Source: Clostridiales bacterium (GTDB taxonomy: Bacteria > Bacillota > Clostridia > Saccharofermentanales > Saccharofermentanaceae). Taken from it: 64,000 nt of DNA. This document shows positions 1 through 64,000 of the stretch, one piece after another; within the stretch, counting starts at the first letter, position 1; every line of letters starts with the position of its first letter. The notes beneath the pieces were generated by a model, which searched no databases, was not told the DNA's origin, and saw only the letters and a program-made list of their open reading frames with translations. The stretch covers positions 128,001-192,000 of the forward strand of contig JAFWDK010000019.1 in assembly GCA_017513085.1 (NCBI GenBank), in the 5' to 3' direction. The translations under genes and the position numbers were made by a program.

Positions 1-905
1 TGACGAGCCGGCTTCAGATATTGACGAGGATCGAAGTGATCCGGATGCTCTGCGAAATACTTACGGATGTTACCTGTCATAGCAAGACGGATGTCAGAGT
101 CGATGTTGATCTTGCAAACAGCCAGAGTAGCTGCCTTACGGAGCTGTTCCTCCGGAATACCAACTGCATCCGGCATATTTCCGCCATACTGGTTAACCAT
201 CTTAACGAATTCCTGCGGAACAGAAGAAGAACCATGGAGAACGATCGGGAAGCCCGGGAGCTTCTTCATGCACTCTTCAAGAACGTCGAAGCGGAGCGGC
301 GGCGGAACGAGGATACCTTCCTCATTTCTTGTGCACTGAGCAGCTGTGAACTTGTAAGCACCATGGGAAGTACCGATAGCAATAGCCAGGGAGTCACAAC
401 CTGTTCTGCTTACGAACTCTTCAACTTCTTCCGGACGTGTGTAGGACTCATGACCAGCCTCTACAACAACTTCATCCTCGATACCGGCCAGTGTTCCGAG
501 CTCAGCCTCAACAACAACACCGTGAGCGTGAGCATACTCAACAACCTGCTTGGTCAGAGCGATATTGTCCTCGAAAGACTTGGAGGAAGCATCGATCATG
601 ACGGAAGTAAAACCACCATCGATGCAGGACTTACAGAGTTCGAAGGAATCACCATGGTCAAGGTGCAGAGCGATCGGGATCTCCGGATTCTCAGCTACAG
701 CAGCCTCAACGAGTTTTACAAGATAAGTGTGATTAGCATAAGCTCTTGCGCCCTTACTAACCTGAAGGATAACCGGGCTCTTCAGTTCGCCTGCAGCCTC
801 TGTGATACCCTGAACGATTTCCATGTTGTTTACGTTGAAAGCACCAACAGCATAACCGCCATCATAGGCTTTCTTAAACATTTCAGTAGTAGTTACTAAT
901 GCCAT
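1..905 (-). CDS. fba: class II fructose-1,6-bisphosphate aldolase (3' end runs off the window)
   Basis: Not in the ORF track (no stop in window). Manual minus-strand translation from ATG at 905 gives MALVTTTEMFKKAYDGGYAVGAFNVNNME...IALHLDHG...GFTSVMID...VEAELG...AIAIGTSHGAYK...IVLHGSS...KINIDSD; RBS AAGGAG upstream. Confidence 0.96.
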   Translation of the reverse strand, partial: MALVTTTEMFKKAYDGGYAVGAFNVNNMEIVQGITEAAGELKSPVILQVSKGARAYANHTYLVKLVEAAVAENPEIPIALHLDHGDSFELCKSCIDGGFTSVMIDASSKSFEDNIALTKQVVEYAHAHGVVVEAELGTLAGIEDEVVVEAGHESYTRPEEVEEFVSRTGCDSLAIAIGTSHGAYKFTAAQCTRNEEGILVPPPLRFDVLEECMKKLPGFPIVLHGSSSVPQEFVKMVNQYGGNMPDAVGIPEEQLRKAATLAVCKINIDSDIRLAMTGNIRKYFAEHPDHFDPRQYLKPAR

Positions 906-968
906 AATGAATCTCTCCTTTATGATTAATACTTATATATGTATGCAAAATAATTTACACCATAGGTT

Positions 969-997
969 ATTGTAAAGTGAAGAGTGCTTTTCGTCAA
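969..997 (-). promoter_or_regulatory. putative sigma-A promoter of fba
   Basis: Minus strand TTGACG-17 nt-TACAAT. Confidence 0.65.
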
Positions 998-1035
998 TGA
1001 AAAATCTTTAAACTCTCCGCATTTTCAAGCAAGGA

Positions 1036-1857
1036 TCACTCCTCGTCTTTCTTTGTTTCCTCTTCGATTTCCGCCTTGACTTCTTCTACTGCCTCATCAA
1101 CAGTTTCTTCCGCCTTGGCTGCCTCTTCTTCGAGGATCTTGGCTGCTTCTTCCTCCGCCTGCTCCTGCTTAGCCTTGATCTGAGCAGCCTTTTCTTCTTT
1201 CTGTTCATTCATGGCGCTGTTTACCAGAGAAGTGAAATCCTCTCCGCTTGCGTCTTTGGCCTTTTCGTCGTCGGTCTTGAGGGCATCGTACTTTTCCTTA
1301 GCCTTGTATACGGAAGAAACCAGTTTTGCTTCCTTAAGAAGCGTATCAAAGTCCTCCTGGGTCGCCAGATCCTTGGAAGATGTCTGATAGCAGACTTCTT
1401 CATATACATTGTCCAGAACAAGATAGTCCAGTTTTTTCATGTTTGCGCCCAGCGCGGAATTCTGAAGCATCTGGGTAGCACGGTCTGCAGCACCCTCACG
1501 TGCATCGAAGGAATCATACGGGATCTTGATCTTGGAAAACATATAACGAAGAACAACTTCGTTATTCTTATAGTCCATCGCCACACGATATTTAGCAATC
1601 ACGAAAGTGTGAATAAACACAATAGCGGCAATCAGGAAGATCACGCCGGAAACCGCCCAGATCAGGATACTCGGTGTTTCACCGCCGACCAGGAGATATC
1701 CGACCAGACCGCAGATCAATACCATCACGATCAGTGTAATGATCCTTCTTTTCAGGATCTGGGACTTAGACGCCGGGAAACAGTGAACTGTATTCTTCGG
1801 AAGCTTATCCAGGTCCTCCTGCGGGATCTCGATTATTTTCTCTTCATTTTCACTCAT
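1036..1857 (-). CDS. hypothetical membrane protein (2 TM helices, soluble domain, acidic Glu/Lys/Ala-rich tail)
   Basis: ORF 1036..1872; likely start MSENEEK at 1857 after GGAGG; two hydrophobic helices; directly downstream of valS. Confidence 0.8.
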   Translation of the reverse strand: MSENEEKIIEIPQEDLDKLPKNTVHCFPASKSQILKRRIITLIVMVLICGLVGYLLVGGETPSILIWAVSGVIFLIAAIVFIHTFVIAKYRVAMDYKNNEVVLRYMFSKIKIPYDSFDAREGAADRATQMLQNSALGANMKKLDYLVLDNVYEEVCYQTSSKDLATQEDFDTLLKEAKLVSSVYKAKEKYDALKTDDEKAKDASGEDFTSLVNSAMNEQKEEKAAQIKAKQEQAEEEAAKILEEEAAKAEETVDEAVEEVKAEIEEETKKDEE

Positions 1858-1878
1858 ACGCAAACCCTCCAAATTGCA

Positions 1879-4533
1879 TTACTTTTTCAAAGCATTGATT
1901 CTCGTCGTAACATTATCAAGCATCTCCTGATACTTCGCCTGCTTTTCACGTTCAGCGGCAATAACTTTCTCCGGAGCTTTCTTGACGAACTCCTCATTGG
2001 CGAGCTTACCGTTTACCCGCTTCATTTCACCTTCAAGTCTTTCCTTCTCTTTACCGAGGCGTTCCAGTTCCTTATCGATATCGATCAGATCCTCAAGCGG
2101 GATATAGATCTCACCTGCGGAACAAACACAAGCAACCGCTGTATCCGGAATACCTTCCTTATCAGCCTTGGTCTCCACTTCGGTAACGTTAGCAAGACGC
2201 TGCAGGAATGCTTTACCGTCAATAAACATGTTGCGGTTCTTCTCTTCGGAAGAAACAAGGATCATGCCGATCTTACGGGACGGAACAACACCCATATCTG
2301 TTCTTACATTACGGATGGAACGGATCGCATCCATAAGGATCTCCATCTGCTTCTCTTCCTCCAGGAATACTTCGTTCTCACGATACTCCGGCCAGTCAGA
2401 GATCATGATCGACTCGTCCTTCTCCTTCAGAACAAGGTAAGTATACACTTCTTCCGTCAGGAACGGCATGAACGGGTGCAGGAGCTGCATGGAACGACCG
2501 AGAACATCGTTAAGGATGTACTGCGCTTCTTTTCTCGTGCTGCATTCCTTATCGAAGAGACGAGACTTCGCAATCTCGATATACCAGTCACAGTATTCTT
2601 CCCAGATGAAGGAGTTGATCTTCGAGAGCGCCACACCGAATTCATAGTTATCGAAGTTATCGGTGACTTCCTTGATGACCTGATTCATACGGGACAAGAT
2701 CCACTTATCTTCAAGGGTATACTTAGAAGGATCCACATCATCAAAAGTAAGATCTTCTTCGCAATTCATAAGAACGAAGCGCATCGCGTTCCAGATCTTA
2801 TTACCGAAGTTTCTTCCGGCTTCGATCTTATCCTGCTGGAAACGCTGATCGTTACCCGGCGCATTACCGGTAACCAGTGCATAACGCAGGGCATCTGCAC
2901 CAAACTGGTCGATGATCTCCAACGGATCGATTCCGTTACCCAAAGACTTACTCATCTTTCTGCCCTGAGAGTCACGAACCAGACCATGGATCAGAACAGT
3001 ATCAAAAGGTGTCTCCTTCATGTGTGCGCAACCTGCCACGATCATACGGGAAACCCAGAAAGTGATGATATCGTATCCGGTAACCAGAGTATTCGTCGGA
3101 TAATAGCGCTTCAGGTCTGCTGTCTCTTCCGGCCAGCCCAATGTAGAGAAAGGCCACAATGCCGATGAGAACCATGTATCAAGAGTATCAGGATCCTGAC
3201 GCATCGGCTTTCCGCACTTCGGACAAACCGCGCTGTCTTCCTTGGTCACAACCAGTTCTCCACAATCATCGCAGTAGAAAGCCGGAATACGGTGACCCCA
3301 CCACAGCTGACGGGAGATACACCAGTCACGGATATCCTCCATCCAGTTGAAATAGTTCTTCTCGAATCTTTCCGGAACGAACTTTGTCTTACCGGAGCGT
3401 ACAGCTTCGATCGCCGGTTCTGCCAGAGTCTTCATCTTTACGAACCACTGCAGGGAAACTCTCGGTTCAACAGTCGTACCGCAACGGTAGCAGGTACCTA
3501 CGTTATGGGCATGCGGCTCTACCTTGATGAGGAAACCGCCCTCTTCGAGATCCTTGACGATCTCTTTTCTCGCTTCATAGCGATCCATGCCGGCATACTT
3601 CGGATAATCATCCGTGATCTTCGCGTCTTCAGTAAGAACCGTGATCACTTCGAGGTTATGGCGAAGTCCTACTTCAAAGTCATTCGGGTCGTGTGCCGGA
3701 GTGATCTTAACGACACCGGTACCGAATTCGATATCCACATAACTGTCTGCAATGACAGGGATCTTCCTTCCAACGAGCGGGAGAACGAGCATCTTGCCGA
3801 CAACATCCTTATAACGCTCATCTTTCGGGTTTACAGCTACCGCAGTATCACCGAGGAGAGTCTCCGGACGGGTAGTAGCAAGTTCCAGATATCCTGAACC
3901 ATCCTCGAAAGGATAACGCAAATGCCAGAAAGAGCCCTGCTGATCTTCGTATTCAACTTCGGCATTAGAGATCGAAGTCAGGCATTTCGGGCACCAGTTG
4001 ATGATGCGCTCGCCACGATAGATCAGGCCTTCGTTATAGTACTTGATAAAAACTTCTTTTACAGCTTTAGAACAGCCTTCGTCCATGGTGAAACGCTCAT
4101 GGGACCAGTCACATGAAGAACCGATCTTCTTAAGCTGTTCAACAATACGTCCGCCATACTGTTTCTTCCATTCCCATGCACGCTCCAGGAACTTATCTCT
4201 TCCCAGATCGTCCTTGGTCAGGCCTTCTTCTTTCATCGTCGCTACGATCCTCGCCTCAGTTGCGATAGATGCGTGGTCTGTTCCCGGAACCCAAAGAGTC
4301 TCGAATCCCTTCATTCTCTTATATCTTACAAGGATATCCTGAAGAGTATTATCCAGCGCATGACCCATATGCAGCTGACCGGTGATATTCGGCGGCGGCA
4401 TGACAATACAAAAAGATTCTTTGCTGGGATCGACGACCGGCTTAAAGTATCCTTTCTCCATCCATGTGGAATAGAGTCTACTCTCCGCTTCCTTCGGATC
4501 AAAAGCCTTGCTGATATTATCTGTACGTGCCAT
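1879..4533 (-). CDS. valS: valyl-tRNA synthetase
   Basis: PPPNITGQLHMGHA (HIGH), DWCISRQLWWGHRIP, KMSKS, C-terminal coiled-coil arm; likely start MARTDN at 4533 after GGAGG. Confidence 0.99.
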   Translation of the reverse strand: MARTDNISKAFDPKEAESRLYSTWMEKGYFKPVVDPSKESFCIVMPPPNITGQLHMGHALDNTLQDILVRYKRMKGFETLWVPGTDHASIATEARIVATMKEEGLTKDDLGRDKFLERAWEWKKQYGGRIVEQLKKIGSSCDWSHERFTMDEGCSKAVKEVFIKYYNEGLIYRGERIINWCPKCLTSISNAEVEYEDQQGSFWHLRYPFEDGSGYLELATTRPETLLGDTAVAVNPKDERYKDVVGKMLVLPLVGRKIPVIADSYVDIEFGTGVVKITPAHDPNDFEVGLRHNLEVITVLTEDAKITDDYPKYAGMDRYEARKEIVKDLEEGGFLIKVEPHAHNVGTCYRCGTTVEPRVSLQWFVKMKTLAEPAIEAVRSGKTKFVPERFEKNYFNWMEDIRDWCISRQLWWGHRIPAFYCDDCGELVVTKEDSAVCPKCGKPMRQDPDTLDTWFSSALWPFSTLGWPEETADLKRYYPTNTLVTGYDIITFWVSRMIVAGCAHMKETPFDTVLIHGLVRDSQGRKMSKSLGNGIDPLEIIDQFGADALRYALVTGNAPGNDQRFQQDKIEAGRNFGNKIWNAMRFVLMNCEEDLTFDDVDPSKYTLEDKWILSRMNQVIKEVTDNFDNYEFGVALSKINSFIWEEYCDWYIEIAKSRLFDKECSTRKEAQYILNDVLGRSMQLLHPFMPFLTEEVYTYLVLKEKDESIMISDWPEYRENEVFLEEEKQMEILMDAIRSIRNVRTDMGVVPSRKIGMILVSSEEKNRNMFIDGKAFLQRLANVTEVETKADKEGIPDTAVACVCSAGEIYIPLEDLIDIDKELERLGKEKERLEGEMKRVNGKLANEEFVKKAPEKVIAAEREKQAKYQEMLDNVTTRINALKK

Positions 4534-4630
4534 CTTATCCCTCCAAATCTGAAATAGAAAACGCTCCATGCTTGCTTATTTTAAGCGGAAAAGCACGAGC
4601 GTTTCCAAAAGAATATTTTACTACAAATAC

Positions 4631-6316
4631 TTATTTCTGGCTATCTCTTTTTCTTATTTCTGCGCGCTTGATCTTTCCGCTAGTGGTCTTCGGCAACTCA
4701 TCGACGTATTCCACGACTCGCGGATACTTATAAGGCGCCGTCGTCTTCTTAACATGGTTCTGAAGCGTCTTGGTCAATTCCTCCGACGGGGAATAACCCT
4801 TAGCCAGCACGATAGTAGCCTTTACGGCAAATCCTCTGACCGGATCCGGAACGCCTGTTACCGCGCACTCCAGTACAGCTGGGTGTTCCATCAAGGCACT
4901 CTCGACCTCAAAAGGTCCGATACGGTAACCGGAAGACTTGATTACGTCATCCACACGACCGACATACCAGAGGAAACCGAGCTCATCGCGGTAAGCGGTA
5001 TCACCTGTATGATACAGTCCGTCATGCCAGGATTTCTCCATCGCTTCCGGGTTCTCCTCGTAGCGCAGAAGCAATCCAACCGGACGCCCACCGTACTCTT
5101 CGCTTGTACGGATGCAGATCTCACCTGTCACACCGGTCGGGCACTCGTTGCCATCCGGATCGACTACTGCAACATGGAAGCCGGGTACCGGGTAACCCAT
5201 GGAACCGGTTCTTGGAAGTACCCACGGGAAATATGTTCCGCAAACAACGGATGTCTCGGACTGGCCGAAACCTTCGTAGATCTTGCAACCGGTATTCTTC
5301 AGCCACTGGTTATATACCTCAGGATTCAACGCCTCACCGGCTGTGCAGCAATGCTTGAGATGTGAAAAGTCATATCCCTCGAAGCTCTCTTTGATCATGA
5401 AACGGTACATCGTCGGCGGTGCGCAGAAAGTCGTGATCTTATAATCGCAGATCTTCTTCAGGATATCCGCACCATTAAACTTATCGAAATCATAGATGAA
5501 CAATGTCGCTTCACCGAACCACTGTCCATAGAACTTACCCCACATGCACTTCATCCAGCCTGTATCGGAGATCGTAAAGTGAAGCTTTCCGTCTTCTACA
5601 CGATGCCAGAATACACCCGTAAACAAATGTCCCAGCGGGAGGGTATGGTCATGGAGAACCATCTTCGGGTATCCCGTCGTTCCGGACGAGAAGCACATCA
5701 GCATCGGGTCAGTTACGATCGTTCCCTCTTCGCCTGTTGGTCTTGTCCACTCGTCACTCTGCTTGGCAACTTCCGCATCAAAATCGATCCAGCCGTCTTT
5801 CTTCTTGCCCCATGTTACGCAACGGATGACCTCATGATCGTACTGATCCTGATCTTCGTCAAAACGCTCTGTGCAATCATCATCGCCCGTGATGACCGCC
5901 ATCTTGATATGTGCGCTGTTGATACGGTAAACATAGTCTTTCGCCATCAACTGGTTGGTCGCCATAACCGTTACGGCACCGATTTTATGGAGAGCCAGTA
6001 CGGAAAACCAGAACTGGTATCCTCTCTTCAAAACCAGAAGAACGCGGTCGCCCTTCTTGATGCCCTGGCTCTTAAAGAAGTTCGCTGTCATGTTGGAGTA
6101 TTTTCTGACGTCTCCAAACGTAAAACGCTTTTCTTCGTTATGCTTGCTGACCCAGAGGATCGCCGGCTTATCCGGTGTTCTCTCTGCAATCACATCCATA
6201 ACATCGTACGCAAAGTTAAATGTTTTCGGATAAGTAACCTTGTAGTTCTTCTGTAAATCGTCCAGTGTAACGAAATCGTCTCTGTTTCGTCCTACAAAAT
6301 CTTCATAAATCGCCAC
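4631..6316 (-). CDS. AMP-forming acyl/acetyl-CoA synthetase
   Basis: FSSGTTGYPK, YEGFGQSET, YHTGD, GRVDDVIKSSGYRIGPFEVES and LPKTTSGKI adenylate-forming motifs. Confidence 0.93.
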   Translation of the reverse strand: MAIYEDFVGRNRDDFVTLDDLQKNYKVTYPKTFNFAYDVMDVIAERTPDKPAILWVSKHNEEKRFTFGDVRKYSNMTANFFKSQGIKKGDRVLLVLKRGYQFWFSVLALHKIGAVTVMATNQLMAKDYVYRINSAHIKMAVITGDDDCTERFDEDQDQYDHEVIRCVTWGKKKDGWIDFDAEVAKQSDEWTRPTGEEGTIVTDPMLMCFSSGTTGYPKMVLHDHTLPLGHLFTGVFWHRVEDGKLHFTISDTGWMKCMWGKFYGQWFGEATLFIYDFDKFNGADILKKICDYKITTFCAPPTMYRFMIKESFEGYDFSHLKHCCTAGEALNPEVYNQWLKNTGCKIYEGFGQSETSVVCGTYFPWVLPRTGSMGYPVPGFHVAVVDPDGNECPTGVTGEICIRTSEEYGGRPVGLLLRYEENPEAMEKSWHDGLYHTGDTAYRDELGFLWYVGRVDDVIKSSGYRIGPFEVESALMEHPAVLECAVTGVPDPVRGFAVKATIVLAKGYSPSEELTKTLQNHVKKTTAPYKYPRVVEYVDELPKTTSGKIKRAEIRKRDSQK

Positions 6317-6319
6317 GGA

Positions 6320-6883
6320 TCAAATATCTCCCTTCATAACTATCGCCAGGAATTTACACGGCTTGTTGTTATTTGCCTTCATGGCATGCGGATAATCGGA
6401 ATTGAAGTAGACGCTGTCGCCTTCGTTCAGTTCATATACGATATCTCCGATATAGAAAGTCATAGAACCTTCGACCACATAGTCGAATTCCTGTCCCTCG
6501 TGGGCGTGCTGGGTCGGCTTTTCAATATCGTTCGGCTCAACGGTAACCAGGAAAGGATCTGCAATTTTCTTTCTGAAAGTAAATGCCAGATGCTTATAGT
6601 TATACGCTGCACGGCGGTCGATCTCGAATCCTTCTCCCTTTCTTACCACGCAGGCAATGGAGAGCTTCGGTGAGTCGCCTACCATGATGTCGACCATATC
6701 GACACCGAGAATCACCGCGACATTATTAAGAAAAGAGACAGAAAAGTCCTTCTTTCCCTGTTCATAAAGAATGTAATCTTCTTCGGATACTTCACATCTT
6801 GCTGCCATGGTGGCCACATCGATCTCTTCGATTTCACGAAGTGCGGCAATTCGCTCGCCGATCTGACGCAATTGATCTGTCAT
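6320..6883 (-). CDS. XRE-family HTH regulator with C-terminal cupin domain
   Basis: IGERIAALRE...YEQG HTH; HAHEGQEFDYVVEG...GDSVYFNSDYPH cupin; start MTDQL at 6883 after AGGAGG. Confidence 0.92.
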   Translation of the reverse strand: MTDQLRQIGERIAALREIEEIDVATMAARCEVSEEDYILYEQGKKDFSVSFLNNVAVILGVDMVDIMVGDSPKLSIACVVRKGEGFEIDRRAAYNYKHLAFTFRKKIADPFLVTVEPNDIEKPTQHAHEGQEFDYVVEGSMTFYIGDIVYELNEGDSVYFNSDYPHAMKANNNKPCKFLAIVMKGDI

Positions 6884-6944
6884 AGCTATTCCTCCTGATA
6901 CATAATAGGCATAATTCCGGATAATTTCCCAGAGTATTAGTCCT

Positions 6945-7006
6945 ATTATAATAGATTTCACCTTTCAAAGTGTCAACTGACAAAATCATCAAATGTATTG
7001 TATAAT
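6945..7006. promoter_or_regulatory. divergent sigma-A-like promoters (XRE gene and moxR operon)
   Basis: Minus: TTGACA(6976-6971)-17 nt-TATTAT. Plus: CTGACA(6977)-18 nt-TATAAT(7001-7006). Confidence 0.55.
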
Positions 7007-7046
7007 GAAAAAACAATAAGATTTCGAGCATTTTTCGGAGGTTTTT

Positions 7047-8036
7047 ATGGACAACCAGGCAACCGCAGCAGACACAACCGTATGTTCCAGAATCATTAAC
7101 AATGTTAACCAGGTCATCGTCGGAAAAGACAAGCAGATCGAACTCCTTATGGTCGCTCTTCTTGTCGGAGGCCACGTTCTTCTCGAAGACGTTCCTGGAA
7201 CCGGCAAGACCAAAACTGCGCGTGCGCTGGCACAGTCTTTGAAACTAGATTTTAAGCGTGTACAGTTCACGATCGACCTTTTGCCGTCAGACCTTACCGG
7301 CATTAACTATTACGATCGGAGCGCCGAGAAATTCGTATTCCGTCCGGGTCCGCTATTCACAAATATCCTTCTGGCAGACGAGATCAACCGCGCCACCGCC
7401 AGGACGCAGTCCAGCCTTCTGGAATGCATGGAAGAAAAGCAGGTCACCGTAGATGGGCAGACCCATGTTCTCCCGCCTCCGTTCCTGGTCATCGCTACCC
7501 AGAACCCGATTGAATCCCAGGGTACATTCCCTCTTCCGGAAGCCCAACTCGACCGTTTCCTGATGCAGCTTTCCATGAATTATCCGACACACGAAGAGAG
7601 CATCGCTATCCTTAAGCGTTTCGCGACAGACGACCCGCTGACCACCTTGTCATCCGTGGCTTCACCGGAAGAGCTTCTCGCGATGCAGCAGGAAGCCAAA
7701 CAAGTCTTTGTTGCCGACGCCCTTTACGAATATGCCACAGCAATCGTGGAAGAGACCCGGAATCATCTGCAGGTCCGCGTAGGCGCCAGCCCGCGAGCAC
7801 TTCTCGCATACGTTTCCGCGGCAAAAGCACTTGCTCTTCTCCGTGGCCGTAAGTTCTGCACGCCTGATGATTTCAAGAGACTTTCCGTGCCTGTACTGGC
7901 ACACCGTCTCTCAGTCCACGCTTCCGCTTCATTTTCATCAGAAGGCGCATTTATGAGCCAGCACGATATGGCAGCTTCCGTAATCAAGTCGATCGTGGAT
8001 AAAGTTCCTTGTCCGACGGAGGATTTTTCCCGCTAA
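7047..8036 (+). CDS. moxR: MoxR-family AAA+ ATPase
   Basis: GHVLLEDVPGTGKT, RVQFTIDLLPSDLTG, LLADEINRA, ATQNPIESQGTFPLPEAQLDRF. Confidence 0.95.
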   Translation: MDNQATAADTTVCSRIINNVNQVIVGKDKQIELLMVALLVGGHVLLEDVPGTGKTKTARALAQSLKLDFKRVQFTIDLLPSDLTGINYYDRSAEKFVFRPGPLFTNILLADEINRATARTQSSLLECMEEKQVTVDGQTHVLPPPFLVIATQNPIESQGTFPLPEAQLDRFLMQLSMNYPTHEESIAILKRFATDDPLTTLSSVASPEELLAMQQEAKQVFVADALYEYATAIVEETRNHLQVRVGASPRALLAYVSAAKALALLRGRKFCTPDDFKRLSVPVLAHRLSVHASASFSSEGAFMSQHDMAASVIKSIVDKVPCPTEDFSR

Positions 8037-9163
8037 TGACGATCGTAGTCTTTCTGATAATTGTGGGGCTGATGGTAGTGGCCGAATTCATTTACTACCG
8101 CAGACACGCCTTTGACGACATTGATCTGGACGTGCAGTTTTCGCGCCCTATCGCCAATCACGGCGAGATCATCGAAGTGATCGAGGTTTCCCAGAACAAC
8201 AAGAGACTACCTCTTCCATTTCTGCTTCTCAAATTCGAATCACCAATGGTTCTGGAGTTTCAGGATATGACCAACACATCGGTCTCTGACTATCTTTACC
8301 GCGAAGATATGCTGACCATGAAGCCCTATTCGAAGCATACCCGGACAATTAAGGCCCGCTGCTCACATCGCGGATATTATGCCTTCGCGCGCGTCAATAT
8401 CACCACGGCCGACCTTCTTCTCATGGCAAAGCTGACGAAAGAATTTCCTTCTAATGCTTCGATCACGATCCTTCCTGAACTGGTCGATCCATCTTCGATA
8501 AAAACATTATTATCTGTTACTTTCAGCGAAGTCGTGCAAAGAAGAACGTTGCTCACCGATCCGTTTACTTTTGCAGGGATCCGAGACTACCAGCCCTGGG
8601 ATCCGATGAAATCCATCAACTGGACTGCCACTGCCAAGGCCGGTGATTTTATGGTCAATACAAATGCTTCCACATCCATGAAGCAGGTTTCCATCTACGT
8701 AAATCTAGAGTATTACAACATGAAGAAGTCCGACTCCTTGCTGGAAAAGTCTATCAGTTTGGCTTATTCGTATATTCTGGAGCTTTCCAAGCTCGGCATT
8801 CCTACAGCTCTTTATACTAACGGAATGGACATCTTAAACGATACTCCCGTTATTTCCCGCACCAATTGCGATCTGTCCAATGTCTCGCAGCGCGGTATCG
8901 AGCTCGCCAGGATCGACCTTGAAAAAGAAGTTCTTCCCTTTCCGCAGCTTTTGGAAGAAAACGCGATGAAACTTAAAGATGAGTTCATTGTCGTGATCTC
9001 GCCCAAATACGATGGCAGTTTTATTCCTGCCCTTCTGAGACTGAAGAGTCACGCTTCGTCTATGCTTTGGGTAATGCCTGCTTACAAGGCGTCACCCAAG
9101 CCCGCAATCGACAGTGCTCTTCAACAGAATTACTTCAGATGGGAGGTTTTAGGCCATGACTGA
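8036..9163 (+). CDS. DUF58-domain protein (MoxR partner)
   Basis: N-terminal TM; RGYY..., FAGIRDYQPWDPMKSINWTATAK; ATG overlaps the moxR TAA. Confidence 0.88.
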   Translation: MTIVVFLIIVGLMVVAEFIYYRRHAFDDIDLDVQFSRPIANHGEIIEVIEVSQNNKRLPLPFLLLKFESPMVLEFQDMTNTSVSDYLYREDMLTMKPYSKHTRTIKARCSHRGYYAFARVNITTADLLLMAKLTKEFPSNASITILPELVDPSSIKTLLSVTFSEVVQRRTLLTDPFTFAGIRDYQPWDPMKSINWTATAKAGDFMVNTNASTSMKQVSIYVNLEYYNMKKSDSLLEKSISLAYSYILELSKLGIPTALYTNGMDILNDTPVISRTNCDLSNVSQRGIELARIDLEKEVLPFPQLLEENAMKLKDEFIVVISPKYDGSFIPALLRLKSHASSMLWVMPAYKASPKPAIDSALQQNYFRWEVLGHD

Positions 9164-10382
9164 TCTGCGCAAAAAAGAACCGATATTTGTCGGTCAAGGG
9201 TTTGGCGTCGACTTCCTGATGTCACTAATGTTTTTCTTCGGCATCTCTTCCTTGGGCATCTTCCTATTATGCTATGTGCATGTTATCCGTGTCCCCTACG
9301 AGGCCCAGTTCAGTGCGCTCATCGTAGTACTGGCTTATGTTTTCATCAGACGGCTTCGCATTGGTCTTGGGGCCATGCTTTTGCTTCACATCTTTGCCAC
9401 GTGCTTTTTCCTTGCGGCCTTCTATTTCGTTTCCGGGCAAACCGATGCCGCGCGCGGTATAGTGATCTATCTGGCCTGTCTTTTGGTTCTTAATATCATA
9501 TACTCGTTCAAGCAGCGTTTAAGCCGCTCTCAAACACGAGTAACGAATGATGGTTTACTGTTTGCTTTGATCATGCATGTGGCACTCTTTGCCGTATTTG
9601 TCGCCACAGGCTATCATTTCCGTCTGAATATGATCACGATGAATGCCGTCATTATGGTGACTTGTTTCTTTGTCGCCAGACAGTTCGATACTTTTGAAGA
9701 TCAGTATTACCACAACATTCATTCCGCCACGCAGCCGGTTCAATCCATAAAAAAGCAAAACCGCCTGCTCGTCATCCTGGTCGTTGCCGGCATCGCCTTT
9801 GCTGTGATCATGTTAAAGGTATTCCCGATCGACGAACTCTCCCGCCAGTTGTCGCGCATTCTCATCGCCATTTTCAGTTGGATAGCTAAGTTTCTGCCTT
9901 CAGGAGGAGAAGAAGGCCCGGCAGCATCCATAGGTATGCCGGACGAGCCTCCGGAGCCGGAAGACACAGAAGGTATGGAGAATTCTCTTCTGGTCAACAT
10001 ACTGGCCGCCATATCCATTATCATTGTAGCGACCTTACTCTTCATCTTCATCGTAACCATGATCAGGGAGATCATTAAGCGATTCAAGAAGATAGATGCC
10101 GTCGAGACGACTGTCGAAAACGACGCGGTTGTTGATATCATTGAGCACATAGATTCTAAGAACAAAAATAAGATTTCCACGCGTCATGACTTTGGTCAAG
10201 GATACGAGAGAGAGATACGAAAGAAGTATTATAAGAGGGTCACTGCTGCCATAAAAGCCGGTCTTCCTATCAAAGCTTCTTCATCGCCACGTCAGATCGA
10301 GCGGATCATAAAAAAATCGGGAGATCCTTCCATTACTGAATTGACCTCCCAATATGAATCTGTCCGATACAACAAGAAATAA
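9156..10382 (+). CDS. multi-pass membrane protein with DUF4129-like C-terminus
   Basis: About 9 TM helices; C-terminal ...SSSPRQIE...ITELTSQYESVRY; third gene of the moxR operon. Confidence 0.7.
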   Translation: MTDLRKKEPIFVGQGFGVDFLMSLMFFFGISSLGIFLLCYVHVIRVPYEAQFSALIVVLAYVFIRRLRIGLGAMLLLHIFATCFFLAAFYFVSGQTDAARGIVIYLACLLVLNIIYSFKQRLSRSQTRVTNDGLLFALIMHVALFAVFVATGYHFRLNMITMNAVIMVTCFFVARQFDTFEDQYYHNIHSATQPVQSIKKQNRLLVILVVAGIAFAVIMLKVFPIDELSRQLSRILIAIFSWIAKFLPSGGEEGPAASIGMPDEPPEPEDTEGMENSLLVNILAAISIIIVATLLFIFIVTMIREIIKRFKKIDAVETTVENDAVVDIIEHIDSKNKNKISTRHDFGQGYEREIRKKYYKRVTAAIKAGLPIKASSSPRQIERIIKKSGDPSITELTSQYESVRYNKK

Positions 10383-10395
10383 GACGATCGTTATC

Positions 10396-11361
10396 TTAGA
10401 TCTTCAACATATCATCGATCATGGCCAGAGCACCATATAGGATCGAATCATCTCCAAGCGCGGCATTCTTGATCTCAACAGTATCGCGGATAGACGGCAT
10501 GCTGTAAAGATCCACTTCTTTCAAGATCTTCGGCAGGAAAACATTTCCCATTGCTTCGATTACGCCTCCGCCTAAAATGACGACCTCCGGACTGAAAGTA
10601 TTGATCAGGTTACCTATACCGATCGCCAGATAATGACATGCACGATCGATTGCCTCGACGGCTACCTCATCGCCCTCCTCATAAGCTGCTTTTAACGCCT
10701 TGCTCTTCAAGATACCCTTATCGATCGCTTTCTCCAAGGAAGTCTTTCTTCCTCGTGCTATCTGTGTCTTAGCATAATCGATAATGCCCTGCTTACTGGA
10801 AAAAGCTTCCAGGCATCCCCGCTGACCGCAGTTACACTTCGGGCCTTCCGGATTCAAGATCATATGTCCGCACTCAGCACCCTTGTCATTGAATCCGGTA
10901 TAAAGCTTTCCGTCCAGGATCAATCCGGATCCCATTCCGGTTCCGACAAAAAGACCGACTACCTGTTTCTTCCCCATAGCCGCGCCGTATTTCCATTCAC
11001 CGTATACACCGACATTTACATCGTTACCGATAAAAAACGGTACATGGAACTCATCTTCGATTGCTTTTTTGATAGCATAATTCTTCCAAGGAAGATTAGG
11101 AGAAAAAAGCACGATACCCTTCTCGATATTAATGACTCCCGGTGCTCCGGCCGCGATGGCATACACATCGGAGATCTTGATCTTGAAATCGGAAAGCAAT
11201 TCTTTAACAAGTTTAATGATCGTATTCTCGATATTTGCGGAATCATCTCCGCCGGATTTGGTCTTCTTCTTAACTCGATGAACCAGCTTCCTATGCGAAT
11301 CGAAAATTGCGCCAAGAACTTTGGTACCGCCGATATCCAGGCAAATAAAATACTTCTCCAT
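10396..11361 (-). CDS. ROK-family sugar kinase (glucokinase-like)
   Basis: LDIGGTK, GNDVN, GTGMGSG, AECGHM..., CNCGQRGCLE Zn motif, ILGGG. Confidence 0.93.
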   Translation of the reverse strand: MEKYFICLDIGGTKVLGAIFDSHRKLVHRVKKKTKSGGDDSANIENTIIKLVKELLSDFKIKISDVYAIAAGAPGVINIEKGIVLFSPNLPWKNYAIKKAIEDEFHVPFFIGNDVNVGVYGEWKYGAAMGKKQVVGLFVGTGMGSGLILDGKLYTGFNDKGAECGHMILNPEGPKCNCGQRGCLEAFSSKQGIIDYAKTQIARGRKTSLEKAIDKGILKSKALKAAYEEGDEVAVEAIDRACHYLAIGIGNLINTFSPEVVILGGGVIEAMGNVFLPKILKEVDLYSMPSIRDTVEIKNAALGDDSILYGALAMIDDMLKI

Positions 11362-11362
11362 A

Positions 11363-11728
11363 TTACTGCTCCTTTCGCTTGATCAACTCATCGACCAGGT
11401 CATACAACCGCTGCACTCCATTTTCCAGATTGAAATAATGGAAGATGTACGGCACAAGAAGGACCAGGATCAGTCCTTCCAGAATCAGGATATATAACGA
11501 TTGTACCACGACAAAAACACCAAACACAATCAGTGCAGCCAGCGCAAAAAGCACTGTCACGATGAGATGGATCAATCGCTCATGCTGGAAGTAGAGAAGC
11601 CATCTTTCCGTATAAGAAAGCAGGCCGATAAGATCCTGCCTGGCATTCTCTTTTCCGCCTGCTTGCGCATCATAATCCGAAAGAAACTTCTCTACACGTA
11701 AGATCAGTTGTTTCAGTTTTTTCGCCAT
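11363..11728 (-). CDS. small 2-TM hypothetical protein
   Basis: 121 aa; FQHERLIHL...PYIFHYFNLENGVQ; 1 nt from the ROK gene start. Confidence 0.75.
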   Translation of the reverse strand: MAKKLKQLILRVEKFLSDYDAQAGGKENARQDLIGLLSYTERWLLYFQHERLIHLIVTVLFALAALIVFGVFVVVQSLYILILEGLILVLLVPYIFHYFNLENGVQRLYDLVDELIKRKEQ

Positions 11729-11748
11729 AAGTCACCCTGCCTTATGAA

Positions 11749-13059
11749 TCATGCACCCTTCTCTTCCGACTTGTCACGGGCGCGCTGTTTCTTCGGTTTG
11801 GAACCCTTGATCAACTCCGGTTTCTTATTCTCCGTAACACATTCCTTGGTTACGATACACTTGACCGCATCCTGTTGGGACGGAACATCGTACATGATAT
11901 CCATCATCAAGTCTTCCAGGATCGCGCGAAGACCTCTCGCGCCGGTCTTTCTCTCAATTGCTTTCTTAGCGATCTCCACCACAGCATCGTCTTCAAATTC
12001 AAGTTCGACGCCATCCATCTTCAGCATCTTCCAATACTGCTTAAGGAGAGCATTCTTCGGTTCACGGAGGATACGGATCAGCGCCTCCTCATTCAAACCG
12101 TCAAGCGTAACATTGATCGGCACACGTCCGATAAACTCCGGAATCAGGCCAAACTTCATCAAGTCCTGCGGCACAAGTTCCGAGAGCCATTCCCCGGCCT
12201 GTTTTTCCGCATTGGAAACGATCTCCGCACCAAAGCCGAAGTTCTTCTTACCTACACGCTGCTCGATGATCTTTTCCAATCCGTCAAAAGCACCGCCGCA
12301 GATAAACAGGATGTTTGTTGTATCGATCTGGATAAACTCCTGATGCGGATGCTTTCTACCACCTTGCGGAGGCACATTCGCAACCGTACTCTCCAGGATC
12401 TTCAGCAATGCCTGCTGAACGCCTTCACCACTAACATCTCTCGTAATCGAAGGATTCTCGGACTTCTTTGTGATCTTATCGATCTCATCGATATAGATGA
12501 TGCCACGCTGCGCAGCTTCCACGTCGTACTCGGCAGCCTGAAGAAGCTTCAAAAGAATATTCTCTACGTCCTCACCGACATAACCGGCCTCAGTCAAAGT
12601 CGTCGCATCCGCAATGGCAAAAGGAACATTCAGCGCTCTGGCCAACGTCTGCGCCAAAAGCGTCTTACCACAACCCGTAGGTCCGATCAGGAGAATATTA
12701 CTCTTTGTAAGCTCGATATCATCCGAAGCGTTAAACTTTGAGAAGACACGCTTATAGTGGTTATATACAGCCACTGACAACGCCTTCTTCGCCTGCTCCT
12801 GTCCGATAACATACTCGTCCAGAGCAGCCTTCAACTCCGCCGGTGTCGGCAGATGGTCTTTCTTCGTACCTTTATTGTACTTGGTATTCTTAAACCCGAC
12901 TTCATCCTCTGCCAGAATGGACTCACAGATCATCACGCATTCATTACAGATATAGATGCCCGGCGGCCCCGCCAGCATACGTGAAACTTCCTGCTCACTT
13001 TTTCCACAGAAAGAGCAATGAATAATGCCATCAAAATCCAGAATGTCGTCTTTACCCAT
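11749..13059 (-). CDS. clpX: ATP-dependent Clp protease ATPase subunit
   Basis: CSFC...CNEC Zn finger, [25 protein letters not shown] loop, FGF (IGF-like) loop. Confidence 0.99.
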
Positions 13060-13212
13060 ATTTACTCCTTAAAAAGCACGCGAAGGATAAACCTGCCCGC
13101 GCCTGTTCTCTTATATCATGTTACCCGAAGTATTCATCCGTTTCAATGTTAGAATCATCAAATTATATTACGAATCCTTTTCAATTTACCGCCTACGAAA
13201 AGACAAAAGAAA

Positions 13213-13250
13213 ACTGCCCCTTCATGATGTTCGCTCATATCAGGGGCAGT
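13213..13250 (-). terminator. probable intrinsic terminator after tig
   Basis: ACTGCCCC...GGGGCAGT inverted repeat followed by TTTCTTTT on the minus strand. Confidence 0.7.
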
Positions 13251-13274
13251 CTTGTTTCATTTTGCTAAAAGAGC

Positions 13275-14609
13275 TTACTCTTCGGTCTTCTCGTCAGCCT
13301 TTTCTTCGGCCTTCGGCTCTTCCTTAGGTTCTACCTTAACAGCCTTGGCAGCCAGAGCATCTACTGTCTTTCTGCCAACGATGCTCTCACGCAGGAAGGA
13401 ATCATTATCCTTGATACGCTCCAGCAGATCCTCTTTCTTCATACCATACTGTTCAGCAAGCTTTCCGGCTTCCTCATCAATATCCTCATCAGTAGCTTCG
13501 ATGTTCATAGCCTTTGCACAAGCCTCAAGAACGAGAGAGCTCTTCACACGTGTTTCAGCCATTGTCTTCAAGCCTGTACGATACTCATCCATGGACTGAC
13601 CCATGTACTTGAGGTATGTCTCCAGCTCGATGCCCTGTGCACGCATACGATAAGATTGCTCGTCGATCATGTTGCTGATCTCTGTCTCAACCATGCACTC
13701 CGGAATATCAACCTTGGCATTCTCACAAACAGCCTTGACCACTTCATTCTCGAAGCTGTCCTTAGCCACTTTCTCAGCCTGCTCAGTCTGAGACTTCAGA
13801 ATATCAGCCTTGTATTCCTCGATCGTATCAAACTCACTGACATCCTTTGCAAACTCATCATCAAGCTCAGGAAGTTCCTTAACCTTGATGTCATGAAGTT
13901 TGATCTGGAATGTAGCTTCCTTACCCTTGAGCTCCTCAGCGTGATACTCTTCCGGGAAAGTAACGGTGATCGGGAATTCCTCGTCGATGTTGTGACCGAT
14001 CAGCTGCTCTTCAAAACCAGGGATAAAGGACTTGGAACCGATCTTCAGATCATGGCCCTCAGCCTTACCGCCTTCAAAAGCAACGCCGTCTACGAAACCT
14101 TCATAGTCGATCGTAACGGTATCGCCATCTTCAACCGCACGTCCCTCAACCGGAACCATACGACCGCTTCTGTCCTGTACACGCTTGAGTTCTGCTTCAA
14201 CAGTCTCATCTGTCGGAGCGATGTAACGGTATTCCGCCTCGACGCCCTCGTACTGACCAAGCTCAACTTCCGGCTTAACCGTAACAGAGATCGTGTACTT
14301 CATGCCCTTATCTTCGCCGATCTCCTGAATGTCGAGTTCCGGACGGGAAACCACTTTCAGGTCAAATTCCTTGATTGCTTCGGCATACTGGGGATTGACA
14401 CAAAAATCGATTGCATCATCATAGAAGACTCCCTCACCGTAGTATTGCTTAACGAGCTTATAAGGAGCCTTACCCTTACGGAAGCCCGGAATCTGGAAAC
14501 GATTCTTGTTCTTGTTGTAAGACTTCATCATAGCGGCCTTAAAGTCCTCTGCAGAAGCCTCCAGGGAAATCACAACGATATTGTTGTCTTTCTTCTCGAT
14601 CGATGCCAT
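13275..14609 (-). CDS. tig: trigger factor
   Basis: IPGFRKGKAP ribosome-binding motif, FKBP domain; true start MASIEKK at 14609 after GGAGG (the ORF-track extension overlaps the tRNA). Confidence 0.98.
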   Translation of the reverse strand: MASIEKKDNNIVVISLEASAEDFKAAMMKSYNKNKNRFQIPGFRKGKAPYKLVKQYYGEGVFYDDAIDFCVNPQYAEAIKEFDLKVVSRPELDIQEIGEDKGMKYTISVTVKPEVELGQYEGVEAEYRYIAPTDETVEAELKRVQDRSGRMVPVEGRAVEDGDTVTIDYEGFVDGVAFEGGKAEGHDLKIGSKSFIPGFEEQLIGHNIDEEFPITVTFPEEYHAEELKGKEATFQIKLHDIKVKELPELDDEFAKDVSEFDTIEEYKADILKSQTEQAEKVAKDSFENEVVKAVCENAKVDIPECMVETEISNMIDEQSYRMRAQGIELETYLKYMGQSMDEYRTGLKTMAETRVKSSLVLEACAKAMNIEATDEDIDEEAGKLAEQYGMKKEDLLERIKDNDSFLRESIVGRKTVDALAAKAVKVEPKEEPKAEEKADEKTEE

Positions 14610-14714
14610 ATGTATATCCTCCATAAAATGAATGCTAATTACACGGACAATAAGTTTATCACAGTCTTTATCGCATTTCAATCTTAATTTCCTTACTCTT
14701 ATTAAAAAAGCAAG

Positions 14715-14741
14715 AAAAAAGAGACTGCTTAGCAGTCTCTT
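14715..14741 (-). terminator. intrinsic terminator after tRNA-Arg
   Basis: AAGAGACTGCT/AGCAGTCTCTT hairpin followed by a T run on the minus strand. Confidence 0.85.
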
Positions 14742-14745
14742 CAAT

Positions 14746-14822
14746 TGGCGCGCCCGGCAGAGATCGAATCCACAACCTTCTGATCCGTAGTCAGACACTC
14801 TATCCAGTTGAGCTACGGGCGC
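14746..14822 (-). tRNA. tRNA-Arg (anticodon ACG)
   Basis: GCGCCCGTAGCTCAACTGGATAGAGTGTCTGACTACGGATCAGAAGGTTGTGGATTCGATCTCTGCCGGGCGCGCCA folds into a 77-nt cloverleaf with encoded CCA. Confidence 0.96.
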
Positions 14823-14847
14823 ATATATGCCGTTTCACAGCATGAGT

Positions 14848-14876
14848 ATTTTAGCCCTCAGAAATATAAATGTCAA
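14848..14876 (-). promoter_or_regulatory. sigma-A promoter of the tRNA
   Basis: TTGACA-17 nt-TAAAAT on the minus strand. Confidence 0.75.
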
Positions 14877-14934
14877 TGGTCTTTTTCGAAAATCTTTGCA
14901 AGGCCTTCTCACACCCGGGTTTCTACCGAAAAAA

Positions 14935-15855
14935 TCAAGCTTTTTCAAGTGCTTTTTCCTCATAAAGAGGAATCTCGATCTCGATCTTAAACAACCCGTC
15001 GTCCACGGACGCACGGATATTGCCATGCAGACGTTCCACCAATCCTTTGGCTATCGCAAGACCCAGTCCTGTCGATGTGGATGTTCTGGCCTTGTCACCT
15101 TTATAGAAACGCTCGAAGATCTTATCGACATCGATGATCTCTGTCTCTTTTTTATCGTTATAGCAGCAGAAATACAACTTTCTGTCTCTTTTTTCAAGTT
15201 TCAATCCAAGCCGGTTCTTACCATGTTCCAGCGCATTTTTGACGATGTTCTGGACTACACGGCGAAGCGCAACTTCATTTCCCAGGATCGGCAGGTCTTC
15301 CTCACAGAAAGACACTTCCGGCTCCAGGCCTCTCGTTTCGAAATCCTCGTAGAATGCCAGGACCGTCCCGCACACACACTGTCTGCCATCCATCTTCACG
15401 CAAGAAAGCTCATAATTCTGATCCTGCATCTTAGTATAAGTAAAAAGCTCTTCCAGAAGTTCTTTGAGACTGGAAATGCGTTCCTGTATGATCTTCATGT
15501 AATGCTCTTTTTCTTCGGCAGAATCAGACATTACAAGAAGCTGTACATAGCCGTCCAGAGAAGTCAGCGGAGTACGGATATCGTGAGAAAGATTGGCGAT
15601 CGCTTCCTTGAGATTATTCTCATTTCGTTCAATGAGGATACTCTCATCCTGATATCGGTTACAGATATCGTTCACACGCATGACCAGCTCATTTACTTCT
15701 TTATAAGGTACCTCGGAAGTAAGCCTCTGATTAGAAGAATGCTTCTGCATGACCTCAAGCTGATGACAGTTCTTCTTGATCTGTCTTCGGTATTGGACAA
15801 AAGCAATAAGTATTGCTCCCAACAAAACTGAAACGATGATCACTGCCCAGATCAT
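14935..15855 (-). CDS. sensor histidine kinase with a single N-terminal TM and no extracellular sensor domain
   Basis: ANLSHDIRTPLT H-box, NIVKNA N-box, IFERFY, STGLGLAIAK. Confidence 0.95.
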   Translation of the reverse strand: MIWAVIIVSVLLGAILIAFVQYRRQIKKNCHQLEVMQKHSSNQRLTSEVPYKEVNELVMRVNDICNRYQDESILIERNENNLKEAIANLSHDIRTPLTSLDGYVQLLVMSDSAEEKEHYMKIIQERISSLKELLEELFTYTKMQDQNYELSCVKMDGRQCVCGTVLAFYEDFETRGLEPEVSFCEEDLPILGNEVALRRVVQNIVKNALEHGKNRLGLKLEKRDRKLYFCCYNDKKETEIIDVDKIFERFYKGDKARTSTSTGLGLAIAKGLVERLHGNIRASVDDGLFKIEIEIPLYEEKALEKA

Positions 15856-16664
15856 TTCTTTTCACCCCATTTCAGGTCTCTATTCGATATCACGATCGAT
15901 GTGATCACAATCACAAAAACACTGACGATCAAACAAAAAAGTATAAAACCAAATGCGTCTGTTCTGTTTCGGATCGTCTGCAATTCTCCTAAATATCTCT
16001 TAAAATCCAGCAAGCTGACAATGGCATGTAAAAATGCAATCGGCTGCGTTACGGTATCTATAATTCCGATCGCGTTAGTCAGCACGACAAGAATAACAGG
16101 AAGAAGAACAGATTGCGAAATCAGATAGATTGAATACATAAGCGTGATCAGCATTGCAATAAAACAGATGTATATCGCAAAGAAGATAATAAACTCCTGC
16201 ATCGGCGGGCACACTACACTTCGCTGAGCCACAACTATATGGATCAGAAGAATGAGAATACTTGCGCCGGCAAAAATACAAGAACTGATAAACAATGTGA
16301 TCAGATTGCTCAAATAAACGCGAACCCTTGTGCGCGAAACCGCGCAGATCCTTTCGAAACCCAACCCTTTCTTTTCCCGACGAAAGTATATTAAGCAGTA
16401 TGCCAAAAAGACAGATACACTTTGAAGTGAAACCAGCTTACGACGAATCTGGTCAAGAAGGTTTACCTCTCTCTCAGAAAACGGAGAATAGAAATCTTGT
16501 ACAGCTCTTCCCAAAGCCTCAAAGCGTCCGGTATAAACAAAGTTCTGATAATATCCCCTTGGCATATTGATCCAAAGCACAAAAAGACTATAGAGAATAA
16601 GAATACTCCACATCGTCCGATCCCGCAGCATTTTATAATTGTTCATCTTCATCAGCTGATACAT
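15852..16664 (-). CDS. ABC-2-type permease
   Basis: About 6 TM helices; N-terminus MYQLMKMNNYKM resembles the neighbouring permeases; overlaps the kinase start. Confidence 0.75.
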   Translation of the reverse strand: MYQLMKMNNYKMLRDRTMWSILILYSLFVLWINMPRGYYQNFVYTGRFEALGRAVQDFYSPFSEREVNLLDQIRRKLVSLQSVSVFLAYCLIYFRREKKGLGFERICAVSRTRVRVYLSNLITLFISSCIFAGASILILLIHIVVAQRSVVCPPMQEFIIFFAIYICFIAMLITLMYSIYLISQSVLLPVILVVLTNAIGIIDTVTQPIAFLHAIVSLLDFKRYLGELQTIRNRTDAFGFILFCLIVSVFVIVITSIVISNRDLKWGEKK

Positions 16665-16673
16665 TCCGACCTC

Positions 16674-17438
16674 CTACGCCACATCCCGACGATGGCGTAC
16701 CGCTACCGTTACACCCGAGAAAAATATCGTCACCACTACAAGTAACGGAACAATAACATGGAAATTGGTATAGTTCATTACCAGCTCTCTCGAATCAGTT
16801 GCTTGCATTCCCTCCCAAATAAAGTACGTCATATGACTGACTATCGGTAATGATGATTGAGATATACCAAGCAAGCAGCACAGATCCACCTCCACACTTA
16901 ACAGGAAGACCTCGAATAAACCCGTACAAGCACCAAAGCCAAAGAGTGCACCTCCAAGACGGCTATGTGTAGCTTCGGTAAAAAAACAAGTAAAAGCTGT
17001 CCGGGCAAAAGAGATCAGACTAAAAGCCAAAAACAATTTTGCCAGGTCGGAAGGACTGCTTTTTTCAACATTTGCCATGGGTAGCGCCATAAGAAGAAGA
17101 CAGAAAGCCACTATCAGAACGTTAAGGAAAGCATTTGCGATCAGAGCACTGATTATTCCGGTGCAAGAGGTTTTCCAGTCATTGACCTGAAAAGGGACCT
17201 CCTTATCAAATCCGGAAGACGGAAACATCCCATACCAACTGGCAGCGGCCAGCGGAAGGATGGTTAAATATCCGAACAAAATGTAATAGGGCAAGTAACC
17301 GGTATTCACAACTTCAAAAGAACCGGAGAAAACAGTTAACGTGCAGAAACCAACCCACAAAAGAATAATCACAGCAAAAAAGCGAAAACTTTTGCTCCGA
17401 ATTGCCGAAAAAATCTTCGCGCGGATCAATGCGATCAT
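16674..17438 (-). CDS. ABC-2-type permease (divergent)
   Basis: About 6 TM helices; C-terminal RRDV motif; ATGA overlap with the ATPase. Confidence 0.75.
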   Translation of the reverse strand: MIALIRAKIFSAIRSKSFRFFAVIILLWVGFCTLTVFSGSFEVVNTGYLPYYILFGYLTILPLAAASWYGMFPSSGFDKEVPFQVNDWKTSCTGIISALIANAFLNVLIVAFCLLLMALPMANVEKSSPSDLAKLFLAFSLISFARTAFTCFFTEATHSRLGGALFGFGACTGLFEVFLLSVEVDLCCLLGISQSSLPIVSHMTYFIWEGMQATDSRELVMNYTNFHVIVPLLVVVTIFFSGVTVAVRHRRDVA

Positions 17439-18346
17439 GTTTTCGCGCCTCCGGTGATGGAAAGGAAATAATCCTCCAAAGCCTCGTTCTTAACCGCTAT
17501 ACTTAAAGTCTTGATATTGTTCTTAGCAAGCTCCAGCACGATTTCGCCGCTCTCGGTCAATCGTTCGAATACTTGAATAATACTTTGATCCACAACCTTG
17601 TATTCCGTAATGCCCATTTGTTCCAAAACCGTGCATGCCTTGGTAGGGTCACTCGGACGTATCTCAATACGTTCACTGCATCGCTTCAGCAATTCCTGAT
17701 GCGTGAATTCGTCGATCAGCTGACCATTATGAATAATTCCATAACGTGTCGCTATCTTAGAAAGCTCTTCCAAAATATGACTGGAAATAAGGATCGTGAT
17801 ATTTCTTTCCTTAGATAATCTTCCGATCAGTTCACGGATCTCCACAATACCCTGCGGGTCAAGACCATTGATCGGTTCATCCAGCAGCAGGATATCCGGT
17901 CTGCCGACCAGAGATAATGCGATACCCAGTCTCTGCCGCATACCCATTGAGAGTTTCTTGACCTTCACATTTTCCTTGCCGGACAGTCCGACATCATTAA
18001 GCAACTCATGAAGATACCCGTCATCATTCATACCAAGGGAAAGTGCCTGGATCTTCATATTACTGAACGTAGTCATGGAATTAAAAAGCCCCGGGCTTTC
18101 AATTAATACCCCGACACGGTCGCGAAGCTTCACCGTATTGGAAGCAGGTTCACCAAAAATCGTAAACTGGCCGGCCGTAGGCTTGGATAGTCCGGCCAAC
18201 ATTTTAAAGAAAGTCGTTTTACCGGCACCGTTTCTTCCGATCAAGCCATAGATCTCGCCTCGCTGAACATGGATCGATACATGATCGACAGCATTGATAT
18301 TGCCGTATTTTTTCGTCAGATTATCGGTTTCAAGAATATACTCCAC
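17435..18346 (-). CDS. ABC ATPase, BcrA/LanF type (copy 3)
   Basis: GRNGAGKTT, E-loop GVLIESPG, LSMGMRQR, LDEPINGLDPQG, SSHIL; 303 aa. Confidence 0.93.
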   Translation of the reverse strand: MEYILETDNLTKKYGNINAVDHVSIHVQRGEIYGLIGRNGAGKTTFFKMLAGLSKPTAGQFTIFGEPASNTVKLRDRVGVLIESPGLFNSMTTFSNMKIQALSLGMNDDGYLHELLNDVGLSGKENVKVKKLSMGMRQRLGIALSLVGRPDILLLDEPINGLDPQGIVEIRELIGRLSKERNITILISSHILEELSKIATRYGIIHNGQLIDEFTHQELLKRCSERIEIRPSDPTKACTVLEQMGITEYKVVDQSIIQVFERLTESGEIVLELAKNNIKTLSIAVKNEALEDYFLSITGGAKT

Positions 18347-18371
18347 GGTTTTTCCCCCTTCATCTCATCTC

Positions 18372-18400
18372 ATTATATTTATGGTGAACTCAATCGTCAA
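18372..18400 (-). promoter_or_regulatory. near-consensus sigma-A promoter for ABC module 3 and the kinase
   Basis: TTGACG-17 nt-TATAAT on the minus strand. Confidence 0.75.
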
Positions 18401-18489
18401 TTCAAAACGAAAATAGAACACATCCGGGGAGTGGACATGTTCTATTCTCTGTTAGAGGGTATTATGCTTAGAAAGATCCTGCAAATTTA

Positions 18490-19281
18490 TTATCGTACAT
18501 CTCTCTTCTGCTGAATGAACATTGACAGTCCAAGAGCAACTACGATGTACACAGCTGCGGTGACAACTACACGAATGAGTGTACCGTTGGAAGCTTCATT
18601 CGAAACGGCACTAAATGCACCTTCAAGGAAGAAATCGGAAGGAAGAAGCTTCGGATTGTTGAAGAGTTTGTTGGCACCCAGATCAAGCAATTTGGAGATC
18701 AGGCTCAGAACTCCTGTTGTGATGAGCAAGGAAGGAACCAGGCCTCCGGCAGAGCTTCTGAACACTGTTGTAAAGAAGAAGAACACTGCGGAGAATGCTG
18801 CATAGAAGAGGTAGACGATCAGCATGATCTTACCATAAGCAAGCATATCGCCAAGAACGAAACTGTTCATAAATACTACGGAAAGCAATGTGAAAGTGCC
18901 GTAAGAGACAGCCATAATTGCCGTTACACCGATCATTGCGGACAACCATCTGCAAAGTGTCTGCTTCCACTTATTCTTGGTAATACCGATAATGTTCTTA
19001 TCGAAACCACACTTCTGTTCCGCATTTGTAAAGATAACGACAAAGATTGCAAGAATGATCAGAAGGTCTGTTCCACGCAGGAAGCCGGTGATGGTCTTCA
19101 TCATGTCCATGCCGCCTTCCATCTGGATAATTTCACCCAATCCCCAATTAAATGGATCATCTACATAGATCTTCATGATTCCAAAATCCAGGATTGCAAT
19201 TGCTACGGCTACGATAGCCAAAACCCAGGTAGATACCGCTTTTCTCATGCGGAACAGATTCATTTTAATTAGATTACGCAT
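18490..19281 (-). CDS. ABC-2-type permease (module 2)
   Basis: 6 TM helices, E...GFDKNI motif, C-terminal KRDV. Confidence 0.85.
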   Translation of the reverse strand: MRNLIKMNLFRMRKAVSTWVLAIVAVAIAILDFGIMKIYVDDPFNWGLGEIIQMEGGMDMMKTITGFLRGTDLLIILAIFVVIFTNAEQKCGFDKNIIGITKNKWKQTLCRWLSAMIGVTAIMAVSYGTFTLLSVVFMNSFVLGDMLAYGKIMLIVYLFYAAFSAVFFFFTTVFRSSAGGLVPSLLITTGVLSLISKLLDLGANKLFNNPKLLPSDFFLEGAFSAVSNEASNGTLIRVVVTAAVYIVVALGLSMFIQQKRDVR

Positions 19282-20185
19282 TCTCTTTTCCTCCTGTCAG
19301 CTGGAAGTAATAGTCTTCCAGAGCTTCACTCTTTAATGCAATTTCATTTGTCTGAATGTTTTCTTTTGCCAAAGCTATTGTGATCGCACCGCCTTCGTTC
19401 AATCTCTCGTAAATATTGATGGTGCCATCCTTCACTTCGAGTTTTGAGAATCCCATTCCGTTCAGGATGTTCATGGTCTTCTCAATATCATTTGTCTTCA
19501 GTTCCAGACGTTCGGTGCATCTGCTGAACAATTCTTCTTTACTTGCTTCTTCAAGAAGCTTGCCCTCGTGGATGATACCGTAGCGTGTCGCTACCTTACT
19601 GAGCTCATCCAGGATGTGGCTGGAAATGAGGATCGTAATATTTCTGTCGTGGCAAAGATGTGTCAAAATAACTCTCATCTCTGCGATACCTTGTGGATCA
19701 AGACCATTGATCGGCTCGTCCAGGATCAGGAGTTCCGGTTTATTTACCAGAGCCATTGCGATTCCCAATCTTTGCTTCATACCCAGAGAAAACTGCTTTG
19801 CCTTTTTCTTTCCGGTATTTGTCAATCCGACTTCTTCAAGAAGTCCCTGTAAGTATTTATCATCTTTAATTCCCAAAGCGATTGCTTTGGTTTTCAGATT
19901 ATCAATCGCTGTCATGTTCGGATAAAGACCCGGATTTTCAATCAGAATGCCGACCTTGGCTTTCATCTTCTCGGTATTCTCGCCATTCTTACCGCGGATC
20001 TCGAAGGAACCGGATGTCGGGCGGGAAAGTCCGCCGATCATTTTCATTAATGTTGTTTTACCTGCGCCGTTTCTACCGATCAAACCGTAGATATCGCCGC
20101 GCTGTACATGGATGGTAACTTCATTGGATGCTTTGTAGTGACCATACTTTTTTGTCAGTGCATTTGTTGTCAAGATGTAATCCAT
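19274..20185 (-). CDS. ABC ATPase, BcrA/LanF type (copy 2)
   Basis: GRNGAGKTT, GILIENPG, FSLGMKQR, LDEPINGLD; 303 aa. Confidence 0.93.
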   Translation of the reverse strand: MDYILTTNALTKKYGHYKASNEVTIHVQRGDIYGLIGRNGAGKTTLMKMIGGLSRPTSGSFEIRGKNGENTEKMKAKVGILIENPGLYPNMTAIDNLKTKAIALGIKDDKYLQGLLEEVGLTNTGKKKAKQFSLGMKQRLGIAMALVNKPELLILDEPINGLDPQGIAEMRVILTHLCHDRNITILISSHILDELSKVATRYGIIHEGKLLEEASKEELFSRCTERLELKTNDIEKTMNILNGMGFSKLEVKDGTINIYERLNEGGAITIALAKENIQTNEIALKSEALEDYYFQLTGGKENA

Positions 20186-20306
20186 TTTCTTGCCCTCCTT
20201 TAGCTTACGAATTCATTCTACCGATGAATTCCTAACGAATCGCCAAGGAGTGGTTTATTATTCAAAAAGAAACGTTAAAGAAAAAGTTAAGTCCATAAAA
20301 CGCAGT

Positions 20307-20342
20307 AACGGCAGTCCTTTTCAATTATCAGGGCTGCCGTTT
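20307..20342 (-). terminator. hairpin between ABC modules 1 and 2
   Basis: AACGGCAGTCCT...AGGGCTGCCGTT inverted repeat; weak U-tract. Confidence 0.55.
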
Positions 20343-20422
20343 GGAGTAAAAATAATATAATTACCCGTTCTGTATACCTTATATATTTATAAACATATAA
20401 CTAAGAAATAGATCCTAAACTA

Positions 20423-21274
20423 TTATTTCAAATCTCTCTTTCTGTTCACGAGAATCGCAAGTCCAAGACCGAATCCGATATAAGCCAGAGCAACAAGGAT
20501 CGATCTGACTGTATCTCCGGATGACATTTCGGCATTATAAGAAAGATATACATTATCCAGACAATAATCGGAAATCTTAAAGTAATTCGCCTCATTCACA
20601 CCCACGACATCCATCAGGATATCCTGTGCATTGGCTCCGCTAAGATTTGCAATCAGTATGTCGATCAGTCTTTCCACCGTCTGAAGAAGACCGGAAGCGA
20701 TGATGATACCGATAACCATACCTCCGGCCGCACTCCTAAAGAGTGACGTGATCAGGAAAGTCATCGTTACAAAAGCAACAAAGCAGATATACGTTACCAG
20801 AAGTACTCTAAAATAGTCTCCCCACTGACTGTTCGAGAAATGCTTCAAAATAATCGCATTGCTGAAAAGAGTCAGGAAAGAATATACAAAGAAGATACCG
20901 GAAACGACAGTGATCAAAGACGTCCACTTCGCCCAGGTGAATTTCCACTTCTCTTCAAACAGATTGTAAGTATTCTTAATAAATCCTTTTGAATAATCCG
21001 AATTTACGAAAATAACCGTAAAAATCGTTATCAGAATATTAAACGCATCACTGGTAGATACATGAAACGTATGAAGAGTGGCCGGGTAAACCGAAGAAGC
21101 CTTATAATTCGACTCTGCAGTAATACCTGCAACACTCATCAGGATCTCATCATTAAAAACAAAGAAAGCCAATGCGGAATTGATAAAGAAAAACACTCCC
21201 AAAAGAATGCCGATCACAAGAGTCGACGTTGCCTTGGATGATCTGTAAATGTGCATTTTATAAAGATTAAGCAT
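20423..21274 (-). CDS. ABC-2-type permease (module 1)
   Basis: 6 TM helices, SDYSKGFIKN, C-terminal KRDL; start MLNLYK at 21274 gives the same overlap geometry as module 2. Confidence 0.85.
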   Translation of the reverse strand: MLNLYKMHIYRSSKATSTLVIGILLGVFFFINSALAFFVFNDEILMSVAGITAESNYKASSVYPATLHTFHVSTSDAFNILITIFTVIFVNSDYSKGFIKNTYNLFEEKWKFTWAKWTSLITVVSGIFFVYSFLTLFSNAIILKHFSNSQWGDYFRVLLVTYICFVAFVTMTFLITSLFRSAAGGMVIGIIIASGLLQTVERLIDILIANLSGANAQDILMDVVGVNEANYFKISDYCLDNVYLSYNAEMSSGDTVRSILVALAYIGFGLGLAILVNRKRDLK

Positions 21275-22178
21275 TCGGCTCACCTCCCGTCAGCTGGAAA
21301 TAGTATTCTTCAAGAGATTGGCCTTCTTTTCTCATCTCCAGAGTCTGCACATCCGATTTCGCCAATGCCATGGAGATCGCGCCCATCTCTTCTACTCTTT
21401 CCCTGATTTCAAAATGCTCGCCGGTAAATGTATAGTCCGTGATCCCAAGAGAAGCCAGGATCTGTTTTGTCTTTTCGACATCACTCGTTCTAAATACTGC
21501 ATAAGCCTTACATCTTTGCAGAAGATCCTCATTCGTCGCCTCATCGATCAGTTTTCCATGATGGATGATGCCATAGCGGTCAGCGATCTTCGACAACTCG
21601 TCAAGAATGTGACTGGAAACTATGATCGTGATCTTTCTTTCCGTACACAATCTTCTGATCAAAGTACGGATCTCCGCGATACCCTGCGGATCGAGGCCAT
21701 TGATCGGCTCGTCAAGAAGAAGGAGTTCCGGAGAGTTTACCATCGCCAGAGCAATTCCCAGACGCTGCTTCATACCAAGCGAGAAATTCTTTACCGGCTT
21801 CTTCTCCACTCCGCCAAGTCCGACCAGAACCAGAAGCTGTCTCAAGTAGTTGTCATCTTTCATGCCGAAAGCAAGTGCTTTTGCCTTCAGATTCTGAAAA
21901 GCACTGAGATTCTGATAAATGCCGGGATCTTCGATCAAAACGCCGACACGCGGCATCATAGCCTTTGTTGACTCTCCATTCACACCGGTAATGGTAAAAG
22001 AACCTTCCGTTGGAAAAGAAAGAGTCCCCAGCATCTTAAGCAAAGTAGTCTTTCCTGCACCGTTTCGTCCGATGAGGCCGTAAACTTCGCCACGGGCAAC
22101 ATGGATCGAAACCGCGTCAACGGCGGTAACTTTGCTGAACTTTTTTGTGATCTTATCTGTGGTCAGAATATAATCCAT
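21267..22178 (-). CDS. ABC ATPase, BcrA/LanF type (copy 1)
   Basis: GRNGAGKTT, GVLIEDPG, FSLGMKQR; 303 aa. Confidence 0.93.
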   Translation of the reverse strand: MDYILTTDKITKKFSKVTAVDAVSIHVARGEVYGLIGRNGAGKTTLLKMLGTLSFPTEGSFTITGVNGESTKAMMPRVGVLIEDPGIYQNLSAFQNLKAKALAFGMKDDNYLRQLLVLVGLGGVEKKPVKNFSLGMKQRLGIALAMVNSPELLLLDEPINGLDPQGIAEIRTLIRRLCTERKITIIVSSHILDELSKIADRYGIIHHGKLIDEATNEDLLQRCKAYAVFRTSDVEKTKQILASLGITDYTFTGEHFEIRERVEEMGAISMALAKSDVQTLEMRKEGQSLEEYYFQLTGGEPNA

Positions 22179-22192
22179 CGTTCACGACTCCT

Positions 22193-22873
22193 TTATTTTG
22201 CTAATTTATAACCAATACCCCAAACTGTCTCGATAAACTCAGTATCTGTAAACTCTTTTAATTTCTTTCTTATATTACTGATATGCACATTGATCGTTTT
22301 ATCTTCTCCGATATAGATCTCGTTCCATGCACAGTCATAGATATCCTGTTTGGTGAATACTCTCTTCGGATGCGCGACAAGAAGCTCCAGGATCTGGAAT
22401 TCACGCTTGGTCAGCTGAACTTCGTTGTTGTTCACCAAAACCGTGAACGATTCTTCGTCAAGCGTCAGTTCCTTGTATTCCAGTTTCGTGCCGTTGGATT
22501 CTCCGCTTTTTTGAGAAGACCGGCGGATCTGAACTGCGACACGTGCCAGAAGTTCAGGGATCTCAAAAGGTTTCGTGATATAGTCTTCTGCACCGGAAGT
22601 CAGCATCTCGACCTTGGTATCCATCTCGTCCTTAGCCGATACAACAATGACAGGAGTATCCTTGATTGCTTTCAGTTTCGGGAAAAGCTCATCACCACAT
22701 AGACCCGGAAGCATCATGTCCATAAGGACAAGATCAAAATTGTCTTTTTCAAAATAGAGTAGCGCCTCTGTTCCGGAGAATGCCTGCTGGCACTCATAGC
22801 CGTTCTTTTTCAAAGCATCGGCCATCAGATGGTTGATTTCCGTATTGTCTTCAACGATCAGTATTTTCTTCAT
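22193..22873 (-). CDS. OmpR-family response regulator
   Basis: KILIVED, LMDMMLPG, DYITKPF, winged helix TINVHISNIRKK...IETVWGIGY. Confidence 0.96.
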   Translation of the reverse strand: MKKILIVEDNTEINHLMADALKKNGYECQQAFSGTEALLYFEKDNFDLVLMDMMLPGLCGDELFPKLKAIKDTPVIVVSAKDEMDTKVEMLTSGAEDYITKPFEIPELLARVAVQIRRSSQKSGESNGTKLEYKELTLDEESFTVLVNNNEVQLTKREFQILELLVAHPKRVFTKQDIYDCAWNEIYIGEDKTINVHISNIRKKLKEFTDTEFIETVWGIGYKLAK

Positions 22874-23006
22874 AATTAAAACCCTCTTCTTCCTAGTCAC
22901 TCTAGAATATCATACCACATTTCCACTTTGCCTATATCTTTTTCCTAACCTTACTATCGAAAAAATGTTATACTCTAACACATATCGATGAAACGAGGAC
23001 GCACTC

Positions 23007-23744
23007 ATGCAGAAAGATGCTGTTTCCGGAAGATTGCTCCTTCCGAATCTCTATAACGCCCGAGACTTAGGAAACATGCCTTATGGCGATGGCAGAAAAA
23101 CTGCTTCGTGTCGACTGATCCGTTCCGATGCACTGGACCATCTTACCTCCTCCGAAGCCGAGGAGCTCTCCCGATATCCTGTCAAAGCCGTCATCGATCT
23201 TCGCTCGGAAGCGGAAGCAGAAGCCCATCCGGACACGATACGGGACGATCCACGCTTTACGTACTACAACATCCCGCTTTTGGTCATCAACGCTGACGAC
23301 GTCGGTGAATCATTTATTCAGGCTGTCATTTCGTCGTCTTTGGGAGATATGTACGTATGGCTTTTCGAGAACGCCAAAGACCGCATCGCAAAAGTACTGC
23401 GCACTATTCTAAAAGAATACCCCGGAGCAGTGCTTTTTCATTGTGCGCACGGAAAAGACCGAACCGGACTTATTGCTGCGATCTTCTATCTTCTCATGGG
23501 CGTGTCTTACGAAGAAATCATCAAGAATTATGCTGTCTCCTATGAGTATGTCCGAGAACTGGTTGCGCCACTCATGGCCGGCACACCGGATCACGTCCAC
23601 CACATTTACCGAAGCGATGCTTCCAATATGGAGAAACTTCTGGCTCATTTTGACAAGGCTTACGAGGGAAACGTAGAAAAATATCTTCTCTCTTGCGGTC
23701 TAAGTTCACAAGAGCTGGAAAGCTTGAAACAAGTGCTTTTGTAA
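23007..23744 (+). CDS. tyrosine/dual-specificity phosphatase (Y_phosphatase3, PtpB/LipA-like)
   Basis: NARDLG, IDLRS, active site HCAHGKDRTG. Confidence 0.92.
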   Translation: MQKDAVSGRLLLPNLYNARDLGNMPYGDGRKTASCRLIRSDALDHLTSSEAEELSRYPVKAVIDLRSEAEAEAHPDTIRDDPRFTYYNIPLLVINADDVGESFIQAVISSSLGDMYVWLFENAKDRIAKVLRTILKEYPGAVLFHCAHGKDRTGLIAAIFYLLMGVSYEEIIKNYAVSYEYVRELVAPLMAGTPDHVHHIYRSDASNMEKLLAHFDKAYEGNVEKYLLSCGLSSQELESLKQVLL

Positions 23745-23754
23745 CAGTGTGAAA

Positions 23755-25116
23755 TCAATTTGAACGGCACCAGGCAAGAAGGATCTCCGATATCGGGAGT
23801 CCGCCTTCGCCGGAATTTTGCTCCGTTTCTTCAGAATTCTCTTCCGGATCCGCTACAAGGATAGAAAGCTCATAGCGCTCATTATCTACTGTAAGGTCCA
23901 AATCGTAGTCGGTCTTATCGGCGAACGGATACCGTTCCAGGATATCCCAGGTCGTGCTGTCGCTTGAAATCGAAGTACCGATCGTAACTTTCGACGTGTC
24001 CCAGATGCGGAAATGCACAAAGTTGCCTTCCCAGTCCGATTCATCGTTATAAATGCCATATATCGTGATAGCAAAGCCTTTGTACCTGACAAGAATATTT
24101 CTGTACGAGACTTCATCGCCATCCCAGCGTTTCTCGGTCTTGATCACCGGGCCGCACGAAATGGAGATCGGAGTCCCCAGAAAAGTCTGGATCTGCGCGG
24201 AGGTCGCATTTTCACCGATTCGGATAGCACGGTGCCCGTTATAGTACAGATACAGATCTGCTGTCTTCAATTCACTTGTAATCGAATCATCAACAGAGAT
24301 CTCATTGGATGAATTATAAGTAAAGTGAACATATCTGGACTTAGTCTGAAGCTGGGTATCAAATACTTCCGGCTGCATAAATACAAGATTCGCCGCATTT
24401 AATGAGCAAAGTTCATAACCGGAAAAGTCCGTCTTCACATTACTGGAATAGAATCGGATCATCTCTTTAGCCTTAGACGTAAGCACTGTATCGGATTCGC
24501 GAAGCGAGTCATCAATACCGGTATTGCGCAACAAAGATACCACATCACCCAGATTGCCATTCTGGTACGCTTCAAAATAGTGCACGGAAAAAGCATAAAT
24601 ATTCATACATCTTCGTGCCCATTGGCGGCTCAAATATACCGTCCCGTTAGCTTTTTGCTGCAGATAAAAATAGATCGGCACGGAAGAAAGGCGCTCGCGG
24701 TTCGTGCCGACTTTGATCGGAATACAGGTGTTGTAGATCGTCACGTACTCTTTCGAGCCGGTTTTCAGCATTTCGGCGATCAAGTCTTCCCGCTCTTTCC
24801 CGTAGGCAATGTCAAATCCATTGATCACTCCGCCTGCCGGGATCATCTTGTTTAAGACAGAGATATACTCGTAGTATTCCGAAAAGCTCATACCATCCCG
24901 CTGACTCTCAGGGATCTGATAAAAATACGTTTCTGATTCAGCAATATCGAGCATGGAACTGACGACCAGTCGCGCCATTTCCGGAATACCGATTTCTTTT
25001 TCGGAAAAGACCTTGGAATGACAAGCCGAGACAGACGCAAGGACAAAGATCGCAAGTAAAAGCATTGCGACTTTTTTTCGGAGAGATCTGCCTCGTTGTC
25101 CGTCCTTCTTCGCCAT
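23755..25116 (-). CDS. hypothetical lipoprotein
   Basis: Basic N-terminus, hydrophobic stretch and lipobox VSAC; start uncertain (25116 or 25146). Confidence 0.75.
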   Translation of the reverse strand: MAKKDGQRGRSLRKKVAMLLLAIFVLASVSACHSKVFSEKEIGIPEMARLVVSSMLDIAESETYFYQIPESQRDGMSFSEYYEYISVLNKMIPAGGVINGFDIAYGKEREDLIAEMLKTGSKEYVTIYNTCIPIKVGTNRERLSSVPIYFYLQQKANGTVYLSRQWARRCMNIYAFSVHYFEAYQNGNLGDVVSLLRNTGIDDSLRESDTVLTSKAKEMIRFYSSNVKTDFSGYELCSLNAANLVFMQPEVFDTQLQTKSRYVHFTYNSSNEISVDDSITSELKTADLYLYYNGHRAIRIGENATSAQIQTFLGTPISISCGPVIKTEKRWDGDEVSYRNILVRYKGFAITIYGIYNDESDWEGNFVHFRIWDTSKVTIGTSISSDSTTWDILERYPFADKTDYDLDLTVDNERYELSILVADPEENSEETEQNSGEGGLPISEILLAWCRSN

Positions 25117-25174
25117 ACTCAGTCTGTTTTCGTCCTTTCGCTCCAATCTGTGTCGCTAAGATCAGCCAGCCTTA

Positions 25175-26071
25175 TTATACTGCGTTTTTTCCCCGGCGTT
25201 GTTTCACCGCTTCAAAAACTACGATACCTGCAGCAACTGCCGCATTAAGGCTGTTGACCGATCCCGCCATGGGAATGGAAAGAAGGTAATCGCACTTGTC
25301 CTTAATATTCTTACTCATGCCTTCCCCTTCACTTCCGATAACTATGACCATCGGTCCGCTCCAGACATCATCGCTATAGAGATTAGTTCCTTCAGCGTCT
25401 GTACCGGCTACCCAGAAGCCTTTATCCTTCAATTCCAGAAGTGTCCTGGAAAGATTTTTGACTCTGGCAACAGGAACATACTCAATAGCTCCGGCAGATG
25501 CTTTGGCAACCATAGAATCCAGTCCGATCGAACGGTGCTGCGGTATGATTACGCCATGAACACCGGCAGCGTCAGCAATACGCAGGATCGATCCCAGATT
25601 ATAAGCATCCTTCAGTTCATCCAAAGCCAGGAGCAGAGGTGCTTCACCTTTGTCCTGCGCCTTTTGAAGGATCTCATCGATATCGACGTATTCGTGGCTG
25701 GCTACCTGAGCAATCACACCTTGATGGTTTCTTGTCTGGGACATGTTATCCAGATTCTGTCTGGGCACTTCCATGATCGGCACTTTCTTCTCTTTTGCCA
25801 GATTGATGATACGCGCAAGCACCGGATCCGGTCTTGCCCCGTCCTGGAGTTTAAGCACATACAGTTTATTGATTTCACGCCCGCTCCGGATCGCTTCCAA
25901 AACCGGGTTTCTTCCTTCTATACGGTCATCTGTCGGTGTGTTTTCCGATGTTCCCTCAAAGTTATTTCCGACCTTGGGAAGGTCAACAAACAAACCCTTA
26001 GCCTCTCTCGGGCGGCCAATATCATGCCCGTTCCTTCTAGGTGAACGATTACCGAAATTACCAGAACGCAT
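25175..26071 (-). CDS. rlmB: 23S rRNA (Gm2251) methyltransferase, SpoU/TrmH family
   Basis: GRNPVLE, HQGVIA, NLGSILR, GSEGEG, SLNAAVAAG; canonical cysS-mrnC-rlmB order. Confidence 0.93.
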   Translation of the reverse strand: MRSGNFGNRSPRRNGHDIGRPREAKGLFVDLPKVGNNFEGTSENTPTDDRIEGRNPVLEAIRSGREINKLYVLKLQDGARPDPVLARIINLAKEKKVPIMEVPRQNLDNMSQTRNHQGVIAQVASHEYVDIDEILQKAQDKGEAPLLLALDELKDAYNLGSILRIADAAGVHGVIIPQHRSIGLDSMVAKASAGAIEYVPVARVKNLSRTLLELKDKGFWVAGTDAEGTNLYSDDVWSGPMVIVIGSEGEGMSKNIKDKCDYLLSIPMAGSVNSLNAAVAAGIVVFEAVKQRRGKNAV

Positions 26072-26086
26072 ACTGCTCTCCTTGTC

Positions 26087-26503
26087 TTATTTGCTTTCCT
26101 TATTCTCCTGCTCACAAATCAGCATAATGCGGTTTAGCAGAAGATCCAGACGTTCTTCTTTATTGGTCAGATACAAGTATCCGATCAGAGTCTCAAGGCC
26201 GGTTGCATATTTATAATCGGCCGGACTCGCATTCTTAGCCATACTGCCCTGATGTCCGTTCTTGCCTCTCCGGAAAACATTCTGTTCCTCCTCGGTCAGT
26301 TCATCCATCAGCGCGCGTACCGCATTGGCCTGTGCCGGAGCACTTACGTATTTCACGGATTTCTTATGCAGCACTCCCGACTGGCCGCCGATTCGTGCCA
26401 CGATATGCATACGCACATACAATTCATAGACAGCGTCTCCAACATACGCCAGCACAGACGTCGGGACCTCTCGTATATCCTCCGGCGGGATCGGGATCAT
26501 CAT
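26087..26503 (-). CDS. mrnC: Mini-ribonuclease III
   Basis: LAYVGDAVYEL, YVSAPAQA, RRGKN, ATGLETLIGYLY. Confidence 0.95.
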   Translation of the reverse strand: MMIPIPPEDIREVPTSVLAYVGDAVYELYVRMHIVARIGGQSGVLHKKSVKYVSAPAQANAVRALMDELTEEEQNVFRRGKNGHQGSMAKNASPADYKYATGLETLIGYLYLTNKEERLDLLLNRIMLICEQENKESK

Positions 26504-27927
26504 TTTTTCGTCACCTGCGGACCTTGCGGTGTATCCTTGATCTGATAGCCCATCTCGGAAACCTGATCGCGAAGTGCATCGGCCTTGGCAAAATCCTTAT
26601 TCTTCTTCGCTTCCACTCTCTGCTGAACCAGATCCATGATCTCGGCAGGAATGCCACTGTCTTTGTTCAGGAGTTCGCGGATATCCAGACCCAGCACGCC
26701 CATCAGCTCGCAGATCATGTCGGCCGCAGTTCTGATCGAAGAAGCCGAAACGTCCTTGGCTGTAAGATGTGTATTGAGTACACGAACAAGAGTATAAACA
26801 GAAGTGATCGCATCCGCCGTATTCATATCATCGTCCATATTGGCAATAAAAGATGTCTTTGCCTCCGCAGTCGCATCGGCAAGTTCTCTCTCTGCACCTT
26901 CGTCAGGCGTCAGGCCTGCCTCCGCCTCGTGACTTAACACAAAGTCCGAAGACTCGACTGCCGTCTCGATCCTCTCCAGTCCATTCTGCGCAGATTGCAA
27001 AAGCTCATCACTGAAGTTGATCGGCATTCTGTAGTGACCGGAAAGGATAAAGAAACGAATGACCTCATACGGAAACTTCGCCACGATATCACGGATCGTA
27101 AAGAAATTTCCGAGAGATTTACTCATCTTCTCGTTATTCACATTTACAAATGCATTATGCATCCAGTAATGGGCGAACGGGCATCCGTTTGCCGCTTCAC
27201 TCTGAGCAATCTCATTCTCATGGTGCGGGAAGATAAGATCCTGTCCGCCGCCATGGATATCCACAGTCTTGCCAAGATATTTTCTGTTCATCGCCGAGCA
27301 CTCGATATGCCAGCCCGGACGTCCATCGCCCCACGGAGACGGCCAGAATGGTTCGCCTTCCTTCTTAAACTTCCAAAGCGCAAAGTCAGCCGGATTTCTC
27401 TTTCCCTCGTAGGAAGCACCACGTTCGCCGGCTCCGGCTACCAGGTCCTCGAGATTATAGTGGGAAAGCTTACCATAGTCTTTAAACTTCGGAACATCGT
27501 AATACACGCCGTCGCCCTCGATGATGTAAGCATATCCTTTGTCCATCAGGTCAGAGATCAGATTAATGATTTCATCCATCGTTTCCGTAGCTCTCGGCTG
27601 GTATGTCGGACGCTTGATGCCCAAAGCATCCGCATCCTTATAGTATTCCGCGATATAGCGGTCTGCGATCTCTTTAACCGTAGTACCCTCTTCGTTAGCT
27701 CTCTTGATCATCTTGTCATCGATATCGGTAAAATTCTGGCAGAATGTTACTTCATATCCTCTGTACTCAAGATAACGGCGCAAAGTGTCAAATGTTACAA
27801 ACGGACGGGCATTTCCAAGATGGAAGTAGTTATATACCGTCGGGCCGCAAGCGTAAAGCTTCACCTTGCCCTCTTCCATCGGTACAAATTCTTCCTTCAT
27901 TCTCGACATCGTATTAAAAATTTTCAT
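26500..27927 (-). CDS. cysS: cysteinyl-tRNA synthetase
   Basis: YACGPTVY, HLGNAR, PGWHIECSAM, FPHHENE, KMSKSLGNF. Confidence 0.99.
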   Translation of the reverse strand: MKIFNTMSRMKEEFVPMEEGKVKLYACGPTVYNYFHLGNARPFVTFDTLRRYLEYRGYEVTFCQNFTDIDDKMIKRANEEGTTVKEIADRYIAEYYKDADALGIKRPTYQPRATETMDEIINLISDLMDKGYAYIIEGDGVYYDVPKFKDYGKLSHYNLEDLVAGAGERGASYEGKRNPADFALWKFKKEGEPFWPSPWGDGRPGWHIECSAMNRKYLGKTVDIHGGGQDLIFPHHENEIAQSEAANGCPFAHYWMHNAFVNVNNEKMSKSLGNFFTIRDIVAKFPYEVIRFFILSGHYRMPINFSDELLQSAQNGLERIETAVESSDFVLSHEAEAGLTPDEGAERELADATAEAKTSFIANMDDDMNTADAITSVYTLVRVLNTHLTAKDVSASSIRTAADMICELMGVLGLDIRELLNKDSGIPAEIMDLVQQRVEAKKNKDFAKADALRDQVSEMGYQIKDTPQGPQVTKK

Positions 27928-28133
27928 TTTCTATTCCTCCAATATTTTCGTTTTTTCCGACAGGAAATGGTTTCCTTATGTGCCCAAGCAAATACTATCG
28001 CTCCGACACGCAAGTACAGACACGGCAACATCGTGCGTGAGCAAATGCATTCGCGCCGATCCTGAACAAAAACGATCTTTTCGGATAGGGATAAAAAGCA
28101 TGAAAATACGGGTAAAGGACAGCAGATAAAAGC

Positions 28134-28153
28134 AAGCCTGCCAAGGCAGGCTC
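28134..28153 (-). terminator. GC-rich hairpin downstream of 6S RNA
   Basis: AGCCTGCC-TT-GGCAGGCT followed by TGCTTTT on the minus strand. Confidence 0.55.
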
Positions 28154-28218
28154 ACGCTTCGTGACCAGTTTTGAATCTATCCAACGATCCATTCTTCTTC
28201 CCGCTCTTTTTTGCAAAT

Positions 28219-28394
28219 AAAAGCCCAAAACCGCTACCCACTTTTGACACCTAGCTACAGCCAGGTGGGTACCCTGCGGCAGTCTAAGATCTTCCTAAAG
28301 GAAAATACTAGGCCTGATCGTCTCTGCTTCGACGCGGATTCCCGTTTATGTCATGAAGGTTCAAAAACATGAGCATCAGCTTTAGGTTGACTTT
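28219..28394 (-). ncRNA. ssrS: 6S RNA
   Basis: About 175-nt intergenic RNA with clostridial 6S-like elements (TTGAACC...CGGGA...GGGTACCCACCTG...AGGTGTCAAAA), loosely complementary ends (CCTAAAGCTG / CGGTTTTGGG) and TATAAT just upstream; ends approximate. Confidence 0.82.
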
Positions 28395-28441
28395 ATTATA
28401 TCAATATATACTTCAATTGTGAAGAAAAAGACTGTTACCAA

Positions 28442-29236
28442 TTAGTGACATTTCGTAATTTTTTTGGTGTCTTTTTCGTCGTTTTGACGGGAAGCAACGC
28501 GATGTGAGGCGCATACAACTCCCAGAACTTCGCCGGCGCCGGCTTCAATCAGAGTCTGGGCAGCCTCATGAATTGTCGCTCCCGAAGTAAGGATGTCATC
28601 CACCACAAGGAGCCGCACACCCTCAATATCCCATTCCGGCTCTACGCCAAAAGCACCTTCAATATTCTTCTGGCGGACCAACGGATCATTAAAACGGCTC
28701 TGCTGCTTCGTATGTCTTTTACGATAAAGCACATTTTCAAGAAGCGGGATTTGAAGGATCTGCGCAATCTCCCGAGCAATCACAGCAGCCTGATTATATC
28801 CTCTCTTCTCCAGCCTTTTCGAAGATAGCGGAATCGGAACAATGGCATCCGGAAGATAAGGCAGATCATGAAGAAGTTCTCGTCCCATCAGTTTTCCGAG
28901 TGCCGTCCCGCAGTATTCACCATCATGAAACTTTAACCGTCGGAGCAAAGAAGTAACCGGCATCTCATAATGAAAAAGCACCCAAACCTGAAGGTCCGGT
29001 ATCTTATCTTCGTCATACGGATCGGAAAGGCAGGGATGAACCCTTTCTTTTCCTATGCGGATCGGAAGTTTGGAAAGACAGGTCTTGCAAAGACCCATCT
29101 GTAAAAGTCCAGGGGTACAGTTCTGTCCTTCAGTCAGAACTCGTCCACAGACGATACAGATCGGAGGAAAGAAATAACGGACGACCGACTTCCAGAATGC
29201 TCTATCCGGAAAAGCAAAGAAATGGTCCGGACTCAT
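28442..29236 (-). CDS. comF: ComF-family amidophosphoribosyltransferase-like competence protein
   Basis: FPPICIVC...CKTC, PIPLS...RGYNQA, LVVDDILTSGATI. Confidence 0.9.
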   Translation of the reverse strand: MSPDHFFAFPDRAFWKSVVRYFFPPICIVCGRVLTEGQNCTPGLLQMGLCKTCLSKLPIRIGKERVHPCLSDPYDEDKIPDLQVWVLFHYEMPVTSLLRRLKFHDGEYCGTALGKLMGRELLHDLPYLPDAIVPIPLSSKRLEKRGYNQAAVIAREIAQILQIPLLENVLYRKRHTKQQSRFNDPLVRQKNIEGAFGVEPEWDIEGVRLLVVDDILTSGATIHEAAQTLIEAGAGEVLGVVCASHRVASRQNDEKDTKKITKCH

Positions 29237-31044
29237 GATTTTTCCTCTTTTTTCTCTTCCGAGTCTTCCTCTTTTCGGTCAGTCAGAAATACTTTTAAAG
29301 CAGTCTTCCTTTCATCCGAATATGGTCTGGCGACCATGCGTTCCACCGTTCGGGTATCGCCGAGTATCCAAAGTTCCTGTTTTGCTCTTGTCACTGCAGT
29401 ATAAAGGAGATTCCGGTTGAAGATCGGACCATATTCATCCGGTAGCACCAGAAGCACATACTTCCACTCTGCCCCTTGAGCTTTATGCACTGTCAGAGCA
29501 TAAGCCAGTTCCAGATCCTGAACATTCTTAAGCGGATAAGTAGTATACCTTCCATCGTCAAAACTCACATCCACGCCAAGATCGGAATACCGGTATATCT
29601 TGCGGATAAAACCGATATCCCCGTTAAAAACGCCATCGTTGGAACTCCCGTCCGCGTTGTAACAAGGCAGGCGGTAGTTGTTTTTTACCTGGATCACCCG
29701 ATCGTTCATAGCGAAAAATTTCTTCACATTCTCACTCGGAGAAAGCGCGACTCTTGCACCGTTTCGTCCCGAGTACTGCCGCTGAAGAAAATCATTGATG
29801 CTCTCCGTGCTGAGAGCTCCGTTCTTCTTCGGGCAAAGAATGGCCATATCGCGCCAGACATCCATATGAAGATCCGGATTCAATGATTTCACCCATTGAC
29901 TGATATGAAACATTACTTCATCTTTTTTGCACGGGATCAGATGGCAATCTGTTCCTTCCTCTTCCGTAAAGTCTAAAGGCATTCCATGAAGGATCAGCGA
30001 AGCGTTCTTCACGATCTTACTGTTCTGAAGCTGACGGAAATTCTCCACCAGGGTACACACCGTAACCAATTTAGAAGCAATCAGATCCGCTAAGATCCGT
30101 CCTGCTCCGACAGAAGGCAACTGGTGGGAATCTCCCACCATGATCACGATTGCTTTGTCGGAAATACCGGAAAGAAAAGCAGAAAAAACCGTGGCGTCGA
30201 TCATGCTGGCTTCATCGAGAATAAAAACTTTTCCCGGATGTTTATTATCCTCGTTGAAAAAGAACGTCGTTTCATCAGACTCCTCGTCATATTCCGCACC
30301 CAAAAGCCGATGGAGAGTCTGCGCATAAGAATGCGTCACCTCGGACAGACGCTTAGCTGCTTTGCCCGTAGGCGCCGCACAAAAGACATCATCCGGGAAC
30401 TGGTTGACATAGTACTGGTAAATGACTCGCAAAATCGTAGTCTTTCCGGTACCCGGACCGCCATCCACCACAACAAAACGTTGTTTGAGAACACGTCGGA
30501 CTACCTCTTCCTGTTCAGGTGAAAGGTGGAATGTCTCGTTGATCTGCGACCACTTCAAAGCACGTTCCAGAAGATCTTCATCGATCTTTCTTTCTCTCAG
30601 GTTCCAGTTCAGGATCCGATGCGCAATATCCGCTTCCGCGCAAACCGCCGTATAATCAGCTACCCACACGTCTTCCTTTGACTTCGCGGCTCTTTCAAGC
30701 GAAGAAAAAATATGAAGCCGTGATTTTTCCTTATTCCAGTAGCAAAGCGCCAGCAGCTTCTGATCGATCTGCTGAGCGATCCAGGCCGGCACGATGCTTT
30801 GAACAAAATTCTTCTTATACTCCCCGCACTCTGCAGTACCCTTAAATGAGCAAAAAGTGCAAGGCAAAGAAAAATCACACTGATTCAATGCCCGCCGCAG
30901 GATGGAAGATATTTCATTCTTCCAATCCTGAAGCCGCATGAATGTGTGACCGTTCTTATCAAGGACTCCTTGAAATGAGCGGAGCAATGAATCATTTACA
31001 AAATTTTCCAGGCATAACCCTTCCATCGTTCCCTCACCATTCAA
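29233..31044 (-). CDS. recD2: RecD2-like SF1B DNA helicase
   Basis: GGPGTGKT, APTGKAAKRL, ILDEASM, VGDSHQLPSVGAG, AYALTVHKAQGAE, LLYTAVTRAK; start uncertain. Confidence 0.88.
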   Translation of the reverse strand: MNGEGTMEGLCLENFVNDSLLRSFQGVLDKNGHTFMRLQDWKNEISSILRRALNQCDFSLPCTFCSFKGTAECGEYKKNFVQSIVPAWIAQQIDQKLLALCYWNKEKSRLHIFSSLERAAKSKEDVWVADYTAVCAEADIAHRILNWNLRERKIDEDLLERALKWSQINETFHLSPEQEEVVRRVLKQRFVVVDGGPGTGKTTILRVIYQYYVNQFPDDVFCAAPTGKAAKRLSEVTHSYAQTLHRLLGAEYDEESDETTFFFNEDNKHPGKVFILDEASMIDATVFSAFLSGISDKAIVIMVGDSHQLPSVGAGRILADLIASKLVTVCTLVENFRQLQNSKIVKNASLILHGMPLDFTEEEGTDCHLIPCKKDEVMFHISQWVKSLNPDLHMDVWRDMAILCPKKNGALSTESINDFLQRQYSGRNGARVALSPSENVKKFFAMNDRVIQVKNNYRLPCYNADGSSNDGVFNGDIGFIRKIYRYSDLGVDVSFDDGRYTTYPLKNVQDLELAYALTVHKAQGAEWKYVLLVLPDEYGPIFNRNLLYTAVTRAKQELWILGDTRTVERMVARPYSDERKTALKVFLTDRKEEDSEEKKEEKS

Positions 31045-31091
31045 GAAACCTATGAGTCCGGCAAAAACCGGCTATTCTGCAGTTGTACTTC

Positions 31092-32285
31092 TCAGATTCC
31101 TGCCTTCTGACGGAGGATCTCCGCCTTGTCGGTCTTCTCCCACGGGAAGCCGGCATCGTCACGGCCAAAGTGACCATAAGCAGCTGTCGCTTTATAAATC
31201 GGTCGACGGAGGTCGAGATCACGGATAATGGCAGCCGGACGAAGATCAAAAGTCTCATTTACCAGCTCAGTAATCTTTTCGTCAGAAATCTTTCCTGTTC
31301 CAAACGTATCCACCATGATCGATACCGGACGGGCAACACCGATCGCATAGGCAAACTGGATCTCGCACTCTTCCGCAATACCGGAAGCCACGATATTCTT
31401 CGCAATGTAACGGGCTGCATATGCAGCGGAACGATCCACCTTCGTCGGATCTTTTCCTGAAAAAGCACCGCCGCCGTGACGGGCGTATCCACCATATGTA
31501 TCTACGATGATCTTTCTTCCGGTAAGACCACTGTCACCCTGCGGGCCGCCTACAACAAAACGTCCTGTCGGATTGATGTATATCTTTGTGTTCTCATCCA
31601 CATACTCTTTCGGGAGGATCGGGAAGATAACATGCTCCTTGATCTTCTCGGCCAGTTCTTCCTGGCTGACTGTATCAGAATGCTGGGAAGAGATGACAAC
31701 TGCTTCAATACGCTTCGGCACACGACCGTCATACTCAATGGTGACCTGGCTCTTTCCGTCCGGACGGAGGAAAGGAAGTGTGCCGTCTTTTCTGACCTGA
31801 GTCAGACGACGTGTCAGTTTATGTGCCAGCGAGATCGGCAACGGCATAAACTCAGGTGTATCGTTATTTGCATATCCGAACATCATGCCCTGGTCACCGG
31901 CACCGGTATCCAGTTCACTGTCATCAATATGTTCTCTTGCTTCCAAAGACTTATTTACGCCCTGAGCAATATCCGGAGACTGTTCATCGATTGAAGTCAG
32001 GATCGCGCATGTCTTATAGTCAAATCCCAGATCGCTGCCGTCATATCCGATTTCTTTTACTGTATCACGGACGATCGACGGAATATCGACATAGGATGTA
32101 GTGGAGATCTCACCCATGACAAATACCATACCTGTCGTACAGGTCGTCTCACAAGCCACGCGTGCCATCGGATCATCCGCGATGATCGCATCAAGCACTG
32201 CATCCGAGATCTGATCGCAGATCTTATCCGGATGTCCTTCTGTCACCGACTCAGATGTAAATAACCATTTTCCTGTTCTGTTCAT
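31092..32285 (-). CDS. metK: S-adenosylmethionine synthetase
   Basis: [28 protein letters not shown]. Confidence 0.99.
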
Positions 32286-32309
32286 AAAAACCTCCTGATT
32301 CTATAGAAA

Positions 32310-32345
32310 CAAAAAACCTCTCCTGATAAATCAGAGGAAAGGCTT
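32310..32345 (-). terminator. riboswitch-controlled terminator in the metK leader
   Basis: Imperfect hairpin CCTCTGAT-TT-ATCAGGAGAGG followed by TTTTTT on the minus strand. Confidence 0.75.
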
Positions 32346-32365
32346 ACACATGTCATATAATCAAA

Positions 32366-32466
32366 TCCTCATCTTTCAGGCTATACCTGCTGGACTTGGC
32401 ACCGCTGCTCGCCGCGGTTGCCGGACTTCATAGGGCCAGATCCCTCCGTCACTCTTGATAAGAGAT
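32366..32466 (-). promoter_or_regulatory. SAM-I (S-box) riboswitch
   Basis: CTCTTATCAAGAG...GGAGGGA.CTGGCCC.ATGAAG.CCGGCAACC...GGTGCCAA.TCCAGCAG...CTGAAAGATGAG consensus upstream of metK. Confidence 0.97.
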
Positions 32467-32663
32467 GAATTTCATTTCAAATTTTTCGCTCTGATGATAC
32501 CACTCATCAGGATGTATTGCAACATAAAAATTTTTGTATCGCAGTTTCAGGGAGTTCCGGATAAAAAGTAGTAATCTTCGTTCTTTTGTCGAGATTTGTC
32601 GAAATCATTTTTGTTCGTTCGTGCTTAAATAGACCCACATCGATTTTGGAGGTGACTTCACAC

Positions 32664-33608
32664 ATGGGCATAACGAAAACCATTTGCATCCTTGACTCTG
32701 ATCCTTGTTTTTCTTCGTTACTTATTTCCAGGATCAAGCGTCAACTACCTCAGCATCTGGCCTTTCGCCTGAATAAAGACATTCTTCTGTCCAGATCAGA
32801 TCTGCTTCTGGACAACGACTATATTCTTTATAACCAGCATGAGATCAGCGAAAAGGAATTGCTTTCACACTGCAATCCGGCCAAATCCCCTCACTTGATC
32901 CCTCTCCTGGCCGAGGAAAAACCATATCCTCCTAAAGATGTTCTCATGCTGGTTCACGAAATCGAATCCCGGCTTGGGCTGGGTATGATCCCCCTTCCGT
33001 TGGAAAGCAATATCCAAACAGCATTAGTGCTTTCCTTCGTTCCCCCGGAAGAACGGGAGATCCATGTTCAAAAACAGATCTCCCGTTCTCTTTCCGATTT
33101 CGCCCACGTAGTACGCCTGGACATCATGCCGGGTATCATTATGCCCTGTGATCCGGAATATCCGGATGCACCTGTTTACCAGCAGGTATCCGGTATCTCT
33201 TCACTTTTGGAACGTCTGTCCAAACGAGGTTTCTCATATAAGGATATACCTATGTTTCTGGAACCGGATCCATACGGCGATCTCCGTTTCGGAAAACCTG
33301 TGCATTCAGATGACGTGATTTCTGCACACACGCGCACACTTCATCTTCTGATCCGTAAGACCGTGGAGTATCTTCGTACATTGGAAGATTCCTCTCTTCT
33401 GATCGCAGTTGCAGACGGCATCAGTTTCAGGCGCATGCAGTCACTCAGTAAAAGTCTTTCACATCTGGAGATTCTGACTCCACTTCACATCGAGAAAGAC
33501 TATATGCTGTGCAACGAAATCGACACGATCGTCAAGCAGCACACCGGAACATCACACATTGATTTTCCCTATCGTATCCAGCTGAAAAAAGAAAGGATAG
33601 CAGTATGA
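32664..33608 (+). CDS. divergent Tad accessory protein (CpaE/TadZ position)
   Basis: Receiver-like start (ICILDSDP); overlaps cpaF; no intact Walker A. The call rests mostly on context. Confidence 0.55.
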   Translation: MGITKTICILDSDPCFSSLLISRIKRQLPQHLAFRLNKDILLSRSDLLLDNDYILYNQHEISEKELLSHCNPAKSPHLIPLLAEEKPYPPKDVLMLVHEIESRLGLGMIPLPLESNIQTALVLSFVPPEEREIHVQKQISRSLSDFAHVVRLDIMPGIIMPCDPEYPDAPVYQQVSGISSLLERLSKRGFSYKDIPMFLEPDPYGDLRFGKPVHSDDVISAHTRTLHLLIRKTVEYLRTLEDSSLLIAVADGISFRRMQSLSKSLSHLEILTPLHIEKDYMLCNEIDTIVKQHTGTSHIDFPYRIQLKKERIAV

Positions 33609-34813
33609 AAACAGAAGAAAAAACTGTCGTGGACATGAGTGAACTGACCACCATGATCCTTCAGGCGATGCATCAGTATGAAGAAGTAGATGACATGACG
33701 TTTAAAGAGATCATTGCCGATATCATCAATCAATCTTCCAAGTATGGAAAGATGCCCCTTGAAGAAAAACGGCAACTGGCTGTCCGTCTGTTTAACAGAA
33801 TGCGCAGGCTGGACATTCTCCAACCTCTCATGGATGACGAGAGCGTAACAGAAATCATGGTGAACGGACCATCTCACATCTTCTATGAGAAGGGAGGTCG
33901 TCTGTTTCCATCCGATCTTAAGTTTGATGACAGCTCGACGTTAGAGCAGTTGATCATGCATTTCTTCTCTACCGCCAATCGTCCACTGAACGAAGCTTTT
34001 CCTATTGCAGATCTACGTCTTCCTGATGGTTCGCGTGCCAACGCCGTTCTCTCTCCTGTTGCACCGGACGGTCCGATCTTTACCATCAGAAAATTCACCG
34101 GTATTCATCAGGATATTCAGACTTTGGTCCGTAGTGGGTTTTTAAGCAAAGATGCAGCTCTTTATCTATCGCATGCCGTCATATCTAAGAAAACGATTTT
34201 TTTGTGTGGTGGTACGGGCTCCGGCAAGACAACATTTCTAAATGTTTTGTCTTCGTTTATTCCGAAAAACGAGAGAGTCGTAACGATCGAAGACTCCGCA
34301 GAACTATCCCTTCAGGGCATCTCCAATCTGGTACGTCTGGAGTCGAGATTACCAGGACCGGATGGCCACGGAAATATAGACATTGGTCTCCTGATACGGA
34401 CGGCCTTACGTATGCGACCGGACCGGATCGTTGTCGGAGAAGTTAGAGGCAGTGAAGCTGCTGATATGCTTCATGCATTGCATACCGGACACCCGGGTTC
34501 ACTTTGTACCGGTCACGCCAACTCATGTTTTGAAATGCTAGAACGATTAGTAACTATGGTCATGGCCGGATCCACTCTGCCATATGATGCCGTGATCCGA
34601 CAAATTGCCATGGGTGTGGATATTCTTATTCACATTACCAGAGGACGGAATGGTCAGCGTTATATTGACGAAATCGTAGAAGTCTGCCCTATCGTCGACA
34701 ATCATTTCCAAACTAAAACTATTTTCAAATACAAGGAGGGACATGGTCTTGAAAAGCTTTACGTTCAAACACCTGCATCCGAAGCTGTCAAATCTGATGA
34801 GCAAAGAAGATGA
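33605..34813 (+). CDS. cpaF: Tad/Flp pilus assembly ATPase (CpaF/TadA family)
   Basis: VTEIMVNG, RLPDGSR, TIRKF, GGTGSGKTT, TIEDSAEL, ALRMRPDRIVVGEVRG, TGHPGS..TGHAN. Confidence 0.95.
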   Translation: MKTEEKTVVDMSELTTMILQAMHQYEEVDDMTFKEIIADIINQSSKYGKMPLEEKRQLAVRLFNRMRRLDILQPLMDDESVTEIMVNGPSHIFYEKGGRLFPSDLKFDDSSTLEQLIMHFFSTANRPLNEAFPIADLRLPDGSRANAVLSPVAPDGPIFTIRKFTGIHQDIQTLVRSGFLSKDAALYLSHAVISKKTIFLCGGTGSGKTTFLNVLSSFIPKNERVVTIEDSAELSLQGISNLVRLESRLPGPDGHGNIDIGLLIRTALRMRPDRIVVGEVRGSEAADMLHALHTGHPGSLCTGHANSCFEMLERLVTMVMAGSTLPYDAVIRQIAMGVDILIHITRGRNGQRYIDEIVEVCPIVDNHFQTKTIFKYKEGHGLEKLYVQTPASEAVKSDEQRR

Positions 34814-36335
34814 AACCGAAATACGAAAACTCAGCCGTAAGACATACCTTGCTTTTATGAGCAAATGTCTACCGATTTATCCGCTTTGCGCCTTTTTGGT
34901 TTTTCTCTTATCAAGTGCTTTTCTGCCACAAGCAAAACTTCGTCTCCTTCTGTCGATTCCACTCGGTATTTTTCCGTTTGTTTCATGTGTACGTGTACTG
35001 TATGGCAAACGAACATCAACATTGCGTGCGCAGAATAAAGTTCTGATGCAATCCCTTTGCACATCCGTCTCAGACGGATACTCGATCGAGCGGGCATTTC
35101 TTTGTGCACGTGTCGATATTGAGAAAGCATTTGGCAAGAGAGCGGCCTTTGCGCATGCGTTGAAAGACATGGAGCATCAAATCAATGCACACGAACCTTT
35201 GGACCGGTGTGTGACCCGCTTCTGCCATAAACTCGATTACTATGAAACACTTCCAGTTCTTCATGCACTCTCATTACAAAAAACCGTCGGGAATCAGATC
35301 ATATCCATACTTCGCAGCAGCTGTCAGATGCTGTCGGAGCTTCATGCAGTCGCATCAGAAGTCGAAGCAAATAATTCAGGCAAAAATACCGAAGCATTGC
35401 TTCTGTCTATGATGCCTTTCGGTATCACTTACATGCTTTCCGTAACCAGTGCTGACTATCTTTCGCAGTCACAGAACACAGGCATAGGAAAATTATTGAT
35501 GATCGCCTCTTTTGTAATAGCTGTTTTTTCCTGTACCTACCTGTTTTCCTTGATTGGTGAACGTCCATCCAAAAACTATTTTTCTTTCTCGAAAACAAAG
35601 AAGCAAGTTCCGCGATTTATTAGGAAATGTACCACTTTTCTGATCCGGAATCTTCCTTCCATGTATACCACGAGGATCTATGAATGGTGCACAGAGATCT
35701 CTTTTTCAACTCATGATGCATTCGAAGCTTTTTTGAATAAGGTCTTGTCGACCATTCTCCTTTGTACACCACTGTTTACACTCATGTGTATTCTTCTTTC
35801 CTTACCCTTGTTTCTGGTTCCGATATCGCTGATCGTAATACTGATCTTATTGCACGTGGACCAGCAGTCGCAAGTCAACAAAAGACGATTGATACTTATG
35901 GAAGATCTTCCACTTTTTATCTCCATGCTCTCCACTCTTTTAGATTCCGGAATTCTTCTTCCTAAAGCTCTACAAACATGCGGATATGCATTCGCCAACC
36001 AAAGCTGTCTGAGCCAGGAATTACAGAACATCGTCATGTCTGTAGAAGGCGGTGTCAGCGCTGCAGATGCGTTAGAAAAATTTTCTCACAGGATCAGTAT
36101 CCCCGAAGCGCAATCAGCTTTACTGCTTGCCGCTCGGTATGAGCGTTCAGGAGGTTCGGAAGTTCTCGGATTGCTTCGCCTGCAAGCCTCCTCATGTTGG
36201 GCACTTTGTCGGAATGCTTCGCGAAAGAAGCGCGAACGTGAAGCATTCACCATGATATTACCAATGATGCTTGATTTCGTATCTGTACTCCTGGTAGCCG
36301 TTGCTCCAGCACTGAACACGTTTCAAACGATATAG
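34797..36335 (+). CDS. fused TadB-TadC inner-membrane platform protein (two T2SSF-like domains)
   Basis: First half LCTSVSDGYSIERAF...MMPFGI is TadB-like; second half EDLPLFISMLSTLLDSG...ALEKFSHRISIPE...MILPMM is TadC-like; one continuous frame; start uncertain. Confidence 0.8.
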   Translation: MSKEDETEIRKLSRKTYLAFMSKCLPIYPLCAFLVFLLSSAFLPQAKLRLLLSIPLGIFPFVSCVRVLYGKRTSTLRAQNKVLMQSLCTSVSDGYSIERAFLCARVDIEKAFGKRAAFAHALKDMEHQINAHEPLDRCVTRFCHKLDYYETLPVLHALSLQKTVGNQIISILRSSCQMLSELHAVASEVEANNSGKNTEALLLSMMPFGITYMLSVTSADYLSQSQNTGIGKLLMIASFVIAVFSCTYLFSLIGERPSKNYFSFSKTKKQVPRFIRKCTTFLIRNLPSMYTTRIYEWCTEISFSTHDAFEAFLNKVLSTILLCTPLFTLMCILLSLPLFLVPISLIVILILLHVDQQSQVNKRRLILMEDLPLFISMLSTLLDSGILLPKALQTCGYAFANQSCLSQELQNIVMSVEGGVSAADALEKFSHRISIPEAQSALLLAARYERSGGSEVLGLLRLQASSCWALCRNASRKKREREAFTMILPMMLDFVSVLLVAVAPALNTFQTI

Positions 36336-36344
36336 GAGGTACCA

Positions 36345-36527
36345 ATGAAGAAACTGAACAAACATTCATTCATTAATGCAAAAAAAGGTATGGGAACAGT
36401 AGAAGTCGTAATCATTATCGCTATCTTGGTTGCTCTGGCACTGACTTTCAGGAGTGCGCTGACCAAGTATGCAAGCGCCGTTATGGGGCATGTCTTTGAC
36501 GAGGAAAAAGTAATCGGCCAGATCTGA
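36345..36527 (+). CDS. flp: Flp1-type IVb pilin
   Basis: KKG|MGTVEVVIIIAILVALAL class III signal (G-1, E+5); strong RBS AGGAGG. Confidence 0.9.
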   Translation: MKKLNKHSFINAKKGMGTVEVVIIIAILVALALTFRSALTKYASAVMGHVFDEEKVIGQI

Positions 36528-36567
36528 TCGATAAAAAGATCAGATCTAATCTTTGAAGGAGCAGCAA

Positions 36568-37782
36568 ATGAGTACAGAGAATAATCACTATGAAAAAGGT
36601 CCATTTGGACAACATTATATTATCCATCTGCAAAGCAATGATGAGATCTGTCTGCACGCGCTTTCCATTTTGCAGGCAGACCTCGTCTCCTGCTACCTTC
36701 CCGTATATAAAAACTTCGATGAACAATCCTTATCCGTGAATATCAACGGATGTATTCCGCTCAGAGAACTCAAAGGGAAAGATAAAGCATACGTATATCG
36801 TCATTACCGATCTCTTCTGACGTCGTTTTTCAGTGAGATCGTCCGTTCTTTGAAGTATGCTCTCCCATTAAGCGGAATATGTTGTCTGGAAGAGCACCTG
36901 TATTTCAATCAATTCAGCCAGAGGTTTATGTGTATCTATTTGCCCGTAAAATCCAAGCTGCAAAATCAGAAACCTCTTCTTTCTGCTTTTGATGAGAACG
37001 CCCTGGAAGAATTATTGCGTGTTCCATACGATAAAAAATGGATCACTCCACGAGCCACGGAAGAATTATATCGTCTATTCCGTTCGGATGACGAATGTAC
37101 AGTCTCAGCATTTCTCCAGAAAAGATTCTGGGACTACTGCCGAAAAATACCTGATACACTAATGAAACTCCTTACTCTATGGGGACTGATACTCTTCTCA
37201 TTTATTATATTCTCCGGAAGGATCGAACGTGTACTACATAATCCGATCCTGTCTACATTGCCAAATCTTCTCTTCCTAATCTCCACAGCCATAACAGTCT
37301 ATAGACTCATTCTTTTCAGTCGGCAAAATAACAAACTGAAAAATGCCATAACAGAGAGTAAACAGCAACGAAGAAAAACACGAAATGCACAGATGCTATT
37401 CCCGGCAGAAAACGAATTAGAGCGCGAAGCGAGTCCGGATTCCGATCTTCTACCGGACCCGATTCTTTTTCAAGAGATCACAGCTGCCGGTACTTCTGCA
37501 TATGCCATACATCAATTTACGATCTGGACGGAAGAATTCGTAGTAGGAGAAGATTCGGATTGCTGTGATTATTCGATCGGTCATCATCATCTTTCTCTGA
37601 AACATGCCATGTTCGTGAAAGATCCGACGGGTATCTATGTCCGGGATCTGGATTCCCAAAGCGGAACTTTTGTGAATCGTAGAAGGCTACTCAAAAACGA
37701 GAAAGTTTATCTGGAGGATGGTGATATTCTTGGGCTGGGAGACATGGAATTCCGTACATGCTATGTTCACGGGATCCTCTGA
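36568..37782 (+). CDS. membrane protein with DUF6382-like N-terminus and C-terminal FHA domain
   Basis: Two TM helices; C-terminal FVVGE...SLKHA...VRDLDSQSGTFVN...LEDGDILGLG; last gene of the Tad locus. Confidence 0.8.
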   Translation: MSTENNHYEKGPFGQHYIIHLQSNDEICLHALSILQADLVSCYLPVYKNFDEQSLSVNINGCIPLRELKGKDKAYVYRHYRSLLTSFFSEIVRSLKYALPLSGICCLEEHLYFNQFSQRFMCIYLPVKSKLQNQKPLLSAFDENALEELLRVPYDKKWITPRATEELYRLFRSDDECTVSAFLQKRFWDYCRKIPDTLMKLLTLWGLILFSFIIFSGRIERVLHNPILSTLPNLLFLISTAITVYRLILFSRQNNKLKNAITESKQQRRKTRNAQMLFPAENELEREASPDSDLLPDPILFQEITAAGTSAYAIHQFTIWTEEFVVGEDSDCCDYSIGHHHLSLKHAMFVKDPTGIYVRDLDSQSGTFVNRRRLLKNEKVYLEDGDILGLGDMEFRTCYVHGIL

Positions 37783-37823
37783 ACAGATCGTCTGATGAAG
37801 ACCAGATAAAAATCCTTGAACAT

Positions 37824-37875
37824 AAAAGAGGTTGTCTCTTTTACGGTGTGGAAAAAGCCGTTAAGAGACAACCTC
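37824..37875 (-). terminator. long hairpin between convergent operons
   Basis: GAGGTTGTCTCTT...AAGAGACAACCTC 13-bp inverted repeat with TTTT on the minus strand. Confidence 0.75.
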
Positions 37876-37909
37876 CCTATTATGGAGACGGAATCCTTTT
37901 ATCTATCAA

Positions 37910-40900
37910 CTAATCTGCTGTCACGATCGTTGGTGTCTCCTTATAGTTGATCTTCAATCCATACTTCTTGAAATAGTACTCGCTGTGGTTATCATTTGAA
38001 GGTCTTTGTGCTATTACTCCAGTAGATTCATATTTTGCTGTTTTTGCCTTAATGATCGTAAGTCCCGACAGATTAAAATTCTTCGTGCATCGAAGCGGGA
38101 ATTTATACATGCTCGGATCATTAAAGTACTTATCATCAATCGGGATGTACTTTTCATTAGCATCCTTTCTTTTCGGCATAACGGGAGAATATAATGGAAC
38201 ATTGTCCCGTAAGAATACACCATCTTTATCCTTTTGGGCATCGATCGTCAGATTTGAAATATTTATATTTTCCGGAAGCATACTATAGTATGTCATACCA
38301 TCCTCCTTGATCGTGTCATACATATACTGGTAGAGAGGATCATAGCTGGCGTAAATCAATACAGCAGAATAGTACGTTCCAATATCCCATTTCGTATTGG
38401 TGATCGTTATATCTCCGAACCATGCACTTCCAAAATCATTACGGAGTTTCACCAGATACTCTTTGGAGCGGATAAATGAATTATCGATACGCAATTCTCC
38501 GAATCCGACAGCCGCGACGCCCCATGCACCAATTGTTGAATCCTTAACAGTCATGTTATACGTTCCTTGATGCGCATCGATCCTGCTGATGGAACTATGA
38601 TTCTGAACTGTGAGTTCCTTGCAATAATTCGTTCCCGTCGTACCCCATCGGGATTTATCCATGATACCCGTTTCATCAGCAGGTCCCGTCAAATCGTCCT
38701 CAGTCGGCGCGCAGTGGCAATTGTCGATGACCAGATCTACACAATACTCTGCATAGAAATCGTACGGAGCGGTAGAATTTGTATCGTCACCATTGTTATA
38801 TACACGAAGATGATTTGAGAAAACACAATTTTGCAGAGTAACATGTGCGCAGTGATTCAACCGGAAGAATCCCTGATACGGCGCACCGGTTCTCGGGTAG
38901 TAGATCACCGTCTTCTTCTCTCCGGAGACCGGATCGGCCTTCGGTGTAGTATATACAGCTTTTCCTCCTTCATTCAGTTGTCCGTCCTGGCCATATTCTC
39001 CTGCAAGATAATGCTCTACGCCCTTAAGGAGAACATTAGATCTTTGAATGTTGAGTCCACGCGTGACATATGTACGCGTATTCACAATATTCACATTCGT
39101 AATAAACTTTCCGCCTGTGATCTGAAGCAAGGTTTCATCGATTGGACATTTGTCTATGATATAGATTTTATCCCAATCCCACTGGAAAGGACTCATACTG
39201 TCAATACGGCTCTTGCCTGGGTGGTTTTTCGCATCCGTCGAATCGTATTTATTTACGATGACAACCTCCTGCTGTTCCTTGCCTATTGCATCAGACGACA
39301 CCGCTGAGCCGTTTCTCGACCATCTTCTCACAGACTGCGTCTTCAGATAATAAAGTGCTGTTTCCTGGAATTCTCCTTCGAGCAAAGTCGTATCTTTAGA
39401 GAATGTCTTATTTTTGAAGTCTCTCGCTGCTGTAGCACTGGTGCTGGCAGAAAGTCTTGGATCCAATCCGAGATAAACCCCTCCGCTTGGATTCAAATAT
39501 ACATGTTCAAGTGGTTTGCTCGGCTCGACAGTAAACAGATAGCAATGTCCATCATCCATGACAACGACATCCACTTCTATGTATGTATCGTCTTTCTGCT
39601 TCACTTTTTGCTTTTCATAATGCCAATTGATCTTTTTATCATCGATAAAGAATGTCGCTCCGGTCCAGTCCGTGTCCGTCTTGATCAAAGCTCCATTTGG
39701 ATTTTTCGGATCCATATGTCCAATGTAGTAGGTCGCACCCGGATCCGCCTTTACACGAAGATTGTTCTTATTCGCATATTCATGTGTTGCAACGATTGCA
39801 TCATAGTCATCCGTCACGCCATCGCCCTTCGCGCCGCACTCCCGGTATGTGACATATCCGTCTGTATGAATGGCAGTCGGAACCGGTGTTACCGTCACTT
39901 TATTCGTAGGAGTATTTGTCGGTTTCTTTGTCGGAGTCGGAGTATCGGTAGCTTTTTTCGTCGGAGTAGGCGTAGAACCGGATGCACTTCCACTAAAGAA
40001 AGCCTTCGATGAATTACTAAGCGCCAAAGAGTACCTCAGAAGTGCTTTTAATTCATTGGAAGCGCTGGCATACAGATCCTTCATGCAGCTTTCCACACTT
40101 GTTGTATAGGTTCCGCTGATTGAGCCGGAACCACTCTTTACCACAACAGTAAGTGGTGTCTTCAGATCAGCGGGAGCAATTCCGGTAATCGATGCAACAT
40201 AGTATTTCGAGCTGCTATCGTATCGAAAAGCACTTTGTGGAATCGTGATCTTTCTGTTCTGACCGTCTACGGATTTATACGTGACCTCTACCACAGTATT
40301 GGCCGCCGGGGTTCTCGTAAATTTCATGTACGCTTCCACGCGCGCATCGTAACTATTTCCCAAAGCAAAGAAGTCGATCGTACAAGACGCGCCGTTCAGT
40401 GCCCGTACCGAGTTACAGGATGAAAAAGAAGATGGAAGTGCCGAAGCATACCCTTTCTGAGTCGCAGTAAGCTTGGCGTTAGGAAGATTAGAAGTGTTCA
40501 CTCCAAAGAATGTCTGTGCCGCAGCACCATAGTTTAACAGATCCACACACAAAGTACGGATCTTCTTGTCCTTATCAGACGATCCATTCTGATGCGTCGT
40601 GATCAGATCCGTCAGGTACTGCTTCACGGAAAACTCGTCGACCTCACTGATGCATTTTGTTGATCCTTGGTCCGCATATACAGTCGCACGCAGAAGATTG
40701 TTCATCTCCACGGCACTCACTCCACTGAAACAGAAAATGTAGCTGTTGTCCTTGATCATATAATCTGTCAGATCAAAAGATTGCCAGGTAAACGATGTGG
40801 ATGCACCTGAAAAAACCTGCTTCTCAACATGCAACCGGACATTTGAAAAAGAATCGTTCGTATTCATCTTCACACTGTAATACACATCGACTTCACTGGT

Positions 40901-41089
40901 CAGCGAGCACGAATGTGTGATCGAAGCCGCCAGATGGTCTGCCGCATGAAGTGTTCGGACCGGATAATTGATAAAAGGTAAAAGCAGCATCACAAGGGTC
41001 AGTGCCACACATCTTGTCGTTCTTGAAAATCTTTTTCCCAAGGTTCTCTCCTCCATACTATTGTATTCTCTCTTCTTCTCTATACTCAT
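37910..41089 (-). CDS. secreted protein: shared N-terminal module, Thr/Pro linker, right-handed beta-helix (pectin-lyase-like) domain
   Basis: Signal peptide ending LHA-AD; TPTPTKK linker; YRECGAKGDGVTDDYDAI beta-helix cap; start at 41089 (ATGA overlap) or 41056. Confidence 0.8.
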   Translation of the reverse strand: MSIEKKREYNSMEERTLGKRFSRTTRCVALTLVMLLLPFINYPVRTLHAADHLAASITHSCSLTSEVDVYYSVKMNTNDSFSNVRLHVEKQVFSGASTSFTWQSFDLTDYMIKDNSYIFCFSGVSAVEMNNLLRATVYADQGSTKCISEVDEFSVKQYLTDLITTHQNGSSDKDKKIRTLCVDLLNYGAAAQTFFGVNTSNLPNAKLTATQKGYASALPSSFSSCNSVRALNGASCTIDFFALGNSYDARVEAYMKFTRTPAANTVVEVTYKSVDGQNRKITIPQSAFRYDSSSKYYVASITGIAPADLKTPLTVVVKSGSGSISGTYTTSVESCMKDLYASASNELKALLRYSLALSNSSKAFFSGSASGSTPTPTKKATDTPTPTKKPTNTPTNKVTVTPVPTAIHTDGYVTYRECGAKGDGVTDDYDAIVATHEYANKNNLRVKADPGATYYIGHMDPKNPNGALIKTDTDWTGATFFIDDKKINWHYEKQKVKQKDDTYIEVDVVVMDDGHCYLFTVEPSKPLEHVYLNPSGGVYLGLDPRLSASTSATAARDFKNKTFSKDTTLLEGEFQETALYYLKTQSVRRWSRNGSAVSSDAIGKEQQEVVIVNKYDSTDAKNHPGKSRIDSMSPFQWDWDKIYIIDKCPIDETLLQITGGKFITNVNIVNTRTYVTRGLNIQRSNVLLKGVEHYLAGEYGQDGQLNEGGKAVYTTPKADPVSGEKKTVIYYPRTGAPYQGFFRLNHCAHVTLQNCVFSNHLRVYNNGDDTNSTAPYDFYAEYCVDLVIDNCHCAPTEDDLTGPADETGIMDKSRWGTTGTNYCKELTVQNHSSISRIDAHQGTYNMTVKDSTIGAWGVAAVGFGELRIDNSFIRSKEYLVKLRNDFGSAWFGDITITNTKWDIGTYYSAVLIYASYDPLYQYMYDTIKEDGMTYYSMLPENINISNLTIDAQKDKDGVFLRDNVPLYSPVMPKRKDANEKYIPIDDKYFNDPSMYKFPLRCTKNFNLSGLTIIKAKTAKYESTGVIAQRPSNDNHSEYYFKKYGLKINYKETPTIVTAD

Positions 41090-44000
41090 CAAGTCACAGG
41101 CCACTCTCCCGGATTCTTTGCCATGATCGCATCGGAATCCGGCGGCGTATTACGGAAGATCAGACTGAAAACTTTCGTCCCGAATTTATTTACAATATCC
41201 GAATACAGTTTTCTGTTCTCTGCAATATAAGTAGATGATTTGGAAAACTCCTCCACCTTCAAGCAGGATTTCACGATACGCCAGCTCAAGAGAGTTCTCT
41301 CGGTCGTGTATTGGTGTCTGGCCGTGTCTTTGGAGACGGCGCTCATCGCAAGTTTTGAAAGCTGCTCGCATCTAGCTATATCCGTATCTGTCATACGGTT
41401 ATGGGCATCCATATACTCTGTTGCGGAAACAGCCTGTTCCACGCCATTGATCACGAGATAGGAAACTCCAAAATCGTTGCAGAACGTCTGCATCGGCTTT
41501 GCGTCATAACCCATTATTTTGTCTCTGAAAAGATACGGATTATACTTACAATTCGGACCGCAACCGTGCCTCTTGGCCTGGTTACACAGAATCTGCATAT
41601 ATTCCTTCATATATGGCGCGCTGGCACCATAGAACTGATTCATAAAGAAATCGATTTCTGCATCAACATCTGCATTCGGATTCTTCAAAAGCACATTACC
41701 AAGATAGTTTCTCAAATCACCGAACTCTGTATTGCAATCACCATGACGGTCATTGCTCTGCAGGTATACACCGGTCACTCCGATGGATTTATAGTAAGCA
41801 ATATCATGCGTCAGTGCATCGAAATTCGGATATGGTGCAATAGTCGAAAACCAGTTGGCATTGTAATCCCAGATCCAGAAATTTGCTCCGCCTTCTCGGC
41901 AAAGTCTTGCCCATTCATTCATGAACGTAACGACTTCTTTGTTCTTCACGCATGAAGTGTCATTACAGCGATGAGCATAACAGCGCGAGATCGGCGCAAA
42001 CTGAACGATGACGTGATCGTCGACCGCTACATCCTTGGGTGGTCTATAATTCCACGTATAGGCCATCAATTCAATATATACGTTCTTGTAGCCCGCTTTT
42101 TTCACAGCCTTGGAAACATAATTGCAAAGTTCCAGGTAATGCGCAGATTCGAACATACCACAAGGGTCACCATTGATATCCGGCACGGTGTGGGCCAGAT
42201 TATAGTTATAACAATCTGAGCACTGGCAATAGACTTCGTTATCATCCTGTCCAAGACAGAGGATCTGCATAGGCGCATTCTTATCATACATAGACCCCTT
42301 TAGGATCTTCATAACATGTTCCAGAATATGTTCTTTCACTTCCGGATTACTGAGACACAATTGTTTATACTGTCGTGTGCCTTTCCACTTACTGAACCAC
42401 TCCGGATGCTGTTTCAGATCCGACTCGTAGAAATACTCATTCAGCAAAGTATGTGCCTGGCCTGGACGAAGTCCTGTCGGATAGTGTGCCGTTTCCGGAT
42501 CATAAAGATACCAGTTCTGACTCCCTGCCTGATTCTGCGTCACAAGATTGGCAAAGAATCCATTCAAACCACCGGATATGGTAAACATACGGTTTTCACC
42601 GGATGCAAATTTACCGAAATATACATCAATATCCGAGAATATGAACGGCCGGTTATAATCAATGCTGATATTTGTTTCATACTTAAAATGTGTCTGATTC
42701 GTGATATATCCGTCCTCAAAAGACAACCAGAAATATCCGCCACATGCTGAGAGAAAAGCTGCAGCACCATCGATCGTACCACGCGCGCCAACTCCGAGAA
42801 TAGAGATACCATTCGTGTACGACTTGATAGAATAAGATCCCTCTGTCTTATAAGCCGCGGTACCATGCGGACGATTGGTTCTTCCGACAGAGATCTCGAA
42901 GCCTTTTGATCCCTGACTTGTTGCATCAGTGATAATGCTCGGAGTATAACCATCTTCTCTCGAAATATAAAGTTGCAGCATGTTAGCCGCATATTTCTCT
43001 TCGTCCGTAGCAGCGGAAGGGATCACGATCACGGCGTTAGGCATATTTTTCGTAAACTTACTGTTCTTATAAGTGGACAGCGATGACACGTTCGTCGGAA
43101 CAGGTGTATTCGTGACCGTAGGCGTAGATGTATTTGTCGGCGTGACTGTCGCTTTCTTGGTAGGAGTCGTTGTATTGACGCTCCCTCCGATTCCGAAATA
43201 CACCTTAGCAGATGACGCATATGCCATGAGATTTGTGATAAAATTCCATGCCTCCTCACTACCACCGGATGTGGCGGAAGCGATCAATTGATGAACATAA
43301 CTCTCTACACTGTACGTGTACTTTCCACTGATCTGTGTACTTCCCCTCTTCACTACAAGGCTCAGTTTCGTATAAAACTCCGGTGCCTTGATCTCAGGGA
43401 TCGATACTTTGTAAAGGCGGGTCGACGTATTGTATGAAAAGTCCGAGAAGTTCTTCTTGATGGTCTTCTTCGTACCTGTTACGGAAGTGTAGCTGACCTC
43501 CAGGTAAGTCGAGCTGTCCGGATTCGATGTAAAACGCAACAAAGCATTCAGGCAAAGGCTCGGCACATTGTCCATCTCAAAATGATCGATCGAACATATA
43601 CTTCCGGAAAACGGCGTATACGCATATACATTCGAAAAAGCAGACGGAAGCTTCGAACCAAGTGCTTTTTGCGCAGAAGTTAGTCCGGCATTGGCTAGAC
43701 TCTGCTCGTTGATATGAAAATACTTCTGCGATGCCGCACCGTAATTCAAAAGATCGACTACAAGTGTACAAAGTGCTCTGTCTTTCGTCGCAGTACTTTG
43801 TGAATACTTTTTCAAAAGCGCTTGGAAATAGGTACGCAGAGACATCTCGTCAGTTTCCGATATCAGCGATACATTCCCGCTTTGCGCATATAACGTCGCA
43901 CGGATAAGATTGGGCATCTCCGTAGAGCGAAGTCCATAGTAACGGAAAACATATTCGCCATTTTCCACTGTATAGTTTTTCAAGTCGATCGTTTCCCATG

Positions 44001-44253
44001 TATAGGAACTGCCTGAGCCGGAAAATTTCTGGCGCTGCAAACGAAGATACATATTCGAATAGGATCCGGAGGAATTGAGCTTCACGTTATATTTCAGCCC
44101 GAGATCTCCGTACAGCTCGACACTATGACTGATCGTAGCATCCAGATGATTATCCGCACGTGCAGAAGGCGTGTACGACGGCGCAATAAGAACCATGTTC
44201 AACATGAGTAGCATCGCTAAAACTGTCAGTAAAGATTTTGTTAGGCGCTGCAT
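41089..44253 (-). CDS. secreted protein: shared N-terminal module, Thr/Pro linker, GH20/GH67-N-like domain, DUF4838-like domain
   Basis: Signal peptide ending ARA-D; VIVIP...EKYAA...RGTIDG; HTLL...HPEWF...QLCLSNPEV...QDDNEVYCQCSDC. Confidence 0.8.
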   Translation of the reverse strand: MQRLTKSLLTVLAMLLMLNMVLIAPSYTPSARADNHLDATISHSVELYGDLGLKYNVKLNSSGSYSNMYLRLQRQKFSGSGSSYTWETIDLKNYTVENGEYVFRYYGLRSTEMPNLIRATLYAQSGNVSLISETDEMSLRTYFQALLKKYSQSTATKDRALCTLVVDLLNYGAASQKYFHINEQSLANAGLTSAQKALGSKLPSAFSNVYAYTPFSGSICSIDHFEMDNVPSLCLNALLRFTSNPDSSTYLEVSYTSVTGTKKTIKKNFSDFSYNTSTRLYKVSIPEIKAPEFYTKLSLVVKRGSTQISGKYTYSVESYVHQLIASATSGGSEEAWNFITNLMAYASSAKVYFGIGGSVNTTTPTKKATVTPTNTSTPTVTNTPVPTNVSSLSTYKNSKFTKNMPNAVIVIPSAATDEEKYAANMLQLYISREDGYTPSIITDATSQGSKGFEISVGRTNRPHGTAAYKTEGSYSIKSYTNGISILGVGARGTIDGAAAFLSACGGYFWLSFEDGYITNQTHFKYETNISIDYNRPFIFSDIDVYFGKFASGENRMFTISGGLNGFFANLVTQNQAGSQNWYLYDPETAHYPTGLRPGQAHTLLNEYFYESDLKQHPEWFSKWKGTRQYKQLCLSNPEVKEHILEHVMKILKGSMYDKNAPMQILCLGQDDNEVYCQCSDCYNYNLAHTVPDINGDPCGMFESAHYLELCNYVSKAVKKAGYKNVYIELMAYTWNYRPPKDVAVDDHVIVQFAPISRCYAHRCNDTSCVKNKEVVTFMNEWARLCREGGANFWIWDYNANWFSTIAPYPNFDALTHDIAYYKSIGVTGVYLQSNDRHGDCNTEFGDLRNYLGNVLLKNPNADVDAEIDFFMNQFYGASAPYMKEYMQILCNQAKRHGCGPNCKYNPYLFRDKIMGYDAKPMQTFCNDFGVSYLVINGVEQAVSATEYMDAHNRMTDTDIARCEQLSKLAMSAVSKDTARHQYTTERTLLSWRIVKSCLKVEEFSKSSTYIAENRKLYSDIVNKFGTKVFSLIFRNTPPDSDAIMAKNPGEWPVT

Positions 44254-46286
44254 CAATTATTACCCTCTTCTTTCGGTTCGATCTCACCACGCTCGATACC
44301 ACATGATTTGCAAAGCTTCTCGAATTCTTCCGAAGAAGCGAAGCCCTTCATGACATTCTCCCTCGTCTCGCCCGCAGCAAGTCTTCCTGCCCAGTACTTA
44401 AGTCCTCCTTCATCTGCTTCTCTATCCATAAAAGTCAGATAGAGTCGCTCGATGAATTCTTTATCAGTGGTCTTAAGATTTACAAACTCATCACCGGTAA
44501 AGAACAGCTTCGCAGCGTCATATCCGGTCTGTTCCAGATTTGTAAGTGCCATCGACCAGTACTTCAATCCATCCTCTTCCGGTTCTCTTCCGAGGCAGCA
44601 TGTGTAAAGGCGTGTCGCAAATTCAATCGCCTTCCTCGAAGCAAATTCCGCTTTATGGTAGATTGCTCCGGAACGCACGCTGTATGTCGCGCAAACATTA
44701 CACCATTCTGTAGATTCGATGAAGTCGTTGACCACGGTTTCGCGTGTCGCATCAGTCTTTAACCGTCCAAGCCAGTAAGACATACCGGCAGCATCCGGAT
44801 CACGGTCATAGAACGTATGGTAAAGCACTGTCAGGAATCGTGTGTCGTCGAGTTTACGGTTCATGAATTCCGGTGCTTCCAACAGGAAGAATCTTGCACA
44901 ATCCGCACCGTTATACTCACCGTTTTCTACCTTCTCGACCCAGAAAGCTTTTCCTTCCGGTTCCGAAGCACGATCCAGAGCGACTACATACAATCTTTCC
45001 ACAAAATCTTCGAATGAAGGTTCATTCGGATCAGGTGTAGGAGTCGGAGTACCTGTAACTCCAGGCTTTGGTGCTTGTGTCGGAGTCTTGGTAGGCGTTC
45101 CGGTCGGAGCAACTGTAGGAGACACAACAGGAGATCCGGTAGGCGCTACAGTCGGAGCACTTGTCGGCGCAGCAGTCGGTTCTGCACCGGACTTGGCGAC
45201 ATAAAGTGTCACGGAAATCGAAGTGTCGGTCAGGAAAAGATGTGTGTTCGCTTTCGGATCCTGGTCCTCAACACAGAAATTCTTCGAAGCATCTTCGCAT
45301 GCTACCCACACGATCTCCACTTTAACTGTTTTAAAGCCACCATCTTTTAGTTCTCTGGTAACCAGACTCTTCGCATCGTGATAATTCATACCATGTACAT
45401 CCGGCATGGCAACGAAAGGCACAGACGGAGTCGGTGTCGGAGCACTCGTCGGCTTCTGAGTAGGCACAGGAGTATTCGTCGGCGTTGGCGTCGATGTCGG
45501 TGTAGGCGTCGGCGTAGTTGTGATCGTCGGGAAAGGCGTCAAAGTCGGCACCTTCGTCGGAGACGGGAACGTAGACGGTCTTGGGGTCACCGGAATATCC
45601 GGACCCTTCGTCGGTGTCGGTTTCTTTGTCACAGTCGGCTTCGGTGTTACGACCGTCGGTTTGGGTGTGACTACCGTCGGCTTCGGCGTAACGGTAACCG
45701 GTACCGGGGTCGTCGCAGACGTCTTAGCAAATGTCTTGGTTATACGAACTGCACCACCGGACAGAGTCGTCAACCGCATACTTTCACCATTCAGCGAAGC
45801 AGTGGTTTTGGAATCGAATTTGTAACCGCTCTTAGGTGTGATGTCGATGGTCACCGTATAGATCGTCGATGCTCTGGCAGTCGTATCTGACGGAGACCAT
45901 GTCACCTTATAGGTCGCACCTGTGGATGCGGAGAAAGATATGCTCTTATCGAGCGCCTGTCCTGTAACGGGAGCGGAAAGATCCTTGATCGTTAAAAAGC
46001 GGATCAGGCCGCAATCGTCACAGATCGGATCCGCCGCGGATGAATACTTGTGAACAAGCACAACGTTACCAGTGTCCGGTGGAAGCATAAACTCACCATC
46101 TCCACTTAAATCCTGCAACTGAACCTGACCATCTCTTAAGTCAGAAATTTGATGCTCCTCTACGATCAGCTCCTGGTCATGAAGAGTAAAAAAAAGCGAT
46201 GTTCCCAAAACAACCAAGACGCTCAGGACCATCGTCAGAAAATAAAAAAACGGTCCACAATCGGAACCGGGTCTGCATTTTTTCAT
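44253..46286 (-). CDS. surface protein with Thr/Pro linkers, PASTA-like domain and C-terminal DUF4214 repeats
   Basis: N-terminal hydrophobic segment; MPDVHGMNYHDAK...QDP PASTA-like; FVERLY..ALDR...G..FW, LYHTFYDRDPD, RLYTCCLGRE, LYLTFMDRE repeats. Confidence 0.82.
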   Translation of the reverse strand: MKKCRPGSDCGPFFYFLTMVLSVLVVLGTSLFFTLHDQELIVEEHQISDLRDGQVQLQDLSGDGEFMLPPDTGNVVLVHKYSSAADPICDDCGLIRFLTIKDLSAPVTGQALDKSISFSASTGATYKVTWSPSDTTARASTIYTVTIDITPKSGYKFDSKTTASLNGESMRLTTLSGGAVRITKTFAKTSATTPVPVTVTPKPTVVTPKPTVVTPKPTVTKKPTPTKGPDIPVTPRPSTFPSPTKVPTLTPFPTITTTPTPTPTSTPTPTNTPVPTQKPTSAPTPTPSVPFVAMPDVHGMNYHDAKSLVTRELKDGGFKTVKVEIVWVACEDASKNFCVEDQDPKANTHLFLTDTSISVTLYVAKSGAEPTAAPTSAPTVAPTGSPVVSPTVAPTGTPTKTPTQAPKPGVTGTPTPTPDPNEPSFEDFVERLYVVALDRASEPEGKAFWVEKVENGEYNGADCARFFLLEAPEFMNRKLDDTRFLTVLYHTFYDRDPDAAGMSYWLGRLKTDATRETVVNDFIESTEWCNVCATYSVRSGAIYHKAEFASRKAIEFATRLYTCCLGREPEEDGLKYWSMALTNLEQTGYDAAKLFFTGDEFVNLKTTDKEFIERLYLTFMDREADEGGLKYWAGRLAAGETRENVMKGFASSEEFEKLCKSCGIERGEIEPKEEGNN
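45050..45720 (-). repeat. coding low-complexity Thr/Pro repeats (e.g. VTPKPTV x3, PTPTPT)
   Basis: Degenerate codon-level repeats within the DUF4214 gene. Confidence 0.7.
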
Positions 46287-46384
46287 AAATGAAACCTAGA
46301 ATATCCCTTCGTCAAATTCCCCCCGAATTCTGAATTGTGAACAAACTCAACACCAACAACATAGCACAGGTTCAAAATGATTGT

Positions 46385-46418
46385 AAATAGTCTTTGGAAA
46401 ATATCAAAGACTATTTTT
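46385..46418. terminator. terminator of the atp operon
   Basis: AAATAGTCTTTG...CAAAGACTATTT inverted repeat; a second hairpin TTTCGAAAC...GTTTCGAAA lies at about 46423-46444. Confidence 0.75.
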
Positions 46419-46448
46419 CTGATTTCGAAACAAGGTTTCGAAACCGGT

Positions 46449-46901
46449 TTACTCCATGAAACGTTTTTTCTTATCTTTGGATGATTCCGCAGCCAGTTTC
46501 AATCTGGCTTTTGCTCTTCGCATAGCATGACGTGCATAAAGCTTCTGTTCATCGTTGTTGACCGGATCGTGAAGTTTTGCTTCCGCGCGCTCGAGCGCAG
46601 ATTTTGCCCGGTTCTCATCGATCTCCTCCGACCATTCCGCCGCGTTACAGACAATGATGACCGCTTGATGTGCAATCTCGGCAAATCCCTCCGAGACAAC
46701 AAACTTCTTTTGTTCTCCTTTTGTTTCAATACTGGCAATGCCAGGTGTCACAGCGACGACCAAAGGAGAATGTCCGGGCATAACACCCAGCTGTCCATCC
46801 TGCGCTGGAAGAACGATCTTCTCGATACGTCCTTCAAAAAAGATCTCGTACGGTGTCACAACTTCCAGCATTATTGTTTTGGGAGAAACCGAATCTGCCA
46901 T
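46449..46901 (-). CDS. atpC: F1 epsilon subunit
   Basis: LEVVTP, GQLGVMPGHSP, VSEGFAE, C-terminal helical hairpin RAKARL. Confidence 0.96.
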   Translation of the reverse strand: MADSVSPKTIMLEVVTPYEIFFEGRIEKIVLPAQDGQLGVMPGHSPLVVAVTPGIASIETKGEQKKFVVSEGFAEIAHQAVIIVCNAAEWSEEIDENRAKSALERAEAKLHDPVNNDEQKLYARHAMRRAKARLKLAAESSKDKKKRFME

Positions 46902-46907
46902 GTCTGA

Positions 46908-49245
<2,338 letters not shown>

Positions 49246-49251
49246 CTTCCA

Positions 49252-51159
49252 TTACGCCTCGCGCGACTGATACTCCTTATGTTCTGCTACAAACAACGCA
49301 TGGTACTCGGCTTCGATCTCATCGATCTCTTTCTTCGTATCATCATCCAAAACACGTGTATTGATGATCTTCTTCATGATGTCCGGATGCAGCACCGTCA
49401 TTCTCTGCAGGAATTCCTGGACATATTCTTTCGCATCTTCCTTGTCGAGGAAAGTCAGCTTCTCGTTAGTAGCCAGATACAGCATGACCACCTGCTCATC
49501 CATCTGAAGCGGCGAGAACTGCTCCTGCTTTAAGATCTCATTGAGGATCACACCTCGCTTCAACTGCTTCTGGGTATTCGGATCCAGGTCAGAGCCGAAC
49601 TGGGCAAAAGCAGCCATTTCACGAGCCTGTGCCAGGCTGATACGGAGCGGTCCGGCCACTTTCTTCATCGCCTTGGTCTGTGCAGCACCACCTACACGGG
49701 AGACCGAAAGACCGGCATTGATAGCAGGACGCTGTCCCGCGAAGAACAACTCGGATTCCAGATAGATCTGACCGTCTGTGATGGAAATCACATTGGTCGG
49801 AATATAAGCGGAAATATCTCCGCTCAATGTCTCAATGATCGGAAGCGCCGTCATGGAACCACCGCCAAGATCGTCACTGAGCTTGGCTGCACGTTCAAGC
49901 AAACGGGAGTGCAGATAGAATACATCGCCCGGATATGCTTCACGTCCCGGCGGACGACGCAAAAGCAACGAAATGGCACGATATGCCTGCGCATGTTTGG
50001 AAAGATCATCATAGACGATCAGAACATCCGCATGATCCTCATACATAAACTCCTCAGCGATCGCGCAACCGGCGTATGGAGCAATATACTGCAGCGACGC
50101 AGGCTGAGAAGCACTCGAAGCAACGATGACCGTATACTCCAGAGCATTGTGCTGCTCCAGTGCTTTTGCCACGGAAACGATGTTGGCCATCTTCTGTCCG
50201 ATCGCTACATAGATGCAGATCACGTTCTTTCCACGCTGATTGATAATAGTATCCAGCGCAATGGCTGTCTTTCCTGTCTGACGGTCACCGATGATCAACT
50301 CACGCTGACCACGGCCGATCGGCGTCATCGCGTCGATCGCAGTAATACCGGTCTGCAACGGTTCGCAGATCGGAGAACGGGCAACAATGCTAGGAGCCGG
50401 ATACTCGATGGGACGCCGGCTGGTGGAACGGATAATACCCTTTCCATCGATCGGATTACCAAGCGGATCCACGACTCGTCCGAGAAGGCCGCCGCCAACC
50501 GGTACCGAAACCGCACGGCCGGTACGATGGCACAAAACACCTTCCACGACATCCCGGCATTCACCGAGAAGGACTACGCCCACTTTGTCGGATTCAAGAT
50601 TCATGGCAATTCCGTAGGATGTCTCGGAAAACATGATCAACTCGCTGGCTACACAGTTTTCCAGACCACTGACCATTGCCACGCCGTCGCCTACTGAGAG
50701 GACTTTACCCACCTGCTCCACTTCGGACGCTTTGGCAAAGTCCGTAAGAAGCTGCTCACGCTTCTTTTCCTGGGATTCTTCTTCACCTTCCCACAGTTCA
50801 TCGTCCTCAAAAAGCATCGCCGGGCTTTCCGGAAAATCGGCCAAAGCTTCGGCAAGAGAACTATGGATCAGTGCGGCATCGTCTTTCTTATCCGATACCT
50901 CGATATCGGAACCGCGATCCGTCTTTAAGTGCCGGCCAATACGCGATAACTGGCCGGAAACGCTATAATCGTATTTCGTACCTTGGGCAAAGATCACATA
51001 GCCACCGATCAGACTCTTGTCTGTCTCCTGCTCGATCGTATACCCGGAAATATGCAGATACTCGGCGAAGCGGCGCGCAATGAGAGCAACCTTCTCCGGT
51101 GGCATATCTTCGGAAGCCGTTACGATACGGATGACTTCAAAACCACTTCCATTATTCAC
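49252..51159 (-). CDS. atpA: F1 alpha subunit with N-terminally fused delta (AtpH/OSCP) C-terminal domain
   Basis: 635 aa. Residues ~7-78 VTA...[10 protein letters not shown]...[12 protein letters not shown] match the delta CTD. Canonical alpha from about residue 148: [29 protein letters not shown]. Confidence 0.96.
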
Positions 51160-51760
51160 CGGTCTTCACCTCTGTTGACTGAAGCTCTGCATTAACTTTA
51201 TCACGAAGTTCACTTTCCTTCTTCTCATCACCGACTGTGCCCAGCACGTGACCTGCGATGGAAACTGCGAGATCGGCAACTTCGTCTTTCATCTCTTCCA
51301 GCATCGCTTTGCGGGTACGCTTCGCGTCTTCCTCCGCACGGTCGCGGATCTCCTGTGCTTCTTTCTTGGCGGTCTCGATAATGGTCTGAGACTGCTTTTC
51401 CGCCTGGGATCTTGCATCTGCGATGATCTGGATCGCTTCTTCATGAGAAGCGTCTATACGCTTGGAAGCTTCATCAAGCTTTTCACTAGCTTCTTTTTCC
51501 TGTTTCTCTGCATTTTCAACTTGCGCGGCAATACTCTCCTTACGCTTGTTGATGACCTTGATCAAAGGCTTGAAGAGGACCAGTTTCAATATAAAGTACG
51601 CGATCAGGACATTGACGATCGTAACTATTGCGGTGACGGCATAGTGCGCCATCTGATCCGGTGAAAGGATCGAACTTTCCTTCTCACCCTCCGCTACGAC
51701 ATCCAGTGCTACGATCGCAATCTTATTTATGGTTGCAATAGAGAGCAGATTCATTATCAA
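51152..51760 (-). CDS. atpF: Fo subunit b
   Basis: [25 protein letters not shown], long Ala/Glu/Lys coiled coil, VADLAVSIA. Confidence 0.93.
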
Positions 51761-51772
51761 TCACCTCGGGAA

Positions 51773-52039
51773 TCAGAAAGTAAAGATCAGCAACAAGCTG
51801 ACGACCAGTGCATAGATGGCGATGGACTCCATGAATACGATCGAGATAAGAAGCAATGTCTGCAGTTTACTGTACATTTCCGGCTGACGGGATGAGCCTT
51901 CGAGTGCTCTTCCGGCAGCAAGACCGATACCGATACAGGTACCCAGACCGGCAAGACCGATAGCAAGACCTGCGCCGAATCCGGCCAAACCCTTAGGATC
52001 CATAGCAGCAACATCCAGTAAAACACGTGTAAAATTCAT
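51773..52039 (-). CDS. atpE: Fo subunit c
   Basis: Gly-rich helix 1, RQPE loop, ion-binding E in FMESIAIY. Confidence 0.97.
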   Translation of the reverse strand: MNFTRVLLDVAAMDPKGLAGFGAGLAIGLAGLGTCIGIGLAAGRALEGSSRQPEMYSKLQTLLLISIVFMESIAIYALVVSLLLIFTF

Positions 52040-52068
52040 TTTTATATCCTCCTAATATTTCCTTCTCA

Positions 52069-52935
52069 TCAGGCAACATTTGCTTCAGTCTTTGCAGCCT
52101 GTTTTTCTTCTATTTCTTTGCGTTTTTCTTCTTTTCTCTCCGCAACGGCATGTGCGCTCTCTACAACCTCACCGATATACGAAGTTGTAAGGTAGCAGAA
52201 TACGACCGCCTGGAGTATACCATCCATCAGGTCAAACCACAGACTGAACACACCCGGTACGATGAACGGGACGATCAGACTTAAGAATTCCATCAGGATA
52301 AAAGCACCGAATACATTACCGAAAAGACGTAATGACAGTGAGATCGGTTTAACAAAGAAATCGATGATCTTAAACGGAAGCATGAATGGTTTCGGATCGA
52401 CAAAGGAACTGCAGAAACCCTTCAGGCCCACAAAACGGATCGACATAAAGATCACGTAAGCGATGGCAAAAAGCGCGAGCGAAAACGTAAACGCTATATT
52501 TTTAGCCGGTGGTGGGAGTTTAAAGATCGAACAGACATTACACGATATCAGAACTATGCCTATCGTACCGACCATAGGCACCACTTTTTCCGCCTGGCTA
52601 TCGTTAAGGCCATAATCTTTGCAGACGCCGAAAAGAAGACCAATGATCGTTTCCATAACAGACTGCTTAGCATCCGGGAATGTCTTGCGGCTTTTACCAA
52701 GCCACCAGAAAAGAAGGATCCCCAGTCCGACAGCGATCCACATCACAATGATCGCATCCGTGATCGGAAGCTTGTCATCGCCTAACTGCAGATAACCCTT
52801 CCACTGCATGATACCATGCCGGATCTCATCTCCGATGTTTTTTCCACCGGTAAAGACACCGAAAAGGTCTTTCAGCTCATCTATGAAAGCATCCCAGAAT
52901 TCTGTCCACCAAGAGGCGGCAAGTAAGAATCTCAT
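52069..52935 (-). CDS. atpB: Fo subunit a
   Basis: KPISLSLRLFGN with the essential Arg; GILQAVVF. Confidence 0.95.
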   Translation of the reverse strand: MRFLLAASWWTEFWDAFIDELKDLFGVFTGGKNIGDEIRHGIMQWKGYLQLGDDKLPITDAIIVMWIAVGLGILLFWWLGKSRKTFPDAKQSVMETIIGLLFGVCKDYGLNDSQAEKVVPMVGTIGIVLISCNVCSIFKLPPPAKNIAFTFSLALFAIAYVIFMSIRFVGLKGFCSSFVDPKPFMLPFKIIDFFVKPISLSLRLFGNVFGAFILMEFLSLIVPFIVPGVFSLWFDLMDGILQAVVFCYLTTSYIGEVVESAHAVAERKEEKRKEIEEKQAAKTEANVA

Positions 52936-53039
52936 AATGAATTACACTTTCTGAGGCCGTCGTCCTGCATTGATCCGCAACAGGCCGGGGCTTCCTCTAC
53001 TCAAAAATTCTCACACCGCTTTTACGCGGTGTATCCGGA

Positions 53040-53684
<645 letters not shown>

Positions 53685-53705
53685 TCACTTTCAAATCAGA
53701 TTATT

Positions 53706-54164
53706 TTATTTGAACAGTTCTTTCTCTTGTTCCTTCATATCGTTTACACGAACCTGGTGACGTCCACCGTCAAAAGGCTCATTCATATAGGCATCGACGA
53801 TTCCCAATGCCAAAGAACTTCCGACTACGCGTGCGCCCATCGAAAGAACATTGGCATCGTTGTGCTGACGCGACATTCTGGCCATATATTCATTGGTACA
53901 AAGCGCGCAACGGATACCGGGAAACTTGTTTGCCACCATGGAAATACCGATACCGGTTCCACAGATCACAATACCTCTTTCTGCCTTCTCATCGATCACG
54001 TCCTTAGCCACTTTCTGGCCGGCCAGCACATAGCTGTACGGTACATCCGATGCGGTCGCGCCGCCCTCAAGGATCGTGTGACCCTGCTTGGTGAGATGTT
54101 CCACTACGATCTTCCGAAGTGCAAATCCTGCGTGATCCGATGCAATTGAAATAACCATTTTCAT
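53706..54164 (-). CDS. rpiB: ribose-5-phosphate isomerase B
   Basis: ASDHAG, ICGTGIG, RQHNDANVL, FDGGRH. Confidence 0.96.
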   Translation of the reverse strand: MKMVISIASDHAGFALRKIVVEHLTKQGHTILEGGATASDVPYSYVLAGQKVAKDVIDEKAERGIVICGTGIGISMVANKFPGIRCALCTNEYMARMSRQHNDANVLSMGARVVGSSLALGIVDAYMNEPFDGGRHQVRVNDMKEQEKELFK

Positions 54165-54173
54165 ACCCTCGCT

Positions 54174-55454
54174 TTATTTGATGTGTTTATGTGTAAATGT
54201 TCTCTTTCCGGAAGCATAATCGGCAACAATATTACCGTTGCCTACGATCTTATACTTATAGGTGACCAGACCTTCCAGACCAACCGGTCCTCTGGCATGA
54301 AGTTTACTTGTACTGATTCCGACTTCGGCGCCAAACCCGTAGCGCAAGCCGTCCGAGAAACGTGTCGAGCAATTCCAGAATGTATTTCCGGAGTCAACCC
54401 TGTTCATGAAAGTTTCTGCAGCTTCTTTATTCTTCGTTACGATAGACTCCGTGTGGCCGGAACCGTTCGTATTGATATGATCGATCGCTTCTTCCAGACC
54501 GGAAACGACCTTGATCGAAACTTCATAGTCGAGATACTCGTGATGCCATTCTTCTACAGGCAGCACATCAGGCAGGATCGCCTTCGTCTTCTCACAACCA
54601 TGAAGGATAACATTCTTTTCTTTCAGGACATCCGCAAGCTTCGGCAGGAATTCCTTCGCGATCGACTCATCGACCAGGATCGTCTCGCAGGCATTGCATA
54701 CCGACACATACTGTGTCTTACTGTCGACAGCCAGCTTTAACGCCATGTCGAAGTCCGCATCCTCGTGAATATACAGATGACATACGCCATCCGCGTGTCC
54801 CATTACCGGGATCGTACTGTGCTGCATGATATACTGGACAAAAGAATTGGATCCGCGCGGTATGATCAGATCGATATATTTATCAAGCTGGAGCATCTCC
54901 GCCACATCGTTTCTGGTCTCCATCAACGTGATCCAGCCCTTCGGGATACCGGCTTCCTCAGAAGCCTTCGCGATCACTTCGAAAAGGATACGATTTGAGT
55001 TGATGGCTTCGCTTCCTCCCTTCAGGCAACAGGAATTACCTGACTTCAAGGCCAAAGAAGCAATCTGTACCAGAGCATCCGGACGGGATTCGAAAATAAT
55101 ACCGAGAACACCGATTGGGCAGGACACGCGTGTCATTACCAAATCATCGTCAAGTTCTGTCTTGAGAAGTTCCCGGCCGACCGGATCCTCAAGCTTCGTC
55201 AGGCTGCGAAGTCCCTCGGTAACATCCGCAAGCTTATGGTCATTAAACACAAGTCTCTTCTGAAGCGGCATGGGGAGATCTGATTCCTGCGCATTCTTCA
55301 CATCGATACTGTTCGCGGCAAAGATGGCATCCTTATTCTCATTCAATGCCTCTGCGATCTTCAGCAACGCCGCATCTTTTACTTCCGTCGGAAGCACGGC
55401 CATGGCATACGACGCCTGCTTGGCTTCCTTCGCGCGAGATTCAAAATCTGTCAT
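54174..55454 (-). CDS. proA: gamma-glutamyl phosphate reductase
   Basis: IIFESRP, LKGGSEA, LIIPRGS, VCNACET, NCSTRFSDG, STSKLHARGPVGL. Confidence 0.98.
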   Translation of the reverse strand: MTDFESRAKEAKQASYAMAVLPTEVKDAALLKIAEALNENKDAIFAANSIDVKNAQESDLPMPLQKRLVFNDHKLADVTEGLRSLTKLEDPVGRELLKTELDDDLVMTRVSCPIGVLGIIFESRPDALVQIASLALKSGNSCCLKGGSEAINSNRILFEVIAKASEEAGIPKGWITLMETRNDVAEMLQLDKYIDLIIPRGSNSFVQYIMQHSTIPVMGHADGVCHLYIHEDADFDMALKLAVDSKTQYVSVCNACETILVDESIAKEFLPKLADVLKEKNVILHGCEKTKAILPDVLPVEEWHHEYLDYEVSIKVVSGLEEAIDHINTNGSGHTESIVTKNKEAAETFMNRVDSGNTFWNCSTRFSDGLRYGFGAEVGISTSKLHARGPVGLEGLVTYKYKIVGNGNIVADYASGKRTFTHKHIK

Positions 55455-55561
55455 ACTCAAACCTTCTTTTACATAGATTCAATATATTATATCAGATTCC
55501 CGCATAGATGACTTTAGAAAACGCAAGATTTTCATAATGAAAAGAATTGAAAGCGAATGAT

Positions 55562-55647
55562 TCTTCCACTCTTTGCAAAAGTTTTCCACTTTTGCAAAGT
55601 GGATAGAGAAAAAAACCTGTGGAAAATGTGGAAAAGTCTGTGGATAA
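55562..55647. promoter_or_regulatory. DnaA-box cluster
   Basis: TGTGGATAA (55639-47, perfect); TGTGGAAAA twice (55618-26, 55627-35); weaker TTTTCCACT (55582-90), AGTGGATAG (55598-606) and TCTTCCACT (55562-70). Confidence 0.72.
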
Positions 55648-55842
55648 CTCAAAAACAAGGGTTTCTAAAAATCGCCCCCTCTGAAGCCCGAAATTTAGCC
55701 CCCTTTATTTTGTCAAGTACTTTTCGCAAAAACGTCTGAAATACTTTTTTATCTGCAATAGCCTGATATTACTGGCTTTTTACGAAACCGAAACCCAATT
55801 TGATATTTTCCGTGTCCACCGCTCACGGACATCTGTACCATA

Positions 55843-57048
55843 CTAATTCTTCGGTGGCAAACGATAATAGTTTGTCAATTGACATCGAATCGATCCGTTA
55901 TACAATTTTCTTCTTTTATCTGCTTTTCGAATAACCTGGTTTTCAAAAGAATCATCCGGAGTGATGACCGACAAACGTATCCCTTTCCGGCAGAATCCGT
56001 TTTTGTCGAGATACGCGCGAGCGATTCCCCGATAGATGTCCGCCGCCGCTTCCGGAGTCAGCAAACGCCCGCCATAAGGCGGATTGCAGAGGATCAGCTG
56101 CCTGTTCATGCGAGTCCAGGAAGAGAGCTCCTCCGGAGTCTGATTCTTAAAATCTGCGACTTTAAATCGCGTAAAATCAGAAACCCCTGCCGCCATGGCA
56201 TTGCGTCTTGCCGTTTCCACTGCTTTCGGATCGATATCCGATCCATAGAAGTATATGTCATCCATAGGAGAAAGATCCGCCATATCCCGTGCTTCCTCTC
56301 TGGCCCGATCGAAGGGCATTTTCCCAAAATACGGCAGTTTTTCGGCTGCAAAATCACGTTTCAGACCAGGCGCGATATTTAAGGCCATCATGGCTGCCTC
56401 GATCACGATCGTTCCGGAACCACAGAACGGGTCGACCAACGCTTCCTCGCCGAAGAATCGGTATTGTGCCGCACTGACCATACCGGCCGCCAGAGTCTCC
56501 TTGATCGGAGCCTCGTGCATAAGAGGACGGTATCCTCGTTTATGCAGTCCATCGCCGGTAAGATCGATCATTACACGGACGTGGTCTTTGACTATTCCAA
56601 AAGAAATCTTCACAATACCCAGTTTCTCGTCCTCCAGGACATGCGCACCCTCCACAAGATGACGCGCCGAAAGAAGTGCTTTTACCATAGCCTTTTTCGC
56701 CAGACTCTGGCAGGCCGGAATACCGAAAAGTTTGGAATCTCTGGAGTAGCCATTCACATGGAATGCCCAGTCATGCGGGATCCAGTCCTCCCAGCGGATC
56801 TTCTCGAAGCCATCGAAAAACTCTTCAAAAGTCACGGCATCGAACTCCCCGATCGAAATAAGAACACGCTCTCCTCTTCTCACCCACATCAGGATCCTTG
56901 CGCTATCCTCGCGCATTGTTTCAGGCTTGGTGTCAACAAGCAAAAGTCCGTCCGTAACTTCGATCCGGCTCTTATCAAAGCCGATATTCAGAAGGTCCTC
57001 TGCGCAATAATGTTCCAGGCCGAAAAGGCAGGTGATCACGATTTTCAT
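55843..57048 (-). CDS. THUMP-domain class I RNA methyltransferase (RlmL/YpsC-like)
   Basis: FGLE, LHKRGYR, APIKETLAA, DPFCGSGTI, NPPYG; start MKIVIT at 57048. Confidence 0.92.
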   Translation of the reverse strand: MKIVITCLFGLEHYCAEDLLNIGFDKSRIEVTDGLLLVDTKPETMREDSARILMWVRRGERVLISIGEFDAVTFEEFFDGFEKIRWEDWIPHDWAFHVNGYSRDSKLFGIPACQSLAKKAMVKALLSARHLVEGAHVLEDEKLGIVKISFGIVKDHVRVMIDLTGDGLHKRGYRPLMHEAPIKETLAAGMVSAAQYRFFGEEALVDPFCGSGTIVIEAAMMALNIAPGLKRDFAAEKLPYFGKMPFDRAREEARDMADLSPMDDIYFYGSDIDPKAVETARRNAMAAGVSDFTRFKVADFKNQTPEELSSWTRMNRQLILCNPPYGGRLLTPEAAADIYRGIARAYLDKNGFCRKGIRLSVITPDDSFENQVIRKADKRRKLYNGSIRCQLTNYYRLPPKN

Positions 57049-57059
57049 CTTAATTCTCC

Positions 57060-58190
57060 TCACACATTTGAAATCACATCCAGAAGCGGCATCAGGATCA
57101 TCTGTGCCAGAAGGATGTGCAGAACGATAAACGGAATGCCCTGAAGGCATCTCGGGATTTTGCTGAACATAAGCCGGCGGTCAAGTACGTGCAGATAAAA
57201 CAGAACGATGGTAAAAGAAAACCAGACTCCGACGACCAGCGCCACCCACCATACAAAAAACGTTGAAACCGCCATTTCGCTACCGGTCGAAAAGCGGCGG
57301 AGGTAGAACACCAGGGGAAGTGCTACTTTCACGATCGTGATCAAGGGCAGGAACGGACTTTCGTCTATCACATCTTCCAGGTTGAACACACGGATCGCCA
57401 GAGTAAACAATGCAAAAGTCAGAAGTGTCGCATAGAGTACGACATGTCCCGGCTGACGAAGGATCTCCGGTGCATAAAGCACATATCCGATACTGATGCC
57501 GCCGCAGATCACATCCGTAACAAGCATGCACAAGATCAGGAGGAAGAATCCCTTTTCTCCTTTAATGGTAGGCGCCTGATATTTCTTGGTTTCATTACGG
57601 TTCCATCCAAGTACCCAGTTCTTCTCTGTTTCGTTTCTTTTCAACACCAGAAGGAACAGAAGACTGACGATCACCAGAAGCGTGGCGCCGGAAGAGTGAC
57701 TCAGGATCTGGACATTATGTGTCTTAAAGATACCAAGTTTAATTCCGAAGAAAGAATCGAATCCCAAAACTTCACGTATCATGGCAATGACCAGGCCATT
57801 GACCAGGTAGAATGCTCCGCCCTGAAGATATCCCGAATCGGTTCCGGACTCGCCTTCCAGAAGAAGATAATAGAAAAGCGGAGCGGAAAGGAACAGGAAT
57901 GTCGATTCCGGCAAAAGGAAAAACGCGGGCATAGGGACCGGAAGTGCGCAGAATTGGGCAAGAAGCGTTGCGATCTCACCGATCACGGCCGCTCCTAAAG
58001 CAAATACACCCCAGCAGATCCGCCGGTTCTTGATAAAGTGTACCGTAGCGATATTGATCAGATAGAAGAGCACGAACTGTACGACCGAGCTGAGGAAGAT
58101 CTTCAGCGAACCGGTCGTGCACAGCATCATCAAGGCAACGGAAACCATGATGTAGAACTGTTTTTTTGTAATGTACGCTACATCCTGCAT
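57060..58190 (-). CDS. divergent fused RnfE-RnfA-like membrane protein
   Basis: About 12 TM helices; MIREVLG...FFG and SSGA match RnfE IRExLG / PGAF; FLPLITI matches RnfA FLPLITTNC; follows the rnfG-like gene; start MQDVAY at 58190. Confidence 0.68.
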   Translation of the reverse strand: MQDVAYITKKQFYIMVSVALMMLCTTGSLKIFLSSVVQFVLFYLINIATVHFIKNRRICWGVFALGAAVIGEIATLLAQFCALPVPMPAFFLLPESTFLFLSAPLFYYLLLEGESGTDSGYLQGGAFYLVNGLVIAMIREVLGFDSFFGIKLGIFKTHNVQILSHSSGATLLVIVSLLFLLVLKRNETEKNWVLGWNRNETKKYQAPTIKGEKGFFLLILCMLVTDVICGGISIGYVLYAPEILRQPGHVVLYATLLTFALFTLAIRVFNLEDVIDESPFLPLITIVKVALPLVFYLRRFSTGSEMAVSTFFVWWVALVVGVWFSFTIVLFYLHVLDRRLMFSKIPRCLQGIPFIVLHILLAQMILMPLLDVISNV

Positions 58191-58191
58191 T

Positions 58192-59427
58192 TCAACCCAC
58201 CCAGTTAAGATACTCACGCATAAATTTATAAGCCACATTGATCGTACTCAGCGTAGCCGAGCACTGGGACTTCATTTCCGGAAGTCCCTGAATATATGTA
58301 CGGATCTCCGAGAGCGGAATGCCATCCACACTCTCCGAGAGGATATTACCGGAATCACCCGTGACCACACCATCTTCACCTCCGACAACACCGATCTGAG
58401 ACGGCGCCGAAGTCGGTGTCGGAGCCGGCGTAGCCGTAGCAGTCAGCGTACCGGGAGCAGTCGGATCGGACGTTGTTTCCGTCTGAGTCGTCGTTTCCAC
58501 CGTCTCGGAAGAATTCTCACCCGAATCTTCCCCATCCGGATTCTCTTTCTGTTTCAGATACATCTCTTTCGTCAACGATGCACGTGAATTATCGATACAG
58601 ATATTGACCAGATTGATAAAATCCGAGATATTCATGGTGACCCCGTCAATGATCTGCGTGGTTCCGTCGGACTTCATCGCCAGTTTCATCGGATCCTGAA
58701 CCAGGATCAACCGGTTCTGTACACGGTAAGCCTGTTCCGCCCAGATCTTGCCGCTGATGTTATACTCGCCATCGATTGAATCCCGGGAACGAAGACGTCC
58801 GTTCTTATTCACCGCGTCCCACTCGACACGGACGATACGACCGCCACGCACCTCGATCTCCACGTGATCCTGATAACCATCCTTGGCCGGTCCTTTTGCC
58901 TCCGCATAATAGACACCATCATGAAGACCCAGCAGCGGATCATACTCCACCTGGTACTGCACATCAGCCACGATCTGCTGATCCACAGTCACCGGAATAC
59001 GCGCGCCGCAAAGCTGACTCTTCAATTCCTCCAGTTCTTCCTCACCCAGAGAGATCGCATCCTCTTCTTCGCTCAGAATACGGAAATCCATCAGGTTTTC
59101 ACCGTTATCACTGATACTGAGCTGGGTATGGATCGAACCCTCAGGAAGCTCCATCGCCACATCCAGAATATAACCGATCAGCTTTCCATCCTGGTCATGC
59201 GCGCTAAACACATAGCGAATATCCTGATAGTTGTCCAGAATATCCGTCTTCAGCGGCCGGTACTCTGTCGCCATCAGCAAAGAACCGAACTCCTCCTGAT
59301 ACTGCTGCTGCTCATTCTTCCTCGAACGGCTCGTCGTCTGGTAATAACACGTAAACAGGAAAGCCAACGACAAGATCACAACGATCAGCGCGCGGATCGT
59401 AAAACCTTTATAAAACGAACGGCTCAT
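58192..59427 (-). CDS. divergent RnfG-like protein with extra FMN-bind-like domain and Thr/Pro linker
   Basis: N-terminal TM; GKLIGYI...SI...ILSEEEDAISLG is RnfG-like; DGVYYAE...VEIEVRGGRIVRVEWD...W.EQ...IDGVT is an FMN_bind-like fold. Confidence 0.72.
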   Translation of the reverse strand: MSRSFYKGFTIRALIVVILSLAFLFTCYYQTTSRSRKNEQQQYQEEFGSLLMATEYRPLKTDILDNYQDIRYVFSAHDQDGKLIGYILDVAMELPEGSIHTQLSISDNGENLMDFRILSEEEDAISLGEEELEELKSQLCGARIPVTVDQQIVADVQYQVEYDPLLGLHDGVYYAEAKGPAKDGYQDHVEIEVRGGRIVRVEWDAVNKNGRLRSRDSIDGEYNISGKIWAEQAYRVQNRLILVQDPMKLAMKSDGTTQIIDGVTMNISDFINLVNICIDNSRASLTKEMYLKQKENPDGEDSGENSSETVETTTQTETTSDPTAPGTLTATATPAPTPTSAPSQIGVVGGEDGVVTGDSGNILSESVDGIPLSEIRTYIQGLPEMKSQCSATLSTINVAYKFMREYLNWVG

Positions 59428-60389
59428 TCTTCCACCTCCCTGTACCAGGAAGATTTTGAAAAAGCTCTTGGCCGGAAATAGTAGTCAAAAACCGGTGTCA
59501 GTGCATTCATCATCAGGACCGGATAGACCATGGCATAAGAAGCATTGCCGAAGCGGTACAAGATCAATGTCAAAAGCCCCGCGCCGCCGCCAAAGAGGCA
59601 CTGCGCTCTCTTATCCATCGGGACCGTCGTACAATCATGAAGGGTGAAAACGCCGACAAACAGGATTCCTCCGCGAATGAACCACAGGAAGAAATCCATA
59701 ACGTTCACGCCGGACCAGTTAAAAGGAATATATCCCAGAAGGATCACCGCAAAATAAGAGAACGGTGCATATACCGAAAAGAGTTTCCGTTCAAAAAGTA
59801 TCAGCGCACCGATCACGATCAGTACCAGCGAAGTCGTACCGACCATGCCGCAGATCCTGCCGGAAATCACATCGAGAGTGCCGACCCCGGATGCGGAAAA
59901 AGCACTGGAAGGAACTGCGTTTCCTGTCAGAAGTGAGCCGATTTTCCAGAAGTTTTCCATCGGCTGTTCCGAGGCCACCATCTGTGTCGGGAACGCGATC
60001 TGAAGAAAAGCTCTCGCCGCCAGCGCCGGATTAAAAATATTTCTTCCTGCACCACCGAATGCCTGCTTGACCAGAAGCGCGCTGAATGCCGCTGCCAGTG
60101 CCACCGCCCAGAACGACGCGGATACCGGAACAAGCATGGCCAGGATCACGCCGCTGACCAAAGAACTATAATCTACATGAAGCGGCAATTCCGGATATAG
60201 TTTTTGCGTGCAGAAAAAATCACAAAGAAAAAACACCGCACATGAAACGGCCACAAGGATCAATACTCGGATCCCGTAATAAAACACAGCTCCGATGAGG
60301 ATCGGCAGCAACGCCAGAAGCACATACATATAGCGCTCGGATGCCGGTTGATTGGCATGAATATGAGGAGCCAGTTGTTTTCTCTTCAT
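59424..60389 (-). CDS. rnfD: RnfD-like membrane subunit (divergent)
   Basis: PHIH, D.SSLVSG.ILA, VKQAFGGAGRNIFNPALAAR, G.VGTTS, VLMMNALTP.FD. Confidence 0.88.
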   Translation of the reverse strand: MKRKQLAPHIHANQPASERYMYVLLALLPILIGAVFYYGIRVLILVAVSCAVFFLCDFFCTQKLYPELPLHVDYSSLVSGVILAMLVPVSASFWAVALAAAFSALLVKQAFGGAGRNIFNPALAARAFLQIAFPTQMVASEQPMENFWKIGSLLTGNAVPSSAFSASGVGTLDVISGRICGMVGTTSLVLIVIGALILFERKLFSVYAPFSYFAVILLGYIPFNWSGVNVMDFFLWFIRGGILFVGVFTLHDCTTVPMDKRAQCLFGGGAGLLTLILYRFGNASYAMVYPVLMMNALTPVFDYYFRPRAFSKSSWYREVEE

Positions 60390-61726
60390 ACGATGCCTCT
60401 CTTTCTCGCCCGATATGCGGCTTTCGCGATATTAGTGGAAAGCTCGATTCCGGACGGGCATACATAGGAGCAGGCCCCACAGGCGATACACTGTTCCACA
60501 GACTCCGAAACAGCCGCCTCTTCCTGACCGACCTCAATCAAGCGGTTGATCAGATACGGAGAAAGTCCGACCGGACATGCACCCACACAAGCTCCGCAAT
60601 GAATACAATTCATGCGCAAAGGTTCAAACTTACGGATAATGGTAATCGCCGTAGTCGTCTTGATGATCGGAACATTCAGGTCCTTAATGGCCACGCCCGT
60701 CATCGCGCCGCCCCAGGCGATCCTCTGCGCAGTATGCGCACCCGGCACGCGTTCAAGAAGTTCCGATACGCTCGTTCCGATCGGAACCAGAACATTATGG
60801 CCCGTGATCGTATCACCGGAGATCGTCACGATACGCGAGATCAACGGCTGGTTCTTCTCGATCATGTCACAAAACGCCTGACATGTCGACGCATTGAAAA
60901 GCACTGCCTTTACTGTCTCTTCCGGATCCTTGCCGATTGGAAGCTCCACACCGTACAAGGCCTTGATTATCAGTTGTTGATATCCCTGCGGATAACGTGA
61001 TTTAAAAAGCCGGACCTCGATCTTCTTATCCAGATATCGATGACTATATTCGGCGACGGCTTTATGTAAAGCATCGATCTCGTCGATCCAGAGATCTTCA
61101 ATACAAAAGATCACCTTTTTCACACGGCAAATACCGCCCAGAGCCATCGCTCCTTGCAGCACGCGGGCCGCATTCACTCGAAGATGGTGAAGATCGCAGG
61201 CAAGGAATGGCTCGCTCTGGGTCGCATTGACCAAGAGCGTGTCCACACCTGCTTTTTCTGCTTTTTTACACTTGTAAAATGTTGAGATACCTTCGCCGCC
61301 CATCCCGCAAATACCGGATGTCCATAAAAGCTTGCTTAATTCCGCAAGAGAAAGAGGATCCACGTTTTTTCTGGGTTGTATCTTCGAAGAAAACCGACGG
61401 CTCAGGTCATTCTTGATCCAGACGGCCTGGCAGCCGGTCCGGTTCGGTAACCGAATCGAATCGATCTTCGTGACCTCTCCTGAAATACTGGCATGGACCG
61501 GAACTCCATTCATATCAGACGGCGCGCCGATCAGATCGCCTATGGCGACAGTATCTCCCACGGAAACCACCGGATCACAGGCAGTTCCTCTATGCTGAAG
61601 CATGGGAAGCACAACTTCCTTTGGTGAACACACTTCAAGAAGGGCTTCGCGCATGATCTTACGTTGCCGAACGAAGTCCAAACCATCGTTAGGGAGGTTT
61701 CCTCTTTTGAAAGTAGCCTTCTTCAT
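60386..61726 (-). CDS. rnfC: RnfC-like subunit (divergent; two [4Fe-4S] motifs kept)
   Basis: PMLQH.G, PVHASISGEV, YPQG, CIHCGACVGACP, CIACGACSYVCPS. Confidence 0.9.
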   Translation of the reverse strand: MKKATFKRGNLPNDGLDFVRQRKIMREALLEVCSPKEVVLPMLQHRGTACDPVVSVGDTVAIGDLIGAPSDMNGVPVHASISGEVTKIDSIRLPNRTGCQAVWIKNDLSRRFSSKIQPRKNVDPLSLAELSKLLWTSGICGMGGEGISTFYKCKKAEKAGVDTLLVNATQSEPFLACDLHHLRVNAARVLQGAMALGGICRVKKVIFCIEDLWIDEIDALHKAVAEYSHRYLDKKIEVRLFKSRYPQGYQQLIIKALYGVELPIGKDPEETVKAVLFNASTCQAFCDMIEKNQPLISRIVTISGDTITGHNVLVPIGTSVSELLERVPGAHTAQRIAWGGAMTGVAIKDLNVPIIKTTTAITIIRKFEPLRMNCIHCGACVGACPVGLSPYLINRLIEVGQEEAAVSESVEQCIACGACSYVCPSGIELSTNIAKAAYRARKRGIV

Positions 61727-61753
61727 GTGCCCACCTTTCGCACAAGAAGCATA

Positions 61754-62821
61754 TCAGTCGATATAATCCTTCAATTTCTTGCTGCGGCTCGGATGACGAA
61801 GCTTACGGAGCGCTTTCGCCTCGATCTGACGGATACGCTCACGAGTAACGTTGAATTCACGACCTACTTCTTCCAGAGTGCGCTGACGACCATCATCCAG
61901 GCCGAAGCGCAGGCGGAGAACTTTCTCCTCACGGGCAGTCAGGCTCTTCATCGCATCGAGGAGCTGTTCCTTGAGGAGTGTATAAGCAACCTGATCAGCA
62001 GGAGACATTGCGTCATCATCCGGAATGAAGTCACCCAGATGGCTATCTTCCTCTTCACCGATCGGCTTTTCCAACGATACCGGCTCCTGAGAGATCTTCT
62101 GGATCTCACGAACCTTCTCGACCGGAAGACCCATGCGCTCGGCAATCTCTTCTACGGTAGGCTCACGGCCAAGTTCCTGGATCAAAGCACGCTGCTCACG
62201 AACCAGTCTGTTGATCGTCTCTACCATATGTACCGGAATACGGATCGTTCTGGCCTGATCCGCGATCGCACGAGTGATCGCCTGACGGATCCACCATGTT
62301 GCATATGTACTGAACTTAAATCCTTTTGAATGGTCAAACTTATCTACTGCCTTGATCAGACCCAGATTACCTTCCTGGATGAGATCGAGGAACTGCATAC
62401 CACGACCAAGATAGCGCTTCGCAATAGATACAACAAGACGAAGGTTTGCCTCGATCAGCTGGGCCTTCGCGTCCTCGTCTCCGTCCAGCATACGCTGGGC
62501 CAGATCCTGTTCCTGGTCCGCAGTAAGAAGCGGAACCTTACCGATCTCTTTAAGGTACATACGTACCGGATCGTCCATTCCGGCGCCATCCATAGCACCG
62601 GCATCAAGATTCAGGTCGCGGATCGCATCGTCCTCGATGCTGGTTTCCGCAACGATCGAAATACCTTTAGCCTCCAGCTCATCAAAGAGCTTATCGACCA
62701 TATCCGGATCGCCGTCCTGCTCTTCGATCACGTTCATGACGTCGAGCGAAGAAATGCTGTGGTTGTTAGCATTTGCCAGGTTCTCCAGTTTTTGCAGAAT
62801 GTTTGAAAAATCACTTGCCAT
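61754..62821 (-). CDS. sigA: primary RNA polymerase sigma factor (SigA/RpoD)
   Basis: [58 protein letters not shown]. Confidence 0.99.
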
Positions 62822-62892
62822 TAACGTTCATCCTCCCAAAAATGACATACACCATAGAGGTGCTCGGGACTCTTCTCATTACTACTTCAACG

Positions 62893-63675
62893 TTACTTCT
62901 CTGTATTTTCTTCCGACTCTTTTTCCGGAACGTAAAATTCAACCAGGTCTTCACTGACCGCGCCATCGTTCCCATCAATCTTAAATCTTCCATTCGGAGC
63001 ATATACAGTAAGGACTACGTCCTTGTAATAATGAGCATCGCCGGATTCGTATCCGTATTCTTCACCACGGATCGCGCAATAAGATTCAAACGTCTTTAAA
63101 ACTTTAGCCTTATCGGTATCACTCGAAGAGACCAAAGAAACTTCGTTATTCTTTGTGCCGCTGATCTTAAACCCTGTCGTATATCCATCAGCAGCCTCAG
63201 TATTGACTGTCAGCTCACCTGCAGCAATACAAGTAGACATCTGCTTGTAGATCTTCTTATAGTGAGAAGAGCGAAGCAAAGTAATCGGCAACGAAATACC
63301 GATGATTAAAGCGATACAGATCGCTGTGGTCGTATATACGATAAGTTTGACCTTCTTAGGTGTCTGGATATCATCCGGAGAGATCTCAAAGAGTTTCTCC
63401 ACCTTCTTGTCTTTGGAAGTGGTAGCCTTATCGACCTTAACAGCCTTCTCCACGGCGTTATCAAAGACCGGTGTAACAGTGTGACGCACCGCCTTGGACT
63501 CACGCTTAGGTTGCGGAAGATTCGGGAATTCTACCCCATCCGGATGGTTAAATATTTCAATTGCTTCTGTCGCCGGGAAAACGCAGTCGCAAAAAACGCA
63601 TTCACATAATTCGTCGTTGCTGTCCACCATAATGAGTGAACCGCAGTTCTTGCATAAACCTTGTTTAGTCGCCAT
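62893..63675 (-). CDS. hypothetical Zn-ribbon membrane protein
   Basis: N-terminal CKNC...CVFC, one TM helix, C-terminal domain; RBS AAGGACGAGG. Confidence 0.78.
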   Translation of the reverse strand: MATKQGLCKNCGSLIMVDSNDELCECVFCDCVFPATEAIEIFNHPDGVEFPNLPQPKRESKAVRHTVTPVFDNAVEKAVKVDKATTSKDKKVEKLFEISPDDIQTPKKVKLIVYTTTAICIALIIGISLPITLLRSSHYKKIYKQMSTCIAAGELTVNTEAADGYTTGFKISGTKNNEVSLVSSSDTDKAKVLKTFESYCAIRGEEYGYESGDAHYYKDVVLTVYAPNGRFKIDGNDGAVSEDLVEFYVPEKESEENTEK

Positions 63676-63838
63676 TTATTCCTCGTCCTTTGCATTATCG
63701 CCTACAAAAGGGTATAATCCCACAAGTAAGCACAGTATATTATATACACTGGTTTGTGTAAGTGCAAATACTTTTTTGCACAAATTTCAGTTTTTTATAT
63801 ATTATAATTTTATGGCAGTTTTTGAAGGAGCGCGCCGG

Positions 63839-64000
63839 ATGCCTGAAAATACAACACTTTCCCAGAATTCCAACCACGAGAAGTTTATGCGCGCTGCCCT
63901 TTCCGAAGCGCAAAAAGCATATGCCCTCGGGGAATCCCCTATCGGGTGTGTGATCGTCAAAGACGGAAAGATCCTCGCAAGAGCCCACAATCTTCGACAG
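63839..64000 (+). CDS. tadA: tRNA adenosine(34) deaminase (partial, 3' end off window)
   Basis: Manual translation MPENTTLSQNSNHEKFMRAALSEAQKAYALGESPIGCVIVKDGKILARAHNLRQ matches the TadA N-terminus; RBS AAGGAG. Confidence 0.85.
   Translation, partial: MPENTTLSQNSNHEKFMRAALSEAQKAYALGESPIGCVIVKDGKILARAHNLRQ

Follow-up and report, generated by a model that had tools for sequence, protein, structure and literature searches.

The 64,000-nucleotide window, by which we mean the whole stretch of DNA that was analysed, carries an atp operon in the order atpB-E-F-A-G-D-C, with every gene on the minus strand and each matching its own Pfam family. The operon opens with atpB (52069..52935), encoding an Fo a-subunit of 288 aa (PF00119 ATP-synt_A, 119.5 bits), followed by atpE (51773..52039) for a c-subunit of 88 aa (PF00137) and atpF (51152..51760), the sole b-subunit gene, with a product of 202 aa (PF00430 at residues 45-173; TIGR01144 above cut-off). 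The next gene, atpA (49252..51159), has a GTG start at 51159 and encodes 635 aa with both OSCP and alpha domains. Downstream lie atpG (48310..49245; gamma, 311 aa, PF00231 at 266.5 bits), atpD (46908..48296; beta, 462 aa, PF00006 and PF02874), and atpC (46449..46901), whose 150-aa epsilon includes a C-terminal helical domain (PF02823 and PF00401). The atpF and atpA genes overlap by 8 nt (51152-51159), and direct reading of the sequence revealed a Shine-Dalgarno-like GAGGTG on the minus strand (51167..51172), 7 nt upstream of the atpA GTG and within the end of atpF. This arrangement leaves no room for an atpH gene. Both atpB and atpF are present in a single copy in the operon. The b-subunit gave no OSCP match, and its score with NF009961 (B/delta) was 33 bits against a cut-off of 328.

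Four features follow one another along AtpA, all on the minus strand. A delta (OSCP) C-terminal domain, the b2-docking part of delta, occupies residues 8-80 (50920..51138) and was identified by PF00213, AlphaFold2, and Foldseek. It is followed by a variable acidic linker at residues 81-120 (50800..50919; pLDDT <55, column entropy 0.95), an alpha N-terminal helix region at residues 121-145 (50725..50799), defined by helix prediction, TIGR00962, and the alignment with 9jc1_I, and finally the canonical F1 alpha core with its beta-barrel, nucleotide-binding, and C-terminal domains and the stop codon (residues 146-635, 49252..50724; PF02874, PF00006, and PF00306). Positions 107-172 of the 172 in the PF00213 OSCP profile aligned with AtpA residues 13-78 (31.2 bits, cut-off 22.3, E = 2.8e-7), and just 7-12 residues precede the delta domain. 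AlphaFold2 modelled this domain with pLDDT values of 94-96 and an E-H-E-E-E-H fold. PS3 delta (6n2y_I) ranked first among the Foldseek matches to the model (E = 2.4e-5; 76 columns, rmsd 2.9 A), and the 24 matches at E<=1e-3 were delta/OSCP chains without exception. When AtpA residues 1-150 were searched in the ESM Atlas, the best matches were clusters of OSCP-domain proteins of 115-121 aa, with scores (0.85-0.88) below the reliable level. The remainder of the protein is an ordinary F1 alpha: the atpA equivalog TIGR00962 scored 733.8 bits against a cut-off of 484.45, aligning from residue 135, and the best PDB sequence matches of the core were F1 alpha chains, with E values down to 2.7e-191. 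An alpha N-terminal helix is predicted at residues 128-144, in a region that aligns with the alpha N-terminus of 9jc1_I. In each alpha, a folded delta C-terminal domain leads into a flexible acidic linker, behind which come the alpha N-terminal helix and core. The full-length AlphaFold2 model of AtpA (mean pLDDT 70.8, from a shallow alignment of 37 rows) carries no claim on the docking position of the delta domain. In canonical enzymes, alpha contacts delta through its N-terminal helix region, and the N-termini of the alphas are clamped on the F1 axis by the helical N-terminal domain of delta.

When the complete set of contigs of this genome (99.38% complete) was searched for OSCP at E<=10, a single site came up, the one in AtpA, at profile positions 97-172; neither a further atpH nor a delta N-terminal domain was therefore found. 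Positions 1-96 of PF00213, which represent the delta N-terminal domain, had no match across the genome even at E<=10. The only further PF00006 genes in the genome are the beta gene of the operon, a V/A-type pair on a different contig, and one frame of 724 aa. The genome has no F-type enzyme other than the fused one. RnfD-family matches and the V/A-type ATPase are also present, and searches of the 99.4%-complete genome for cytochrome bd, a Nuo/Mrp-type antiporter subunit, and an H+-pyrophosphatase found none. These results bear out most of the initial annotation, which had described the same gene order, an atpF overlapping atpA, an AtpA of 635 aa with a delta C-terminal domain at about residues 7-78, and the lack of both atpH and the delta N-terminal domain. 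It had also described an acidic linker of about 70 aa. The linker is indeed acidic (19 D/E vs. 6 K/R in residues 81-135), but the length is corrected here to about 40-55 aa, the stretch from residue 81 to about residue 120-135 that separates the delta domain from the alpha N-terminal helix. In fused alphas from other families the linker is absent or about 10 aa long, and the unusually long acidic linker in the lineage of this AtpA is a new observation.

A lost stop codon or a frameshift that merged a short atpH into atpA could in principle produce such a gene. The source is a metagenome-type assembly of 36 contigs, and oddities confined to single genomes do exist, such as a gamma and a beta in one frame at locus L022. 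The distribution of the fused frame makes this origin barely conceivable for AtpA. An uninterrupted frame of 635-639 aa is found in 21 of the 24 genomes of the genus, and the same fused frame occurs in other families of the order. Close homologues (n = 72) of 617-637 aa come from many assemblies, and 69 of them have precomputed PF00213 matches. Profile A1, made from natural fused N-termini, found 598 longer proteins, with alpha domains in 120 of 120 among the matches listed. Related loci retrieved with the AtpA protein as query (n = 19) come from close relatives at 72-91% identity. DNA contigs from two other samples span 50278-52100 and 50284-52100 free of gaps, and no indels are listed for them. 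Contigs from RNA libraries, which may stem from contaminating DNA, cross the junction of atpF with atpA (50991-51364 and 51008-51262) as well as the linker (50540-50896). All four of the runs compared with the window consist of contigs, so that depth, transcript ends, and expression level are not readable from them, and one run (X3) belongs to the same study as a possible source sample. The overlap of the atpA start by atpF and the good ribosome-binding site also speak against an artefact. Two checks proposed with the initial annotation, a survey of related genomes and an inspection of support across the junction, both came out in favour of the fusion: it recurs throughout most of the genus, and independent contigs cross the junction without indels. 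A sequencing error joining a separate short atpH to atpA is refuted as far as sequence data allow, and at that level the fusion is confirmed as real and not an assembly error.

Column entropies calculated from 73 sequences of the genus were 0.22 for the delta domain, 0.21 for the alpha barrel, and 0.95 for the linker, with a range of 0.09-0.23 over the folded domains. Judged by this conservation, purifying selection on the delta domain is as strong as on the alpha barrel. Gaps in RNA-library cover and seven "joints" around 49675-50265 fall in the conserved nucleotide-binding region. The pile-ups of contigs at 90-95% likeness in this region are probably alpha genes of other organisms.

Across Clostridia, the delta-alpha fusion was found in at least 14 families and, among 299 sampled genomes, in at least 22. 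It characterizes an operon type that differs from the canonical one, and both types co-occur in some genomes. The c-subunits of the fused operons were without the Na+ motif in 13 of 13 cases, and the canonical operons had it in 2 of 2; by this motif the fused operons (13 examined) look H+-coupled and the canonical ones (2 examined) Na+-coupled. The rule for Na+ c-subunits calls for E[STQ][STQ]xxY in helix 2 together with an E/Q in the middle of helix 1 (2026 preprint, 10.64898/2026.10.01.756066). AtpE from the window departs from this rule, with ESIAIY in helix 2 and, as judged by eye, no mid-helix E/Q in helix 1, and H+ coupling is accordingly the prediction. The length of the a-subunit was rejected as a marker of the fused type because the ranges overlap (225-298 aa in fused operons vs. 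222-295 aa in others). On an alpha tree the fused alphas do not form one clade but a grade outside a single well-supported canonical clade. A single origin of the deltaN fusion was rejected on this tree (AU test, p = 1.4e-6), which is a quick tree whose model is weak with long branches. Short stand-alone forms of delta occur as well (89-95 aa overall). In same-order relatives, b is followed by an 89-aa mini-delta and then by an alpha with an acidic N-terminal extension of about 55 aa that resembles the linker (locus L014), and stand-alone delta C-terminal forms of 91-92 aa are found in two further families. Genomes with the fusion seem to be without atpH while the fused protein is labelled just "subunit alpha", which calls for caution with annotations.

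The H+/ATP ratio is a basic bioenergetic constant, and it was long held to depend on c-ring size alone. Work from 2025 shows that the count of a-subunits can multiply it as well, and that this count is held at one by the delta N-terminal domain (PMC12229609). In this work Ueno et al. joined delta residues 105-178 to the alpha N-terminus in Bacillus PS3, and the engineered delta(deltaN)-alpha enzyme carried as many as three b2 stalks, with an a-subunit on each (PMC12229609). As described there, the a and b stoichiometries were 2.2 and 1.8 times those of the wild type, H+/ATP was doubled (5.8 vs. 3.0), and the stalk number is ascribed to the delta N-terminal domain (PMC12229609). The same source gives about two stalks on average, loss of stalks on preparation, and slower proton pumping for the engineered enzyme (PMC12229609); full occupancy of such a design is thus not guaranteed, and a kinetic cost is possible.

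We hypothesize that the natural delta(deltaN)-alpha F1Fo ATPase encoded in the window, the sole F-type enzyme of its genome, is H+-coupled, most likely has two or three peripheral stalks, and works at a raised H+/ATP. We hold this reading to be somewhat probable. Each of the three delta domains would dock the C-termini of one b2 dimer in the canonical manner, and the assembled complex would thus have more than a single peripheral stalk, three at most, with every stalk keeping an a-subunit of its own pressed to the c-ring. The number of ions per turn would be the product of c-subunits and a-subunits, which would make H+/ATP two- to three-fold higher. The enzyme could then synthesize ATP at a low proton-motive force and, in reverse, pump more H+ per ATP against a smaller gradient; coupling to H+ is predicted from the c-subunit motif. 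A raised H+/ATP would suit a fermentative gut anaerobe whose only detected ion-motive systems are Rnf and the V/A-type ATPase. A 3:6 stoichiometry would have to arise via expression levels, given one atpB and one atpF. The proposal of the initial annotation, that the tether replaces the delta N-terminal domain and that three domains could recruit more than one stalk, is supported by the engineered PS3 enzyme, in which this very idea was put to the test.

The closest competitor, a possible but clearly less probable one, is an enzyme with a single stalk, in which one delta domain binds the lone b2 while its two counterparts go unused, the fusion does no more than take over the anchoring role of the lost delta N-terminal domain, and H+/ATP equals c/3. 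Single-stalk particles made up 3 of 8 cryo-EM sub-classes of the engineered enzyme, and triple-stalk particles were rare, but Ueno et al. ascribe the former to dissociation in preparation, and about two a-subunits with a doubled H+/ATP were obtained (PMC12229609). A single atpB and a single atpF are what canonical operons have, and a long flexible linker could leave unused domains undocked. Against this, no sequence feature would limit binding to one site, given three identical alpha chains and the lack of the delta N-terminal domain that breaks their symmetry. The linker, about 40-55 aa here and short in the engineered construct and in most natural fusions, does make the docking geometry less certain. 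Post-translational cleavage in this linker, which is predicted to be disordered, would release a free mini-delta, consisting of the C-terminal domain only, and a normal alpha, so that the enzyme would come to resemble that of the relatives with stand-alone delta. The arrangement at L014 and the short stand-alone forms in two further families lend this some plausibility, yet no processing site is in evidence and the single frame is kept in 21 of 24 genomes of the genus, and we regard cleavage as very unlikely. It would also leave the main consequence unchanged, since every alpha could still bear a delta that lacks the N-terminal domain.

A wider scenario builds on the multi-stalk reading, and we offer it as a doubtful one. 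The fused or short-delta state would be the older one in Clostridia, and canonical single-stalk operons with full-length delta would have spread later; this fits the grade of fused alphas outside the canonical clade and the genomes with both operon types. The enzyme of the window would be a natural multi-stalk, H+-coupled F-ATPase with two or three b2-a modules, and the long acidic tether specific to this order might vary the number of engaged modules and hence the H+/ATP "gear". Apart from this scenario, natural delta(deltaN)-alpha enzymes are candidate cases of an H+/ATP multiplied by a-subunits in nature. The fused design is the sole F-type enzyme in an abundant fermenter group of the rumen and gut and is common across Clostridia; it offers a possible explanation for the use of very small ion gradients by strict fermenters, and the fused operons of Clostridia are concrete natural targets for testing multi-stalk F-ATPases.

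The delta(deltaN)-alpha architecture is already in print, and the idea is not new. Ueno et al. 2025 noted natural delta-alpha fusions in Acidaminococcus fermentans and in UniProt entries G4Q3K6 and A0A1I2C5T3 (PMC12229609), and Mulkidjanian et al. reported such fusions phylogenomically in a 2026 preprint (10.64898/2026.10.01.756066, section 3.1). As described in those texts, the published fusions retain only the C-terminal part of delta, joined to the N-terminus of alpha, and delta has no gene of its own, the same architecture as here. The host differs: it is an uncultured Clostridia gut or rumen bacterium, and the named relatives closest to it are Saccharofermentanaceae-like MAGs. Supplementary Fig. 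9 of Ueno et al. or Supplementary Fig. 1/File 1 of the 2026 preprint may already include this lineage or the families tallied above. New here are the spread over families in Clostridia, the operon type, the finding that fused alphas are not a single clade, and the long linker. No stoichiometry or structure of any natural fused enzyme was found in the literature searched.

Among solved structures, the best match of the natural fused N-termini profile was the engineered 9jc1_I (E = 4.7e-19), in an alignment that runs through the delta domain, the linker, and the alpha N-terminus. Like AtpA, the engineered PS3 enzyme (9jc1) has a delta C-terminal domain at the alpha N-terminus, no delta N-terminal domain, and no free delta, and Foldseek aligned it with the AtpA model over 68 columns (34% identity, rmsd 2.1 A). 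It is man-made, with a short linker and a truncated epsilon, whereas the enzyme described here, known from sequence, has a linker of about 40-55 acidic aa and a full-length epsilon (PF00401). The mycobacterial b-delta fusion (7jg5 chain d), correctly named in the initial annotation, also carries the delta C-terminal domain covalently on a different subunit of the stator and is a match to profile A1 (E = 7.7e-12). In that case delta is joined to b and retains its N-terminal domain, and the stalk is single; a fusion of this type was rejected here, where the b-subunit of 202 aa is without an OSCP match or delta domain. The N-ATPase likewise has no delta gene of its own. According to the argument of the 2026 preprint, it is possibly multi-stalk too, and its delta remnant lies on b (10.64898/2026.10.01.756066). 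AtpA was rejected as an N-ATPase alpha, with TIGR03324 at 604.5 bits below its cut-off of 750.5 and the ordinary atpA model passed; the N-ATPase order, with beta-epsilon first, also differs from B-E-F-A-G-D-C. A natural F-type enzyme with two peripheral stalks, which the initial annotation had mentioned, is indeed described for Chloroflexus aurantiacus (alpha3beta3 gamma epsilon delta2 a2 b4 c10; PDB 9itj; PMC12002316). There, according to the published description, alteration of the delta N-terminal domain allows the enzyme to hold more than a single b2 stalk and a single a-subunit, and the delta C-terminal domain (9itj_S) matches the AtpA model by Foldseek. The Chloroflexus delta is a separate subunit with no alpha fusion, and its short four-helix N-terminal domain dimerises, giving two binding sites and not the three that the fused alphas would offer.

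A complete F-type ATPase operon occupies positions 46449-52935 on the minus strand of the window, in the order atpB, atpE, atpF, atpA, atpG, atpD, atpC, and each of its seven products matched a Pfam family. The atpA gene starts with a GTG at 51159, 7 nt downstream of a GAGGTG hexamer, and overlaps the end of atpF (51152) by 8 nt. There is no space for an atpH gene between the two. Residues 13-78 of the 635-aa AtpA matched positions 107-172, the final 66, of the 172-position OSCP/delta profile (31.2 bits, curated cut-off 22.3), and TIGR00962, the ordinary atpA equivalog, aligned from residue 135 (733.8 bits, cut-off 484.45); the score against the N-ATPase alpha model was under its cut-off. Profile searches detected no delta-like part in the b-subunit (202 aa). 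Across the whole genome (36 contigs, 99.38% complete), the OSCP profile gave no site at E<=10 other than that in AtpA; the search thus turned up no additional atpH and no free-standing delta N-terminal domain. The proposal of the initial annotation, a delta C-terminal domain fused to alpha and no atpH, is upheld by the OSCP match, the TIGR00962 alignment and the gene layout. Directly downstream of the operon, large ORFs of 1055 and 677 aa (41089-46286, minus strand) contain long Pro/Thr-rich linker runs, which are typical of secreted or cell-surface proteins.

AtpA residues 1-115 were modelled with AlphaFold2 from an alignment of 16 naturally fused N-termini; pLDDT was 94-96 at residues ~8-80, and confidence was low beyond residue 80. 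The modelled fold, strand-helix-strand-strand-strand-helix, agrees with the four-stranded sheet and two helices given for the delta C-terminal domain in PMC12002316. All 24 Foldseek matches in the PDB at E<=1e-3 were delta/OSCP chains, the best being 6n2y_I, the delta of Bacillus PS3, which aligned over 76 columns at 30% identity and rmsd 2.9 A (E 2.4e-5). When a profile of the natural fused N-termini was compared with all solved structures, the best match was 9jc1_I, the engineered delta-alpha chain of Bacillus PS3 (E 4.7e-19), in an alignment extending from the delta domain across the linker into the alpha N-terminus.

That the fusion is an assembly or sequencing error is essentially excluded. 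In the window's genus, 21 of 24 genomes carried an uninterrupted frame of 635-639 aa at the OSCP match; of the other three, one had an in-frame TGA and two had shorter frames (219 and 276 aa). A word-based search with AtpA residues 1-140 retrieved 72 proteins, 617-637 aa long and spread over many assemblies, 69 of them with a precomputed PF00213 domain. Contigs from two other public DNA runs, one of which belongs to the same study as a possible source sample, crossed the fusion region ungapped (50278-52100 with 0 differing letters, 50284-52100 with 12), and no indels were listed across the whole stretch compared. Metatranscriptome contigs from two libraries covered the atpF/atpA junction (50991-51364 and 51008-51262) and the linker (50540-50896); this is compatible with transcription, without proving it. 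Column entropy, computed over the window protein together with 72 close homologues, was 0.22 in the delta domain, level with 0.21 in the beta-barrel and 0.23 in the C-terminal domain of alpha, and far higher in the linker (0.95), a pattern which indicates that the delta domain is maintained by selection.

To place the fusion in the class, 299 scored genomes drawn evenly from Clostridia were searched with the OSCP profile; 168 gave a match, and 30 of these were re-scored. A deltaN-alpha fusion, that is, a delta C-terminal domain without the N-terminal domain in one frame with alpha, was called where the match began at profile position >=73 (>=94 in all but one genome) within an open frame of 509-655 aa. 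It was present in at least 22 genomes from 14 of our family codes (f1, f2, f3, f6, f7, f10, f14, f19, f32, f39, f60, f66, f68 and f71), and three more f1 genomes probably share it. Among sampled genomes of the window's order, two families were all fused, one was mixed, and one had a canonical delta or none. A profile search of longer proteins yielded 598 matches at E<=1e-3 among 8000 candidates scored; alpha domains were found in 120 of 120 among the matches listed, and where the source gave a name it was nearly always "F0F1 ATP synthase subunit alpha", with a few partial entries named "subunit delta, partial" or "hypothetical protein". The closest named relatives were rumen and gut MAGs (Clostridiales, Mageeibacillus sp., Ruminococcaceae and Candidatus Scatonaster of the Saccharofermentanaceae).

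Other arrangements were also seen. Seven genomes from five families carried a full-length delta on alpha (match from profile positions 10-35; frames of 668-691 aa); at loci L027, L028, L052, L054 and L064 the delta N-terminal domain is included, and three such domains cannot share one axial site. Some genomes had a separate delta C-terminal domain of 89-95 aa between b and alpha. One of these, at locus L014 (4967-5236, minus strand; genome G027, of the window's order), encodes 89 aa between atpF and atpA and lies 14 nt upstream of an alpha start whose product retains an acidic N-terminal extension of ~55 aa; it resembles a long-linker fusion that has been split, or a pre-fusion state. In a single case, locus L062 (1803-2564, minus strand; genome G083), a 253-aa delta matched the OSCP profile in full and then, in a further stretch, matched its C-terminal part again (profile 1-171 and 99-171), a duplication which would be an alternative route to two b2-docking sites.

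The linker of ~40-55 acidic residues was particular to the window's clade among the fused alphas compared. In most other families ~5-20 residues separated the delta domain from the alpha N-terminal helix (L011, L017, L020-L024), and L016, L018 and L019 were intermediate. A quick IQ-TREE tree was computed from 59 alpha cores and one beta outgroup, leaving out the truncated L086 and L089 and the close relatives L031-L049; its root is untrustworthy owing to a very long outgroup branch. The window alpha fell in a clade of six long-linker deltaN-fused alphas from f1, f2 and f3 (SH-aLRT 100%). Of the 33 canonical alphas, 29 formed one clade (98% support), and the fused alphas formed a grade outside it with four canonical alphas interspersed. 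A single clade of all 18 deltaN-fused alphas was rejected (lnL 135.6 lower, AU p = 1.4e-6), which implies repeated gain or loss of the fused state, or recombination of operons. Two genomes of the window's family held a fused and a canonical operon together, and their canonical alphas lay deep inside the canonical clade.

Ion specificity was read from the c-subunit by a two-condition Na+ rule, as set out in a 2026 preprint (10.64898/2026.10.01.756066), with helix 1 judged by eye. Both conditions held in none of 13 deltaN-fused operons examined, the window's included (helix-2 motif alone in two), and in both canonical operons examined. This motif suggests H+ coupling in the fused operons and Na+ coupling in the two canonical ones. 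In five short-linker loci (L011, L020, L021, L022 and L024) the c-subunit ORFs, at 111-141 aa as predicted from putative starts, had a signal-peptide-like hydrophobic N-terminus and an Ala/Glu-rich spacer before a normal hairpin. At L022 (4297-6657, plus strand; genome G314), one 786-aa frame encoded both gamma (residues 6-296, PF00231) and beta, the latter from residue 318, with a CGA codon at the expected gamma stop, judged by an RBS-like AGGAAGG just after it. Since such a fusion would tie rotor to stator, a base error or broken gene in this single MAG seems more likely.

Ueno et al. 2025 (PMC12229609) reasoned that F1Fo is confined to one stalk because the delta N-terminal domain sits on the pseudo-threefold axis. 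In Bacillus PS3 those authors removed this domain and joined delta residues 105-178 to the alpha N-terminus; a and b stoichiometry reached 2.2-fold and 1.8-fold the wild-type values, cryo-EM classes showed 1, 2 or 3 b2 stalks with one a-subunit per stalk on the c10 ring, H+/ATP was 5.8 vs 3.0, and the equilibrium pmf was halved. The window's enzyme would present three identical alpha chains, each with a conserved delta C-terminal domain that is predicted to fold well; the genome search found no symmetry-breaking N-terminal domain. In the engineered equivalent that alone suffices for up to three canonical b2-a modules and a multiplied H+/ATP (PMC12229609), and the natural enzyme may behave likewise, with extra b2-a modules and a raised H+/ATP. 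We lean slightly towards this multi-stalk reading, which the initial annotation had reached through a covalent tether and which coincides with the published hypothesis (PMC12229609). An enzyme that keeps a single stalk is a real but lesser possibility, and cleavage of the precursor after translation is improbable; our literature search turned up neither a structure nor biochemical work for any natural fused enzyme.

A multi-stalk enzyme would suit the host, probably a fermenter living on small ion gradients: its genome contains Rnf-family genes and a V/A-type ATPase, and our searches of it found no cytochrome bd, Nuo/Mrp-type antiporter subunit or H+-pyrophosphatase. The V/A-type ATPase, which coexists with the fused F-type enzyme, lies on contig C24 (~152600-159300), which encodes its I subunit together with an A subunit (634-aa frame) and a B subunit (458-aa frame). 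In the window, an Rnf-like stretch (57060-61726, minus strand) lies ~4 kb upstream of the atp operon: an RnfC-like gene (60386-61726; Complex1_51K, RnfC_N and 4Fe-4S domains), then an RnfD/NqrB-family gene (59424-60389; 224 bits), then two ORFs that had no Pfam match and encode 411 and 392 aa; the 392-aa translation reads as hydrophobic and resembles a multi-pass membrane protein. Because another contig has a stronger RnfD match (387 bits), the window's genes may be a second, atypical Rnf-like module.

The two-stalk Chloroflexus enzyme mentioned in the initial annotation is confirmed in print, with the composition alpha3beta3 gamma epsilon delta2 a2 b4 c10 (PMC12002316). The Discussion of PMC12229609 cites an Acidaminococcus fermentans operon in which a delta without its N-terminal domain is fused to alpha, together with two more UniProt entries. 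The 2026 preprint (10.64898/2026.10.01.756066) describes fusions with only the delta C-terminal part on the alpha N-terminus and makes the case that enzymes with a short delta may have several stalks. The architecture is thus of a known kind, first described in 2025. New are the breadth of the fusion across Clostridia, the long-linker subgroup, the evidence against a single clade, and a fused operon type that appears set apart, its examined members lacking the Na+ motif of the c-subunit. The short linkers of L011, L017 and L020-L024 come close to that of the engineered PS3 construct as described in PMC12229609.

Follow-up and report, generated by a model that had tools for sequence, protein, structure and literature searches.

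The closest described relative of the locus reported here is the Rnf complex (RnfABCDGE), solved for A. woodii (9eri), C. tetanomorphum (7zc6) and A. vinelandii (8ahx), in which RnfA and RnfE are separate proteins (PF02508) that each contribute two cysteines to an intramembrane [2Fe-2S] cluster. A 2025 review describes strict conservation of the cofactors in the Rnf/Nqr membrane subunits (PMC12174285), and mutating any membrane cofactor site is described as killing the A. woodii complex (PMC11889175). The Na+-NQR complex (NqrABCDEF) is presented in the same review as an earlier offshoot of an rnf duplication, in which rnfB was lost, the electron path was rewired and the NqrA subunit was kept despite losing its cofactors (PMC12174285). 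A further group, the NQR/RNF-like systems of Meheust et al. 2021, is described there as a partial Rnf/Nqr apparatus thought to use only one of two transmembrane electron paths; their defining trait is an NqrB/RnfD domain (PF03116) joined to the NAD-binding domain of NqrF (PF00175) and encoded in a flavinylation gene cluster, and they occur mainly in Actinobacteria and CPR (PMC8238504). Lastly, there are free-standing FMN_bind lipoproteins, such as 2kzx from C. thermocellum and 3o6u from C. perfringens, which carry the motifs DAISGA[ST] or DAITGAT.

Our window is a 64,000-nucleotide stretch of contig JAFWDK010000019.1 from a Clostridiales bacterium of the Saccharofermentanaceae. As the initial annotation had reported, positions 57060-61726 hold four intact, overlapping or abutting ORFs in the order rnfC (C'), rnfD (D'), rnfG (G') and a fused rnfE-rnfA (EA'), which is the C-D-G-E-A order of Rnf (Table 1). 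C' overlaps D', and D' overlaps G', by 4 nt each. EA' homologues are 374-390 aa long and their beginnings match M17 of the window ORF, so that the most likely start of EA' is at 58190, 1 nt past the G' stop. The operon differs from Rnf in having no rnfB, another point on which the annotation was right: the next gene encodes an rlmL-like methyltransferase, and the genome has a single RnfB-type match, located in a canonical rnfCDGEAB operon on contig 16. The likely start of the rlmL-like gene is M35 of an ORF listed at 55843-57150, as tblastn alignments begin at residues 31-35 for most relatives, and the gene adjoins the operon in only 14 of 20 loci. At the other end, sigA is the gene immediately upstream of C' in the loci that were fetched. 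The 27-nt spacer between the end of sigA and the C' start codon contains a ribosome-binding site, AAAGGTGGG, and no terminator-like site, and the junction is bridged by RNA-library contigs from two studies; the operon is probably transcribed together with sigA.

Table 1. Features of the Rnf-derived operon and its neighbors (window coordinates).
Feature	Position	Strand	Length	Remark
sigA	61754-62821	-	355 aa	conserved neighbor upstream of C'
C'	60386-61726	-	446 aa	RnfC paralogue
C' GMGGEGIST (altered flavin/NADH pocket)	61280-61306	-		GLGGAAFPT in canonical RnfC of same genome
C' NATQSEP (altered flavin/NADH pocket)	61208-61228	-		NAAECEP in canonical RnfC of same genome
C' GGAMTG (altered flavin/NADH pocket)	60695-60712	-		GGAMMG in canonical RnfC of same genome
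C' two intact [4Fe-4S] CxxCxxCxxxCP motifs	60572-60607, 60455-60490	-		
D'	59424-60389	-	321 aa	RnfD paralogue
D' riboflavin-ligand position N120	60021-60032	-		aligns to N123 of A. woodii RnfD
D' loop without FMN-attachment Thr	59889-59912	-		aligned to canonical DAVSSATP
D' riboflavin-ligand position D252	59619-59639	-		aligns to D249 of A. woodii RnfD
G'	58192-59427	-	411 aa	TM-anchored, RnfG-like fold
G' N-terminal TM helix	59338-59406	-		
G' RnfG-like domain 1	about 58978-59295	-		
G' FMN_bind-derived domain 2	about 58543-58935	-		
G' DGVT in place of SGAT	58630-58653	-		within domain 2
G' low-complexity T/P/S linker	between domain 2 and C-terminal domain	-		
G' conserved C-terminal domain	58195-58380	-		
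EA'	57060-58190	-	376 aa from M17	long ORF 57060-58238; RnfE-like half + RnfA-like half
EA' RnfE-like half	57606-58190	-		6 helices
EA' RnfA-like half	57063-57605	-		5 helices, without TM1
rlmL-like SAM-dependent RNA methyltransferase	55843-57048	-		downstream neighbor in this genus; not part of the system

The operon is a conserved property of its family. G' is present in 139 of 142 family genomes with no stop codon in any match, a hydrophobic ORF of 353-424 codons follows it in 64 of 65 loci, and a search of 398 Clostridia genomes turned up full-length G' in no other family. The ORFs of C', D' and G' could be recovered intact at all 20 loci examined, and that of EA' at 19 of them. For pairs with dS <1, dN/dS is 0.02-0.08 for C', 0.07-0.08 for D', 0.07-0.11 for G' and 0.08-0.16 for EA', giving a conservation gradient of C' > D' > G' > EA' and confirming, as purifying selection, the earlier statement that the frames are kept open. 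Persistence of the operon is also independent of canonical Rnf. In genus g8, G' occurs in 97 of 100 genomes, RnfA/E in none, an RnfB-specific match in none (each of the 16 matches to the rnfB model is confined to its generic ferredoxin part, positions 89-178) and ApbE in 3, although many of these genomes are incomplete MAGs in which "not found" does not equal "absent". At first sight the loss of ligands described below resembles decay, and the genome of the window does hold a canonical rnfCDGEAB operon, of which these genes could be a decaying duplicate or a set of spare subunits dependent on the canonical complex and its RnfB. This explanation is extremely improbable: it is contradicted by the low dN/dS, the stop-free copies, the absence of frameshifts and the persistence of the operon in genus g8, where rescue by an RnfB encoded elsewhere is not possible.

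We find that C' has the RnfC domain set of barrel-sandwich, NuoF-like and Fer4 domains (PF13375, PF01512 and Fer4). It scores 310.6 bits against TIGR01945 (cut-off 245.95), matches the solved chain 9eri_C with E 5e-58 and is 31% identical to the canonical RnfC of its own genome. Both [4Fe-4S] motifs are present as in RnfC, and all eight cysteines are kept in 84 of 84 rows of the family alignment. The flavin/NADH motifs differ from those of Rnf: the canonical RnfC patterns GxGGAxFPT, NxAECEP and GGxMMG do not match C', and the annotation's account of intact clusters beside altered motifs holds against both the genome's own RnfC and the solved RnfC chains. The changed motifs are themselves conserved across the family (84 rows), so the pocket looks changed rather than ruined. 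Its Gly-rich loop, which in RnfC-type proteins we take, by analogy with NuoF, to bind the FMN phosphate, has Glu, Asp or Asn in 84 of 84 rows.

D' is likewise close to Rnf. It matches PF03116, its only Pfam domain, with 224 bits, falls under the TIGR01946 cut-off (174 bits; cut-off 207.05), has the N-terminal APHIHA tail and is 30% identical to the canonical RnfD of its genome. In RnfD the covalent FMN is carried by a threonine, T153 in C. tetanomorphum and T156 in A. woodii. Unlike Rnf, D' lacks this residue: S-x-A-T-P was not found in the stretch aligned to the canonical DAVSSATP loop, and alignments to the genome's own RnfD and to solved RnfD agree with the annotation that the attachment motif is missing. 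The general motif D-x-x-[ST]-[GS]-A-[ST] is present in only 3 of 64 D' sequences. The Asn and Asp that serve as riboflavin ligands in RnfD (PMC11889175) are each kept in 84 of 85 rows, although they may be conserved for structural reasons. The initial annotation had described the membrane redox-cofactor ligands as lost; this is true of the [2Fe-2S] cysteines, the D' threonine and the G' motif, but not of these riboflavin-ligand positions.

The conservation of the Fe-S and riboflavin-ligand positions allows an alternative in which the proteins form a shortened oxidoreductase. C' would react with a cytoplasmic nucleotide or carrier and pass electrons through its two [4Fe-4S] clusters to the D' riboflavin and on to an acceptor, either membrane-soluble or outside, in a manner similar to the transfer from riboflavin to quinone in NQR, with G' and EA' providing an anchor and acceptor site. 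The retained clusters and ligands fit such an active enzyme equally well as the reading we prefer; the changes in the C' pocket are conserved rather than random, constraint along the conservation gradient is strongest for the redox arm, and NQR shows that Rnf has been re-plumbed before (PMC12174285). However, this proposal names no known acceptor, has to accommodate the acidic residue or Asn in the flavin-holding loop of C' and leaves the strong conservation of the outer G' domains unexplained. We consider it possible but clearly less probable than the preferred reading, a redox- or ligand-driven device.

G' shares with RnfG a TM anchor and an RnfG-like fold, and is twice as long through its second domain, linker and C-terminal domain. 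It has no Pfam match and only weak NCBIfam matches to PplA and rnfG_Methano. An AF2 model (pLDDT 75) is matched by Foldseek to 2kzx (4.7e-8), 7zc6_G (3.2e-5) and 9eri_G (4.7e-5), and a profile search of the PDB finds 2kzx_A with E 2.2e-27 over G' positions 169-283, making domain 2 homologous to the FMN_bind lipoproteins. These free-standing relatives reach or approach the PF04205 cut-off of 22 bits (24.8 and 21.7 bits), and they differ from G' at the flavinylation site, where the G' consensus is [QES]-x-x-[DEPQ]-[GDN]-V-[TSK]. A threonine still occupies the FMN-bearing position in the window's G', with the flanking motif broken; across the family the position is Thr or Ser in most members and Lys in two genera. 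None of 65 G' sequences contains D-x-x-[ST]-[GS]-A-[ST], a count to be read with care since the expression also misses the canonical RnfG of the same genome, whose Asp lies two residues further. Loss of the site, which rests mainly on the change from S-G-A to D-G-V, is thus suggestive, not decisive, and G' or D' may bind flavin non-covalently.

In the fused protein EA', an RnfE-like and then an RnfA-like part align colinearly with the two Rnf subunits, in agreement with the annotation that the two are one polypeptide. EA' has no Pfam match (PF02508 included) or NCBIfam match, and its homology to Rnf becomes visible only with profiles. Searched with a family profile, a library of 1.84 billion proteins yields Rnf-Nqr proteins, which align to positions 15-190; there are 77 weaker library matches, and 9 of the 10 that we checked are PF02508. 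The N-terminal half aligns with Rnf-Nqr in hhalign (prob 98.4%, E 9e-15) and with 9eri_E in the PDB (E 0.0031; 12-184 to 18-192). For the C-terminal half, the only match among 177,635 PDB sequences is 9eri_A (E 0.1; 27-174 to 40-187), which is colinear and starts after TM1, and hhalign against the Rnf-Nqr set gives a prob of 2%; the evidence that this half is RnfA-like is weak on its own. The helix assignments come from an AF2 model, which has no Foldseek match at E <= 0.001. The predicted D'-EA' pairing scores 0.71 (best control 0.15), past a mark that 58 of 80 solved complexes reach, as do 2 of 110 mismatched pairs, with at least 93% of contacts agreeing between runs and a partner pLDDT of at least 75, but as Rnf and Nqr complexes have already been solved, the score may stem from resemblance to them and not from binding.

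None of the four cysteine ligands of the intramembrane [2Fe-2S] cluster is found in EA', where the positions are non-Cys or deleted. RnfE C108 corresponds to T97 and RnfA C113 to R298, and one of the four was lost along with the entire first helix of the A half. The RnfA segment PLHKALGIYLPLITTNC aligns to EA' PLITIVKVALPLVFYLR, which places the Cys position at R298; the initial annotation had equated LITTNC with LITIVK, a register that is off by ten residues, while the absence of the cysteine is true in either register. In an alignment of 39 EA' sequences no column has Cys in more than 15. Across our alignments no ligand is conserved at a shifted position, and the claim of loss stands.

These data bear on whether the complex still performs Rnf-type transmembrane electron transfer, with non-covalent flavins in G' and D', a metal or flavin on non-Cys residues of EA' and free ferredoxin in place of RnfB. 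The Thr or Ser at the FMN position of most G' members and the FMN_bind-derived fold are in its favor, as is DxVSSA[TS] in the three D' sequences that keep it, from which we infer that the ancestor was flavinylated. Yet A. woodii Rnf is reported to be inactive when its [2Fe-2S] cysteines, RnfG threonine or riboflavin ligands are mutated (PMC11889175), EA' has no conserved Cys, and the residue aligned to the Na+-site E115 of RnfE is an invariant Pro. EA' is moreover the fastest-evolving subunit, and in one genus it is no longer recognizable as Rnf-Nqr (prob 0.4%). We therefore regard continued Rnf-type transfer as unlikely.

We similarly doubt a reading without any redox role, as an envelope scaffold or a transporter, in which the C' clusters would be purely structural and a small molecule or envelope component would be moved or held by D', EA' and G'. 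In its favor, conservation of G' is very high in the outer parts (VQDPxKLAxKSDG, GEDGVV and the C-terminal helix), NqrA is reported as a case in which a subunit of the RnfC type gave up its redox role (PMC9588780, PMC11889175), and the operon adjoins the housekeeping sigA. Against this, the eight cysteines and riboflavin ligands kept family-wide are hard to explain by structure alone, no subunit matches a transporter family in Pfam or NCBIfam, and the transporters that Foldseek matches to EA' reach a TM-score of no more than 0.25.

Taken as a whole, sequence and fold comparisons identify the operon as a descendant of Rnf, because C' exceeds the cut-off of the rnfC model and D' comes near that of the rnfD model, G' has the fold of RnfG and the N-terminal half of EA' is homologous to Rnf-Nqr. 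We hold with middling confidence that it is a stand-alone, family-restricted Rnf derivative that is redox- or ligand-driven and is not a ferredoxin:NAD+ pump. We propose that C'D'G'(EA)' would be a stand-alone membrane complex arisen from an Rnf operon, in which the ferredoxin-input and transmembrane half of the electron path would have been dismantled with RnfB, the [2Fe-2S] cysteines and the D' and G' flavinylation sites. What would survive is a cytoplasm-side arm made up of the modified nucleotide/flavin pocket of C', two [4Fe-4S] clusters and the riboflavin pocket of D'. Such a complex should be unable to couple ferredoxin:NAD+ electron transfer to Na+/H+ pumping. Rnf already undergoes coupled movements, inward/outward and of RnfG; here the C' Fe-S/D' riboflavin arm would, most likely through its redox or ligand state, drive a conformational change in the D'/EA'/G' membrane part, whose output might be a gated flow of ions or a signal passed to the outer domains of G', which are well conserved. 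The initial annotation had considered the redox wire lost: its transmembrane part is gone, but with the C' cysteines and D' riboflavin ligands conserved the complex need not be redox-dead. The other roles that the annotation suggested, as sensor, transporter or structural complex, are candidates.

This arrangement sets the operon apart from the other relatives. NQR lost the cofactors of its cytoplasmic subunit and kept all those of the membrane, the reverse of what we find. None of the four proteins is an NqrF-type subunit (FAD/NADH, [2Fe-2S]), C' keeps its Fe-S motifs, unlike cofactor-free NqrA, and D' is nearer to RnfD (7zc6_D, E 3e-35) than to NqrB (E 2e-14). The NQR/RNF-like systems are separated from it by their published definition (PMC8238504), as D' contains PF03116 only and the operon has neither ApbE nor a recognizable FMN_bind match. 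Unlike Rnf, it is also kept in genomes where ApbE was not found. The suggestion that the system is undescribed is consistent with the literature we searched, in which we found no description of it. More tentatively, it might constitute a third functional class of the Rnf/Nqr superfamily: a redox-responsive membrane device without covalent flavin or intramembrane Fe-S, serving as a gated ion path or for inside-to-outside signaling through the enlarged G', co-expressed with sigA and indispensable to a whole family of gut Clostridia.

The operon is a natural, selected version of Rnf that has no input subunit and only one membrane cofactor site left of four, yet it is found in nearly every genome of the family. 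As a natural dissection, it could reveal how the D/A/E/G scaffold behaves without transmembrane electrons, and how the RnfC Fe-S/RnfD riboflavin arm behaves alone. The single-chain EA' is a case of inverted-repeat heterodimer fusion, where the inverted topology is maintained through the loss of one helix. For one abundant genus of the ruminant gut, no Rnf-like system other than this operon was found, and automatic "Rnf" labels on C' and D' would therefore wrongly credit these organisms with ferredoxin:NAD+ ion pumping in metabolic reconstructions. Given that the Fe-S and covalent-flavin sites for transmembrane electrons are lost, this family of gut Clostridia, which carries the operon right behind its main sigma-factor gene, probably uses it for a different job from that of the Rnf ion pump.

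The four open reading frames of the operon, which encode derived paralogues of RnfC (C'), RnfD (D'), RnfG (G') and a fused RnfE-RnfA (EA'), are tandemly arranged on the minus strand with a 4-nt overlap at C'/D' and again at D'/G'. Given that EA' homologues are 374-390 aa long and begin at the residue corresponding to M17 of the window's listed frame, EA' most likely starts at 58190, 1 base past the G' stop and preceded by a GGGTGGG ribosome-binding site. The end of sigA and the start of C' are separated by 27 nt; this spacer holds a AAAGGTGGG site, and a promoter/terminator scan by crude consensus matching found no terminator-like site in it. An rlmL-like methyltransferase gene is the next gene downstream, and no rnfB follows EA'. 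The gene before sigA is often dnaG; here a 260-aa protein takes that place. At 53706-55460, the translations read as ordinary housekeeping genes.

Open reading frames of the operon and of its surroundings (positions in the window)
Feature	Position	Strand	Length (aa)	Remark
C'	60386-61726	-	446	
D'	59424-60389	-	321	
G'	58192-59427	-	411	
EA'	57060-58238	-		as listed
Protein directly upstream of sigA	62893-63675	-	260	N-terminal CxxC...CxxC zinc-ribbon-like motif, one predicted TM segment
TadA-like deaminase	start inside 63494-64000	+		listed start probably too early
RpiB-like sugar-phosphate isomerase	53706-54164	-		named from reading the translation only
ProA-like gamma-glutamyl-phosphate reductase	54174-55460	-		named from reading the translation only

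C' contains RnfC_N, Complex1_51K and 4Fe-4S dicluster domains and scores above the cut-off of the rnfC subfamily model (310.6 vs 245.95 bits), while D' matches PF03116 at 224 bits and falls under the rnfD model cut-off (174 vs 207.05 bits). G' has only weak NCBIfam matches (PplA and rnfG_Methano) and none in Pfam, and EA' has no match in either database. Contig 16 of the same genome carries a complete rnfCDGEAB operon whose motifs are as expected (GLGGAAFPT, NAAECEP, GGAMMG, DAVSSATP, SGAT and the E and A Cys motifs). C' and D' are 31% and 30% identical to the genome's own RnfC and RnfD, and D' matches solved RnfD at E 3e-35 and NqrB at E 2e-14; from these comparisons, the window operon is classed as an Rnf-type paralogue. 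The canonical RnfE (L005:3944-4777, minus strand, contig 16) ends in a Cys-rich tail with six Cys in ~20 residues, outside the Rnf-Nqr domain, and its listed frame has a long N-terminal extension that may be a start-codon artefact.

To characterize the fourth protein, we searched a profile of 17 EA' family members against 1.84 billion representative proteins. There were 105 matches at E <= 0.001, and the 28 at E <= 1e-10 are the family itself. The remaining 77 are mostly ~190-220 aa long and cover profile positions ~15-190 only; nine of ten tested belong to PF02508 (Rnf-Nqr). Many of these short proteins (P0034-P0110) score 24-93 bits on PF02508, against ~200 for canonical RnfA/E, and may be divergent stand-alone Rnf-Nqr-like proteins in other lineages. 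The N-terminal half of EA' aligns with the Rnf-Nqr set (hhalign probability 98.4%, E 9e-15). Against 177,635 PDB sequences, the full profile matched RnfE of A. woodii (E 0.0031, positions 12-184 to residues 18-192) and of C. tetanomorphum, and C-half positions 220-369 aligned with residues 38-187 of A. woodii RnfA. The C-half profile alone had a single PDB match, A. woodii RnfA (E 0.1, positions 27-174 to residues 40-187 of 191). This likeness to RnfA is weak by E-value, yet it is specific and colinear with the rnfE-rnfA order. Comparisons of the C-half with a mixed Rnf-Nqr set (hhalign probability 2%) and of the N-half with the C-half (14%) were not significant, and BLASTP comparison with the canonical RnfE and RnfA of this genome yielded short matches only (E 4e-4 and 1e-3). 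The AF2 model (pLDDT 77.9, pTM 0.79) places six helices in the N-half and five in the C-half. Foldseek returned 0 matches for it at E <= 0.001, NqrD and RnfE chains being distinguished only by 'prob' (0.89-0.97; target-normalised TM-scores 0.45-0.52), and the leads from the ESM Atlas, which were to Rnf-Nqr clusters, all stayed under the threshold (0.77-0.78). As judged from the profile alignments, the fourth protein is an E-A fusion. RnfA and RnfE have opposite membrane orientations, according to the available part of PMC11889175, and loss of the first helix of A would permit the halves to be joined directly with these orientations preserved.

We assigned roles to cofactor-site residues from the accessible portions of PMC9588780 and PMC11889175, in which the A. 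woodii [2Fe-2S] cluster between A and E is ligated by RnfE C25 and C108 and RnfA C25 and C113. In EA', the RnfE C25 position is not Cys, the C108 position is T97, and RnfA C25 lies within the missing helix. RnfA C113 corresponds to R298, a register that we adopt because a P-L-x7-L-P-L pattern is common to both proteins. The initial annotation had equated LITTNC with LITIVK, which is ten residues off; the Cys loss that it deduced stands. No EA' column has Cys in more than 15 of 39 family sequences, and the RnfE Na+-site residue E115 aligns with an invariant Pro. In D', the loop of the canonical DAVSSATP lacks an FMN-attachment motif in the window and its genus, as had been claimed. At the loci retrieved by the G' profile, 3 of 64 D' proteins carry D-x-x-[ST]-[GS]-A-[ST]. 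The few D' with an intact DxVSSA[TS] (L041/L097 from G113, L042/L109 from G116, and L087), with L071, L074 and L102 also in the series, and half-decayed versions (DAVSAVIG, DAVSAAIG) form a graded loss series within one orthologous gene. These intact and intermediate motifs suggest that the D' ancestor probably had a flavinylation site that most lineages have since lost.

The free-standing protein 2kzx is a homologue of G' domain 2 (E 2.2e-27), and its SGAT aligns with DGVT of G'. Two free-standing relatives of this domain carry DAISGAS and DAITGAT and score 24.8 and 21.7 bits on PF04205 (cut-off 22). The flavinylation motif published in PMC12052999, as far as its available text goes, is D-x-x-[S/T]-G-A-[S/T], in which the Asp is strictly conserved. 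In G', the Asp position is occupied by Q, E or S (by Asp itself in one member) and the [S/T] position by D, E, P or Q; an invariant Val replaces the Ala, and the last residue is T, S or K. The motif was found in 0 of 65 G' proteins, by a strict pattern that also misses the genome's own canonical RnfG, where the Asp is two residues further off. The alignments bear out the earlier view that the membrane redox-wire ligands (the [2Fe-2S] Cys, the D' FMN motif and the G' motif) are absent along with rnfB. Set beside these losses, full transmembrane electron transfer with non-covalent cofactors is improbable.

Contrary to the initial annotation, not every membrane cofactor ligand is lost. The A. woodii RnfD riboflavin ligands N123 and D249 align with D' N120 and D252, and the N and the D are each present in 84 of 85 D' rows, in which some genomes are counted twice owing to two overlapping fetches. 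In C', all eight [4Fe-4S] Cys are found in 84 of 84 rows, and both cluster motifs are kept as first reported. The reported alteration of all three flavin/NADH motifs is also seen, and the changes are conserved: the Gly-rich loop has Glu, Asp or Asn in 84 of 84 rows, Q-S-E-P replaces E-C-E-P in nearly all, and [LMI]-T-G replaces M-M-G in all but two. D' retains an N-terminal APHI motif and a C-terminal Y-x-R-P-R tail; in A. woodii the RnfD termini dock into RnfC (PMC11889175, in the part available). Taking all sites into account, the input subunit and the transmembrane U-turn are lost and the cytoplasm-side arm is retained. The retained riboflavin site could make the complex a shortened oxidoreductase with riboflavin as its terminus, comparable to the riboflavin-to-quinone step of NQR, which we regard as possible though unlikely. 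A purely structural or transport role, considered next to the conserved C' and D' ligands, has only a small probability.

Comparison across genomes agrees with the earlier observation that the frames are kept open. Within 20 loci chosen by us among 33 genomes matching EA', C', D' and G' are intact in 20 of 20 each and EA' in 19. For pairs with dS <1, dN/dS is 0.02-0.08 (C'), 0.07-0.08 (D'), 0.07-0.11 (G') and 0.08-0.16 (EA'); in distant pairs dS is saturated or not computable. Identity to the window descends from C' (51-89%) through D' (36-81%) and G' (29-76%) to EA' (23-72%). The G' profile identified 65 loci in public genome contigs, all from MAGs labelled Clostridiales, Clostridia, Mageeibacillus, Saccharofermentans, Oscillospiraceae or Ruminococcaceae, many of them ruminant by title. 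The sigA-C'-D'-G' order is kept wherever the contig extends far enough, and in 64 loci G' has behind it a hydrophobic ORF of 353-424 codons, the 65th locus stopping at the contig end. In 29 of the 65, the fourth protein is too diverged to reach 100 bits on the EA' model; grouped, these proteins are homologous to EA' (hhalign 98.0%, E 1.7e-13, 309 columns), and their likeness to Rnf-Nqr is no longer detectable (0.4%).

G' is present in 139 of 142 genomes of the window's family (82 of 84 good-quality ones), single-copy in all but one, and no match contains a stop. In a 398-genome sample of the class, full-length G' was confined to this family (the window's genome and 11 of 11 others), and 33 other genomes with a G' match had one domain matched only. 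A single-protein query found EA' in 0 of 65, 0 of 39 and 0 of 54 genomes of the order's three other families. One MAG of the window's genus, G225, has two full G' and EA' copies on different contigs (G225:C28:16318-17535 and G225:C145:2534-3751), which could mean that the bin mixes strains or that the genes are truly duplicated. Two other genomes have, around G', an open frame that far exceeds the gene in length (G110:C59:233149-234321, 606 aa; G108:C45:25711-26979, 829 aa), which may be upstream-frame read-through or a D' fusion.

Canonical rnf, which the window's genome has on contig 16, and apbE were also sought in genera g1-g7 and in genus g8. PF02508 (RnfA/E, NqrD/E) is found in 40 of 41 genomes of g1-g7 and 0 of 100 of g8, ApbE in 40 of 41 and 3 of 100, and G' in 41 of 41 and 97 of 100. 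In g1-g7 the rnfB model covers its RnfB-specific N-terminal part, next to rnfA, whereas the 16 matches in g8 cover the generic ferredoxin part (89-178) only. Many of these genomes are incomplete MAGs, and the contrast of 97 with 0-3 of 100 is beyond what gaps explain. Therefore, the derived operon is independent of RnfB and RnfA/E and, in almost every g8 genome, of a flavin transferase encoded at another locus. We reject both decay and a role as helper of the canonical Rnf on this distribution, the dN/dS of 0.02-0.16 and the stop-free G' matches; either is very improbable.

In fold prediction, D' and EA' scored 0.71 (best control 0.15), past a mark that 58 of 80 solved complexes attained, as did 2 of 110 mismatched pairs, with at least 93% contact agreement between runs and a partner pLDDT of at least 75. 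In the modelled interface, the two final helices of the A-like half meet D' at its conserved KQxFGGxGxNxxNPA stretch. Since solved structures of Rnf and Nqr complexes exist, we read this pass as likeness and not as proof of binding. C' is covered in part by RNA-library contigs of two studies, and D' and G' in part by one of them. Contigs of both studies bridge the sigA-C' junction (61437-61841 in run X2, 61580-61879 in X5) and one in X2 bridges D'-G' (59342-59621); such contigs carry no information on strand or level and may derive from carried-over DNA. The EA' stretch has no cover in the three runs recorded as RNA (X2, X4 and X5) and its sole cover is in X1, a run only guessed to be RNA.

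The operon encodes a four-subunit, Rnf-derived system that is under selection across the family and is without the sites for ferredoxin input and transmembrane electron transfer. We infer that its product is not a ferredoxin:NAD+ pump. Instead, we propose, at about even confidence, that the C' Fe-S/D' riboflavin arm drives Rnf-type conformational machinery. The arm would sense or turn over a cytoplasmic redox carrier and then move the machinery inherited from Rnf, which in the available part of PMC11889175 comprises an inward/outward switch of A/E and a movement of RnfG. The result would be either a gated passage for ions or a signal at the outer part of G', which is enlarged and well conserved. 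The operon departs from canonical Rnf in seven of nine testable defining features. It differs from NQR in that NqrF is missing, Fe-S motifs are retained in C' and D' is Rnf-like, and it does not match the NQR/RNF-like RnfD-NqrF fusion of Meheust et al., as presented in the accessible part of PMC8238504. Literature mostly from non-subscription journals, excluding the supplementary tables of PMC8238504, yielded no description of such an operon, and a 2025 review, in its available text, calls the membrane cofactors of Rnf/Nqr strictly conserved (PMC12174285). Based on these comparisons, we rate the window operon as a third branch of the Rnf/Nqr family, one reduced in cofactors.
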